DNA of 64,000 nucleotides from Malacoraja senta (taxonomy: Eukaryota). The position numbers and the translations under genes are program-made. Below the pieces are notes generated by a model. It was given only the letters and a program-made list of their open reading frames with translations. It did no database searches and was not told where the DNA came from. Location: assembly GCA_038087875.1 (NCBI GenBank), contig CM075989.1, positions 1,054,001 to 1,118,000 on the forward strand. The letters run 5' to 3'. Every line of letters begins with the position of its first letter. The first letter of the stretch is position 1. Positions 1-64,000 of the stretch are shown in pieces.

Positions 1-446
1 AGCCAAACCAAATTACTGCGTGTTCAGCGGGTTCAATCCAGAGGGCAGCTGGGCTGCGGGCAGGGCGGAACACTGTGGACGGCTGGCCGAGTGTGAATCG
101 ACTGTGAGTCGGCGGCGACCAAATGACTGCGAGTCGGGGTGGGGGCAGGGGTGACGTAACTCGCAGCTCGAGGAAAAAAGTGCCCAACAGGCTGCACGTT
201 GTAAACAGTGCGCAGCGGGCCATGAGGAGCAGAGCCATTGTGATGTCATCTGCTCGTTAACTTAAAAAAAAAATTCAGATTTTAATAAATCTCATGAAAT
301 AATTCATCAAATTTTCAGATGAGGCGATTTTTGACATCATGGCGTAAATCGCTATCGGAATATGTAAAAATGTCACCATTAGCGCGTCGTGTTTTTAAGG
401 AGATGTGAATCACAGATGAACATCACACACACAAATACATACACAT

Positions 447-2345
447 TTTTACGTTTTACGCACGCTTTGATGTGCCTTCCCGAGCCCCCATTCGCTGTGA
501 TGGTATTTCAGTCTCAGTCACAGAGGCCGACGTCAGGAAATCCTTCAGAGGGGTGAACCCTCGAAAAGCGCCTGGACCTGACGGTATTCCTGGTCGTGTT
601 CTAAAAACCTGTGCGGACCAACAGGCTGGAGTTTTTACGGACATTTTCAACCTCTCACTTCTGAAGTCTGAGGTTCCCACCTGCTTCAAAAGGGCATCAA
701 TTATATAATTTATGAACCTATATCCAATGATGTATTATTAGTAAATTATTCCATTCCTCTTTATCATGCCTTTTTTTTCTCTTTCTTTCCTACTTTCTAT
801 CTATAAAAAAAAACTAGAAGCAGAATCAATACACAACTGATAATATTATTAATGTACGATTGATATACATGAAATGTTTTATTATGATATGTGCTTGCTT
901 CTAATAAAAATATATATCTTTTTAAAAAGGGCATCAATTATACCAGTGCCAAGAAGAGTAAGGTAACATGCCTCAATGACTATCGACCTGTGGCACTAAC
1001 GCCTGTGGTGATGAAGTGGAGAGGTTGATCATGGCGCAACTCAACTCCTACCTCGACAAAAACATGGACCCACTGTCATTCGCTTACCGCCACAACAGAT
1101 CAACGGTGGATGCGATCTCGCTGGCCCTCCACTCCGCTCTGGACCACTTGGACAACAAAAACTCATATGTCAGGCTGTTATTCATTGATTACAGCTCGGC
1201 ATTTAATACTATCATCCCCTCCAAGCTGGTTACCAAACTCGCAGAACTGGGTCTCTGCGCATCCCTCAGCAATTGGATCCTCGACTTCCTCATTCACAGA
1301 CCACAGTCTGTTCGTATTGGTGGAAATGTGTCAGACTCAATAACAATCAGCACGGGAGCACCTCAAGGCTGCTTGCTCAGCCCCCTGCTGTACTCACTCT
1401 ATACTCATGACTGCGTAGCCGGACATAGTGCGAACTCCATCATCAAGTTCGCTGACGACACCACTGTTGTGGGACGTATCACTGATAGGGATGAGTCAGA
1501 GTATAGAAGAGAGTTCGAGCAACTGTCCAAATGGTGCCAGCACAATAACCTGGCCCTCAACACCAGCAAAACCAAGGAACTGATTGTGGACTTTGGAAGG
1601 AGTAGGATGGGGACCCACAGTCCCGTTTATATCAACGGGCCGATGGTTGAAAGGGTCAAGAGCTTCAAATTCCTGGGCGTGCACATCTCTGATGATCTTT
1701 CCAGGTCCGAGAACACTGATGCAATTATCAAGAAAGCACATCAGCGCCTCTACTTCCTGAGATGATTACGGAGAGTCGGTTTGTCAAGGAGGACTCTCTC
1801 TAACTTCTACAGGTGCACAGTAGGGAGCATGCTGACCGGTTGCATCATGGCTTGGTTCGGCAACTTGAGCACGCTGGAGTGGAAAAGACGACAAAAATTA
1901 GTAAACACTGCCCAGTCCATCATCGGCTCTGACCTCCCTTCCATCGAAGGGATCTATCGCAGTCGCTGCCTCAAAAAGGCTGGCAGTATCATCAAAGACC
2001 CACACCATCCTGGCCACACACTCATCTCCTTGCTGCCTTCGGGTAGAAGATACAGGAGCCTGAGGACTGCAACGTCCAGGTTCAGGAATAGCTACTTCCA
2101 CACAGCAAGCAGGCTATTAAACTTGGCTCGGACAAAACTCTGAACATTAATAGCCCATTAACCGTTATTTGAACTTTATCAGTTTATTTATTCATGTGTG
2201 TATATATTTATAGAATGGTATATGGACACACTGATCTGTTTTGTAGTCAATGCCTACTATGTTCTGTTGTGCTGAAGCAAAGCAAGAATTTCATTGTCCT
2301 ATCAGGGACACATGACAATAAACTCACTTGAACTTGAACTTGAAC
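447..2345 (+). mobile_element. Rex1/Babar-clade non-LTR retrotransposon, 5'-truncated, disrupted RT
   Basis: ORFs 472-708, 1016-1765 and 1781-2143 contain [43 protein letters not shown] and LPSGRRYRS. The 3' tail is (TTGAAC)n at 2328-2345. Confidence 0.9.
706..924 (+). mobile_element. L1-type 3'UTR fragment inserted in Rex1
   Basis: 18-bp TSD AAAAGGGCATCAATTATA at 688-705 and 925-942. The AT-rich insert ends cttctaataaa, like the L1 3' end near 46900. Confidence 0.7.
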
Positions 2346-2379
2346 ATCCAAGATCAGAGTTTTATAAGTATAAAGATAA

Positions 2380-4176
2380 GGGGGAAAAGGGAAACTAGAG
2401 AGTGGAAGCACTCAGGAATCAAAGCGGTCAACTCTGTGTGGAGCCACAGGAGATGGGAAAGGTCCTCAATGAGTATCACTTCTCTGAATTTACCGAGGAT
2501 AAAGACAGAGGAACTTGGGATAGTCAATGGAAGTGTACTGAGAGCAGTCAGTGTTACGGTTGAAGAGGTGCGGAAGGTACTATCGTGTATGAAGGTAGAC
2601 AAATCTACAGGGCCTAATCAAATATATCTGAGGACGTTGTGGGAAACTAGAGAGGAAATTACAGGAGCCCTGGTTGAAATTTACGAGTCGTCTTTAAATA
2701 CAGGAGAGGTGACGGAAGACTGGAGGGTGGCAAATGTTGAGCCTCTATTCAAGAAGGGCTGCTTAGAAAATGCTGGGAACAAGAGGCTAGTGAGCTTAAC
2801 ATCTGTAGATGGAAATTTACTAAAAGGTATTCTGAGGGAAGAACATACAATCATTTAGATGGACGAGGGCTGATTAGGGATAGTATGGTTTTGTACGTGC
2901 GAGGTTGTGTCTCATAAATCTGATTGTGTTTTATGAAGAAGTGGCCAAAAAGGTAGATGAAGGCAGAGGTGTAGTTGTTGTATATCTGGACTTCAGTAAA
3001 GCATTCGCCAAGCCTCCTCATGGTTGGCTGCTCGAAGGTTCGATCACATGGGATCCAAGGAGAGATAGGTGAATGGATAGAAAATCGGCGTCATGGAAGG
3101 AAGCAGAGGGTGATGGTGGAAGGTTGTTTCTCGGACTGGAGGCCTGTGAATAGTGGTGTGCCTCAGGGTTCGGTACTGGACCCATTACTATTTGTCATCT
3201 ACATCACTAATTTGGATGAGTACATACAGGGCAAGATTAGCAGGTTTGCAGGCGATACAAAAGTGGGTGGTTTTGCAGATAGTGAAGATGGTTGTGAAAA
3301 ATTCTGGCAGGATGTTGATCAATTGGCCAAGTAGGCTGAGGAATGGTTGATGGAATTTAATGCAGAGAAATGAGAGGTGTTGCATTTTGGGAAGTCTAAC
3401 ATGGGCGGGATCTATGCAGTGAATGGTAGGGCTCCAGGGAGTGTTGTAGAGCAGAGGGATCTAGGGGTGCAGGTGCATAGTTCCCTGAAGGTGGATTGGG
3501 TGACCAAACAGGCCTTTGCCACTTTGGCCTTCATCTACCATAGTATAGAAGTTGGGAGGTTATGTTGCAGTTGTATAAGACGTTGGTGAGGCCACATTTA
3601 TATAGTTTTGTGTTCAGTTCTGGGCACCATGTTATAGGAAAGATATTGTCAAGCTTGAAAGGGTTCAGAGAAGATTCACGAGGATTTTGCCAGGACTACA
3701 AGGGTAGACCTTTTGGGAGATGTTGGGTCGGCTGGGACACTATCCCTTGAAGCAGGTGGTTGAGGGGTGATCTTATAGAGGTGTATAAGATCATGGGAGG
3801 AATTGATCGGGTAGATGCCCAGAGTAAGTTTATTCGAGGACCAGAGGACTTAGGTTTAAGGTGTAGGGGAAAATATTTTTATCAGAATCTGAGGGGTGCT
3901 CTCTCTATCCTTTTTCTTATTAAAGTTTAAAATAAGAAGTGGTACAAGAAATGTATAATTTTATGTTTGTTTGAGATCACTGCACTGTACAATACTTCTA
4001 ATTAAAAAAAAATTAAAAAATAAAAGAATCTGAGGGGTAACTTTTTCACACAAAGAGTGATGGATATATGGAACATCCCTCGATGTTTGGAGGGATATGG
4101 ACCAAATGCCGGTGTTGGCAATTTGGGCCGAAGGGCCTGTTTCCACACTGTATCACTCTCTGACTATGACTCTATG
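2380..4176 (+). mobile_element. CR1 (HER1-like) LINE, 5'-truncated, degenerate
   Basis: ORF2 fragments DWRVANVEPLFKKG, SGVPQGSVL, LYKTLVRPHL. 3' end gggccgaagggcctgtttcc plus a (ctatga)-like tail. Confidence 0.9.
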
Positions 4177-4271
4177 TGGCCAGTGGGGAGTGGGAGAGGG
4201 AGGGAACATAAAAAGTGGGAAAAAAAGACAGTAGTTTGGTCTTGTTAGAGTAAAAACAAGGCTGCCAGTAT

Positions 4272-5826
4272 TAGATTCAGATTCAGATTCAGATTCAACT
4301 TTATTGTCATTGTGCAGTGTACAGTACAGAGACAACGAAATGCAGTTAGCATCTCCCTAGAAGAGCGACATAAATATGAGCAGTAAATAAATAAATCTAA
4401 TAAATCCTGGTGGGAGGAGTGTCCGGGGGGGGGGGGGGGTGTGATTGGCAGTCACCGAGGTACAGTGTTGAGTAGTGTAACCGCCGCAGGGAAGAAGCTG
4501 TTCCTGGACCTGCTGGTCCGGCAACGGAGAGACCTGTAGCGCCTCCCGGATGGTAGGAGGGTAAACAGTCTGTGGTTGGGGTGAGAGCAGTCCTTGGCGA
4601 TGCTGAGCGCCCTTCGCAGACAACGCTTGCTTTGGACAGACTCAATGGAGGGGAGTGAGGAACCGGTGATGCGTTGGGCAATTTTCACCACCCTCTGCAG
4701 TGCTTTCCGGTCGGAGACAGAGCAGTTGCCATACCATACTGTGATGCAGTTGGTAAGGATGCTCTCGATGGTGCAGCGGTAGAAGTTCACCAGAATCCGA
4801 GGAGACAGATGGACCTTCTTTAGTCTCCTCAGGAAGAAGAGACGCTGGTGAGCCTTCTTGACCAGAGTTGAGGTATTGTTGGTCCAAGAGAGGTCATCGG
4901 AGATGTTGACCCCCAGGAACCTGAAGCTGGAAACACGTTCCACCTCCCTCCCGTTAATGTGGATGGGGGTGTGCGTGCCGCCCCTAGACTTCCTGAAGTC
5001 TACAATGAGCTCCTTGGTCTTCTTGGAGTTAAGGGCCAGGTTGTTGTCAGCGCACCATGCTGCTAGGAGCTGGACCTCCTCCCTATAGGCCGACTCATCG
5101 TTGTTGCTGATGAGGCCAATCACCGTTGTATCATCTGCATACTTGATGATGGTGTTAGTACCATGTACAGGTGTGCAGTCGTAGGTGAAGAGGGAGTAGA
5201 GGAGGGGGCTCAGCACACAGCCCTGTGGAACGCCGGTGTTCAGGGTGAGGGTTGAAGAGGTGTGCTTGTCTAACCTAACAGACTGAGGTCTGTTGGTTAG
5301 AAAGTCCAGTATCCAGTTGCAGAGGGAGGGATCGATGCCCAGGTCACCGAGTTTGGTGATCAGTTTAGAGGGTATGATGGTGTTGAATGCTGAGCTGTAA
5401 TCGATGAACAGCATTCTTACGTAAGTGTCTCTGTTGTCGAGGTGGGAGAGGGCGGAGTGAAGTGCCGTTGAGATGGCATCCTCCGTACTCCTGTTCTTGC
5501 GGTAGGCAAACTGATAGGGATCCAACGTGGGGGGTAGGCAGCCTTTGAGGTGTGCCAGGACCAGCCTCTCGAAGCACTTGGCGATGATGGGGGTAAGTGC
5601 AACTGGGCGGAAGTCGTTGAGGCTTGCCGCAGTGGAGTGTTTTGGCACCGGCACAATGGAGGTGGATTTAAGGCACGTGGGCACAACTGCTTGGGCAAGT
5701 GACAGGTTGAAGATGTCAGTCCAGACGTCTGTCAGCTGCGCAGCACAGGCCCTGAGGACGCGCCCGGGGATGCCGTCGGGGCCAGCAGCCTTACGTGCAT
5801 TAGTCCTACTCAGTGCCACGTAGGGA
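4272..5826 (-). mobile_element. Rex1/Babar retrotransposon, young, 5'-truncated
   Basis: Uninterrupted RT frame followed by a 3'UTR with gacaataaag and a (TCTGAA)n tail at 4272-4298. Confidence 0.92.
4452..5825 (-). CDS. Rex1 reverse transcriptase, C-terminal ~457 aa, no native start
   Basis: [42 protein letters not shown] and KYADDT in one frame with no stops. Confidence 0.85.
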
Positions 5827-5846
5827 ATGTCAATTGAAGAAGAATA

Positions 5847-6345
5847 TTCAATCAATCAATCAATCAATCAAGTTTTATTTGTCACTTGCACATAAGTGCA
5901 AGTGAAATGAATTTGCCAGCAGCGGTACAGTAAAAAAGAACACACAATACACAATAAAAAATAAAAAAATAAAAAAATAAAAAATAAAAAAATGTAACAC
6001 AAACATCCACCACAGCATTCATCACTGTGGTGGAAGGCACAACATTTGGCCAGTCCTCCTCTATTTTCCCCCGTGGTCGGGACCACAACCCTCCGCAGCC
6101 ACCACTGCGGGCATCCAGATGTACAGACAGGGTAAGTCCAGGTAAGTCCTGAATCGTTGCCTCCCCACCGGAGACCGCGGCTTCAAGATGGTGTAGGCGG
6201 TCGAAGATTTAAACTCCCCACCGCGCCGCAGCCAGAAGCACCGCAGACCGCAGGGCCGGCGGTCCCAGCTCCTCTCCAGGGATCCACGGCGAGGGACCCC
6301 GCTCTGGACGGTGGAGCTCTGACGTGGCCCTGTGGGATCAAGTGA
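5847..6345 (-). mobile_element. GC-rich non-autonomous retroposon with Rex1/L2-like tail (3' part)
   Basis: (TTGA)n tail. The gccttccaccacagtg..tgtggtggatg block is shared with 51533-51581 and 46983-47012. Confidence 0.6.
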
Positions 6346-6417
6346 ATCCATTAATGTGTATAGAGGAGAGGTAAATGTAAGATAAATCTAGAGGGAATAA
6401 CATGGAGAAATTAGTGG

Positions 6418-6712
6418 TTTAGTTTAGAAACATTCAAAAAATTGGTGCAGGAAGAGGCCATTGGTCCTTTGAGCCTGCACCACCATTCATTGTGATCATG
6501 GCTGATCATCCACAATCAGTAACCCATGCCTGCCTTCTCCCCATATCACTTGATTCCACTAGCCCCTCGAGCTCTATCTGACTCTCTCTTAAATTCATCC
6601 AGTGAATTGGCCTCCACTGCCTTATGTGGCCGAGAATTCCACAAATTCACAACTCTCTGGGTGAAAAGGTTTTTTCTTATCTCAATTTTAAATGGCCTCC
6701 CCTTTATTCTGC
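6418..6712 (-). mobile_element. CR1 3' end fragment
   Basis: Reverse complement matches the CR1 3' ends at 17870-18140 and 61912-62068. Confidence 0.8.
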
Positions 6713-7189
6713 CAGAAAGCTGATTTACAAATGTGTGGAAAAGCCTCTCACGGACTGAGCCGTCCAGATTTCCTTGTCAGTGGGACAAGGTTAGGGCAGG
6801 GAGCCAGTCTGTGGCGAGTCGTTAAACGTACGTGTGGCAAAGTGATGTGCAGCTGCCCTCTGCTGGCGGGGTGCAGAGCTACAACCGATTCTGCTCCAAA
6901 TGTGTTTTTAATAACAAACGTCCAGAGGAACTCCACGCTGTGGTAATTGGTGACAGCTTCCTCACAGATATATGATCATTTTGCAGTTGAACATTGAGAT
7001 CAGTTGAAAGAAAACATGAACCCTTCCCATCTAACATAGAACTAATGTGAATGGTCGGCATGGACATGTGGGGCTGAAGGGCCAGTTTCCACGCTGTATC
7101 TTTCAATCAATCCTGACTAATGGGAGGTTTGGCAAAACAAAATATACACGTCCAGAGGAGATAAAACAGGTACATACCACGTATCAAGC

Positions 7190-7326
7190 AGCACAGTGGT
7201 GCAGCCCACAGAACTGCTGCCTCAAAGCCCAGAGACCAGGGTGAGATCCTGACCTCCAGCTCTGTCTGTGTGGAGTTTACATGTTGTTCCCTTGAGTATG
7301 CCAGGGTGCTGCAGTTTCCTCCCAAA
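7190..7326 (+). mobile_element. HE1-like tRNA-derived SINE, degenerate 5' part
   Basis: gcacagtggtgcagc..ctgctgcctc..gatcctgacct..tgtctgtgtggagttt, matching the other SINE heads in the window. Confidence 0.6.
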
Positions 7327-7334
7327 GAAATAGA

Positions 7335-9166
7335 GAACATACAGGAGAAAAGATGAAATGCGAGGTAAGCGTGCCAATAATGTAAAAGAGGATGGCAAGA
7401 ATTTCTTCAGTTATATAAAGAGCAGGAAAGTGGCTAGAGTGGACGTTGGACCACTGGAGAATCATGCAGGAGAAGTGATAATGACAATAAAGAAATAGCA
7501 GAGGAGTTGAAGAACTGTTTTACATCAGTCTTCACAGTGGAAGACACCAATAATGAAATTAATTATGGAAGTTAGTGGAGTGGCTATTACTGGGGAGAAG
7601 GGAAGCTGAAAGGGCTGAAGGTGGATAAGTCACCTGGACCAGATGGACTGCACCCTCGGGTTCTGAAAGAGGTGGCTTTAGAGATTGTGGAGGCATTGAT
7701 AGTGATACGTCAGGAATCAATAGAGTCAATAGTGCTAGAGTCAATAGTGGTTCCAGATGATTGGAAAACTGCCAAAATTACCCTGCTGCACAAAAAGGCA
7801 GCAAGGCAGAATAGTGGGTGGTTAGTCTGACGTCAGTGGTTGGTAAGATTTTAGAGTCCATTATAAAGGATAAGGTTACGGACTAAGAAGTTCATGATAA
7901 AATAGGCCAGTCAGCATGGTTTTGTGAAAGGGAGGTCTTGCTTGACAAATTTGCTGGAATTCTTTGAAGAAGTAAATAGCAGGACAGATAAAGGAGAGTC
8001 AGTAGATGTTGCTTAATGTCAAATGTCACTTAGATGTTCAGAAAGCCTTTGATACGGTGCCACACTGTCGGCTGCTTTGGAAAATAAGAGCCCACGGTAT
8101 CAAAGGGCAGATACTAACATGGATAGCAGGTTGGCTGGATGGCAGAAGACAGAATGGCAATAAAGGGGACTTTTTCTGGTTGGTTGCCAGTGATTAGTGG
8201 AGTTCCGCAAGGGTCAGTGCTGGGGCCACTGCTCTTCGCATTGTATATTAATGAATTGGGCGAGGAGATTGAAGGTTCTGTGGCAAAGTTTGTGAATGAT
8301 ATGAAAATAGGTGGAGGGGCAGGTAGTGTAGAGAAAGCAGGACTCTGCAGAAGGACCTGGACAGGTTAGGAGAGTGGACAGAGAAGTGGCAGATGAAATA
8401 TAGTGTTGCAAAGTGTGGAGTCGTGCATATTGGTAGAAGAAATAAAGGCGTAGACTATTTTATAAATGGGGTGAGAATCCAGAAATTGGAGGTGCAAAGG
8501 TACTTGGGAATGCTGGTGAAGGATTCCCAAAAGAAAATCAAAAAGAAAGCAAACTCAATGCTAGCATTTATTTCAAGAGGGCTTATATATGAAAAATGTA
8601 ATGTTGAGGTTCCATAAAGCGCTTGGTCAGGCCGCGTTTGGAATATTATGAGCAATTTTGCACACCATATCTGAGGTAGGATGTGCTGGCTCTGGAGAAG
8701 ATCCAGAGGTTTACAGAATGATCCTAGGATTCAGTAGGTTAACTCATGATGAGTGTTTGGCGGCACTGGGCCTGTATTCACTGGAGTTTAGAAGAATGTG
8801 GGGGGACCTAACCGAATAGTGAAAGGCTTGGATAGAGTGGATGTGGAGAAGATGTTTCCACTAGTGGGAGAGTCCAGGACGAGAGGTCATAGCCTCAGAA
8901 TTAAAGGATGTTCTTTTAGGAAGGAGATGAGTAGAAATTTCTTTCGTCAACGGGTGGTGAATCTGTGGAATTCTTTGCAGCAGAGGTCATCAGAGGATAT
9001 TTTTAAGGCAGAGATAGATAGATTCTTGATTAAAGGTGTCAGAGGTTATGGGGAGAAGGCAGGAGAATGTGGTTAGGAGGGAGAGATAGATCAGTTATGA
9101 TTGAATGGTGGAGTAGACTTGATGGGCCGAATGGCCTAATTCTACTCCTATTACATAACCTTATGA
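7335..9166 (+). mobile_element. CR1 LINE, degenerate ORF2
   Basis: DKSPGPDGLHPRVLKE, KAFDTVPH, SGVPQGSVLGPLLF, SRTRGHSL, followed by a CR1 3'UTR. Confidence 0.9.
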
Positions 9167-9169
9167 TAA

Positions 9170-9417
9170 TATAGGTTTAAGGTGAGGGGGTTTAATAGGA
9201 ACCTGAGGGGTAACTATTTTACACAAAGGGTGGAGCTGCTGGAGGAGTTAGTTTAGGCAGGGACTGTCTCAATGGTTAAGAAACATTGAGACAGGCACAT
9301 GGTTAGGATAGGTTTACAGGGATATGGGCCAATCACAAGCAGGTGGGACTAGTGTTGATGGGACACAGTGGTCAAAGTGGGCTGATGGACCAGTTTCCAC
9401 ACTGTATCACTCGCTGA
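9170..9417 (+). mobile_element. CR1 3' fragment
   Basis: Similar to the 3' ends at 3850-4160 and 52460-52660. Confidence 0.75.
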
Positions 9418-11157
9418 CATGCTTTATGAAGGTCCACTGACTGGGTTAGGTGAATCAGGAGAGTGTTGGTGGGTTTGGGAGAGAGAACAGGGCACGCGGA
9501 CATAAGTGGGGAAGTGATGGATTTGCTCTGAGATCTGACAACTCCTTCACCCAATCATATAACATTACCTGCAAACATCTTCATACATAGCACAAAGTAG
9601 AAACTTCTTAGTGCATAGAGAAACATACCATTGAAGGCAACCAATCACGGGTGACGTTGAGGAGACACAGAAACAAAGTAGAAATATCTTTAGGGCAATA
9701 AGAAACTTATAGGTGCAGGTCACCCTTATGCACCAATCACAAGCATGCATTAAGCATCAGTGTTCTGGAGCTCCTGCAAAGCCCAGACTTTGTGGCAACC
9801 AATGGGTCGCAGGTGCAGAAGCTTCCTGAAAGTTCTGCAAAGTTCTAGACTTAGTGGAGCCAGGTCCAGCAACTTGCAAAATGATGTCATCAGCCCATTC
9901 TTACAGACACCCACTTCCCATTTCCCAAGTATCCAAACCCCTGCATATTTACATTCCCCCCTTTTATCATTCCATGATAACCAACTCTTCCCATAAATTA
10001 TCTTTATAAGCAGGGTGAAATGACAATAGTCCATGATTCAGTAGTCCAGCAGTAATGATGATCATGTTTCCATAAGTCTCTGCTTCCCGGGTTTGCATGG
10101 GCATGGATCCTCTTGAGCCCATCACATTAGCATTAGGGTATCTAGATGAAATCTCATTGGATCCTATACCCTGTCAATCTAGTTTAAACCTTCCTGTTTG
10201 GTACTTGGAAACCTGCTGCCAGGTTATGGTTCCCCCTCACTATAGTTCTGTCTCAACTCACTGTACCTGCTGTGCCTCAGAGCCAGGACCTACAGTATGG
10301 CACAGATTACTGTTATTGCTCTCCTTTGAATGTCCATCTTTCCATATCCTTCCAAACCTGTCCTATCCATGTACATATCTAACTGTTTCTTAAATGTTTT
10401 TTTTGATTATTTATTTAGTTATACATCTTTGAAGTAAGATTGCTGTCCTGTTTCTCACCAGCTGTGGGGTGATCTTACAGAGGTGTATAAAATTGAGGGG
10501 AATAGATAGGATAAACGCAGTCTTTTACCCAGGGTAGGGCCATCAAGAGCAAGAGGTCATGGGTTTAAGGTGTTAGGGGCAAGATCTAATATTGTAATAC
10601 TTGACAGTTCTGACGGTAGGTTATTACCCCAACAAGCGACCCATCCTTGCTCCACAGATGTTGCCGGTGTTTCTAACAACCAGTTGTCTTTGTCTCGGTC
10701 CTGCAGAAGCTGCAGTATTTTATTTCCAGATTGACCTTTCATGTCTCCCTGTTCTCCAACTTCCTTTCCTGTTGGTTTGAAGATTGACAGGGGCAGGCCT
10801 TGGTTGATGACAGCAATGGATTGTGAAAAATGATTAAAACCATCTCTGGTCAGTATTCATTTCCATCAGTAGCTTGAATTACTTGGGAATAGGTCAAAAA
10901 TCCCGGGTTGTACATTAATCTGTGTGTAATGTATGCCTGTCAAGTGTCCCTCCCTATATATTTATCCACTTTGGAATCCCTCTGATGTAGACTTCTCTTA
11001 CACGCTGCTAAGGAAAACATTTTATTAAAGGCTGGATAGTTTATAAATGGGACACTTAGTTAAAGTTTGAAAGTCATCAATATGATTTAGTTCATTACAT
11101 TCCTCATGAGCATTCATTTCATGCATTTATAAATTAAGGAATTTGCAAAGGCACCAA

Positions 11158-11493
11158 TGTTTAGTTTAACTTAGTTTAGTTTAGTGATACAGGACGGAAA
11201 CAGGCCCTTCGGCCCACCGGGTCCACATCGACCCACGAACCCTGGACATTAACGCTATCCTAAGCTCTAGGGACAATTTTTACGCTTATACCAAGCCAAT
11301 TTTCGAAAACCTACATACCTGCACGTCTTTGGAGCGTGGGAGGAAACCGAAGATCTTGGAGAAAACCCACGCAGTCACGGGGAGAACGTACAAACTCCGT
11401 GCAGACCGCACCTGTAGTCGGGATTGAACCTGGGTCTCCAGTGTTGCAAGCGCTGTATGGCAGCAACTCAACCGTTGCGCCGTGGTGCCACCC
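11158..11493 (-). mobile_element. HE1-like tRNA-derived SINE, full length
   Basis: Minus-strand head with A-box-like ggcgcaacgg and B-box ggttcaatcc, a CR1-like 3' stem gggccgaagggcctgtttcc, and a (TAAAC)n tail. Confidence 0.9.
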
Positions 11494-11670
11494 TAATTGG
11501 TAATTCAAGCAGCTGATGGAAATATACTTGGAAAAGATGAAAATATAGAGTAATAAGAAATATTTTCCAAAGGTTAAGACAGGCAAAACTGGTGACTTCT
11601 GCAGTGTGGTGTTTACATTCTTTGCAGAATTCAGATTCTGATAAAGCACTTGGGCTACAGGTTCATATGT

Positions 11671-11723
11671 GGGGTGGGAGATTGCAACCTTCACCTGGTT
11701 GACCTGTTTCGACGAATGCAATC
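11671..11723 (+). ncRNA. Minimal HDV-like self-cleaving ribozyme fold (P1 damaged in this copy)
   Basis: P1 GGGGTGG, P2 GATTGCA/TGCAATC, P3 ACC/GGT around loop TTCACCT, mini P4 T-TTCG-A and J4/2 CGAA, all in canonical order. Confidence 0.65.
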
Positions 11724-11809
11724 AACCTGGCATGATCAATCAAGTAAGATCAAATATAACAAGTTGTCCTACAACTTTAGTCTGTGCACGCCATACGCAA
11801 GAAGAAGAC
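11671..11809 (+). mobile_element. Short non-autonomous retroposon (Ingi/Vingi/RTE-like) with a ribozyme head
   Basis: TSD GGTTCATATGT(G) at 11660-11670 and 11810-11820. Internal hairpin AAGTTGT-cct-ACAACTT at 11761-11777. Tail ccatacgcAAGAAGAAG. Confidence 0.75.
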
Positions 11810-11979
11810 GGTTCATATGTGTCTTGTTTCATCTGTGTGTAGGGCATTTGTATGCTAATTGGAAGGCGTAAACATGTGCACTCTCTGTCCAATGGCTGAT
11901 AAGAAGTTAGATCAAGAACTTAAACAGTGTGCCCTTTGTTTTGCAGTTGTGAAACAGGCGCATTGATTGAAAGATCCGG

Positions 11980-12271
11980 CATGAAAATAGGCCATTTGGC
12001 CCACCAAGTCAATGCTGACCGCCGATCACCCATTCACACTATTTCTATGTTAACCCTCTTTTCATCCACTCCCTACACGTTAGGGACAATTTAAAGGCAA
12101 ATTAACCTACAAACCCACACTTCTATGGGATGCAAAGAAAGGGGTGTACCCCAATAGACCCAATACGGTCACAGAGAGAACATGCAAACTCCACATTGAC
12201 AGTACCCGAGGTCAGATCGATCCTGGTTTTCTGGTGCTGTGAGGCAAGAACTCTACCAGCTGTGCTACTGT
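11980..12271 (-). mobile_element. HE1-like SINE, older copy
   Basis: Colinear with 11158-11493. Confidence 0.8.
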
Positions 12272-12539
12272 GATAACCACTGTTCTGCTACTTCCACTTC
12301 TAACAACTGGAGAAGCAAATTCACTTTGGTTTGATCTTATCTCCAGAACTAACGTGCACTCCACTGCTGAACCCATCTGTGGCTTCCATGCAAGCTCGAT
12401 CAAATGCAGACGTCAGAGATGGGATGTTGATCAGTTGCCATCTTTTATGTTTAATTCTGTTGGTGTCCTGCTTATCTTCGCGCAGCTGCCCTAGAACACG
12501 ACAGCGAAGAAAATGGCACTGGCCACCACCGATTGGTAG

Positions 12540-14348
12540 AACATTTGCAGCATCTTACTGCAGACATTGAAGGAGCGAAGCCTCCTCAGAAAGTAGAGAC
12601 GGCTCTGTCCCTTCTTGTACAGTGCCTCAGCGTTCCTGGATCAGTCCAGTTTACTGACAAGGCAAACTTCAAGGTACTTGTTCTCCTTGGTCAACTGCAC
12701 ATCCACACCCTGATAGAGACAGGGGTGTTCCTCTCCTCCTAAAGTCCACCATTATCTCCTTAGTCTTATCAGTGATGAGCTGCAGCTGTTTCGGTCCACA
12801 CCATTCAACAAAGTCATTGACTACACATCTGTATCCAGCTTCCCTCCCCTTACTGATACAGCCCACAATTACAGAGTCATCCGAAAACTTCTGCAGGTGG
12901 CAGGAATCCGCGTCGTATCTGAAGTCCGAGGTGTAGATGGTGAACAGGAAGGGAGAGAGGACCGTCCTCTGTGGAGCCCCTGTGTTGGTCACTACAATGT
13001 CCGAGACACAGTTCTGTAGCCTGATGTACTGTGGTCGTCCAGTCATGTAGTTGGTGATCCAGGACACCAATGGAGCTTCCTCTCGCAACTTCATCAGTTT
13101 GCTCCCTCGAAGTGCAGGGATGACGTTAAAAGCACTGGAGAAGTTTAAAAAAACATGACTCACAGTGTTCCTGGTTTATCCAGGTGAGCATTGGAACAAT
13201 AGAGCAGGTGGAAGATGACATCTTCAACTCCTTTTTTTGTTAAGCAAACTGCAAGGGGTCCAGGTAGGGTTTAAACAGGGGTCGCGGGTGAGTGAACACC
13301 AGCCTCTCCAGGGACTTCATGATGTGTGAAGTCAGCACCACCGGTCTGTAGTCATTGGAGGAGCTGGGATGCGTCCTCTTTGGTACAGGAACCAGGCAGG
13401 ATGTCTTCCACATCACAGGAACCCTCTCCAGGCTCAGGTTGAAGATATGCTGGAGTACTCCGCACAACTGGCTGGTACACTCCTTGAGTACCCTAGGGCT
13501 GACACTATCGGGGCCAGTGGCATTGCCTGGGCGGAGTCTGCTCAGCCCCTTCCTCACCTGCTCAGCCTTGATGGTCAGGCTCGGTAAAGAAAGAGCAGAG
13601 GAAGTGGACCAGGGGGATTAAGAGGGAGAGTCTGTCAGGGAGCAGGGGGGAGGGTGGGCAGAGGTCCCTCAAATCAATTAACAAGCAGGTTTAGCTCATT
13701 GGTCCAGTCCTGATTGCTTCCCTCCCTTGACCACTGGTCAGCTTGTAGACTGTAATGCTCTTCATCCCGCTCCACACATCCCTCATGTTGTTCTGTTGGA
13801 GTTTCAGCTCCAGCTTCCTCTTGTCGTCGTCCTTGCCCTGTCTTAGACTCATCTACCTGTTTCACCTACTCCCTGTCACCATTTCTGAAGGCCCTCTTCT
13901 TCTGGTTGAGAAGGGCCTTGATGACACTGGTGACCCCGGGCTTGTTGTTGGGGAAACAGTGTACAGTCTCTTCAGCGACATTATCCACACAGAAATTGAT
14001 GTAACTGGAAACATAGTCCATGAGCTCATCAATATCCTCCGCATGAGGACCACAGAGTGCACCCCAGTCTGTGACCACAAAATAGCCCTGTAGAGCGTCA
14101 CAGGCCTCCTGTAACCACCTCCTCACTGATCTTGTGGTCACGGGCAGCCTCTGGACCATTGACCTATATCTGAGTAGGAGATGGACCAAGTTGTGGTTGG
14201 ATCATCCCAGTGGCGAAAGGGGTATGAGCCTTACGGCTCTTTAACACTGGCATACAGCAGGTCCAATGTTTTCATATCCCTGGTGGGACAGTCAACAAAC
14301 TGAAGTAAAGTGGTTAAGGTAGCGTCCAGAGTCACGTGGTTGAAATCC
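12540..14348 (-). mobile_element. Rex1/Babar retrotransposon, degenerate, includes endonuclease-end/linker region
   Basis: FPNNKPGVT, ATGPDSVSPRVLK, NDYRPVVLTS, TGAPQRTVLSPFLF and QKFSDDS across several frames. Confidence 0.85.
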
Positions 14349-15639
14349 CACAAGAAAGACAGTTAATCTCATTGGAAAGTTCGTAAGGAGCTTGTCATAG
14401 TGGATACAGGAAGGGCATGTGAAATATAAACATGATCCAACTGACATGAGGGACTGAGAGACCAGGTCTCCTTTTATTACTTATGTCCCCATGTAATGTT
14501 GCTAACATGGCAGCCATTTTGACCAAAGCAAGCTACCTTAAGCAGCAATGAAATAACTGACCAAATAATTTACTTACAGTGAAGTTGGTTAAAGATTCAA
14601 CATTGACCAGGGATTTGTATAAAACTACACTTCATTCTTGTTTTCGAGCAATATCAGGATATTGAATATCTTGTATGTTCAATATCTACTCAAGAGATCT
14701 GGCTTAAAGATACTTTGGAAACAATGAATTTCTGGCAGCGCAAGACTCAATCAACAAGTTTGGTTTAAACCCGGATCTGCAGTTTTTTCTCACACACTGA
14801 GCAATTTTTATTGTTTTTTGAGATAGGAATTAATGTACTTTGGGTGAGTAATAAATAGACCGCCCTGCTGGACTTTCAATGGTTTTGTAACTTCCTTGGT
14901 GATAGGGGCCCTCTTGTAGGGATTAGATATTATATGTGTGCAATGGTCCCAACACTTGCTTCTGGTGTGGGCAAGAACTCCTCTTTTTAAACCTTAGCCA
15001 ATATGGCAGGCAGTTTGTCAGCTTCCCTGTATTCTGCGACCTTGGGTTTCAACACTATGTATGGAACATAAACGCATGTGGACCCAATTCCTAGTCTCAG
15101 TCCAAAAAACCCGGATACAAGCCTGAGTGACTCTCTGACATGACCTTGACAAATAAATATTCCCAGGGCATGGATACAGCTGCAGCTAATTTTTTTATTG
15201 AGCCTTTCCAGTTCAAATTCACAACACTTTCTCAACTGAGATTTCAGCTCGTATTCCTTTTCAAAACAGTTTACAAATGCTGTCAATTTAAGGTAAATTC
15301 TGTACTTTCTTGAATAGAGAGAGAGCCAATGCTTATTTTGATCTGAAAAAATAACACTGTTTCGGCAGAGAAGTTCACTTTGTCTATCAAGTTTAATCCT
15401 GCTCTTAAAAAGCATTTCCCTTTTTGCTGTAACAAACCAATCTGGACCCAGTCCAAGGTCTAAATCTCCTCATCACCGTCAAGTCATTTAATAAACTTGC
15501 AGCTGGTTAAGATTCGACAGGTGGATGGACACAGATGTCGGGATAATCTACTGCCAAGAGGTTTGGCACATCAAGAAACAGATTGGATGTTTGAATATTG
15601 ATGTCCAGCTTGATCACACTCTGCACTTTTGTTAAGGAG

Positions 15640-18160
15640 AATATTATGAATGGTGTTAGGTAGACTGATGGGACTGAAGGCTGATAAATCCCCAGGGCCT
15701 GATGGTCTGCATCCCAAAGTACTCAAGGAGGTGGCTCTCGAAATCGTGGATGCATTGGTGATCATTTTCCAATGTTCTATAGATTCTGGATCAGTTCCTG
15801 TGGATTGGAGGGTAGTTAATGTTATCCCACTTTTCAAGAAAGGAGGGGAGAGAATGCAGGGAAATATGGACGTTAGCCTGACATCAGTGGAAGGAAAGAT
15901 GCTTGAATCGATTATTAAAGATGTAATAGCGGCACATTTGGATCGCAGTGACAGGATCGGTTAAAGTCAGCATGGATTTATGAAGAGGAAATCATATAAC
16001 CATATAACCATATAACAATTACAGCACGGAAACAGGCCATCTCGACCCTTCTAGTCCGTGCCGAACACGTATTCTCCCCTAGTCCCATATACCTGCGCTC
16101 AGACCATAACCCTTCATTCCTTTCCCGTCCATATAACTATCCAATTTATTTTTAAATGATAAAAACGAACCTGCCTCCACCACCTTCACTGGAAGCTCAT
16201 TCCACACAGCCACCACTCTCTGAGTAAAGAAGTTCCCCCTCATGTTACCCCTAAACTTCTGTCCCTTAATTCTCAAGTCATGTCCCCTTGTTTGAATCTT
16301 CCCTACTCTCAATGGGAAAAGCTTATCCACGTCAACTCTGTCTATCCCTCTCATCATTTTAAAGACCTCTATCAAGTCCCCCCTTAACCTTCTGCGCTCC
16401 AAAGAATAAAGCCCTAACTTGTTCAACCTTTCTCTGTAACTTAGTTGCTGAAACCCAGGCAACATTCTAGTAAATCTCCTCTGTACTCTCTCTATTTTGT
16501 TGACATCCTTCCTATAATTAGGCGACCAAAAATTGTACACCATACTCCAGAATTGGCCTCACCAATGCCTTGTACAATTTTAACATTACATCCCAACTTC
16601 TATACTCAATGCTCTGATTTATAAAAGCCAGCACACCAAAAGCTTTCTTTACCACCCTATCTACATGAGATTCCACTTTCAGGGAACTGTGCACAGTTAT
16701 TCCAAGATCCCTCTGTTCACCTGCATTCTTCAATTCCCTACCATTTACCATGTACGTCCTATTTTGATTTGTCCTGCCAAGATGTAGCACCTCACACTTA
16801 TCAGCATTAAACTCCATCTGCCATCTTTCAGCCCACTCTTCCAACCGGCATAAATCTCTCTGTAGACTTTGAAAATCTACTTCATTATCCACAGCCCCAC
16901 CTATCTTAGTATCATCATGCTTGACAAATCTTCTGGAATTTTTAGATGATGTAGCAAGTAAGATGGACAAGGGAGAGCCAGTAGATGTAGTGTACCTGGA
17001 CTTTCAGAAAGCCTTTGATAAGGTCCCGCACATGAGATTAACGGGCAAAATTAGAGCAATATGGTATTGGAGGTAGGGTATTGGATAGAAAATTGTTTGG
17101 CAGACAGGAAACAAAAAGTAGGGATTAATGGGTCCCTTTCAGAATGGCAGGCAGCGACTAGTGGGGTGCCACAAGGCTCGGTGCTGGGACCGCAGTGATT
17201 TACAATATACATCAATGGTTTAGATGAAGGAATTAAAAGTAACATTAGCAAATTTGCAGATGACCCAAAGCTGGATGGCAGTGTGAACTGTGAAGAAGAT
17301 GCTATGAGGATGCCGGGTGATTTGGACAGGTTTGTTGAGTGGGCAGATGCATGGCAGATGCAGTATAATGTGGATAAATGTGAGGCATGAACGGGAAGGC
17401 AGAATGGTGTCAGGTTAGGAAAAGGGGAAGTACAACGAGACCTGGGTGTCCTTGTACATCAGTCACTGAAAGTAAGCATGCAGGTACAGCAGGCTGTGAA
17501 GAGAGCTAATGGCATGTTGGCCTTCTTATCAAGTGGAGTTGAGTATAGGAGCAAAGAGGTCCTTCTGCAGTTGTACAGGGCCCTGGTGGGACCACACCTG
17601 GAGTATTGTGTGCAGTTTTGGTGCCCTAATTTGAGGAAGGACATTCTTGTATTGAGGGAGTGCTGCGTAGATTGACAAGGTTCATTCCCCGGATGGCGAG
17701 ACTGTCGTATGATGAAAGAATAGAGCGACTGGGCTTGTATTCACTGGAATTTAGAAGGATGAGAGGCAATCATATAGAAACATTTAAAATTAGTAAGGGA
17801 TTAGACATGCTAGTTGCAGGAAATATGTTCCCGATGTTTGGGGAGTTCAGAACCAGGGGCCACAGTTTAAGGATAAGGGGTCAGCCATTTAGAACTGAGA
17901 TGAGGAAAAACTTTTTCACACAGAGAGTGTGAATTTGTGGAATTCTCTGCCTCAGAAGGCGGTGGAGGTCTATTCACTGGATGCATTCAAAAGAGAGTTA
18001 GATAGAGTTAAGACTAGCTGAATCAAGATTTTAGGGGAGAAGGCAGGAACGGGGTACTGATTATGGAAGATCTGCCATGACCACATTGAATGACGGTGCT
18101 GGCACGAAGGGCCGATTGGCCAACTCCTGCACCTATTGTCTTTGTATCTATGTATCTATG
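15640..18160 (+). mobile_element. CR1 LINE, degenerate, with a nested younger CR1
   Basis: DKSPGPDGLHPKVLKE, LYRALVGPHLEYCVQFW and RTRGHSL. Sequence resumes at 16917 after the insertion. Confidence 0.9.
15994..16916 (-). mobile_element. Young CR1 3' fragment, (ATATGGTT)n-tail subfamily
   Basis: DDTKIGG through to the ORF2 end. Tail at 15994-16017. ATCAT is duplicated at both junctions. Confidence 0.92.
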
Positions 18161-19250
18161 TAATCTGAGGGGTAACATCTTCACACATCGTGTGGCGGGT
18201 GTATGGAACAAACTGCCAGAGGAGGTAGTTGCGGCTGGGACTATCCCAATGTTTAGGAAACAGTGAGACAGGTACATGGATTGGACAGATTTGGAAGGAT
18301 ATGGACCAAATGCAGGCAGATGGGACTAGTGTAAGGAAGTAAGTAAGTAAATTTTATTTATATAGCACGTTTAAATCAACTCGTGTTGAAACCAAGGTGC
18401 TTTACATAAAATAAATAATTAAGTTTCCGTACATCCATAGAAAATTAAAAATAAGAAAAATGACACAACAGGTTATAGAATTCAACATGAACGCCCCCCC
18501 CACAACAGAATCAAAAAATGTCCACTGTGGAGAAAGGCATCAAAAAGTTAAGTTCTCCTCCTCTGTGAATCAACCGAGGTCGGGGCCTATTTGTGGCCTC
18601 CGCAGCCAGACCGATGTTTTTTGGCCCTCTTGCCGGAAAGCTGGAACTCCAGTGTCTGGTGAACACTCTTCTGTAGCTTGGAATGTCTGGAGCGGCCGCT
18701 CCCTCCCCGGAGACCGCGGCACCCGAAGTCCTCAGGCTCCGACTCTGGTGATCTCGGATCCCAGGCTCAGCGGTGTTCCAAATCCAGCGCCGCCCGTGGC
18801 TGGACGCTCCGCAGCCACAGCTCCTCGGATGTTGGAGTCGCCGGTCACCGCACTCCGGAGCTTACCGCACGGCGACCCGGTAAGGCATCGCCCGCTCCAT
18901 GTTGGTGTCCCAGCGCTGTGCCGCCATCGAAGCTGTAGTCCTGGCCGGTCCTGACAGGAAACGCCGCTCCAGTCCGATGGTGGGCCGTGAGGAAGGGGTG
19001 AAGAAACAGCTCGGAGCGAAGCCGCCTCTCCGACCAGGTAGAGGACTAAGAAATAAAGTTTCCCCCTTCCCCTCCCCCACCCACCACATAAAAGACCTCC
19101 AACTAACATTTTGTTTTTTAACAGGACAAAAAATAAAAATAAAAAAGGGTGAAAGGGCAGACTGCAGACTGTAGCTGGAACATGTTGGCCCATGTGGGCA
19201 AGTTGGGCTGAAGGGCCTGTTTCCACACTGTGTCACTCTATGACTCTTTG
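18161..19250 (+). mobile_element. CR1 3' fragment split by a non-autonomous element
   Basis: gggactagtgta (to ~18333) resumes as tgtagctggaacatg at 19170. Confidence 0.8.
18334..19170 (-). mobile_element. GC-rich non-autonomous retroposon
   Basis: (CTTA)n tail. The 5' block ctacctggtcggagaggc is shared with 41300-41320, and ccccggagaccgcggc is shared with ~6165-6181. Confidence 0.65.
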
Positions 19251-19269
19251 ATTCTTGAGGGATCCCATT

Positions 19270-20280
19270 CCCTTTCCAGTTACCCTTTTTCCCTTAATGT
19301 ACATACAATCTCTTGAGGTTATCCTTTATGTTATCTGCCAGAGCCATTTTGCCCTCTTGATTCTCTTTTTTTGCTTGCTCCTTTGTTCCCAAAACTCCTC
19401 CCGGGATACACCAGCAGCCTATACCTGCCCCACTCCTTGCTCTTCCCCAAAGCTTCAATTCCCCTCAACAAACAAGCTTTCTTACGCCCACCTGCCTTGC
19501 CCTTCACTCTAACATGAGCATGCATGTTGTGAACTCTTGCCAACACATTTTTTAAAACATCCCATTTCCTGCTGTTCCTTTTCCTTCAAACACCCTGGTC
19601 CAATCAATGAGTGAATTCCTGTCTGATATCTTCAATATTGTCTTGCCCCAATTCAGAATTTTAACTCGTGGGTACACCCTATCTCTACCCATAACTATCT
19701 TAAAGCTAATAGAACAGTAGTCGCTGGTCCCAAAAGGATCATCCACAAACACTTCATCCACTTGTTCTTTCCAATTTCCCAAGGCTAGATCCAGCATTGA
19801 CCTCTCCTGTGTGGGCCCTGTACATATCACCCTTCACACCAACTTCTAGTCTGTCACCTGCCTTTGTCCTGCAAGGGATCATACCCCTCTGCCAATCTAG
19901 TTTCAACCCACCTGTGTAGCATTAGCAGACCTGCCTGCCAGGATATTGATAGCCCTCCAGTTAAAGTACAACCCGTTCCTCTTGCACAGGTCACCTCCGG
20001 CCCAGAAGAGATCCCAGTGGTCCAGAAATCTGAATCCCTGCCCCGTGCACCAACTGCTTAGCCACACCTTCATCTCGACTATCTTCCTGTTCTTACCCTC
20101 ACTAGCACGTGGCACTGGAAGCAATCCAGAAATCATGACCCTGAGGTCCTGCTTTTTGCATTTTACTTAACTTCCAATACTCATATTGCAGTACCTCATT
20201 TTCATTACTACCTATATCATTTGTGCCAACATGCACAATGACTTCCGGCTGCTCCCCCTCCCTCTTGAGGATGTCATGAA
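19270..20280 (-). mobile_element. CR1 fragment: ORF1 SGNH-esterase remnant and ORF2 endonuclease end
   Basis: EQPEVIVHVGTNDIG, ISGLLPVPRASEGKNRKI..FRFLDHWDLFW, LDLALGN..GTSDY. Confidence 0.85.
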
Positions 20281-20603
20281 ATAATGATAAAATAGCAGAA
20301 TAATGAGATTGGAGTCCCTGAGAGCAGATGAGGACGATGTCAGTGATCGGGAAGTCGACAAGAGTGAGATCAGGGATACAGGGAACAGGCAATGGGAAGA
20401 TGCTGATCCTGTTGGTACATGGGACAATACAGAGCAGGAACAGGCCCTTCGACCCACAGTGCCAAACATAATGCCATTCAACTAATCTCACTGCCGGCAC
20501 GTGACCTACATATCCATGTGCCTATCCAAAAATCTCGTAAACACCAATATTGTATCTGCCTCCACCACCACAAAGTGCCCACCTGTGCTTGTGTTGTCAC
20601 TTA

Positions 20604-21467
20604 TGGGCCTGTCCCACTTAGGCGATTTTTCAGGCGACTGCCGGTGACTGTCAAGTTGCTGGCAATCGCCTGAAAAGCCGGCAACTGGAATGGCGACTGT
20701 CAGAGTGGAACACACACACACACACAAACACATCACAAAGGCGGGGGCCAGGGCAAGCGTGGGGAGCACTGTCTGAAATTCACACGGTGCAAAGCCAAGG
20801 TGATACAGACACACATCGCGATGAACAGGAAGGTTGGCGCTGTAATTAAGACAAGCATAGTGTATGGTAAGTCCTTTAAAAGAGGGGGGCAGAGGTGGGG
20901 GATGAAGAGGGGAGAAGGAGGAAGAAGGAGGGAGAAGGAGGGAGAAGGAGGCAGAAGGAGGGAGAAGGAGAAGGAGGGACAAGGAGGGACAAGGAGTGAA
21001 GACAACTTTTAAGATGCCAGCCAATTTTTAATAAGCCAGAGATGCACGGCTGTGAAGCTCAGCGGACATTTAACATTACCGGTCGGTTATCCTTGGTTCT
21101 GAAAACTCCTGATTTTATTTCCCCAATGAGCCAATGAAATCCAACGGTCAGCACCGGCTACAACCTACAAGAACCCATGAGAACCTTCGACCTCCTGGCA
21201 ACCCACTAGGACTTCCTGGCGACCCAACTACGGCTCGAGAATTCTCGCTACACTCCATGGCGGTTTCATTCTAGTCGCCGCTAATTTTTCAACATGATGA
21301 AATATTCTTGCCGACCATAATGAGGCCATGACTAGTTCCCAGAATGCGAGAACTCCTCATGACAATGAAGGTGACTCCCCGGCAACCACCCGCGAACATG
21401 TGGCGACCATGTGGCGACTGCAAAGTCTCCTGCAGTCGCCTAAAAATTTGCCTGTGTGGGACAGGCC
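20604..21467. mobile_element. PIF/Harbinger-type MITE
   Basis: ~36-bp imperfect TIR GGCCTGTCCCAC..AGGCGA.TTTT.AGGCGACTGC. TTA lies on the left flank; the right end is eroded. Confidence 0.8.
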
Positions 21468-22532
21468 AAAAACTCTGCTCCTCTTGTCTGAAAGCTCTGC
21501 CCTGTAGTCTTTGACATTTTTTTCCATCTGAAGAACTTTCTGACTATCTATCAATGGCTCCCAGAATTTTATAAACTAATCAGATCATTAGGTCCCCCGT
21601 CATGAGTACCTGAGAAGTTGGTCAGAAATACCAAGGGAGGCTGAATGTGAAGACAGGGATTCCTGGAGCAGCTGAGAGGGAGGTTGGAGTGTGTGAGTGC
21701 CGCAAGGGGAGCAACAGAGAGCCCCATCAGACACTGTCAATGTGCAAGGTGGGGTCAGAGACCCTTGCAGTAGCCGAGTAAGAGATCGGAGTCGCTGTAT
21801 GGGAGGTCAGAAACCCACAGAACAGGCACACCATGAGCTTCCGACACCTGGGTTAGCAGGTCAGAAAATTCAGCCACTGCGGAAATGACCAGTGCTCGAA
21901 TCCACAATTCCAGCACCAATGCATTTCTTGTAAAATCTTGTAATTTAAAAAATAATGGTTAAAACAAATCCACATAATAAACTAGAGACGATCAAGTTCT
22001 TCTAAATTGCACTAGTTTCATCAGTTAACACAAATTACAAAATACATGATCAGAGTTAAAGAACATAACTATCATGGACTATCTTGAAATAAGTGCATGG
22101 AAATTCCGATCAGTGTTCTGGCAGTACATCAGTTTATCATCACAGCTGTAGATCCGCCCTTCATCTTTCCTATTTGAGAGAGTTTGCTGTGTGCAGATTG
22201 GCAATGCTGGTATTGCTGGCACCTCACAACTTCAGGGGTCTGTCTACTCAGGGTATCATAGAGTGGCACAGCACGGAGGTGGGCACTTTGGCCCGGCTCA
22301 TTCATGCCAGGATGCCTCATCTCGGCTTGTGACAGCAGCATTGTCACTGGAGTTTGTACAGTCTCCCTCTCCCTACATGGTTATCTCCGTGATGCTCAAT
22401 TTCCCTCCTGCACTCCAAGGATGTGCCGGATAGTAAGTTGATTGGTCACTCTGAGTTACCCCTAGTGTAGGTGGCATTAGGTGAGAATGGCAATGTTTAA
22501 GCGGGAAATGCAGAGCTAGTTTTTTAACACAT

Positions 22533-22661
22533 GGTGTTGGTTGCCTAGAACGTGCTGCTAGGGATGGTGGTGGAGGGTGTTGGTTGCCTAGAACGTGCTC
22601 CTAGGGATGGTGGTGGAGGGTGTTGGTTGCCTAGAACGTGCTGCTAGGGATGGTGGTGGAG
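22533..22661. repeat. 3 x 43-bp tandem repeat inside an old CR1 3' fragment
   Basis: Unit ggtgttggttgcctagaacgtgctgctagggatggtggtggag, with one mismatch among the three copies. Confidence 0.95.
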
Positions 22662-22900
22662 GCAGATACATAGAACATAGAATAGAACAGTACAAGAACA
22701 TTTCTTATAATTATCTGTGCTGAACACGATGCCACAACCATCACTTGTCTACCTGCAGATAATCCGTATCCCTCCTTTCAATGCATATCAATATGCCTAT
22801 TTAAAACTCTTTTAAATGCTACTAACATAAATGCTTCAACCACCTTCCCTGGCTGCTTGTTCCAGGCACACCACGCGCTATTTCCCTGTTCATCTATCTA

Positions 22901-22987
<87 letters not shown>

Positions 22988-23024
22988 TTCTGTCTTTCCG
23001 TCTTTCCGTCTTTCCGTCTATCCG

Positions 23025-25320
23025 TCGGGGAGCACTTCGGGTCCAGTGAACACAATACCATTAGTTTCAATATAATTATGGAGAGGGTCAGAACTGGACC
23101 TAGGGTTGAGATTTTTGATTGGAGAAAGGCTAACTTTGAGGAGATGCGAAAGGATTTAAAAGGAGTGAATTGGGACATGTTGTTTTATGGGAAGGATGTA
23201 GAAGAGAAATGGAGGACATTTAAAGGTGACATTTTAAGAGTACAGAATCTTTATGTCCCTGTTCGGTTGAAAGGAAATAGTAAAAATTGGAAAGAGCCAT
23301 GGTTTTCAAGGGAAATTGGACACGGTTCGGAAAAAGAGAGAGATCTACAATTATTATAGGCAGCATGGAGTAAATGAGGTGCTTGAGGAGTATAAAGAAT
23401 GTAAAAAGAATATTAAGAAAGAAATTAGAAAAGCTAAAAGAAGATACGAGGTTGCTTTGGCAAGTAAGATGAAAGTAAATCCAAAGGGTTTCTACAACTA
23501 TATTAATAGCAAAAGGATAACAAGGAATAAAATTGGTCCATTAGAGAGTCAGAGTGGACAGCTATCTGCAGAGCCAAAAGAGATGGGGGAGATATTGAAC
23601 AATTTCTTTTCTTCGGTATTCACCAAGGAGAAGGATATGGAATTATGTGAGGTAAGAGAAACAAGCAGAGTAGCAATGGAAACTATGAGATTCAAAGAAG
23701 AGGAGGTGCGGACACATTTGAAAAATATGAAAATGGATAAGTCTCCAGGTCCTGACAGGATATTCCCTAGGACATTGAGGGAAGTTAGTGTAGAAATAGC
23801 AGGGGCTATGACAGAAATATTTCAAATGTCATTAGAAACGGGAATAGTGCCGGAGGATTGGCGTACTGCGCATATTGTTCCATTGTTTAAAAAGGGTTCT
23901 AATAGTAAACCTAGCAATTACAGACCTGTTAGTTTGACGTCATTGGTGGGCAAATTAATGGAAAAGATACTTAGAGATAATATATATAAGCATCTGGATA
24001 AGCAGGGTCTGATTAGGTACAGTCAACATGGATTTGTGCCTGGAAAGTCGTGTTTGACTAATCTTCTTTAATTTTTCGAAGAGGTTACTGGGGAAATTGA
24101 TGAGGGTAAAGCAGTGGATGTTGTCTATATGGACTTCAGTAAGGCCTTTGACAAGGTTCCTCATGGAAGGTTGGTTAAGAAGATTCAATTGTTGGGTATT
24201 AATGGTGGAGTAGCAAGATGGATTCAACAGTGGCTGAATGGGAGATGCCAGAGAGTAATGGTGGATGGCTGTTTGTCAGGTTGGAGGCCGGTGAATAGTG
24301 GGGTGCCTCAGGGGTCTGTGTTGGGTCCAATGTTGTTTGTCATGTACATCAATGATCTGGATGATGGTGTGGAAAATTGGATTAGTAAGTATGCAGATGA
24401 TACTAAGATAGGTGGTGTTGTGGATAATGAAGTAGATTTTCAAAGTCTACAGAGAGATTTAGGCCATTTGGAAGAGTGGGCTGAAAGATGGCAGATGGAG
24501 TTTAATGCTGATAAATGTGAGGTGCTACATCTCGGCAGGATAAATCAAAATAGGACGTACATGGTAAATGGTAGCGAATTGAGGAATTCAGTTGAACAGA
24601 GGGATCTAGGAATAACTGTGCATAATTCCCTGAAGGTGGAATCTCATGTAGATAGGATGGTAAAGAAAGCTTTTGGTGTGCTGGCCTTTATAAATCAGAG
24701 CATTGAATATAGAAGTTGGGATGTAATGATAAAATTGTACAAGGCATTGGTGAGGCCAATTCTGGAGTATGGAGTACAATTTTGGTCGCCTAATTATAGG
24801 AAGGATGTCAACAAAATAGAGAGAGTACAGAGGAGATTTACTAGAATGTTGCCTTGGTTTCAGCAACTAAGTTACAGAGAATGGTTGAACAAGTTAGGTC
24901 TTCATTCTTTGGAGCACAGAAGGTTAAGAGGGGACTTGATAGAGGTCTTTAAAATGATGAGCGGGTTAGACAGAGTTGACGTGGATATGCTTTTCCCATT
25001 GAGAGTAGGGAAGATTCAAACAAGGGGACATGACTTGAGAATTAAGGGACAGAAGTTTAGGGGTAACATTAGGGGAACTTCTTTACTCAGAGAGTGGTAG
25101 CTGTATGGAATGAGCTTCCAGTGGAAGTGGTGGAGGCTGGTTCGATTTTATCCTTTAAAAATAGATTGGATGGGTATATGGACGGGAACGGAATGGAGGG
25201 TTATGGTCTGAGTGCAGGTAGATGGGACTAGGGGAAAGTAATAAAAAAATAAAATAAAAAATAAGTGTTCGGCACGGGATGGCCTGTTTCCGTGCTGTAA
25301 TGGTTATATGGTTATATGGT
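23025..25320 (+). mobile_element. Young CR1 LINE, 5'-truncated
   Basis: Near-continuous ORF2 and an (ATATGGTT)n tail. Highly similar to 33387-35678. Confidence 0.95.
23078..25100 (+). pseudogene. CR1 ORF2 reverse transcriptase, disrupted (frameshift ~23323, stop 24069-24071, frameshift ~25070)
   Basis: KSPGPDRI, NYRPVSLTS, DFSKAFDKVPH, SGVPQGSVLGP, KYADDTK. Confidence 0.9.
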
Positions 25321-25450
25321 TATCCGTCTATCCGTCTATCCATCTGTCCGTCTGTCCGTCTGCCCATCTGCCCGTCTGTCCTTCTGCCCGTCTGCCCATC
25401 TGTCCGTCTGTCCGTCTGCCCGTCTGCCCATCTGTCCGTCCATTTGTCTA

Positions 25451-27090
<1,640 letters not shown>

Positions 27091-27501
27091 TTAACTATTA
27101 AAAGTCTGATCTTGTATGTGGATGTATTTGTTTGTGTGTGTATTTGTTTGTGTGTGTGTAATCACATCTTCGCGAAAAAATGCTGCGGTAATGGTGACAT
27201 GTTTACATATTCCGGTAGACATTTCAGTGGAGTCCAAAAGCGCCTTATCTGAAAATGTCATGCTTTATACTCGAGTTATACTGAAAATGTTCAAAAATCT
27301 GACAAAACGTTGAATTTAAAAACGACTGTCTTTTGCTGATGATGTCACAATGGGTTCCACGCGCTGCGAGTGAAGTCAACCCCCGACCCCTCCCTGGTTA
27401 CTCAAAGGACACAGAAACAACGAGCAAGTTGGGCCCTGTACTGGAGGCTCTCGGCTCAGTGTCGGGTCCATCTCGGTTCACTCGGGTCCTTGGTTCCTCG
27501 G

Positions 27502-27625
27502 TCCCTCTCTGCCTCTCTCTCTCTCTTGGCCCTCTCTCTCTCTCTGCCCCCCTCTCTCTCTCTCACTCCCTCTCTCTCTCTCTCTCTCTCTCTGCCTCTC
27601 TCTCTCTCTGCCCCTCTCTCTCTCA

Positions 27626-27667
<42 letters not shown>

Positions 27668-28635
27668 TCTCTCTCTCTCTGCCTCTCTCTCTGTCTGCCC
27701 CTCTCTCTCTCTCCGCCCCCTCTCTCCCTCTCTCTCTGCCCCTTTCTCTCTCGCTCTCTGTCCCTCTCTCTCTCTCTCTCTCTCTCTGTGCCCATCTCTC
27801 TCTCACTGCAACTCCCTCTCTCTCTGCCCCCCCCTCTCTCTCCCTGCCCCCCTCTCTCTCTCTCTCTCTCTGCCCCTCGCTCTCTTTCTGCCCTCTCCCT
27901 CTCTCTACACCCTCTCCTTCTCTGCCCCTTTCTCTGCCCTCTCTCCATCTCTGCCCTCTGCCCTCTCTCTGTATCTGTCCTCTCTCTGTATCTGCGCTCT
28001 TTCTGTCTCTGCCCTCTCTCTGTATCTGCCCTCTCTCTGCCTCTGCCCTCTCTCTGCCTATGTCCTCTCTCTGTATCTGTCCAATCTCTGTCTCTGCCCT
28101 CTCTCTGCCTCTGCCCTCTCTCTGTATCTGCCCTCCCTCTGCCTTTGCCCTCTCTCTGTATCTTCCCTCTCTCTCTGTATCTTCCCTCTCTCTCTGTATC
28201 TGCCCTCTCTCTGTATCTGCCCTCTCTCTGTATCTGCCCTCTCTCTGTATCTGCCCTCTCTCTGTATCTGCCCTCTCTCTGTCTCTGCCCTCTCTCTGTC
28301 TCTGCCATGTCTCTGTCTCTGCCCTCTCTCTGTCTATGGCCCCCCTCTCTCTCTGCCCTCTCTCTCTCTGCCCTCTGTCCCCCTCTGCTTCTACCCACTG
28401 CCTATGTCCTCTGCCCTCTGTCCCTGACCTCGTCCCTCTGCCCCTGGCCTCTGCCCTCCGTTCCTGCCCTCTGTCTCAGCCCTCTGTATCTGCCCTGTGC
28501 CCTTGCCCCCTGCCTTCTGTCTCTACCCTCTGTCTCCGTCTCTGCCCTCTGTCTCTGGCCTCTGACTCTACCCTCTGTCACTGCCCCAGGCCCTCTGTCC
28601 CTGACCTTTCTACCTCCCTCCCTCTCCCTCTCTAG
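27502..28635. repeat. (CT)n / (ctctctctgtatctgcc)n pyrimidine tract in Helitron 2
   Basis: Directly visible, with a higher-order 17-bp unit around 28190-28280. Confidence 0.95.
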
Positions 28636-28828
28636 CTGCGCCTGTGAGTTGGGGGCTACGCACGAGTGGATAGGGCGGGGGATGGGGTACAAGGAGCAAA
28701 TTAATAATATTAATATAATATCAAGGGGGGTGTTTAGTGAATGGGTGCGGGGAGTGGTTAGTGTGTGTGTGATGCCACAGGTCACCCCCCTTCCCCACCC
28801 CGGCAACCACTCCTTGAGGGAACGGGAC

Positions 28829-28945
28829 CATATAACCATATAACCATATAACCATAACAGCACGGAAACAGGGCCATCTCGGCCCTTCAAGTCCATGCCG
28901 AACTTTTTTAAATTTTTATTTTTTATTTTTAATAAATACTTCCCC
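28829..28945 (-). mobile_element. Young CR1 3'-terminal fragment inserted in the Helitron hairpin
   Basis: Reverse complement matches 35547-35678, including the (ATATGGTT)n tail. Confidence 0.9.
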
Positions 28946-28966
28946 AATGGGTCACACTTTGTCTAG

Positions 28967-29993
28967 TATACTTTAAAAACTCTCATCTTTTATGTGGATT
29001 TGTGTGTGTATAATCACATCTTCTCAAAAAAATGATGTGGTAACGGTAAAATGTTTACATATTCCGGTAGACATTTTTTCCATGGAGACCACAAGTGCCT
29101 TATCTAAAAATGTCATGCTTTATTTATGGAGTTATTACTAAAAATGTTCTGACAAAATCTGACAAAACTTTCAATTTAAAAATCACTGATGATGGCACAA
29201 TGGGTCTGCGTGCCATTCTTGCATGCACTGCAAGTGACGTCACCCCCCCACCCCTTGCTCCTCCCCCCCACCCCCTCCCTCCTCCCCCCCACCCCTCCCT
29301 CCTCCCTCCTCGCCCCCCACCACTCCCTCCTCCCACCCTCCTCCCCCCCCCCCACCCCTCCCTCCTCCCCCCCACCCCTCCCTCCTCCCACCCCCACCCT
29401 CCTCCCCCCCCACCCCTCCCTCCTCCCCCCCCACCCCCCTCCCTCCTCCCCCCATCGTTATTGAAAAGGCGGAGAAAGAACGAGCAGTCGGGCCCTGTAC
29501 TGAACCCACCAAGTTCTCGGGTCGCTCGGTCAGCTCCTCTCTTTCCCCGCTGGGCCTCTCTCCCCCTCCACTTTCCCCTCCTCTCCCCCCTCCTCTTCCC
29601 ACCCTCCTCTTCCCTCCCTCCTCTTCCCCCCCTCCTCTTCCCCCAGCCACTGCCCTGCCTCTGCCCTGCCTCTGTGCCTCTGCTCTGCCTCTGCCCTCTC
29701 TCTCTCTACCCCTCCCTCTCTAGCCATGCCTGTGAGTTTGGGGCTATGCGTGAGTGGATAGGGTGGAGGATGGGTAAAAGGAGCGAATGAATAATATTAA
29801 TATAACATTAAGGGTGGTTGTTAGCGTGTGTGGGTGGTTAGCGTGTGTGGGTGGGGGTGGTTGGCGTGTGTGGGGGGGTGGTTAGTGTGTGTGTGTGGGG
29901 GGTGGTTAGTGTGTGTAGGATGCCGCAGACTCCCCCCCCCCCTCGCAACCGCATGCTGAGGGGACGGGACCCAATGGGTCCCACTTGGTCTAG
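28967..29993 (+). mobile_element. Non-autonomous Helitron, copy 3 of the stack
   Basis: Perfect hairpin GGGACCC-aat-GGGTCCC at 29966-29982, then CTAG at 29990-29993, then T. C-rich tract at 29245-29722. Confidence 0.82.
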
Positions 29994-31600
29994 TCACCTT
30001 TAAACTTTGCCCCTCACATTTTATAGCAATGCAAATGTGGTGTTTAAGTGGCTTTTAGATAGGCACATGGATATGCAGAAAATGATGGGATTAGGATCAT
30101 GTGCAGACAGAGGAGGTTAGTTTACCTTGGCATGATATTCACTACACTGTGGGCTGAAGGGCCTGTTACTGTGCGGTACAATTCTGTTTTATATTTTATA
30201 TCACAGAAAAGGTACCAAACTGCAATTGTAAAGTTACAAAAAAGCATTCTTAAAAATATAGAAGCAGTTGTCTGTTTAGTTTTATTTCAAGCATATGGTG
30301 TAAGTGTTGGATTTAGCTCTTTTTGGAATATACTTGGTGTAATGCTGCTTGGATTGTATGTGGGTGTTAATCTGATCCCTGAAAGCATTGTATTGTATAA
30401 AAGCACATGCTCAGCTGCGTGCCCTGTTCTATAACTGTAAGGTTATTGTCAAATGTTATTGTTTCATTTATTCTGCTCCATCATTTGTCATTAAAACCAG
30501 CTCAGCTATTCCAAGGATGGTAAGTGCTCAGTTAATATAACATCTCTGGTTACATCTCTGGCTGATGGACAGATCACAACTGGTTCTCTCAGGTCTGCAT
30601 CTGTGGAAAATGCCAAGGCAATTTCCAACTGGATTACATATCAAAGACTATATTGCAGTACAGCTTTCTCTATTTTTGATCATGACAGTGACAAATTGTG
30701 TTTACTCAGTTGTTCAGGTTCCAGTAGTTGACTTTAATTGACCTGTGCTAGTAAATCTACTAACAAATATCCCCCTACATCGGAGTGCATGCAAATACCT
30801 ACAGGGAAGAAATCAGGCAATGTTAACCTTTACAATGTATTATATATCAACTCTCATAAATAACGTGTTGTGAAGAAGGGTTGTAATGATGTGCTTCAAA
30901 ACATACAGAATATTTATTGCCCACAGTTTCAGTCAATTGGAGAGAGGGGTACAATCCACAATATGCACTTCGTGAGAAGTCAGCTCACCCACCAAACAGA
31001 ATCGATTCAAAGAGCAGAGAAATTGACTCTCGGCTGCTTCTCTGAGCAAAACAGAAATATGCATGGGGTAACTGCATATACTGTATACTGAGTGTATAAC
31101 ATCAACAATCACCAAGAAATCCAGTAAAAATGGAAAGCAAAGTAAAGGCAGATGCTGGATTATGACATAAAAGCAGGAAATGCTGGAAACCTTTAGCAGT
31201 TAGGCACCATTGCCGAGTCCGTGTCATCAGAATGCAGGGGCAATCTTGAGGTTCAATTGCCTGTGATATTAATTCCCCATCCTACATATTCAATGATTCA
31301 CTGATACTTTATTGTCACATGTAACTAGGTACAGTGAAATGTTTTCTTTTGCATACAACCCGGTAAAATCATGTAGCAGACCTCACCTAAGCAGTGTATA
31401 AGTGTTGTCACACTTTCGGTAATCGAGGCAAACTATGTCTGTGGCCTTTTGCACTGTTCTAGTGAGCCCAATATAAACTTGAGGAACATCTTTCATCTGT
31501 ACACAATGCACCTTGTAAGTGCTGAATTCAACGGTTTCAGCCAATTTACGTCCTCTGTTTGCTTAAGAGTTCTGTAGACTGGTCTGAAAGGTTGGCACCG

Positions 31601-31694
31601 AAGATAGACACAAAAAGCTGGAGTAACTCAGCGGGTCAAACAGCATCTCTGGGGAAAAGGAAAAGATGACATACGAGTCGAGACCCTTCTTCAG
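31601..31694 (-). mobile_element. Penelope-like short repeat with a degenerate hammerhead core
   Basis: Minus strand reads CTGAAGA-agggtctcgactc-GTATGTC. Same family as 42172-42304. Confidence 0.6.
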
Positions 31695-31714
31695 GTTGGC
31701 AGTCTGACCCTGAA

Positions 31715-32920
31715 GGTTATGGGATTGAGGGTGAGCTGGCCAACTGGATTCAAAACTGGCTTGATGGGGAAGGAGTCAGAGGATGGTGGTGGAGGTTTTT
31801 TTTCTGATTGGAGACCTGTGATCAGTGGTGTGTGGCAGGGATCTATGCTGGGTCCACTGTTGCTTTTCATCTATGTTAAGGGTTTGGGTGACATGCGGTT
31901 AATGTTTACATTTAATTTTAGTTTTAGAAATACAGTGTGGAAACCGACCCTTTGGCCCACCAAGTCCGTGCCGACAAGCGATCCCCACATATTAACACTA
32001 TCCTACACACACTAGGGACAATTTTTACATTTACCAAGCCAATTAACCTACAAACTCATACGTCTTTGGAATGTGGGAGGAAAGCAAAGATCGCGGAGAA
32101 AATCCACGCAGGTCACGGGGGAGAACGTTCAAACTCCGTATAGACAGCACCCATAGTTGGGATCGAACCCGGGTCTTACAGTGCTGCAAGCACTGTAAGG
32201 CAGCAACTCCTTCCCTGCTGCCCATGGTTAGTAAGTTTGTAATGTAAATTAGTAATGTGGTTAGTAAATTTGTGGATGACACCAGTGGTATAATTGACAA
32301 TGTGGAAGGCTATCGAAGTTTATAAAAAGGACTGGGTTAACTAGGGAATTGGGCCAAGGAATGGCAAGTGGAAGTTAATGCTGACAAGCGTGAGGTGTTG
32401 TATTGTCAAGTGTGAGGTCAAACCTGGGCAGGACTTGCACAGTAAACGGTAGGGCCCTGGAGAGTATGGTGGAGCAGGTAGATCTAGGGATGAAGGTAAA
32501 CATCTTTCTGAAAGTAGCGGCACAGGTTGATAGACTGGTGAAGGAGGCATGTGCCAAAGGGAATTGAATGCAGGATGTACAGCTGTATAGGTTGTGGTGA
32601 GACTACACTTGGAGGATTGTATGCAGCCCTAGTTCTGGTCTACTATGGGAAGAATGTCATCTTGCTGGATGTAAAAGGATTCAGAAAAGATTCAACACGA
32701 TGGTATGAGACTTGAGGCTTCAGTTATTATTAGTGGCTGGATAGGCTGGGACTTCTCCAGAGTACAGGAGATTAAGACCTTGTAGTGACATACAAATCAC
32801 GAGGGGCATGGATCAGGTGTGCAGCTTTCTGTTGAGCAGTCAAGAGCCAGAGGGTACAAGTTTAAGGTAAGAGGAGAAAGATTATAAAAGGGATGGGAGG
32901 CAATTTTTTTAACAGAGGTA
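31715..32920 (+). mobile_element. Old CR1 fragment with a nested SINE
   Basis: FSDWRPVISGV.QGSMLGPLL and downstream CR1-like DNA. Confidence 0.75.
31900..32222 (-). mobile_element. HE1-like SINE
   Basis: B-box ggttcgatcc on the minus strand; colinear with 11158-11493. Confidence 0.88.
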
Positions 32921-33386
32921 GGTGACACCCTTAATCCTCTTGGTGACATCTTTAAAACATAGACTCTGTGAATCAATGGATTAGTGCAGGAGAGCAGTAG
33001 GAATCAGAAGGGGAGCAGTGAGAGAGAGGATCGGACAATACTCATGTCAGAGAGAGGAGACCTCCATCAAATACTTCCTTTGGTTATGCTAAGGACCTGG
33101 GCTCTTTTTCTTCACTACTATTGTTATTAATTATTTGTTTATATTTGTTTATTATATGTTACCTCTGAATATCTCTGCTTACAGGCCGACTATACAGATG
33201 CAAGTAAGAATGTCGTTGTTCTGTTGTTGGTACATGCGACAAACACCCTTGACTGATAACTCACGACTCACCTTCCCAACCGATATATATCTTGTTGTAA
33301 ACTTGGATGTCCTTCATCACTGTCCACTATACCATCTTCAAATTTACTAACAATGTTAGCTACGAATTGGTGTAATCTGTAAATGC

Positions 33387-35678
33387 AATATAATTATGGA
33401 GAGGGTCAGAACTGGACCTAGGGTTGAGATTTTTGATTGGAGAAAGGCTAACTTTGAGGAGATGCGAAAGGATTTAAAAGGAGTGAATTGGACATGTTGT
33501 TTTATGGGAAGGATGTAGAAGAGAAATGGAGGACATTTAAAGGTGACATTTTAAGTACAGAATCTTTATGTACCTGTTCGGTTGAAAGGAAATAGTAAAT
33601 ATTGGAAAGAGCCATGGTTTTCAAGGGAAATTGGACACTTGGTTTGGAAAAAGAGAGATATCTACAATAATTATAGGCAGCATGGAGTAAATGAGGTGCT
33701 TGAGGAGTATAAAGAATATAAAAAGTATATTAAGAAAGAAATTAGAAAAGCTTAAAGAAGATATGAGGTTGCTTTAGCAAGTAAGGTGAAAGTAAATCCA
33801 AAGGGTTTCTACAGCTATATTAATAGCAAAAGGATAACAAGGAATAAAATTGGTCCATTAGAGAGTCAGAGTGGACAGCTATCTGCAGAGCCAAAAGAGA
33901 TGGGGGAGATACTGAACAATTTCTTTTCTTCGGTATTCACCAAGGAGAAGGATATGGAATTATGTGAGGTAAGGGAAACAAGCAGAGTAGCAATGGAAAC
34001 TATGAGATTCAAAGAAGAGGAGGTGCGGACACTTTTGAAAAATATGAAAACGGATAAGTCTCCAGGTCCTGACAGGGTATTCCCGAGGACATTGAGGGAA
34101 GTTAGTGTAGAAATAGCAGGGGCTATGACAGAAATATTTCAAATGTCATTAGAAACGGAATAGTGCCGGAGGATTGGCGTACTGCGCATGTTGTTCCGTG
34201 TTTAAAAAGGGTTCTAAGAGTAAACCTAGCAATTATAGACCTGTTAGTTTGACGTCAGTGGTGGGCAAATTAATGGAAAGGATACTTAAAGATAATATAT
34301 ATAAGCATCTGGATAAGCAGGGTCCTGATTAGGAACAGTCAACATGCGATGTGTGCCTGGGAAGGCATGTTTGACTAATCTTCTAGAATTTTTCGAAAAG
34401 GTTACTAGGGAAATTGATGAGGGTAAAGCAGTGGATGTTGTATATATGGACTTCAGTAAGGCCTTTGACAAGGTTCCTCATGGAAGGTTGGTTAAGAAGA
34501 TTCAATTGTTGGGTATTAATGGTGGAGTAGCAAATGGATTCAACAGTGGCTGAATGGGAGATGCCAGAGAGTAATGGTGGATGGCTGTTTGTCAGGTTGG
34601 AGGCCGGTGACTAGTGGGGTGCCTCAGGGGTCTGTGTTGGGTCCACTGTTGTTTGTCATGTACACCAATGATCTGGATGATGGTGTGGAAAATTGGATTA
34701 GTAAGTATGCAGATGATACTAAGATAGGTGGTGTGGTGGATAATGAAGTAGATTTTCAAAGTCTACAGAGAGATTTAGGCCATTTGGGAAGAGTGGGCTG
34801 AAAGATGGCAGATGGAGTTTAATGCTGATAAATGTGAGGTACTACATCTCGGCAGGACAAATCAAAATAGGACGTACTTGGTAAATGGTAGAGAAATTGA
34901 GGAATGCAGTTGAACAGAGGGATCTAGGAATAACTGTGCATAGTTCCCTGAAGGTGGAATCTCATGTAGATAGTAAAGAAAGCTTTTGGGGTGCTGGCCT
35001 TTATAAATCAGAGCATTGAATATAGAAGTTGGGAAGTAATGTTAAAAATTGTACAAGGCATTGGTGAGGCCAATTCTGGAGTATGGAGTACAATTTTGGT
35101 CGCCTAATTATAGGAAGGATGCCAACAAAATAGAGAGAGTACAGAGGAGATTTACCAGAATGTTGCCTGGGTTTCAGCAACTAAGTTACAGAGAAAGGTT
35201 GAACAAGTTAGGTCTTTATTCTTTGGAGCGCAGAAGGTTAAGAGGGGACTTGATAGAGGTCTGTAAAATTATGAGCGGGTTAGACAGAGTTGACGTGGAT
35301 AAGCTTTTTCCACTGAGAGTAGGGAAGATTCAAACAAGGGGACATGACTTGAGAATTAAGGGACAGAAGTTTAGGGGTAACATTAGGGGGAACTTCTTTA
35401 CTCAGAGAGTGGTAGCTGTGTGTGAATGAGCTTCCAGGGAAGTGGTGGAGGCTGGTTCGATTTTATCCTTTAAAAATAGATTGGATGGGTATATGGACGG
35501 AAAGGAATGGAGGGTTATGGTCTGAGTGCAGGTAGATGGGACTAGGGGGAAGTATATATATTTTTTTAATAAAAATGTAATTTTTTTTTTTTTAATGTTC
35601 GGCACGGACTTGAAGGGCCGAGATGGCCTGTTTCCGTGCTGTAATGGTTATATGGTTATATGGTTATATGGTTATATG
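33387..35678 (+). mobile_element. Young CR1 LINE, 5'-truncated, many 1-2 bp indels
   Basis: Near-identical to 23068-25320, with an (ATATGGTT)n tail. Confidence 0.95.
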
Positions 35679-35696
35679 ACATCTAAATTGTGATGT

Positions 35697-36039
35697 GTCT
35701 CAAAGACCCACACCATCCTGGCCACACACTCATCTCCCCATTGCCATCGGGAAGAAGGTACAGGAGCTTGAAATCTGGAACATCCAGGTTCAGGAACAGC
35801 TACTTCCCCACAGCCATCAAGCTTCAAACAAGCTCTGAACAATAACAGTCTATTATTACTATTGCACTTTATCTGTTTAATTATTGTGTATATATACGGT
35901 CTATGGTATATAGACACACTGAACTTTTATCTCCTGTTCTGTATTATGTTTACATATTCTGTTGTGCTGCAGCAAGTAAGAATGTCATTGTCCTATCTGG
36001 GATACATGACAATAAAACTCTCTTGACTCTTGACTCTTG
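35697..36039 (+). mobile_element. Rex1 3' end
   Basis: Matches 1993-2345; (CTTGACT)n tail. Confidence 0.85.
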
Positions 36040-36221
36040 CCTTAAAGGGCCTGTCCCACTTGGGCGACATTTGTGGCGACAGTCTGGAAAGAGGTTGTCG
36101 CGTCGTGGTCGGGGCATGACGCATGGTGACACATATAGTGACGCGTGAGACGCACAAGTGACGCGCAGTGACGCGTAGGTGACGAGCGGTGTCTCCCTGT
36201 TGCCCCAGGATTTTGGAATGT

Positions 36222-37715
36222 TCAAAATATTTCAAATGTCATTAGAAATGGGAATGGTGCCGGAGGATTGGCGTACTGCGCATGTTGTTTCATTGTTTTT
36301 AAAAGGGTTCTAAGAGTAAACCTAGCAATTATAGACCTGTTAGTTTGACGTCAGTGGTGGGCAAATTAATGGAAAGGATACTTAGAGATAATATATATAT
36401 AATCCATCTGGATAAACAAGGGTCTGATTAGGAACAGTCAACATGGATTTGTGCCTGGAAGGTCATGTTTGACTAATTTTTCATGAATTTTTTGAAGAGG
36501 TTACTAGGGAAATTGATGAGGGTAAAACGGTGGATGTTGTCTATATGGACTTCAGTAAGGCCTTTGACAAGGTTCCACATGGAAGGTTGGTTAAGAAGGT
36601 TGAATTGTTGGGTATTAACAGTGGAGTAGCAAGATGGATTCAACAGTGGCTGAATGGGAGATACCAGAGAGTAAAGATGGATAACTGTTTGTCAGGTTGG
36701 AGGCCGGTGACTAGTGGGGTGCCTCAGGTTGGTTCCACTGTTGGTGTTGTCATATACATCAATGATCTGGATGATGGTGTGGTAAATTGGATTAGTAAGT
36801 ATGCAGATGATACTAAGATAGGTGGTGTTGTGGATAATGAAGTAGATTTTCAAAGTCTACAGAGAGATTTAGGCCATTTGGAAGAGTGGGCTGAAAGATG
36901 GCAGATGGAGTTTAATGCTGATAAGTGTGAGGTGCTACATCTTGGCAGGACAAATCAAAATAGGACGTACATGGTAAATGGTAGCAAATTGAGGAATGCA
37001 GTTGAACAGAGGGATCTAGGAATAACTGTACATAGTTCCCTGAAGGTGGGAATGTCATGTAGATAGGGTGGTAAAGAAAGCTTTTGGTGTGCTGGCCTTT
37101 ATAAATCGGAGCATTGATATAGAAGTTGGGATGTAATGTTAAAATTGTACAAGACATTGGTGAGGCCAATTCTGGAGTATGGTGTACAATTTTGGTCGCC
37201 ATAGGAAAGATGTCAACAAAATAGAGAGAGTACAGAGGAGATTTAGTAGAATGTTGTCTGGGTTTCAGCACCTAAGTTACAGAGAAATGTTGAACAAGTT
37301 AGGTCTTTATTCTTTGGAGCGCAGAAGGTTAAGGGGGGACTTGATTCTTCAAAATTATGAGAGGGATAGACAGAGTTGACGTGGGTAAGCTTTTTCCATT
37401 GAGAGTAGGGAAGATTCAAACAAGAGGACATGATTTGAGAATTAAGGGACACAAGTTTAGGGGTAACATGAGGGGGAACTTCTTTACTCAGAGAGTGGTA
37501 GCTGTGTGGAATGAGCTTCCAGTGGAAGTGGTGGAGGCAGGTTTGAATTTATCATTTAAAAATAAATTGGACAGGTGTATGGACAGGAAAGGAATGGAGG
37601 GTTTTGGTCTGAGTGCAGGTAGATGGGACTAGGTGAGAGTAAGTGTTCGGCACGGACTAGAAGGGTCGAGATGGCCTGTTTCCGTGCTGTAATTGTTATA
37701 TGGTTATATGGTTAT
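36222..37715 (+). mobile_element. Young CR1 LINE fragment
   Basis: DFSKAFDKVPH and KYADDTK, an (ATATGGTT)n tail, and AAAAT at both junctions. Confidence 0.93.
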
Positions 37716-38364
37716 AAAATCTAGGGGCGACATTTTCGATGTCTCATCATGTCGTGCGCCCTGTCCTGTGGATGACGCCCGGTTAGAGTTAGGGTTAGGG
37801 TTGGGGTTCAGGACCACAGATGGGCTGTAAAATATTCTTCCTTCAATGCATGGATTTTAAACATTAAGATATTAAAATTAATACAATAAAATCAATTATT
37901 TAACTGGAAAGATGTCTGAGTCTTTCAGTTTTATTTATAGATGTATTGGTCTGCTTCCAGATCCAATCATCGTTTCTATAACTTTTCACAGGGATGGATT
38001 CAGTGATTGGAGACTGAACTCCCCTCTCTCCTCCACCCCCCTCTTCTCCCCTCCTGCCCCCATCCCTCCTTCTCCACTCCCCCTACCCTTCTCCCCCCTC
38101 TCCCCCCCTTCTTCCCTTCCCCCCTCTTCCTCCCTTCTTCTCCACTCCACTCGTCTCCCCCTTCTCCACTCCCCCCTCCCCTCACTTCCCCTTCTCCCCT
38201 TCTTCCTTCCTTCTCCCATTCTCCAAACCCCCCCCCGCCCCCACATTTCCCGATACCCCCCCATTGTGGACCCAGCCTGCGACCAGCGATCCCCGCACAC
38301 TATCCCACACACGCTACAGACAATTTATACAAACCTGTGCGCCTTTGGAGTGTGGGTGGAAACA

Positions 38365-38418
38365 CTAACCTTAACCCTAACCCTGACCCTAACCCTAACC
38401 CTAACCCTAGCCCTAACT
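38365..38418. repeat. Interstitial telomere-like (CCCTAA)n tract, 9 units
   Basis: ctaacc ttaacc ctaacc ctgacc ctaacc ctaacc ctaacc ctagcc ctaact. Confidence 0.9.
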
Positions 38419-39760
38419 CTAGGTTGATAGTCTTGGTATATGTATAAATTGTCCCTAGCATGTGTGGGATAGTATGCGGGGGATCGCTGGTCGGTGTGGG
38501 CTCGGTGGGCCGAAGGGCACTGTATCTCTGAACTAAATGTGACACAGGGGCCCCAGGGGTTGGACTCGAACACCCAATGTTCTGCCTGCTCCTCATGGGA
38601 ACTAAACTGTTGGCCACGAGTTGTCCCAGAGGCAGATCTCTCTTCCAATGGTCTCTCTAAACCCCTAGATGCAGCGAGCTTTTCAACTGGGTACAGGCAA
38701 TGTTGTCAATGTACCAGTGCCACCCACCTGCTCCGGGCACTGAGTCTAAATACCCACCACCCATTTTGAAGCAAGGCGAGGGGGCGGGGGGGGGAGGGGT
38801 GGGGGGGTGGGGAGGTGGGGGGTGTTGTTCCCAAAGTCTGCATTTATCCCATAGTTACTAAAACAGATGATGTGGCCTTTGTGCAGTACTGTTAGTGGGA
38901 TCGAGCTGTCGCAGGCTGGGTCCACAAATGGGGGCGACGGGGAAAGTGGAGGGGGGTGGAGGTGGATGAATGGGAGAAGGGAGGGAGAGGGGGAGAAGGG
39001 GATGTGAGGAGAGGTGGGAGTGGAAAAGGGTGAGAATGGATCAGGGAGAAGGGAGGTAGAGGGGTAGGGTAGGGGAGAAGGGTAGGGGGAGTGGAGAAGG
39101 AGGGATGGGAGCAGGAGGGGGGTGGAGGAGAGAGGGGAGTTCAGTCTACACTCACTGAATCCATCCCTGTGAAAGGTTATAGAGACGGTGATTGGATCTG
39201 GAAGCGGACGAATACATCTATAAATAAAACTGAACTATTCAGACATCTTTTCATTTGCACAATTGGTTTTATTGTATTAATTGAAATATATTAATGTTTC
39301 AAATCCATGCATTGAAGGAAGAATATTTTACAGCCCATCTGTGGTCCTTAATCCTAACCCTAACTGGGCATCACCCGCAAGACAACATACGTCAGTGTGT
39401 GTCGTGCAACATGTCGGTTTTACGGGGATCAGTCACTGACGCTCCGCAGTCCCCGAAATAATCGCAAATTGGGATAGGCCCTTAATGTATATAACAAAAC
39501 AGCATTTGACTCATCACCGATCCCAGTGAACACCACTGGTCACAGGCTTCCAATCAAAAATACAATCCAGCAGTCCTTCCAGGTGAAACAAGTTCACCCT
39601 CCCTCCCTACCCGAGTGCGCACACATTTCCATCATCTTCCACCTTTCGCGCACTCTGCATCTTTCCCTCCCTAGTAGGCTCACCTTCCATCCCTGAGACC
39701 CTATGTCCCACTTTTCCTACTCTCCCCCACCTCCCCACCCTCTTCAACTCCTTCATCTCC

Positions 39761-40053
39761 TTAGACTTTAGAATTTAGACATACAGACCCGCCGAGACTG
39801 TGCTGACCAGCGATCACCCCGTATACAAGCACTATCCCACACACTGGGACAATTTACAATTTACAGAAGTCAATCAACCTACAAACCTGTACATATTTTG
39901 AGTGTGAGAGGAAACTAGAACACCTGGGAAAAACACACATAGCCACAGGGAGAACGTACAAACTCCGTACAGACAGCACCCATAATCAGGATTGAACCCG
40001 GGTGACCTGGGCTGTAAGGCAGCAACTCTACCGCTGTGCCACTGTGCCACCCT
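39761..40053 (-). mobile_element. HE1-like SINE
   Basis: Head gggtggcacagtggcacagcggtagagttgctgcc and B-box ggttcaatcc. Confidence 0.88.
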
Positions 40054-40099
40054 AAATCCTCTTGGTGACCACTTAAAAAAAACTCTATCTATTAATGTC

Positions 40100-42000
40100 T
40101 GTCGAAACACTAGCATCATTAAATACAGGTGAGGTGCCGTAAGACTGGAGGGTGGCAAATGTTATGCCTCTATTCAAGAAGGGCTACAGGGAAAATGCTG
40201 GGAACTATAGGCTAGTGAGCTTAACATCAGTAGTTGGAAAGTTACTAGAGAGTATTCTGAGGGATAAGATATACATACATTTAGATGGACAAAGGCTGAT
40301 TAGGAATAGTCAGTATGGATTTGTTACTTGGGAGGTTGTGTCTCACAAATCTGAGTTTTTGATGATGTGGCCGAAAAGGTTGAGGGCAGAGCTATACACA
40401 CAATATATGGATTTCAGCAAGGGATTTGGCAGGATTCCACGTGGTAGGCTGCTCGGGAAGGTTAGATCGCACGGGATTTAAGGAGGGAAAGATGAATGAA
40501 TTGGCTTCATGGAAGTAATGAAGAGTAACAAAGGAACATACCTGCTGTCGAGGGGAATGGGCATGGAATACTTGCATGGTTTGCCTACTCCCTTTCCTGA
40601 TGGACACCCATCTACTTTCCGTCTGCACCATAGGTGTGATCACCTTTATATGACTCCTACCTGTGGCGCTCTGATTCTCCTGAATGATCCTGAGGTTATC
40701 CAGTTCCCTCGTGAGGTCATGGGAGCTGCAACTGGATGCACTTCTCACAGATGTAGGCCTCGGGACATCTCTCTGACTTCTCATATCCTGCAGATCCAAT
40801 GGCAGATAAAATAAAGAAGAATCCAAAGAGATAGACGTATATTCGGAACAAAGATAAACTAAAGAGAGAATAGGGTCCCTGAGAACCAAAATGGTGCATA
40901 TGTGGAGCCGCAGGATTTGGGCAAAGTATTCAATGAGTATTTTTCTTCTGTTTTTACAGCAGAGAAAGACATGAAGACCAAAAAACCTGTGAAAGTTAAT
41001 GGTGATGCCTGGGGGGGTGGGGGGGAGTAGAAGAGGTGCAGGACGACCTTATGGGTATGAAGGTTGGTTAGTCCCCCAGTCCCGATTAGGTATATTCAAG
41101 GATCCTGTGGGAGGCTCTGGATACTCTGGAGAGGGGGCGCTGTCCTGTTCGGCTCCCAGTCCTGCAGCTGTCCATTTTTTTCACTTCTTTTAAAATATTT
41201 TTAGTACGTTAAAATGCGTAGTTGGAGGGTCTAACCTTTTTATGTGTGGGGGGTGGGGGGTGGGGGGGGGGGGGAGGGGGAAACCGCTTTTTCAAGTCCC
41301 TACCTGGTCGGAGAGGCTGCTTTCCTCCATGTAGCGCCTTCGACTTGTCCTCGCGGCCTACCAGCGGGGCCTGGAGCGGTGTTTCCTGAGGGGACTTGGC
41401 CAGAACCTCAGCTTCGGCGGCGGCACAGTGCTGGGGCGCTTTCGTTGAGCGGGCGATGCCTTGCTTGGGTCGCCGCGCTGAAACCATCGATAAAAAAACA
41501 TTGCGGAACCGCGGGCGGCAGTGCTGAACTTTGCATCGGGAGTCTGGGATCTCTCGCCGAGATCGCCAGTGTGTGGAGCTCCGTCCAGCGCGGCCTTTTG
41601 GCTTGGAAGCCGCGGTCTCCGGTAAGGAGGTGGCCGTTCCTTGCACCCCAAGCCGCTGAGAGGATTCTCCCGACGCCGGGGCACCATCACCCGGCGAGAA
41701 CGGCCTGGAACATCGGGCCCGACTATGGGTGGACATGGGGATGGGGGGAACCACTGTGGGGGGATGTTTTTATGTTAAACTTCTTCTTTAATGCTATGTT
41801 GTATTTTTATTAGTGTGCTGCAAGGACATCTGAATTTCCCCTGAATAAGGGGATTAATAAAGTATTTGTTATTATTATTAATATTATTATTATTATTATT
41901 AATAAGCTAGTGAAGAAATTGCACGAGCCTTGGCTGAGACATACGAATCATCGTTAGACACGAATGAGGTGCCCAAAGACTGGAGGGTTTCAAAGAGGGG
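40100..42000 (+). mobile_element. Rearranged CR1 fragments (ORF2 pieces on +, ORF1 zinc-finger/leucine-zipper piece on - at 40525-40800)
   Basis: ANVMPLFKKG..NYRLVSLTS on plus; YICEKCIQLQL and ELDNLRIIQE on minus. Confidence 0.75.
41117..41902 (+). mobile_element. GC-rich non-autonomous retroposon
   Basis: Splits the CR1 at gggaggct|..|aagctag. 3' end gggattaataaagt plus a (TTA)n tail. Confidence 0.7.
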
Positions 42001-42084
42001 GTGGGGGAGGGGAGGTGGGAGGTGGTGTCTGTTATTGCCAATTGTTACTAAGTAAGGGATTGCCATTGTATAAATAGGAGAAAT

Positions 42085-42304
42085 AAACCACTACAGTTTC
42101 TGGTTAATATACAAAAGAACACAAACTGCCAGAGTAACTCAACTGGTCAGGCAGTATCGTTGGAGAACATGTGTAGCAAGGAACTGCAGATGCTAGTTTA
42201 CACAGAAGATAGACACAATAAGCTGGAGTAACTCAGCGGGACAGGCGGCATCTTTGGATAGAAGGAATGGGTGACGTTTTGGATCGAGACTCTTCTTCAG
42301 ATTG
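42085..42304 (-). mobile_element. Penelope-like repeat, two partial tandem units, hammerhead-like core
   Basis: Minus strand reads CTGAAGA-agagtctcgatcc-AAAACGTCacc. Confidence 0.62.
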
Positions 42305-42401
42305 CCTGGAACTGGGCAGGAATCCATGTGAGTTAATGGCTGAGGGAGAGGCAAGGTTCCGTGCCGTCATTGGCGAGCGTGCAGCCGGGGTGGCAATTGC
42401 G

Positions 42402-42567
42402 GCGGTGGTGGTGACGGTGACAACAGCGGTGGTGGTGATGGTGACAACAGCGGTGGTGGTGATGGTGACAACAGCGGTGGTGGTGACGGTGACAACAGCG
42501 GTGGTGGTGATGGTGACAACAGCGGTGGTGGTGATGGTGACAACAGCGGTGGTAGTGACGGTGACAG
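42402..42567. repeat. 24-bp minisatellite, ~7 copies
   Basis: Unit gcggtggtggtgaYggtgacaaca. Confidence 0.95.
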
Positions 42568-42944
42568 CGGTGGCCAGTAAAGTGGTGGGGGCGATGGCCA
42601 GTAAAGCTGCATGGGTTGAGATGGCATTGACATCCCAAACTGGCAGTGAAGGTCAGTAAGTTAGTCCAATATAACCAAAATCCTTTACAAAGAAGTCTGT
42701 AAAAACAAGGGTTTGCTGTACAGTGAAATCTTGATCAGCTGGGCAAATGGTGTAAGATAAGTGTAAGATACTGCATTTTGAAAGTCAAACTAGGGCAGGA
42801 CCTTCAAGGGGAGTGTTGTAGAGCAGAAGGATCTAGGTGTACAAGTACATTGTTCATTGAAAGTGGCATCACAAGTCGATAGAGTGATGAGAGGTTTTGG
42901 CATGCTGACCTTCCTCAAACAGGGAGTTGAGAATTGATGTTGGT

Positions 42945-43190
42945 GTTTAGTTTTAGCATTAGTTTTAGAGATACTGCACGGAAACAGGCCCTTCGGCCCA
43001 CCTGGCCTGTGCCGACCACCGATCCATGCACATTAACACTTTCCTTCGCACACTAGGGACAATTTTTACGTTTACCAACCTACAAACCTGTACATCTTTG
43101 GAGTTTGGAGACAGCACCCATAGTTGGTATCAAACCTGGGCCTGCGGCGCTGTAAGGCAGCAACTCTACCGCTGCGCCACCGTGCCGCCC
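42945..43190 (-). mobile_element. HE1-like SINE with an internal deletion
   Basis: Head and tail are present; the central block is missing relative to 31900-32222. Confidence 0.85.
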
Positions 43191-43542
43191 ATGTTATATT
43201 TATTTATGTTATATGTTATATTACATTATGTGTTATGTTATATTTAAACATGATGTTGGGGAGATACAATGAACAGCAGATGCTGGAACTTTGAGCAAAA
43301 TGCAGTGGCTGATTAACTCAATGGTTCAGGCAGCATCTGTAGTGTATACTGTAGATAGGTGAAATTTCAGGTTGGGACCATTCACCAGACTGTTGTATCA
43401 GGCGGTACTTGGAAAATTGGTCAGTTTTGTTCACCTGGCTTTAAGGAATATTGTATTTGTGATTGTAATTAATTTACTAGCCAAGTATGTAAAAACATAC
43501 AAGAAATTTGATTTGCCATACAGTCATACTAAAAAAGCAATA

Positions 43543-46500
43543 TTTAAAAGAACAAATGGAGGTCTTTTTTCAAACAAATGATACTTCAGATATATCGCCT
43601 ACTTTACTTTGGGAATCTTTTAAAGCATACATTAGGGGTATTATAATTTCATATCAAGCTTTTCAAAATAAAAAGAATAAGAATGAACAAAGACAGTTAG
43701 AAGAACTTATTAGACAAATGGATATAGATAATGCTAAAGATCCATCAATAGATAAACATAATAAAATAATAATTTTAATATTTAAATTAAATAAATTATT
43801 ATCTGCCAAACTTATAAGACTTTTTCAAATTACAAAACAAGAGCACTTTGAATTTGGGGATAAACCGCATAAACTTTTGGCTCGCCAGCTAAAAAAACGA
43901 GAAAAGGAACATACTATACCAAAGATCAAATCAGATAAAGGGGAATTATTAACAACACCGAAGGATATTAATAAAAGATTTGCGCAATTTTACGAGAATT
44001 TGTATACATCTAAAACGATAATTGATTCCAATAATATCACAAAGTTCTTGGATACCTGTAATCTTCCAAAGTTAGAGCTGAAGGAACAAGAGGAACTGGG
44101 TGCACAAATCTCAATTAAGGAATTAGAAGATACAATAAACTCACTAAAAAATGGAAAAACACCAGGCCCTGATGGATTTACTAATGAATTTTATAAAAAC
44201 TTTTATGATAAAATAATACCAAGATTACAAAAAATGTACCAATACGCTTTTAAAAAACGAATACTACCTGATACATTAGCGGAATCAACGATTACATTAA
44301 TACCTAAGAAAAATAAGGATTTAGAAGAACCTGGCTCATATAGAGCTATAGCATTGTTAAACACAGATCAAAAAATATTAGCGAAAACATTAGCCAGAAG
44401 ATTAAGTAAATACATTAGTAAATTAATAAACCCAGATCAGACAGGGTTTATCCCTAAGAGATACTCTTCTAATAATATGAGACGTCTACTCAACATAATG
44501 CACTCACACAAATCTGAAGATCAAGAATTATCAATTATTTCGCTGGATGCTGAAAAAGCATTTGATCAAGTAGAATGGAATTATATGGATAAAGTATTAC
44601 AAAAATTTCAACTGGGAGAGAATTTTATTTTATGGATTAAGTTACTATATAACAAACCTACAGCTAGAATACTTACTAATAACATATTATCCTCGAAATT
44701 TCAACTATCAAGGGGAAATAGACAAGGATGCTCATTATCACCACAGCTGTTTGCTCTCATTATTGAACCGCTAGCAGAAAAAATTAGAATACACCCTGAT
44801 ATTCATGGATATAATACTAAAGACTCATATAATAAAATATCTTTATACGCGGATGATATATTATTGTATATTACAAAACCTCAAATCACTATACCAAATA
44901 TATTAAATTTAATTGAAGACTTCGGATCTTTTTCTGGATATAGAATAAATTGGAATAAAAGTGAAATTATGTCAATAAAACCGAAAGATTCAACACATCT
45001 TTTAAAATTCCCTTTTAAAATAGCTACAGAAAAATTTAAATATTTGGGAATCGAAATTACCAGAGCATATCAAGGTATGCTCAGGGCAAATTTTGACCCC
45101 CTACTTAATAAACTGAATACATTAATTAAATTCTGGAAAACGCTTCCGATGTCTTTAATAGGCCGAATAAACGCAATAAAAATGATCTTTTTACCACAAA
45201 TTTTATACCTATTTCAATCAATTCCTATATACTTACCTAAGAAGTTTTTTAAAAAACTCGACTCAGATATCACTAATTTTATATGGGACTATAAATCACA
45301 TAGAATACAAAAAACCCATCTGAATAAATCTAAAGTATTGGGGGGTCTAGCACTACCTAATTTTATGTATTATTATTGGTCAGTAAATATTAAAAACATG
45401 ATTCAACTGATGGATAACTCCGCCCAGCAAGTAGACTGGATTGTAATGGAGAAAGAGGATTGCTCCTCTAGAAACATTGGAGCGATCCTCCTCTCTCCAA
45501 TGAAATTGAATAACATAAACTATAATAAGAACCCAATTATTCATAGTACAATCCGTATTTGGAAACAAATAAAACAAAATTTAAAATTAAGAAACTTATC
45601 ACTTTTATTACCTATAGTCAATAACCCTTCGTTTAGTCCTTCTATTATAGATAAAGCTTATACACAATGGGATAGACTAGGAATTAAAACGCTTGGTGAC
45701 TTGTATGAAACTGGAAAATTACTTTCATTTCAACAATTACAAATAAAATATAAACTCGGAAATAATCAATATTTTAAATACTTTCAAATATGCGACTATT
45801 TGAAAAAATATATAAAAGATCATCATAATAACCCAGCAGATGTACTGGACGAGGCAATGCAGATAAAAGCGGAATCAGCAAACTTAATATCATATTTGTA
45901 CAATATTATCTTAAATGCACAAATACCATCTACGGAGGGTATCAGAAGAGACTGGGAACAAGAGTTAGCTATTAAAATTTCAAAGGAAAGTTGGAATGAA
46001 TACTTATTAAAAGTGCATAAATGCTCGATTAATGTAAGACACACTTTAATACAATTTAAAATTTTACATAGATTATATTATTCGAAAACTAAAATTTATA
46101 AAATTTTCCCAAACGTATCATCTATTTGTGATAAATGTCAATCCCAAGAAGCAACTATAGCGCACTCATTTGTCTTCTGTACAAAAATTCAAAAATTTTG
46201 GAATGAAATTTTTGAAATCTTTACAAAGTTATTTAAAACAAGACTGATACCCAAAGCAGAATGGATTATCTTCGGAATAACGGAAGATGATCCAGAATTA
46301 AATGTGTTTCAAAAGAAATTAATGGATTATGGGTTAATAACTGGAAAAAAGCTAATTCTAAAATTTTGGAAGAAGGCTCCAATACCAACTATAAATATGT
46401 GGATTTCAAATATGTTTGAAACATTACACCTTGAAGAGATAAGACTCCTCCTAGCAGGTAAACCAGATCACTTCCACCTGACGTGGTCTGCATTTATAGA

Positions 46501-46912
46501 ATTATTACAAACATAGGGTGCAAAAGTACTTTAAAAAAAAAAAAAAAAAATTGAGGTCGGGTAAGGGGGGATGATAGTTGAAGAGTTGGTATGTCCTATT
46601 TACGTGATGCTCAAAAAAAAAAACATTTGTTTCTCTTTTTTTTCTCTTTCTCTTTTCTTTTCTTAGGGCCTATTTCTTAACTCTTTTTCTTTTTGTTTTT
46701 AATTTCGCTCTTATAGGGTCTTCGTCCTTTTTTGTTGTTACATTTTCTACACTTTTCTACACTTGCACTTTTTCCTTCACTTTCTTCTCTCTTTCAATCT
46801 TTTCTTTCTCTAGTGTAAAATATTAAATAAAGGGAGTACATTAATTGTAAGATGATATAAATGACGAGTATTAATGTATGTGGTTGTAATGTAATGTACT
46901 TCTAATAAATAA

Positions 46913-46938
<26 letters not shown>
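43543..46938 (+). mobile_element. L1-clade LINE, young, 5'-truncated, with polyA and TSD
   Basis: TSD AAAAAAGCAATA at 43531-43542 and 46939-46950, a T-rich 3'UTR, AATAAA and a polyA tail. Confidence 0.95.
43544..46516 (+). CDS. L1 ORF2p remnant (linker, RT and C-terminal CCHC; endonuclease missing)
   Basis: LWESFKAYIRG, KTPGPDGF, SYRAIALLNTDQK, SLDAEKAFDQVEW, GNRQGCSLSP, LYADDIL and CDKC..H..C, with no stops over ~990 codons. Confidence 0.92.
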   Translation, partial: LKEQMEVFFQTNDTSDISPTLLWESFKAYIRGIIISYQAFQNKKNKNEQRQLEELIRQMDIDNAKDPSIDKHNKIIILIFKLNKLLSAKLIRLFQITKQEHFEFGDKPHKLLARQLKKREKEHTIPKIKSDKGELLTTPKDINKRFAQFYENLYTSKTIIDSNNITKFLDTCNLPKLELKEQEELGAQISIKELEDTINSLKNGKTPGPDGFTNEFYKNFYDKIIPRLQKMYQYAFKKRILPDTLAESTITLIPKKNKDLEEPGSYRAIALLNTDQKILAKTLARRLSKYISKLINPDQTGFIPKRYSSNNMRRLLNIMHSHKSEDQELSIISLDAEKAFDQVEWNYMDKVLQKFQLGENFILWIKLLYNKPTARILTNNILSSKFQLSRGNRQGCSLSPQLFALIIEPLAEKIRIHPDIHGYNTKDSYNKISLYADDILLYITKPQITIPNILNLIEDFGSFSGYRINWNKSEIMSIKPKDSTHLLKFPFKIATEKFKYLGIEITRAYQGMLRANFDPLLNKLNTLIKFWKTLPMSLIGRINAIKMIFLPQILYLFQSIPIYLPKKFFKKLDSDITNFIWDYKSHRIQKTHLNKSKVLGGLALPNFMYYYWSVNIKNMIQLMDNSAQQVDWIVMEKEDCSSRNIGAILLSPMKLNNINYNKNPIIHSTIRIWKQIKQNLKLRNLSLLLPIVNNPSFSPSIIDKAYTQWDRLGIKTLGDLYETGKLLSFQQLQIKYKLGNNQYFKYFQICDYLKKYIKDHHNNPADVLDEAMQIKAESANLISYLYNIILNAQIPSTEGIRRDWEQELAIKISKESWNEYLLKVHKCSINVRHTLIQFKILHRLYYSKTKIYKIFPNVSSICDKCQSQEATIAHSFVFCTKIQKFWNEIFEIFTKLFKTRLIPKAEWIIFGITEDDPELNVFQKKLMDYGLITGKKLILKFWKKAPIPTINMWISNMFETLHLEEIRLLLAGKPDHFHLTWSAFIELLQT

Positions 46939-46944
<6 letters not shown>

Positions 46945-47459
46945 GCAATAAGACACACAACTGCATAAAAATTAACATAAATATCCACCACAGCGCACTA
47001 TGATGGAAGGCAATAACGTATTATCTTCTTCCCTCCATTTTCCCCACAATCGGACTAGTCAGACCATCCGCAGTCGAGGTGATCAAATCTCCCGCAAATG
47101 GGATGGTCGAAACTCCTGTGGTTGGAGCTTCCAAAGTCGGTCCATAACCAAGGGACCGCGAGCTCCATGATGTTAAGTCTGCAGGCTCCCGCGGTTGGAG
47201 CTCCCGAAGTCGATCCCCACCAAAGGGGCCACCAGCTCCACGACGTTAGGCCACAGTGCAGACGGAGATACAATCCGGAAAAGTAGCGGCTCTGTCGAGG
47301 AAAGAGATTTTTAAAAGGTTTTTAAAGTCCCCCCACCCCCCCACATAATACAAAGCTAAAGGTACACTAAAACGTACATTTAACAACAGGCTAAAAACAA
47401 CAAAGAGGAAAAAAGACAGACAGTTGATGAGGCTGCCATTGTACGGCGCCAACCACCAT

Positions 47460-48143
47460 TATGAGAGCAGAGAAGATTCATTAAGGTGGTGCTGGGACTC
47501 AAGGACCTGAGTAACAGGGAGAGGTTAGGCAGACTAGGACTTATTCCTTGGTAAGCAGGAGGCTGTGGGGTGATCTTATAGAGTATAACATTATGAAGGG
47601 AATAGATAGGGTGAGTACAGTGCCTTTTTCCCAGCTTAGAGGAATCATGAAACCAGTGGACAATTTTTCCCTCAAGGTCTGGGCATCAGTAACTTAGGGC
47701 TTAGCTTCAGGTGAGAGGAGAAGGATGTAATAGGAAGCTGAGAGGCCATTTGTTTCCATACATAGGATGATGGGCATGTGAATCGAGCTGCTAGAGGTGT
47801 AGTTGAGGCAAGTTCAATAACAACATTTAAAAGACATTTGGACAGATACGTGGATAGGAAAGGATTAGAGAGATAGTCATAGAGTCATACAGCTTACAAA
47901 CAGGCCCTTCAGCCCAATTTGCCCATGCCAACCAAGATACTCCTTCTACACTCGTCCCACCTGCTTGCATTTGGTTCACATCCCACAAAATCTGTCCTAT
48001 CCATGTCCCTGTCTAAATGTTTCATAAACGTTGCAATGATGCCTGCCTCAACTGCCTCCTCTGGCAGCTCGCTTCCTACACATACCACCCTTTGTGTGAA
48101 AAAGCTAGTCCTCAGGTTCCTACTAAATCTTTCCCCCTCACCT
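47460..48143. mobile_element. Two opposed CR1 3' fragments (47460-47875 on +, 47875-48143 on -)
   Basis: Similarity to the other CR1 3' ends in the window. Confidence 0.75.
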
Positions 48144-48379
48144 AGGAATGTGAGCCACGCACATGGAATGGATGAAATTGAGTTACTAAATCAGAATCTC
48201 TGCCCTCTGTATCAACTCCAAACAAGGCAGCCACCCTGTTTTATTTCACCACCCCACCCATATAGTAGTCCTCAGTAATGAACTACTGCTACACTCTGGT
48301 AAATCTGATCACCTGGATGTGCTACTCCCGACTTACAAACAGAAACTGAAGGGGGCGGATCCAGTGTAGATAGTTGTGC

Positions 48380-49170
48380 GGAGTTTTGTTCTGAGGAAAC
48401 AGATGAGATACTTTGTGACTGTTTTGAGTCGGTGGACAGGTCCATTTTCAAGGACTCAGTAGCTGACCTAGATGAATATGCCAGTGCTGTCACAGACTTC
48501 ATCAGCAAGTGTGACAAAAGCCTGGAGCCAAGATGAAGCTATAAGTATTCCCCAGCTGGAAACCATGGATGAACCGCATCAACTCTCCCGGGTGAAGACC
48601 AAGTCTGCAGCATTAAAGGCAAATAATCCTGAATGGTGCAAGACAGGAAACATGTTCCCGATGTTGGGGGAGTCCAGAACCAGGGGCCACAGTTTAAGAA
48701 TAAGGGGTAGGCCATTTAGAACGCAGATGAAAAGCTTTTTCACCCAGAGTTGTGAATCTGTGGAATTCTCTGCCTCAGAAGGCAGTGGAGGTCAATTCTT
48801 TGGATGCTTTCACGAGAGAGTTAGATAGAGCTCTTAAAGATAGCGGAGTCAGGGGATATGGTGAGAAGACAGGAACGAGGTACTGAATGTTGATGATCAG
48901 CCATGATCACAGTGAATGGCAGTGCTGACTCGAAGGGCCAAATGGCTTACTCCTGCACCTATTGTCTATTGTCTATGACCTTTACGAGGCCATTAAGCAT
49001 GCCAAGAGGGAATTCTGGACCAGTCTGGATTCTCAAGCAACGTCACGGATGCCTGCAGATTGTGAAGTCCTGCACGCAATAAGGGGCTACACAGCAAAAG
49101 CGGTGAAAACTATGGATCCCTCCCCCATGAACTCAATGCATTCTATGCCTGCTATAAACAGAAAGTCAGT
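48380..49170 (+). mobile_element. Old Rex1 linker fragment with a nested CR1 3' end (48641-48976)
   Basis: Rex1-like gactgttttgagtcggtggac..aaaccatggatgaac, and a CR1 tail (ctattgt)n. Confidence 0.65.
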
Positions 49171-50917
49171 GGAGGAGCCCGGCTCTGAGGCATGGCAGGC
49201 AAGGGTAAAGTCAGGCAGAGCCACAGTGATAAGAGGCTCAGGGGAGCAGACAGGACATTGTGCGGCATCAGTGGGGACTCCAGGATGGTGTGCTGCCTCC
49301 CTGGTGCCAGGGTCCAGGATGTCTCGGAGCGGCTGCATGACATTTTTCAGGGGGAGGGGGAGCAGCCGCACCTCGTTGTGCAGGAGCTTGGAGATGAGGT
49401 TGGATGGGATTGTGATGTTAAAAGCAGAGCTATTGTTGACAAATAGGAGTCTAAAGTAGGAGTCCTTGTTGTCTCAGTGTTCCAGCGATGAGTTTAGGGC
49501 CAGGGTGATGGTGTCTGCTGTGGGCCCGCCATGACAGTAAACAAACTGCAGAGCATCAAGGCCAGCTGGGAGGCTGGAGTTAAGATACACCATCACCTGA
49601 TCAGATATATCCTAGGGCTCTAGGAAACTAGAGAGAAAATTGCGGGAGCCCTGGCTGATGTTTACGAGTCGTCATTAACTGCAGGAGAGGAGCTGGAGGA
49701 CTGGAGCGTGTCAAATGTTGTTCAAGAAAACCTGCAGGGAAAATGCTATGAACTATAGGCCAGTGAGCTTAACATCTGTAGTTGGAAAGTTATTTGGAGA
49801 TAATTCAGAGGGATAGCAAATACATGCATTAGGTGGACAAGGGCAAATTAGTGATGGTTTTGCATGGTTTTGTATGTGGGAGGTCATGTCTCACAAGTCT
49901 GAGGGATAGCAAATACATGCATTAGGTGGACAAGGGCAAATTAGTGATGGTTCTGTATGGTTTTGTATGTGGGAGGTCATGTCTCACAAGTCTGATTTAA
50001 TTTTTTGACGGTGTGACCAAAAAGGTTGATGAGGGCAGAGATGTAGATATTGTCTATATGGACATGGCAAATTATTCAATAAGGTTCCTCATGAAAGTAA
50101 GCATGCAGGTACAGCAGGCAGTGAGGAAAGCAAATGGCATGTTGTCCTTCATAACAAGAGAAGTTGAGTATAGGAGAAAAGTGGTCCTTCTGAAGTTGGA
50201 CAGGGCTCTAGTGAGACCACACCTGGAGTATTGTGTGCAGTTTTGGTCTCCCAATTTGAGGATTGCCTTCTTGCTATTGAAGGAGTGCAGCGAAGGTTCA
50301 CCAGGTTAATTCCCGGGATGGTGGGACTGTCATAGTTTGATAGAATGGAACGACTGAGCTTGTATACTCTGGAATTTAAAAGGATGAGAGGCGATCTTAA
50401 TGAAACATGTAAGATTATTAAGGGTTTGGACATGCTAGAGGCAGGAAACATGTTCTCGATGTTGGGGAGTCCAGAACCAGGGGCCACAGTTTAAGAATAA
50501 GGGGTAAGCCATTTAGAACGGAGATGAGGAAAAACTTTTTCACACAGAGGGCTGTGAATCTGGATGCTTTCAAGAAAGAGCTAGACAGAGCTCTTAGAGA
50601 TAGGTGAGTCAAGGGATATGGGGATAAGGCAGGAACGGGGTACTGATTGTTGATGATCAACCATGATCACATTGAATGGGGACGAATGGCCTACTCCTGC
50701 CCCTATTGTCTATTGTCTATTGTAGGCTGCTCTGGAAGGTTAGATCACAGAGGATTCAAGGAGAGATAGCTGATTGGATAGAAAATTGGCTTCATGGAAC
50801 GAAGCAGAGTGTGATGGTGGAAAGTTGCTTCTCGGACTGGAGGTCTGTGACTAGTGGTGTGCCTCAGAGGTTGGTGCTGGGCCCATTTCTGTTTGTCATT
50901 TACATCAATAAGTTAGA

Positions 50918-51709
50918 TGGCAAGTGGCGGCGCTGCCCAATCAGCTGCTGCTCGCCTGCAGTCCGTCTGTCTTTTTCTTTTTTTTCTCATTTTTTTGTCT
51001 TGTTGGACGTATGTTTTAGTTTATTTTTAGTTGTGTATGTGTGGATGGTGGGGGAACTTGTTTTAGTCTCTTTCTTTGGGGTGATGCGACCTTTTCTTTG
51101 TCGTATCCCCGTCTCCGTCTCCGTCTGCGCCTAATCGCGGAGCTGGCGGCCTCCAACTGGAACCGACCTCGAGGTTCCGGAGGCAGAGCCAGGGCTCACC
51201 ATCGCGAAGCTGGCCGACTTCGGGGCTGTGGTGGCGCTGCGGTGGCGGCCCGACCGGAGCCTCCGAGTTTTCGACGACAACATCGGGAGCTCGCAGGTCC
51301 CAGGTTGGTGACCGGTTCTCCGGAGCTCCCGCAACAACAGCTTCGTCCGCTGGACTTGAGGGTGGCAGCTTCATCCGCCCCAGGCCGCGGAGTTTGAACC
51401 GGCCCGTTCGCGGAGCTCGGATTTGGCCGCGGGACTTACCATCACACGGCGGGGGCCCAACATCGAAAGCCTGGATCGCCTCAACGCAGAGGGAGAACAA
51501 GGAAGGAAGAGACAAGGACTGTAAGACTTTTGCCTTCCATCACAGTGAGGAGGTGCCTGGTAGACTCATTGTGGTGGATGTTAAACTGTGTTCATTGTGT
51601 GTTCTGTTATTTTATTCTCTGTTATGACTGCAAGGTATTTAATTTCGTTCAAACTAACAAGTTTGAATGACAATAAAGGATACTTTATACTTACTTTACT
51701 TTACTTTAT
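50918..51709 (+). mobile_element. GC-rich non-autonomous retroposon, apparently full length
   Basis: 5' ggcggcgctgcc..ctgcagtccgtc, a T-rich block, a CpG-rich body, then gaatgacaataaagg plus a (CTTTA)n tail. Confidence 0.7.
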
Positions 51710-51793
51710 TAGCAAGTTTGTAGATGATACAAAAGTGGGTGGTTTTGCAGATAGTGAAGATGGTTGTGAAAAATTGCAGCAGGATCTTGATTG

Positions 51794-51888
51794 TAGAGAA
51801 AAATGCTGGAGAAACGCAGCGGATGAGGCAGCATCTATGGAGCAAAGGAAATAGGCAACGTTTCGGCTCGAGACACTTCTTCAGACAA
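51794..51888 (-). mobile_element. 95-bp Penelope-like insertion with a hammerhead core and 13-bp TSD
   Basis: TSD AGGATCTTGATTG at 51781-51793 and 51889-51901. Minus strand reads CTGAAGA-agtgtctcgagcc-GAAACGTT. Confidence 0.7.
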
Positions 51889-53594
51889 AGGATCTTGATT
51901 GATTGGCCAGGTGGGCTGATGAATGGTTGATGGAATTTAATGCAGAGTAACGTGAGGTGTGAAAAGTTTGGAAGTCTAACATGGGCAGGACCTACACAGT
52001 GAATGGTAGGCCTCTGGGGAGTGTTGTAGAGCAGAGGGATCTAGGAGTGCAAGTACAGTACATCGTCCGTTCAAGGTGGAGTTGCAGGTAGATAGGGTGG
52101 TCAAAAAGGCTTTTGGCACATTGGTCTTCTTCAATCAGTATTGAGTATAGAGGTTGGGAGGTCATGTTGTAGTGCATAAGATGTTAGTGAGGCAGCATTT
52201 AGAATATTGTGTTCAGCTCTGGGCACCATGTTATAAGAAAGATGTCAAGTTGGAAAATATACAGAGAAGATTTACGAGAGTGTTGCCAGGACTCAAGATC
52301 TGAGCTGCAGGGATAGGTTGAGCAGGCTTGGATTCTAATCCTTGGAGCTCCGAAGGATGAGGGGTAATCTTATAGAGGTGTATAAAATCATGAGAGGAAT
52401 AGATCGGGTAGATGCACAGAGTGTCTTGCCTAGAGTAGGGAGATTGAGGGCCAGAGGAAAAAGGGTGGTGGGTGTATGGAATGAGTTGCTAGAGGAGGTA
52501 GTTGAGACAGGGACTATCGCGCCGTTTACGAAACAATTAGGCAGGTAAATGAATAGGACAGGTTTAGAGGGATATGTGCCAAATGCAGGCAGGTGGGACT
52601 AGTGTAGTTGGGACAAGTTGGGCCAAAGGTCCTGTTTCTACACTGCACGACTCTATGACTCTATGACCTATTGAAACACAATGATGGATGTCAGCAGTAC
52701 TGGACGGTAGTCATTAAGGGATGCCACATCACGGGGTGATAATGGTCATCTTAAAGAAGGTAGGGACCACAGAATGGATTAGTGAGTGGTAAAAGATGTC
52801 TGTGAATTCCTCATCTGCACAGGTCCTGAGGACACAGCCAGGGACTCCATCTGGGCTAATTGCTGTCTGTGGATTTGCAGGAAGGCCGACCTAGGGTCTG
52901 TCACATTAACAATTGGTACAGGCGCACCTGAGACTGGTGGGACAAGTCATGGAGACAGAGAGCGCAGAAACTTCTGCACAACTTCCCCATGCCAAACAAG
53001 ATGCCTCATCCACACTAGCCCCACCTGCCTGCGCATGGCCAATATGTCTCTAAACATTTCCTATCCATGTCCCTTTCCAAATGTCTTTTACATGATGTTA
53101 TAGAACATGCCACAACTACCTCCTCCAGCAGCCCACACCATATGCTCACCACCTTTTAAGTGAAAAAGTTGCCCTCAGGTTCCAATTAAATCTTTCACCT
53201 TTGCTCCTGGCCCGCTGAGTTACACCAGCATTTAGTGTCCATCCTCGGTGTAAACCAGCATCTGCACTTATTTCCTACACATTAAACCTATAACTTCTGG
53301 TTTGTGATTCCTCTAATCTGGGTAGTGGAATACAGTGCATTCAACCAATCTACTCCCCTCATGATGGTATACACCTCCATAAGGTAACCTCTCATCCTCT
53401 TGCACTCTATTGAACAAAGTCCTAGCCTGCCCTCGAGTCCTGGTAACATCCTTGTAAATCTTCTCTGCACTATTTCCAGCTGAACAACATCCTTCCTAAA
53501 GCAGGGTAAATAGAACTGAACACAATACTCAAAATGCGGCCTCACCAATATCTTGTACAACTGTAACATAACATCCCAACTTCTATACTCAAAA

Positions 53595-53950
53595 CGTGTA
53601 AGAAGGAACTGCAGATGCTGGTTTACCCCAAAGGTAGACGCAAAATGCTGAAGTAACTTGTAAAGCCGTGCATGTTCCTTTAACATGGTGACCTCACTTC
53701 TACTAACCACTCCCCATTAGCTTCAGTATAAATGTAACCTTCCCACCCCTAGCTCGCTCTCTAGCTCCGGTAACGGACCACGAACAGCTAGGGCAATATG
53801 TGTGTATACGAATACAATGTATGCAATAAACTAGAGTGAAGACACCCTGTGTTTGGACAGTCTTTACATAACTGAGCGGGTCAGGCAGCATCAATGGAAA
53901 AAAGGAATAGGTGTCATTTTGGGTCAAGACCCTTGATCAGACTGGTGAAG
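53595..53950 (-). mobile_element. Penelope-like short repeat split by a solo LTR
   Basis: The two halves rejoin as gaagtaact|gagcgggtcaggcagcatc. Confidence 0.65.
53659..53868 (+). mobile_element. Solo LTR (210 bp)
   Basis: TGTAAAG...CTTTACA termini, 5-bp TSD TAACT at 53654-53658 and 53869-53873, TATAAA at 53727 and AATAAA at 53825. Confidence 0.85.
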
Positions 53951-55015
53951 TCAATACCATGTCTGGTGAAGGCCAATGTGCCGAAAACCACATTGACCAC
54001 CCTGTCTACCTTACAAACTATGTACCTGTACCCCTAGATCCTCTGCTCAGCAACACTCCATAAGACCCTGCTATTCACTGAAGTCCTGCCCTAGTTTGAC
54101 TTCCCAAAATGCGAAACCTCGCACGTATCCACATTAAACTCTATTAACCAATCCTCAGCCCACTTGCCCAACTGGTCAAGGACTTGCTGTAATTTTTGAA
54201 AACCATCTGTTCTATGAGTTAGTGCCATCTGCAAACTCTGCAAAATGCCTTCAACATTCTCATCCAAATCATTTATATGAACCACAAACAACGATGGGCA
54301 CGGTACCGATCCCTGAGATACACCATTAATAATCTGAGTGAAATTCCCTTGGATTAGCATCCCCAGAATTTGCCTGGATTTAACTTCAGTTACGGGGTTA
54401 TGGTTAGACTGGTCTTGACCTCACTGGAGCAGAGAAGTTTGAGGGATGACCAGATAGTTGTATATAAAATTATAAGAGGCAGAGATTGGGTAGATTGTAG
54501 GGATGTTACAAAATTTTGTGATGTTAAAAATCAAGCTGTAATTTATCCCATCAGATAAAGCATAAAAAGAAGTTTAATTTGATACCTAATTCACTTTCAT
54601 GTCTTAAGTATTAAAAAAGTTATGGTCATTTGCATACTCAGATATTAGCATCTTGTTCCCCATTGCTTTTCCATTGACTTAACACAAAAGCTGTGATCGA
54701 GGACAGTCAATTGACATGAAAGCCCATAACTTTCTTAAAAATTAAGAAAACAGAATGAATTTTTCAGTTATTATAGATTGAAGCATTCTGAAACAAATAT
54801 GATACATCTTACTTGGATGACCTGAAATTAAAGTATATAATTAGTTAATTACCTAATTAAGTAGCTAATTACAAAATTAACCGTTGCGATGGAAATAGTA
54901 ATAAACACCCAGGCTGCCTTGAAAATTAAAAAATGTGATATTGTCAAGATCAGAACTTTAATATTATTGTATTATATGCTGTAAGCATAACAGACAGGTA
55001 AAAAAATTACAATTT

Positions 55016-55394
55016 CTAGAAAAAGACCAAGTCTTCATGGAGAAGATCAGTTGCTAGTTGGTACATTGGCATATCATAATCAGTAGCATCATCATACTCC
55101 TCAGACTGCAACCAATCAGCAACTCTGTACACCTTGTTTTTCCTCAACTTTTCAATTTTGGCATTGTAAACTACAAGTTTTTGCTCTTCAAACCACGCAT
55201 GACATGCTTTTCTGCCCACTACTTTCCCATTCAGACTGACTTTTTCCAAACATGGTATACAAGTACAAGATGTGTCCAATTTTAAGATCTCTCTTAGACT
55301 CGGGCATGACAGAGAAATTCACTTCAAAGTAAGCTCTAGCTAAGCCAGGCTGGGCATTTGGATTGACAATTTTGCATTTCTTCTTCGGAGGCAT
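55016..55394 (-). pseudogene. ~125-aa transposon-borne gene with a Spin/Ssty (Spindlin-like Tudor) C-terminus, one frameshift
   Basis: ttttcag|ATG MPPKKK.., frameshift near 55240, then VVGRKACHAW..VYNAKI..YRVADW..MYQLATDLLHEDLVFF*. Domain similarity was judged by eye only. Confidence 0.5.
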
Positions 55395-55850
55395 CTGAAA
55401 AATATAAAGAAAAAAACCACTGAACAGCATTAAGTAGAAACAAGCTTTTATTTGCAGTTTTAGAAAAAAAATAGAAATGATTTTGTTCAACAAAATGCCT
55501 AACACAAGTTAAACGTTAAAACAAATAGTAAATACCCAACAAAACATTTATATTCATCAGTCATCAAATCAATTAAATTCATCTAAATTCAATTACTAGA
55601 TCTAAACATCTATCCCATTCTTAAGAAAAGGCTAAAAATATTTTTTTAAACAGCCAATGTATCCAATTAACAAACTGATCCCATTCACACTAGAATTCAC
55701 AATATAACATGATTTTTAAATCTCACTTTGTCATGAATTTCTATGCCAAATAGAAGGAATTAAATGTTTAATCCCATAAATTGTACTCTGTTGGTTCATA
55801 ACACTGCAGCAGGCAAGGGCCGTTTTACACAGAAATGTGTTCAAAAGCCA

Positions 55851-56100
55851 CAAACATCCACTCTCAAGATAATCAAAATGATAAGATCATCTAAATTATC
55901 TATATTTTGTGTAATTGTCTACCCATGATCCATAAATATCTGACTAAAAACTATGTACTGTGGATGTTTTTAGTCAGATATTTAGTATGAAAATATTGAT
56001 CATGGATAGACAATAGCACAAAATATAGATAATTGAGATTTTCTTATGATATGATTGTGCAAAAAATAATGAATTTGATTATCTTGAGAGTGGATGTTTG
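55851..56100. repeat. 250-bp imperfect foldback
   Basis: Outer arms CAAACATCCACTCTCAAGATAATCAAA and its perfect reverse complement. Inner arms AAATATCTGACTAAAAAC / GTTTTTAGTCAGATATTT. Confidence 0.9.
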
Positions 56101-56574
56101 TTCATTATGATAGAGTTCGGATTGTGGCCGCTGCCATGATTTTGCTCACACTCACAGCCGGTGGGCAAGACACGGCCGATATCGAGGCCTAAATAACATA
56201 TTTCACATCATCAGATTAAAATGAAATTACACCAAAAACTAGATAAGATGTTAAATAAAGTACATACCTTTCGTGTTGTCCTGAACTTGCGATCTGTGAT
56301 TTTGAAGGCGTTGAAGTTCAGCCCGAATTTCATCCAGCGATTGAATAGTCAAGCAACGTTTTTTTTTAAATCGTGAACGGGATGACAGGACAAAATTTCC
56401 TCATAAGCTTGTCATATGAGGAAATCCCTCCCTGACAACCAATAAAAACCTGCATTTTACTAACCCCCACACACAGCCTCTCGAGTCGCATGCACAGGCA
56501 GTGACAGATCTAGAGTGCCACTGATGGCAGGAATTTGTAACAACAATACTGGCTGTGATATCTAAATCATCATT

Positions 56575-57640
56575 ACACAAAGATGAGGTGCCGGAAGACT
56601 TGAGGGTGGCTAATGTTGTGCCTCTATTTAAAATGGGAACAAGAGACCAGTGAGCCTAACTTCTGTGGTAAGCAAGTTACCCAATAGTTTCTGAGGGATA
56701 AGATATGTGTGGTTTGGATAGACAGAGGCTGAATAGGGATAGTCCGCATGGTTGTGGATGTGGGAGATCTGAATGAGTTGTTTGAAGAAGTAACCAAAAG
56801 AGTTAATGAGACAAAGCCATAGAGATTGTCTATATAGACTTCAGCAAGACCTTGAGAAGACTGTCAAATAAACACAGTAATTAAGGCCTTGTTTGAAAGT
56901 TATGTCCGACATCTACTTGTAAATTGTCCCTCGTGTGTGTAGGATAGTGTTTGTGTGTGTGGATCGCTGGTCTGCGCAGACTTGGTGGGCCGACAGGCCT
57001 GTTTCCACGCTATATCACTAAACTAAACTAAATCCACTTGTTGATCCATCATACTTGATATAGACAATAGACAATAGGTGCAGGAGTAGGCCATTCGGCC
57101 CTTCGAGCCAGCACTGCCATTCAATGTGATCATTGCTGATCATCCACAATCAGTACCCCATTCCTGCCTTCTCTCCATATCTCTTATCTCCGCTATCCCT
57201 AAGAGCTCTATCTAACTCTGATATAGGATCAGTAGTTAGGTGATACGCAGTCTTGATATTGAGAATGGTTGGTGAGATAGAAAACTGAATTACAGGGGTA
57301 TCAGTGCTTAATATTAAGTGTGACAACATGTTTTAATGGGAAACAAATAGATTACTAGCACAGAAAATTGTGCAAATAGCAGATAATTCATTTTTAAGGA
57401 ACTGCGGACTTGAACTCCTAAGGCCCTCTGTTCATCAACATTCCTGAACACCCGAACCCATTTCCTGTACATGTCCTGCCCCTGTTTGACTTCCCAAAAT
57501 GTATCACCTACACTTGTCAAAATTCCATCTGCCAACACTCTGCTCAACTTTCCATCCGATCTATATCTACGTCGTCTATGGTAATCTTGCTCACTATCAC
57601 CAGGTTTCATGTCATCAGCAAACTTACTAATCATACCAAC
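56575..57640. mobile_element. Cluster of CR1 fragments (56575-56860 +, 57058-57220 -, 57390-57640 -) and a SINE 3' end (56920-57031 +)
   Basis: ISKFADD on the minus strand, plus tails matching other copies. Confidence 0.7.
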
Positions 57641-58645
57641 TGCTTTCACACCCCCTACATAGCCTGTGCTTGGAGGGATGTGGAATAGGTTATTGTTAGA
57701 TGAATAAATGGATCACCTCACCCTCATCTCTGATACAGCTGGTGTTCTTTGTGAAGAATTTAGGCTTATGGCCAGGAAGCAACTAAATTAGGATTATATC
57801 TCAAAAAGATACAGGCCCGTTTGTATTCCCAACATCTCATCACAATAATAGCTTGCCAAGTTTATTAGTTGCATGTAGAGCCAAGAGACGGAATCAAAAG
57901 TAAATGACAACGCTGCACTGTAACCTTCATATCAAAGCTATAATTAGATTTTGTGTTGCTTTTCTTTTTTTAAAGTCTCATTGATTAATGCTAAACATTG
58001 TTCACCCAGATGAAAGAGCAATGGACATGGAGCCAGAGAAGGTGACAGCTCTCTCTTTTGACAACTATCTTCTTTACATCTAAAATAAGCTGGAGTGAAG
58101 ACAAACTATCTTACTTTTTTCTAAATAACATTCGATCGACAAATCAGAGGCATTACAGCAAATCAATGCACCATCCTGCATTTTGCTGAAGATATCTGTG
58201 CTGGCTGCACATTGTTTCATAACTGACAAAGGAAGCAATTTGCAAGTTATTAATGGCAATGGAGTCTTGCATTATCAGAGCAGCTGGTAAGGGGGCCTCA
58301 CCCACTGCTATTCCTATCACAGAGCATGCCAGACTTCATTCCCAACATGTTTGTGACGGTCATCGCTAATTAGTGGGTCAATATGAAAGAAGTTGATGTA
58401 AAAGTTGATGGCCTTCCTTGTTAACCTTGCTGCATCGTATTTCTACTTCCATAAATTGCACGATGCAAAGCAGATTTCCCAGCCATTGTCATGCCGCTAC
58501 TGCCCAGGTGATGGTCGGTTGTCTCAGAGTACAGTTAATCAGGGTGAACAGGGGAAACTGTCGACCAGGAACAGAACAGCTTCTTTCCCACTATTATCAG
58601 TCTCTTGAATGGACCTCTCACAAACTAGGGGGTGTCTCTGACTAA

Positions 58646-59114
58646 AGGGCCTGTCCCACGGGTATGCGACTCCATGCGGCAAGCACGACCTAACGTGGTC
58701 GCTTGAGCCGTATGGCCTCGCGGGGCCGGTCCCACTTCGATCGCCGGAGCCGTATAGAGTTGCGCGGAGCTAGTCCCGACATCGCGCGGGGCTCCGAAAA
58801 ACTGAACGTGTTCAAAAATTCCGCGCGGCAACGGCCTACCGTCCCGCAGCCGCCTCGACGCCGTACCCACCGCCTCGACGGGCGTGCGCAGCGTCTCGAA
58901 GCCGTACGCAGCGTCTTGAAGCCATACGTCACGCCCGAACTTCCCGCGTCACTCACTCGACCTCCGCGCGGCCCCCGCTTCCGGTTAGGTTGCGCTTGCT
59001 GCATGCAGCCGAATGCTGGTGGGACCAGCCCTGTACAGGGATCACTCGACCTCCGCGCGGCCCCCACTTCCAGTTAGGTCGCGCTTGCCGCATGGAGTCG
59101 CAAGGACAGGCCCG
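58646..59114. mobile_element. PIF/Harbinger-type MITE
   Basis: TIR GGGCCTGTCC..TGCGACTCCATGCGGCAAGC.CGACCTAAC. Flanks TAA / TTA. CpG-rich. Confidence 0.82.
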
Positions 59115-59953
59115 TTACTTATTGCAAATCTTGAGCCTTCTCTGTACCTGTAACACTATAGCCTGCATATTTTTCCCATTCTCTTTGCCCTAAGTGTGTA
59201 TTCATGTATGGTTTTAATTGAAATCATGTATGAACGTTTATTTACCTGGATGTTCAGTGCTTGTAAAGCCAGAAACAAAACCAATACTAATAACCCACAT
59301 GTTCGATCTTTAGTGTGGATTAGAATGGGTTATGTGTTAGGGTGGATTACGTTTCTAGACAACTAGGAATCAGAAATGCAAGTAAAATAATGGAGCTGGA
59401 AAGACACAGCAGGTCAAGCAGCATCAGAGGGGTTGAAAACGGGGTTAACATTCCCGGTTTATGAGAGCAAACAGGCAACTTTAATTTACAAATACATCAG
59501 CAGTTCCAGGTATTATTTGTACAGAAACTTTCATGCAGCAAACTTTGCGAAGTCGGACATTTATTGAGCAAGTTGCATAGCAAACCATGTGAGGAGATAC
59601 AGTATTGGAGCTACTGGTCAAACAGTTGCTCATGGAGAAAGGTTTAAACAAATGATAAAAGAAGAGAGGGAGGGGAGATGTTTATGGAGAGAATTACAGA
59701 ACAAATCGAGGCTTCAGTTCTGTTGTGTTATGTTAGTACATTTCTTGCTTAAGAAAATGGTGTGCATTTCCTCTTTCAGACTTGGTATAGTTTTGAAAAT
59801 GCCCAGCATCGCAGCTGTCCTACTGATGGAAGCAGCCATTGTTCCACAAGATACAGCTTCTGCACTTCCTTGTGTCGCCATTGTTGCTATAAGAAGTAGC
59901 ATTGACTCGGTCCAATTAGAAATTAAAATCAAATTATGGCAGATATCTTGCAG

Positions 59954-60262
59954 GGTTTAGGTTAGTTTAGAGATACAGAGATCAAGAGAAACATGCCCTA
60001 CAGCCCACTGACCAGCGATCCCCGCACATTAACACAACCCTACACACACTTGGGACATTTTTATTACATTTATACCAAGCCAATTAGCCTACAAACCTGT
60101 ACGTCTTTGAAGGGAAGGAAGAAACCAAAGATCGCGGAGAAAACCCACGCAGGTAACGGGGGAAATTACAAACTTTGTACAGACAGCACCAGCAGTCACA
60201 ATTGAACCCAGGTCTCTAGCACTGTAAGGCAGCAACTCTACCGCTGCGCCATCCTGCCGCCC
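59954..60262 (-). mobile_element. HE1-like SINE
   Basis: Colinear with 31900-32222. Confidence 0.87.
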
Positions 60263-60963
60263 TTTGGTTATCATATACAAAGCAGCTTAGATCTAAGGAG
60301 GTGGTTCCAGAGCTGCTGTGGTTGAAACACAGTGTGTGGAGATGGTGCAGACAACTTGGGTTGTGACTGCTGTCAGGATCAACTGTTACTTCCTTCAGAG
60401 GAATACAGAGATGGAACTGGTCAGAATTCGATCGTACAATACTTTAGCATAGAGACCCTTCATTGGTTCCTGCACCCTCTGAGCCTGAGTGTTCCCAGTG
60501 TTTTCTGACATTGATTTACAATTACATCAAGAGTTTATTTAGCATTCTTCCCAGAAATTGTTTTGATTGGCAGGAATTTCAAGATTACCTTTCAGAAATA
60601 ATTTTGAATGACCGCGAGGTGAGAGAGAGAATGTGCGAACTCCTCAGAGACACCACCTGAGGTCAGGATTGAACCCGGGTCTCTGGCGCTGTGAGGCTGC
60701 AGTTTTACCAGGTACTGTGCTGCCCTTGTTGCCTCCCACATACCCAAGATATGCAGGTTTGTCGGTTAATTAGCTTCTATAAATTTCCCCTAATGTTTAG
60801 GGAATGGATGAAAAAGTGGGATAACATGGAATTAGTGTGCATGGATGAAGATTGTTGATTGGGAATCAGTGGATCGACGGGACTGTTTCCATGCTGTACT
60901 AAACTAACTATGACAGCAAAGAAATCGTGAAGACACAAGGAACTAAAGGTGCTAGTTTACTAA

Positions 60964-61594
60964 AGCCCCTGTCCCACTTTCACGACCTAATTGGCGACCT
61001 CTGCCAAGTTTGCCCTCGACTCATACTCGCAGCATGGTCGCCACGAGGTCGTAGGAGGTCTTCATAACTCTCCCTCATGCTCGTGAGTGGTTTCCGCGTA
61101 CTCGTGGCCTCAAGTAGGTCGTGGCGTTTTTCCAGCCTGATAAAAAATGTCCACAAGTAAAAAAAAGGTCAGCATGGAAAAAATTGATACTTTTTACTCG
61201 TAGGTAGTCGTAGATAGTCGTAGATAGTCGTAGGTAGTCGTAGGTAGTCGTAGGTAGTCGTAGGTAGTCGTAGGTAGTCGTAGGTAGTTGTAGGTCGGTA
61301 ACTGGCACGAGAAAAAAATGCAAACATGACATAATTTTATCATGTAATAATTTCCACTCGTAGCTAGTTGTAGTTGGTCTTAGGTGTGGAAGACTGAGGT
61401 CAGGGGGGGTCATAGGAAGTTGTAGACATAGTCGTAGGAGATCGTAGACATAGTCGTAGGAGGTCGTAGACATAGTCGTAGGTAGTCGTAGGAGGTCTTT
61501 TACTTTGGCGATTCAACACGACCTGGACATTTTTTTCAACTCGTCTAGGATCTTCTAAACTCGTGGATTAGGTCGTCCAAGTGGGACAGCCCCT
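60964..61594. mobile_element. PIF/Harbinger-type MITE with internal (GTCGTAGGTA)n arrays
   Basis: TIR CTGTCCCACTT..ACGACCTAAT and TAA TSD at 60961-60963 and 61595-61597. It splits a Penelope-like repeat (60932-61693). Confidence 0.85.
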
Positions 61595-61911
61595 TAAGAA
61601 AGATACATAGTATTGGAGTAATTCAACGGGTCAGGCAGCATCTCTTGATAAATTGGATAGGCAATGTTTCGGGTTGGGACCATTTTTCAGATTGATTGTA
61701 GTATTGGGGAGAAAGCTGGAAGATGGAGGAGGCCCAGGACAAAAGGTCAGTATGGGAATGGGATGGGGAGTTCAGTTTTAGGTTTAAATTTATTATTGTC
61801 ACGTGCAGTGAAAAGTGTTGTTTTGCATGCAATCCAATCGGAACAAATAATATAATGCATAAATACAAGGAAGTCAAACTCAAGTACAATAGATAGAGCG
61901 TAGGGGAAGAT

Positions 61912-62068
61912 AGAGCTCTAGGGGCTAGTGGAATCAAGGGATATGGGGAGAAGGCAGGCACGGGTTATTGATTGGGGACGATCAGCCATGATCACAATGA
62001 ATGGCGGTGCTGGCTCGAAGGGCCGAATGGCCTCCTCCTGCACCTATTTTCTAAGTTTCTATGTTTCT
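61912..62068 (+). mobile_element. CR1 3' end
   Basis: ggctcgaagggccgaatggcctcctcctgcacc plus tail. Confidence 0.85.
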
Positions 62069-62384
62069 AAGATACAGAACGCAGTATATTGTTATCAGAA
62101 TTGTAGCGCATCAGTTCCATAGTCTAATGCCTGCAATGGTGTAGCTTGTGGTAGGATGGTTCAGAAGCTGGATAACACAGGGAAAGAAGCTGTTTCTGGA
62201 TGTGTGGTGCTTGCTTTTAAACCTGTGTACTTTCTGCCAGAGGGAAGCATGTAGGAGGAGGAATGACTAACACTGGGACGTCCTTAATTTTGTTGGCTGT
62301 GTTTCCAAGGAAGTGTAGCGTTTAGTTTAGTGTAGTTTAGTTTAGAGATACAGCGGGGAAACAGGCCCTTCAGCTCACCGAGCG

Positions 62385-63752
62385 TAGAGACGATATACGC
62401 GGATGTCGCCAGGACTCGAGGGGCTGAGGTATAGGGAGAGGTTGAGCAGGCTGGGACTCTAATCCTTAAAGCTCAGGAGGATGAGAGGTGATCTTATAGA
62501 AATGCATAAGATCATGAGGGCAACAGATTAGCAATGTAACAAAATTTTGAGATTTAAAAAATAAAGTCTGTAATTTATCCCATCAGATAAAGCATATAAA
62601 GAAGTTTAATTTGACACCTAATTCACTTTCATATCTTCAGTATTAAAAAGGTTATGGCCATTTTCATACTCAGAAATTAGTATTGCTTTTCCATTGACAA
62701 CACAAAAGCTGTGATCAAGGACAGCCAAAAGCCCATAACTTTCTTAAAAATTAAGAGAACTGAAATAAATGTTCAGTTATTATAGATTGAAGCATTCTGA
62801 AACAAATATGAAACAATCTTACTTAGAAGACATGAAAGTAAAGCATATAATTAGTTAGTTACCTAATTGTAGCTAATTACAAAATTCAATTACTAGATCT
62901 AAACATCTATCAATTTCTTAAGAATAGATTAACATTTTTTAATAGCCTAAGTGTCCAAATAACATTCACACAATAATTCACAATATAACATAATTTTTAA
63001 ATCTGATTGTCATGGATTTACAGGCCAAATGGAAGGAATTTAATGTTTAATATCTGTAAATTAATGGCCATTTAAATCATCTTGCAAGTGGGGATTTCTG
63101 GTACGCGATCATTTTGAACGTTGATTTGCGGTGAATTTAACCCCGTATCGGTATGAAAAATTCTGCCGTTAGTTCAAGGAAAATAATTACCGTTTCGCAT
63201 TAAAAAATGTGAATTACAGGCTTCTTAAGAAGCACTTTTATACAAAAAAATGAACTGCTTTCGTTTACCTGTCCCATGTGTGAAATCCGTCCCCGTTGTC
63301 GGCGTTGACGGCTTTCGAAGCTGATTTTAAAATGACTCCAGCGCTGAAATTGTCGATCGAATAAAAATAAAAAATACACAAAACGCCCGTAGGAACGATT
63401 TTTCAGCAAAAGGTTGCACTCCAACGAAATATAATTCAGGACAAGGTAGGAGAATCCCGCGTTTTAACCCCGCCCCCCCCTTAAAGGCGGCAAAATCGCG
63501 CACACGGCCAGTGGAAGATTTGCAGCGCCGCTGAAGGTAAGTATTGTAACATACCTAAATAGATCGGGTGCACAGAGTCTTTCACCCAGAGTTGGGGAAT
63601 TAAGAACTAGGGAACATAGGTTTAAGGTGAGATGGGAAAAGATTTAATAGGAACCTGAGGGGCAATGTTTTCACACAGAGGATGATGGGTATATGGAACG
63701 AGCTGCCAGACGAGGTAGTTGTGGCAGCTACTATAACAACATTTAAAAGACA
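62385..63752 (+). mobile_element. CR1 3' fragment hosting the hAT-like element and a Helitron
   Basis: atcatgagggcaacagat|..|aatagatcgggt rejoins to CR1 sequence. Confidence 0.8.
62529..63557. mobile_element. hAT-like non-autonomous TIR element (gene-less relative of 54498-56548)
   Basis: TAGCAATGTAACAA ... TTGTAACATACCTA, with an apparent 7-bp TSD AACAGAT/AATAGAT. Confidence 0.75.
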
Positions 63753-64000
63753 CTAGACCAAGTGCAGACCCGTTGGGTGTGCTCCCCAAACGCAGGATTC
63801 CACCACTCACCCATTCCCCAAACGCAATATTCCACCACTCACGCAGAGCCCCCAACTGCACAGGCGTGGCTAATTTCTCCTCATCCCCCAGCTCTCCCTC
63901 CTCCTCCTCTTCACCCTCCCTCTTCAATCTCTAGAGAGGGAGGGGTGTAGAGAGTGATGGGTGGTAGAGAGGGAGGGGTGGTAGAGAGGGTGGGCTAGAG
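63753..64000 (-). mobile_element. Non-autonomous Helitron 3' end (continues past the window)
   Basis: Minus strand reads gcacacccaacgggtctgc (hairpin), then acttggtCTAG, then T. The last 11 nt are identical to those of copy 3. Confidence 0.78.

Follow-up and report, generated by a model that had tools for sequence, protein, structure and literature searches.

Active ribozymes have been described in short, internally deleted elements of R2 (PMC3414825) and in NARTco/SIDER (PMC4035085). Why only a few LINE clades yield bipartite derivatives is a question left open by PMC5786205, and Vingi is absent from the ribozyme-bearing clades listed in the available text of that article. Vingi elements carry a single ORF that encodes an APE endonuclease and a reverse transcriptase (RT) and has no RNase H (PMC13708176). 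Vingi-1 has been used as a gene-insertion tool, with donors that contain both UTRs (PMC13708176). No Vingi ribozyme is stated in the accessible text of the literature found on Vingi and HDV; repeat databases, patents and supplements lie outside that search and may contain the family described here.

In the window analysed here (the whole stretch of DNA, 64 kb in length), a short retroposon was inspected together with its genomic relatives. Very probably it is a degraded member of an abundant 138-nt family in which the ~81 opening bases of a single-ORF LINE, likely of the Vingi type, are joined to its ~44 closing bases, and in which the head is a predicted P4-less HDV-like ribozyme that likely cuts the RNA at G1. 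The parts of the copy are as follows.

11671-11809, + strand: element copy; a real insertion and a damaged copy
11660..11671, + strand: left target-site duplication, 11 bp plus a G in common with G1; empty site with a single copy in runs X2, X7 and X8
11671..11723, + strand: predicted P4-less HDV-like ribozyme, with the predicted cut 5' of G11671 (fold comparison)
11671..11677, + strand: P1 5' strand (family alignment)
11680..11686, + strand: P2 5' strand, 7/7 pairs with 11717-11723 (sequence and family alignment)
11687..11699, + strand: P3 stem and L3 loop, P3 being 11687-89 with 11697-99
11700..11705, + strand: P1 3' strand, damaged by a 1-nt deletion and a mismatch (family alignment and folding energy)
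11706..11716, + strand: G of P1.1 (11706), 5-nt linker instead of P4 (11708-12), putative catalytic C (11713) and J4/2
11671..11750, + strand: part from the LINE 5' end, family nt 1-81 (alignment to L194)
11728..11738, + strand: predicted terminal helix, 5' arm; 11 bp in the intact copy L015, three changes in the window copy
11751..11763, + strand: junction of ~13 nt, probably in part a local repeat of LINE 5' sequence; gives the left arm of the hairpin
11761..11777, + strand: 7-bp hairpin, in the short element and absent from the LINE
11764..11807, + strand: part from the LINE 3' end, family nt 95-138, with the last codons, the stop codon (11778-80) and the 3' UTR
11783..11793, + strand: predicted terminal helix, 3' arm
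11799..11808, + strand: (AAG)n tail, common to element and LINE
11810..11821, + strand: right target-site duplication; empty site in X2, X7 and X8

The copy lies within a 12-bp direct repeat (11660-71 = 11810-21), with mismatches immediately beyond both ends. The last G of the repeat doubles as G1 of the element, so the duplication is 11 or 12 bp long, the length that the initial annotation had given. Four of the 24 listed sequencing runs were compared at this site. The insertion is present in run X1, and one contig each in X2, X7 and X8 (three other organisms) runs directly from 11648 into 11810 and has the repeat just once. Because these three runs still contain the element family at high depth, the window insertion is younger than the family. 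No second copy of the element was found within the 64-kb window. Interspersed and simple repeats are abundant there, and fragments of the reverse transcriptases of other LINEs lie at 4647-5819, 23538-24788 and 44117-45190.

A search of the genome (1.94 Gb) with the element gave 1,716 candidates, and 39 of the 40 scored were non-self copies with 93-94% identity. A 26-nt motif that spans the junction within the element occurs 3,731 times genome-wide without mismatch, which is a lower bound on the number of family copies; its reversed control has none. The first 100 of these matches by position were taken as a family sample, a choice that avoids bias to the window copy. Family copies begin with G1, finish with (AAG)n and are enclosed by duplications of 11-13 bp. 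The alignment starts exactly at G1 in 78/100 copies and within nt 1-3 in 90/100, which bears out the expectation that 5' ends would coincide with G11671. Target-site duplications flank 80 of the 100, and 57 of these 80 measure 11-13 bp. The duplication ends directly before G1 in 43 cases, shares the G in 20 and is off by 1-3 nt in 17. As a bipartite non-autonomous LINE, the family has thus amplified independently and with target-site duplications; its length is 138 nt. For pairing counts the sample was reduced to 87 copies by leaving out 4 duplicated loci, together with 9 copies whose alignment begins after nt 3. The mean divergence of these 87 is 4.5%.

Both ends of the element are LINE-derived and its coding middle is gone. 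The link was made from the 3' end, where a pattern with non-element letters upstream had 248 matches. Among the 100 of these that were listed, one upstream sequence recurs; it is the terminal stretch of a LINE ORF, and the stop codon of that ORF falls within the 3' part of the element. A search with this sequence gave 379 candidates and then the full-length relatives P0004-P0006, which encode an endonuclease and an RT without RNase H (Pfam). In the LINE copy L194, element nt 2-77 (89% identity) and 100-138 (90%) flank an endonuclease-RT region that is collinear with aa 29-1019 of P0004, although the ORF is broken. A LINE sharing both termini, for which a search had been proposed, has therefore been found. 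Aligned with the LINE, nt 1-81 of the element are its start and nt 95-138 its end, with ~13 nt between them. The same ribozyme head occurs at several further partner LINE 5' ends, and all partner LINE copies seen are broken. Two other routes to the partner were tried. Searches with the Pfam models PF14529 and PF20049 gave no LINE with the element ends in 30 + 20 + 20 loci (50/150 and 20/150 matches examined). A pattern of ribozyme plus other sequence was set aside, since 30 examples examined among its 178 matches were deleted or interrupted copies with no recurring LINE continuation.

Since its head is taken from the 5' end of the LINE itself, the element is an internally deleted, non-autonomous LINE. 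The initial annotation had called it a SINE, a label that no longer holds. A classical Pol III SINE would join a small-RNA head to a LINE tail and resemble a ribozyme by chance. The size, copy number and tail of the family are SINE-like, and its majority sequence has no TTTT run. The head, however, is identical to the LINE 5' end at the 89% given above and has nothing tRNA-like about it. Its box A and box B matches do not exceed those of shuffled sequences (47-93% of shuffles do as well), there is no tRNA within the window, and a sister short family with another junction contains a T5 run. A Pol III origin is thus largely refuted and highly improbable. That sister family (L136, L153, L381 and L382) also arose from this LINE by internal deletion. 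It has the same head and tail with a different junction, so the LINE's internal deletion occurred at least twice.

The partner LINE is likely of the Vingi type. In a tree of reverse transcriptases, the partner, five sister families and P0004-6 form one clade (support 100/100) that is separate from the RTE-like and two-ORF elements of the same genome; the tree has no named Vingi reference row and came with long-branch warnings. A search of the PDB gave no protein named Vingi. An intact sister ORF (L236, 1,002 aa, family C) has an endonuclease and an RT and no RNase H (Pfam). The assignment rests on this architecture and on a C-terminal motif that we take to be that of Vingi. Several further observations were made on LINEs of this genome. 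Inverted 5' segments are seen in the partner copies L198, L199, L200, L202 and L218, and the first half of the ribozyme is tandemly repeated at the family C 5' ends of L233 and L236. The broken partner copies L226, L191 and L192 are 54-84% identical to a protein named from an eel (Synaphobranchus kaupii) and 80-91% identical to a metagenome protein (P0003, P0002), and horizontal transfer of the partner-type LINE is possible on this similarity. Young two-ORF LINE families with a CCHC ORF1, an ORF2 of up to 1,277 aa and copies 98-99% identical (L031-L060) bear no relation to the element.

Intact copies probably adopt a double-pseudoknot fold and cut themselves 5' of G1, using C44 (11713 in the window) as the catalytic base. 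The initial annotation had placed P1, P2, P3, the C at 11713, the hairpin and the (AAG)n tail correctly in the window sequence. It had also asked whether a consensus would restore the pairing of P1, and in the majority of the 87 copies P1 is paired at 7/7 positions, with a G1.U pair and either U5.G or U5-A depending on the subfamily. P2 (7/7), P3 (3/3) and P1.1 are all paired as well. The fold is wholly intact in 32/87 copies. At key positions, G1.U is found in 73/87, G25 in 76/87 and C44 in 81/87, and U20 is also as expected. All HDV-like elements lie within 54 nt of the family majority, with no P4 stem; the proposed size of ~53 nt is that of the window copy. P4 had been proposed to be reduced to a UUCG loop; there is no P4 stem at all, just 5 nt between GU and the putative catalytic C. 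A pattern for intact P1, P3, L3 and C has 3,142 exact matches genome-wide and none with the reversed control; the pattern omits P2 and counts all subfamilies as well as LINE heads.

A descriptor of the HDV fold, a check that had been suggested, matches the majority core; among the 100 copies it matches 29 in its strict form and 46 when relaxed. It has no match in the window copy, the window, 8 shuffled windows or 20,000 shuffled cores. Its matches in the LINE loci are confined to the 5' ends of four sister families (B, C, D and E), and it does not match family F. The descriptor was composed after the sequences had been seen, with one L3 position relaxed to admit family E, and the stems in the comparison of five LINE families (one representative each) were selected by pairing; these controls are therefore biased towards the ribozyme reading. 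In that comparison, 81/85 pair cells are paired, and swapping the 3' strands gives 44-57. Changes on both sides (compensatory) are seen at 12/17 pairs across the five LINE families; within the element family itself no covariation was found. Only 13-21 of 34 stem positions are identical between the families, so it is structure and not sequence that is conserved. The spacing from P1 to the catalytic C is 26-45 nt in the sister families and 7 nt in the element family, which therefore lacks P4.

The same comparison bears on the proposal that the head, of the same origin, serves mainly as an internal promoter from which Pol II starts at G1, with the ribozyme as a backup or as protection of the 5' end. 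In L1Tc, Pr77 combines promoter and ribozyme in the same 77 nt (PMC4035085), bipartite LINEs are thought to be transcribed by Pol II (PMC5786205), and exact starts at G1 would fit a promoter equally well. A promoter would not, however, account for a fold that is kept by compensatory changes across five families with so few stem positions alike, and we regard it as a less probable main function of the head than self-cleavage.

It has also to be considered whether the fold was inherited from the LINE in a form too reduced for cleavage, without P4 and with a one-pair P1.1, so that the element spread without catalysis. The 5 nt that replace P4 agree with this. Searches with Rfam at gathering and weak thresholds gave no ribozyme match in the window or in the intact copy L015; families B, D and E miss too, so a match to Rfam does not define the HDV-like fold. 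When the full-length element is folded in a nested model, P1 competes with P2 (pair probabilities of about 0.3 and 0.7, respectively), and the nested-fold energy of the core gives no signal (z +0.52 in the window copy and +0.92 in L015). P4-less HDV-like ribozymes have nevertheless been shown to cleave in vitro (PMC10879173). The rival UUCG hairpin that would bury C44 is unfavourable by folding energy, and another short family combines this 5-nt linker with different stems. In addition, the four core changes at the level of subfamilies (nt 8, 31, 32 and 45; few, and picked after the fact) all preserve pairs and core bases. Spread without catalysis is accordingly judged improbable, and cleavage by intact copies is kept as the preferred reading.

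In the LINE, the ribozyme may overlap the start of translation. Three LINE copies have an ATG that overlaps J4/2 and lies in the reading frame of the endonuclease, and at the 5' ends of L226, L194 and L227 a stop codon and the in-frame ATG overlap in J4/2-P2. Translation might for this reason begin inside the LINE ribozyme. The idea that the short elements lose the LINE stop codon in J4/2, as R2 SIDEs do, was rejected; the stop is kept in 36 of the 100 heads listed among the 3,142 matches, and 20/20 inspected heads that retain it are short elements.

The window copy itself is likely dead, for two reasons. Its core has 53 nt against 54 nt in the family, owing to a 1-nt deletion, and P1 is broken; the energy of P1 and P3 is +0.2 kcal/mol against -12.4 in an intact copy. 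G25, the base in most copies, has changed to C at 11695 in L3. In an assayed HDV-like ribozyme, G25A strongly reduced cleavage (PMC13635239). The initial annotation had suspected a dead copy from the damaged P1 3' strand and had missed the change at G25. Three further changes lie in the arm after the ribozyme. Without P1, G25 and part of the terminal helix, the window copy is likely inert.

The sequence behind the ribozyme also has a predicted structure. The fold of nt 55-139 beats 200/200 shuffles (z -3.19) and is predicted to consist of an 11-bp helix, formed by the post-ribozyme segment and the 3' UTR, around the 7-bp hairpin. In five families, one copy each, the 30 nt directly behind the ribozyme were then tested for pairing with the 30 nt that precede the tail. 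Helices of 7-9 bp between the 5' and 3' parts are predicted for A, C, D and E, with energy P values of 0.0005-0.04 relative to shuffled sequences; family B has no significant helix (P 0.48 on the same scale). Non-cognate LINE pairs reach a helix of at least 7 bp in 2/20 cases, and in the element family the helix depends partly on a palindrome. These results are suggestive of a 5'-3' helix as a feature of the sister LINE families, being predicted in 4/5. A requirement of a longer terminal helix for spread (10-11 bp, compared with 8 in the LINE) was not supported, as one subfamily keeps 8 bp. No report of a 5'-3' UTR helix was found in the literature searched, including the available text of PMC8233481. 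The duplications start with A or G in 49/52 copies, compared with 45% at control positions, which fits priming on the (AAG)n tail.

A possible course of transposition can be outlined. An intact copy would be transcribed and its RNA cut at G1 by its own ribozyme. On balance, the RNA may come mainly from host read-through, in line with the promoterless element proposed in the initial annotation, and an internal promoter could contribute too. The endonuclease-reverse transcriptase of the LINE would bind the 3' end of the element in trans, as the shared ends and tail suggest. Reverse transcription at the nick, primed on the tail and aided by a target match of 1-3 nt, would then give full-length copies from G1. 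The predicted helix would tie the post-ribozyme sequence to the 3' UTR, and this would be one reason for the retention of both ends.

The heads of the sister families are closely similar to the mammalian CPEB3 ribozyme (Rfam RF00622), and both descent and convergence on a small fold would fit. RF00622 matches 4/14 loci, all of them family C heads, with 45-64.2 bits (cut-off 35). Genome-wide there are 51 matches among 59 scored, 39 of them above the cut-off. The best 30 comprise 12 family C heads (10 with an ORF behind), 12 older heads of three other types in which no ORF was found, and 6 copies of a further short element with a P4-less head; the window element family is not among these best 30. 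The old heads at L357, L359, L361, L367 and L370, without an ORF, resemble CPEB3 in P1, P2 and P4 as well, and by this resemblance they would be better candidates for CPEB3 relatives than the family C heads. The further short element (L366, L368 and L372-L375, match at about 1501) is a second short retroposon of ~165 bp with duplications. Its P4-less head has the same 5-nt linker as the window element and other stems, scores 37-44 bits on RF00622 and seems one G short at its start for a 7-bp P1. With CPEB3 the element family shares the L3 sequence and a one-pair P1.1. The element differs from CPEB3 in P2 and P3, has no P4 and has no RF00622 match, and CPEB3 is a single conserved intronic copy, unlike the element family. 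The similarity of the sister-family heads nevertheless points toward an origin of CPEB3 in a mobile element. In the literature searched, including the available text of PMC8233481, a transposon origin of CPEB3 was not found reported.

A wider proposal may be advanced tentatively. Vingi-type LINEs may, as a clade, start with HDV/CPEB3-type ribozymes and close their RNA by a helix that pairs the segment directly behind the ribozyme with the 3' UTR. The 138-nt element, with its P4-less ribozyme, clasp and tail, would then be a minimal transposition unit, and mammalian CPEB3 would be a domesticated 5' end. The helix predicted in 4/5 families would be a testable answer to why few LINE clades yield bipartite derivatives. 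A natural template of 138 nt would also reveal which end parts are needed in Vingi-1 gene-insertion donors.

By analogy, the element likely works as NARTc, SIDER and the R2 SIDEs do, and ribozyme-headed, internally deleted retroposons are already known as a kind. NARTc, RIME and SIDER belong to the L1Tc/ingi clade of trypanosomatids (PMC4035085). Here the host is an animal genome, the element has 138 nt with a predicted P4-less core of 54 nt, and the partner has a single ORF without RNase H. Like the R2 SIDEs of Drosophila (PMC3414825), the element joins a LINE 5' ribozyme to a LINE 3' end; mobilisation in trans and release from a co-transcript, the latter proposed for R2 SIDEs, would apply here by inference. 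The R2 SIDEs insert specifically into 28S rDNA, are rare and have a greater length (529 bp in R2Dwi_SIDE; PMC3414825), whereas the present family is dispersed, has thousands of copies and has a partner of the APE type. The retention of LINE 5' and 3' parts alone is shared with the non-autonomous derivatives of Vingi-1_EE, with Bov-A and with RTESINE (PMC5786205). In its P4-less nested double pseudoknot and catalytic C, the predicted head resembles the minimal HDV-like and theta ribozymes, nearly 99% of which were found in gut phages, often beside tRNAs, in a search that included few eukaryotes (PMC10879173). Here such a ribozyme is predicted at the 5' end of an animal retroposon. Beyond this known kind, a predicted HDV-like fold without P4, of a type described nearly always from phages, stands at the head of an animal retroposon, with more than 3,000 heads of intact pattern in one genome.

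Follow-up and report, generated by a model that had tools for sequence, protein, structure and literature searches.

The 64,000-nucleotide stretch of Malacoraja senta DNA analysed here (positions 1,054,001 to 1,118,000 of contig CM075989.1, hereafter the window) raises the question of whether a DNA transposon carries, as cargo, a small spliced gene for a chromatin reader. An earlier note on this DNA had described such a gene on the minus strand, inside an element with terminal inverted repeats (TIRs) and no visible transposase, with one frameshift near 55241-55245 joining two frames into a protein of ~125 aa that ends in a Spin/Ssty-like Tudor domain. The TIR element is present at this locus. 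It occupies positions 54498-56548 of the minus strand, its bounds and TAG..CTA ends having been set from 30 sister loci, and measures 2,051 bp; as a non-autonomous member of subfamily A, it derives by deletion from a 4.27-kb hAT-like DNA transposon; a genome search with window positions 55000-55420 returned 1,412 first-look candidates, 40 of which were scored. The ~15-bp 5' TIR (56534-56548, minus strand) is degenerate, starting with TAT here versus TAG in most sister copies, and the 3' TIR (54498-54512, minus strand) has the CTA end on the element strand. An exact 7-bp target duplication flanks 22 of the 25 short copies that have both ends; at the window copy no duplication was found (4 mismatches in 7). 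Its flanks (54400-54497 and 56549-56860) resemble what we take to be different parts of a CR1/L2-type LINE in the wrong order, which, together with the missing duplication, points to recombination between two copies or to a deletion next to the element. The window copy itself is ordinary transposon debris.

The source of this debris was found in the same genome. A search for longer proteins, run with the frame of a second subfamily of short copies (subfamily B, described below), returned four, the longest of which (P0003, 960 aa) begins like the first piece of the window and ends like the second. The core of P0003 has 151 matches in the genome, many of them inside 978-codon frames. The intact elements are 4.27 kb long, have imperfect TIRs of ~15 bp with TAG..CTA ends and encode a 978-aa transposase; they are the intact copies and transposase-encoding partner for which the earlier note had suggested a search. 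Nine full copies that were compared are 99.7-99.95% identical, and the full 977-978-aa frame is kept in 14 of 36 long copies, a sample consisting of the best-scoring matches and hence no estimate of the intact share genome-wide. A 7-bp target duplication accompanies 29 of the 30 long copies with both ends, and long copies share the loose target preference C(A/T)NNN(A/T)G. The intact partner element is young and possibly still active.

Aligned with the intact element, the window yields two blocks, nt 494-990 (76%) and nt 3544-4268 (90%), and thus consists of the first 55 and the last 72 codons of the transposase, placed out of frame. The first 55 codons (MPPKKK..., 55230-55394, minus strand) match the start of both the 978-aa frame and P0003, and the last 72 codons with the stop (55016-55234, minus strand), corresponding to residues 907-978, constitute the Spin/Ssty-type Tudor domain. 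Both pieces of an element in which no transposase had been visible are therefore transposase, its N-terminus and its C-terminus. The proposed C-terminal Spin-like frame was borne out, running from 55234 to 55019 with a TAG stop at 55018-55016, in a different frame from MPPKKK. What had been read as a single frameshift is a deletion junction at 55230-55234 (minus strand), where nt ~990 of the intact element is joined out of frame to nt ~3544, with the loss of 2,558 bp at an imperfect 5-bp microhomology. This junction is present in all 22 subfamily-A copies tested (L017 and L020 being omitted as duplicates), 20 of them with the same 8-nt spacer, and the 2,558-nt joint is also present in a public contig. 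The predicted ~125-aa protein did not survive this comparison: the MPPKKK frame stops after 68 codons in the window, as it does in 12 of the 22 copies, and of the 22 copies in which the start can be read, none stays open from the ATG to the end of the domain. In L021 the junction restores the frame, but a stop follows at codon 63. There can be virtually no doubt that the element at 54498-56548 arose by internal deletion from a 4.27-kb cut-and-paste transposon and is non-coding. Further deletion types (L026, L028-L030) join the intron or the middle of the gene directly to the C-terminal part; as several deletions of independent origin have their end points within the Tudor-coding stretch or just ahead of it, 3' sequences required for mobility may reach into the domain.

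The splice signals proposed upstream of this frame were placed as claimed: the donor AAG/GTATGT opens the intron at 56267, the acceptor ends at 55395, and the ATG at 55394 starts MPPKKK. The GT..AG intron of 873 nt (55395-56267, minus strand) lies directly before the transposase ATG. Upstream of it, the first exon of the transposase transcript (56268-56533, minus strand) was assigned, with a provisional 5' end, from the splice joint and the 5'-end alignment; it is likely untranslated, since upstream ATGs and frame vary across subfamilies. Two coding arrangements were considered and rejected, namely exon 2 in the +2 frame with a coding exon 1, as intact elements and P0003 begin at the ATG after the acceptor, and a coding exon 1 in frame with the post-acceptor ATG, which is not kept across subfamilies. 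The intron contains an inverted repeat with 57-nt arms (55878-56050, no strand assigned); the complete palindrome is a usual feature of subfamily A and is missing from the young intact element. The earlier note had called for reads across the splice joint, and in one of four runs a contig (run X2, presumed RNA, depth 17.8) skips exactly 55395-56267 with GT..AG ends, which supports the intron. A run X2 contig of the same depth, apparently the same contig, carries the 2,558-nt junction, so that some subfamily-A copy appears to be transcribed and spliced. The intact frame is covered by contigs in three of the four runs, level and strand not being readable from contigs, and no splice joint for the young intact element was found among the run contigs. 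None of the runs that contain the element is registered as RNA.

A splice joint and a subfamily-A junction apparently residing in one contig would suit a model in which an element lacking a transposase carries, as cargo, a small and separate spliced gene for a reader, and the best surviving form of this proposal lies in subfamily B (loci L025, L027, L031-L060 and L155-L184). There, another deletion places a second ATG in frame with the last 97 codons, creating an open 108-aa frame that holds the whole Tudor domain; the subfamily-B junction is present in contigs of three of the four runs, and the subfamily-B 5' part matches 3,423 first-look candidates in the genome. This frame looked kept (26/31 intact) because the copies had been picked by protein score. 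Subfamily-B copies chosen by non-coding DNA (22 of 29 used, 7 dropped for short or no cover) decay instead, with 3 of 22 intact, 13 frameshifted and 10 carrying stops, and with 17 of 19 indels breaking the frame versus 16 of 19 in the 3' control; the free-domain gene was rejected on these grounds. Purifying selection, for which a dN/dS comparison among copies had been proposed, was not seen in the domain of either subfamily: the ratio is 1.5 in subfamily B and 1.49 in subfamily A (p = 0.22 versus neutral), where private changes comprise 58 non-synonymous, 7 of them stops, against 13 synonymous, and where 8 of 21 copies are frameshifted. Nor do sister copies preserve the joint frame of subfamily A. 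The N-terminal fragment of this subfamily gives a weak hint of constraint (dN/dS 0.63, p = 0.09). Five short database matches look like C-terminal fragments. The Spindlin-like segment of the proposed accessory gene is instead the C-terminus of the 978-aa transposase that this element family encodes, an outcome that the earlier note had named as refuting its model. The cargo-gene model, which we consider very improbable, is largely refuted already.

Since the short copies retain both ends, they were presumably multiplied in trans by the intact enzyme. A second family member lies in the window at 62529-63557 (minus strand), a 1,029-bp miniature in which nt 1-675 are joined to nt 3902-4273 of the intact element, the coding part being absent and the 7-bp duplication containing one mismatch. 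A piece of the family was found in 4 of 40 evenly placed 6-kb control stretches; with such short pieces, this frequency points, as a rough figure, to maybe tens of thousands of family pieces in the genome. The 5' ends of the subfamilies are graded (L073-L088 versus L007, L032 and the miniature at 62529-63557) and their coding ends stay ~90% alike, a pattern that suggests several waves of one resident lineage with fast change in the promoter region.

Beyond this genome, 1,930 representatives match P0003 at E-values up to 0.001, and named relatives come from Hydra, a sponge, molluscs, echinoderms, a priapulid, a brachiopod, a sea spider and three teleosts. The enzyme of one locus (L073:2257-5190) is 64% identical to P0003 over the whole length and 70% identical to a sea-urchin protein over 43% of the searched region. 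Vertebrate matches to the transposase are patchy, and horizontal transfer is possible. Of 120 listed homologs, 88 have the C-terminal domain, which lies no more than 4 residues from the end in 77 of them. The other 32 score below 20 bits for the domain, and most of them end early at scattered points, which suggests truncation, though some may truly have lost the domain. The 90 relatives aligned below were chosen for reaching the C-terminus, so that the presence of the domain in 90/90 holds by construction.

Within this alignment, conservation is 99% at D429, D506 and E784 and complete (90/90) at C531 and H534 of a CxxH motif; a CxxH motif after the second Asp is common to several superfamilies, according to the available part of PMC4763223. 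The full-length model (mean pLDDT 86) has strands at 424-456 and 500-505, a helical region at 535-775, a long helix at 825-882 and a predicted helical N-terminus with a long coiled coil. The core is thus predicted to be of the RNase H type, with D429-D506-E784, CxxH and a helical insertion, and to be most like that of Hermes. In Foldseek, Hermes takes ranks 1-12 (best E 1.3e-6), with low TM-scores of 0.19-0.25 by query length, and P transposase follows at E 2e-4. The likeness to Hermes and the hAT superfamily (PDB 6dwz, 4d1q, 2bw3) includes the DDE core, the helical insertion, CxxH and short TIRs, as well as the existence of non-autonomous deletion derivatives, and the ~15-bp TIRs and 4.27-kb length fall within the 10-25 bp and 2.5-5 kb given for hAT elements in the accessible text of PMC3942097. 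The element differs from Hermes and hAT transposons in its 7-bp duplications, versus 8 bp, in an identity of 10-12%, in its predicted coiled-coil N-terminus and in its C-terminal Tudor domain. No Pfam match to a BED finger or a hAT dimerisation domain was found in four homologs or 74 aligned members, no Trp equivalent to W319 of Hermes occurs in the conserved motif 603-608, and Atlas features lean to hAT clusters at only 0.77-0.79. We call the enzyme hAT-like because the 8-bp duplication of hAT elements is lacking; hAT groups that produce duplications of 5, 6 and 7 bp have been published (PMC12730594, available part). As for P elements, which are marked by a THAP domain, a P-type core and 7-8-bp duplications, the THAP domain gave no Pfam match in the four homologs or the 74 aligned members, and P transposase ranks below Hermes in the fold search. 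Compared with the sequences of solved structures, P0003, A1 and A3 returned nothing or coiled-coil noise.

Among the described groups, hATw of Repbase/RepeatMasker, which has a 7-bp duplication, is presumably a candidate for this transposase. The resemblance, drawn by label and not by sequence, lies in the duplication length and in the relatives of this transposase in Hydra. The hATw label is used in PMC12905397 and PMC13465017, and hAT-hATw has been applied in Hydra; unlike the element described here, hATw is not mentioned with a Tudor domain in the available parts of these two papers. The hAT7 elements of rust fungi, likened by description, also have 7-bp duplications; they differ in being fungal, in clustering with Ac/Tam3 and in carrying, in many cases, a TET/JBP gene, as stated in the accessible part of PMC12730594.

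In a model with a pLDDT of 97, the 72 residues encoded by the window copy form four strands followed by a helix and by a strand that closes the barrel. Compared with 48,161 chains by VIA-align, the domain matched best the RDM15 Tudor domain (Z 7.5, rmsd 1.7, 56 aligned) and Spindlin-4 (Z 7.3, rmsd 1.7, 60 aligned), followed by the next chain at Z 6.2, where a Z of 7-8 can reflect a common arrangement. H3K4me is the mark read by both Spindlin and RDM15. Foldseek likewise placed Spindlin1 in the top two ranks (TM 0.66-0.71), at E-values that are not significant (best 0.066). The domain shares with the Spin/Ssty repeats of Spindlin-1 and -4 and with the RDM15 Tudor (4uy4, 5jsg, 7bqz, 7de9) the barrel and the closing helix and strand. 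Its profile aligned to repeats 1 and 2 of the spindlin encoded in the same genome at 13.2 and 13.6 bits, scores that none of the shuffle controls reached (500 per repeat, 453 and 489 reported; best shuffle for repeat 2, 13.2). With hhalign, comparison to individual spindlin repeats gave low probabilities (26% and 9%). In this profile alignment, for which Spindlin1 numbering was transferred to the host repeat by motif, the aromatic residues W920, Y929 and Y946 fall on F141, W151 and Y170 of Spindlin1, and D969 falls on D184. The roles of the Spindlin1 cage and of D184, as well as the reading of methyl-arginine by repeat 1, are described in the available part of PMC3967050, and a three-residue cage is described for the RDM15 Tudor in that of PMC8184781.

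The three cage positions are jointly aromatic in 87 of the 90 relatives, which come from many aquatic animals, and D969 is kept in 88. A further residue, F/Y959, is aromatic in 78 of the 90 and may be the equivalent of Y177, the fourth cage residue; an ungapped alignment places it elsewhere. In the window copy, an Asp replaces the cage Tyr at 55115-55117. The Spin/Ssty-like Tudor fold proposed in the earlier note, here with an aromatic cage, is thus supported by structure prediction and conservation. Of the profile and structure checks that had been proposed, the structural one came out in its favour, with Spindlin and RDM15 at the top ranks, and the Pfam one did not: Spin-Ssty (PF02513) gave no match to the protein pieces of the window, to the four homologs or to the 74 aligned members, and in the genome it missed every transposon copy and detected three spindlin repeats only, at two places. 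The host spindlin gene has the same scores at these two places (L089-L094; G000 C1, C1031), as a duplicate or an assembly haplotype would. Weak Pfam matches were obtained to PTM_DIR17_Tudor in four members (best E 0.008) and to Agenet in three, and Atlas placed the domain near Tudor and Spin/Ssty clusters at 0.77-0.78, values that serve as leads only. The domain differs from Spindlin in comprising one repeat versus three, in its fusion to a transposase, in an identity of 15-16%, in about nine extra residues after the third strand and in lying below PF02513 detection.

The real object behind the locus is a lineage of hAT-like transposases that have a Spin/Ssty-type domain fused to them. The suggestion in the earlier note that chromatin is read for targeting or anti-silencing may still hold, for the transposase itself. 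We lean towards the view that the window holds a deletion derivative of an element whose transposase-borne Tudor barrel binds methylated histone lysine and tethers the enzyme to chromatin. On the strength of the models and the conserved cage, the domain itself is probably a reader of a methyl mark. Carried on the long helix at 825-882, the barrel would bind methyl-lysine and hold the enzyme at marked chromatin, and would thereby bias the insertion sites or the access of the enzyme to its own ends within chromatin. That the barrel contributes to target choice is a tentative proposal, and so, at a similar level, is the broader idea of widespread animal hAT-like transposases that choose sites by chromatin mark through a built-in Spindlin-type methyl-histone reader. 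Host Spindlin and the mobile domain may share an origin.

The same anatomy would also accommodate a barrel that binds DNA or another protein, for target capture, oligomer contact or recruitment of a host factor, rather than methyl-lysine. Integrases and TnsB contain SH3/Tudor-type domains and offer a parallel; Tudor/SH3 barrels with other jobs come next in the fold list (TraI at Z 6.2, CarD at 5.5, TnsB at 4.9), and the second hairpin of the domain bears a basic patch. No clear CpG-island bias was seen in the flanks of insertions either: the median observed/expected CpG ratio is 0.50 around 30 long copies versus 0.44 in 79 control stretches (p = 0.09), and island-like flanks occur at 3 of 30 long copies versus 2 of 79 controls. 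This reading nevertheless appears unlikely, as the surface aromatic trio and D969 are conserved like catalytic residues, at the positions of the Spindlin cage, and methyl-lysine readers occupy both top places among the structural matches. That the domain reads a methyl mark to counter silencing, and not to choose targets, we judge quite unlikely, as we do its possible modes taken jointly, namely competition with host Spindlin or with Tudor proteins of the piRNA pathway, or binding of methyl-arginine. Spindlin repeat 1, the methyl-arginine reader, scores like repeat 2 and shares the Trp of the first cage position, a preprint states in its title that SPIN1 silences young transposable elements (10.64898/2026.08.20.746118), and the flank comparison revealed no clear target bias. 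However, the domain is fused to the catalytic enzyme, a fusion that a decoy would presumably not need, and its free forms are not kept by selection. We thus retain the tethering of the transposase to chromatin through a methyl-lysine-binding barrel as the preferred reading.

Reader-guided insertion is established for chromodomain retrotransposons. Like the transposase described here, the chromodomain integrases of Gypsy elements have a reader domain at the end of an integrating enzyme, as far as the available sources describe them. Gypsy-10_Ec32 has a C-terminal Tudor domain and is presented, in the accessible part of a 2025 paper, as the first reported transposable element with such a domain (PMC12477816), and hAT-chromodomain fusions occur in Ephydatia according to the available part of 10.1101/2021.11.30.470311. 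These known fusions concern retrotransposons or chromo/PHD fusions of narrow range; by contrast, the fusion reported here involves a DNA transposase in many animal phyla. No DNA transposase with a Tudor or Spindlin domain was found in the accessible parts of the literature outside Repbase Reports and the fusion table of that preprint. A DNA transposase lineage in which a Spindlin-type cage persisted from Hydra to fish would add cut-and-paste elements to the known cases of chromatin reading, and would offer a route for the exchange of reader domains between hosts and mobile elements. To this, the window contributes a genome whose intact copies are nearly identical, a splice joint, and tests by which a gene standing on its own is excluded. 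The 99.7-99.95% identity of the intact copies renders the question of chromatin guidance directly testable, and these copies, possibly still active, could yield a transposase with a built-in chromatin preference.

Two other stretches of the window look like further repeats, a GC-rich, repeat-like one with internal 59-nt copies at 58650-59110 and an array of 10-nt units at 61175-61510.
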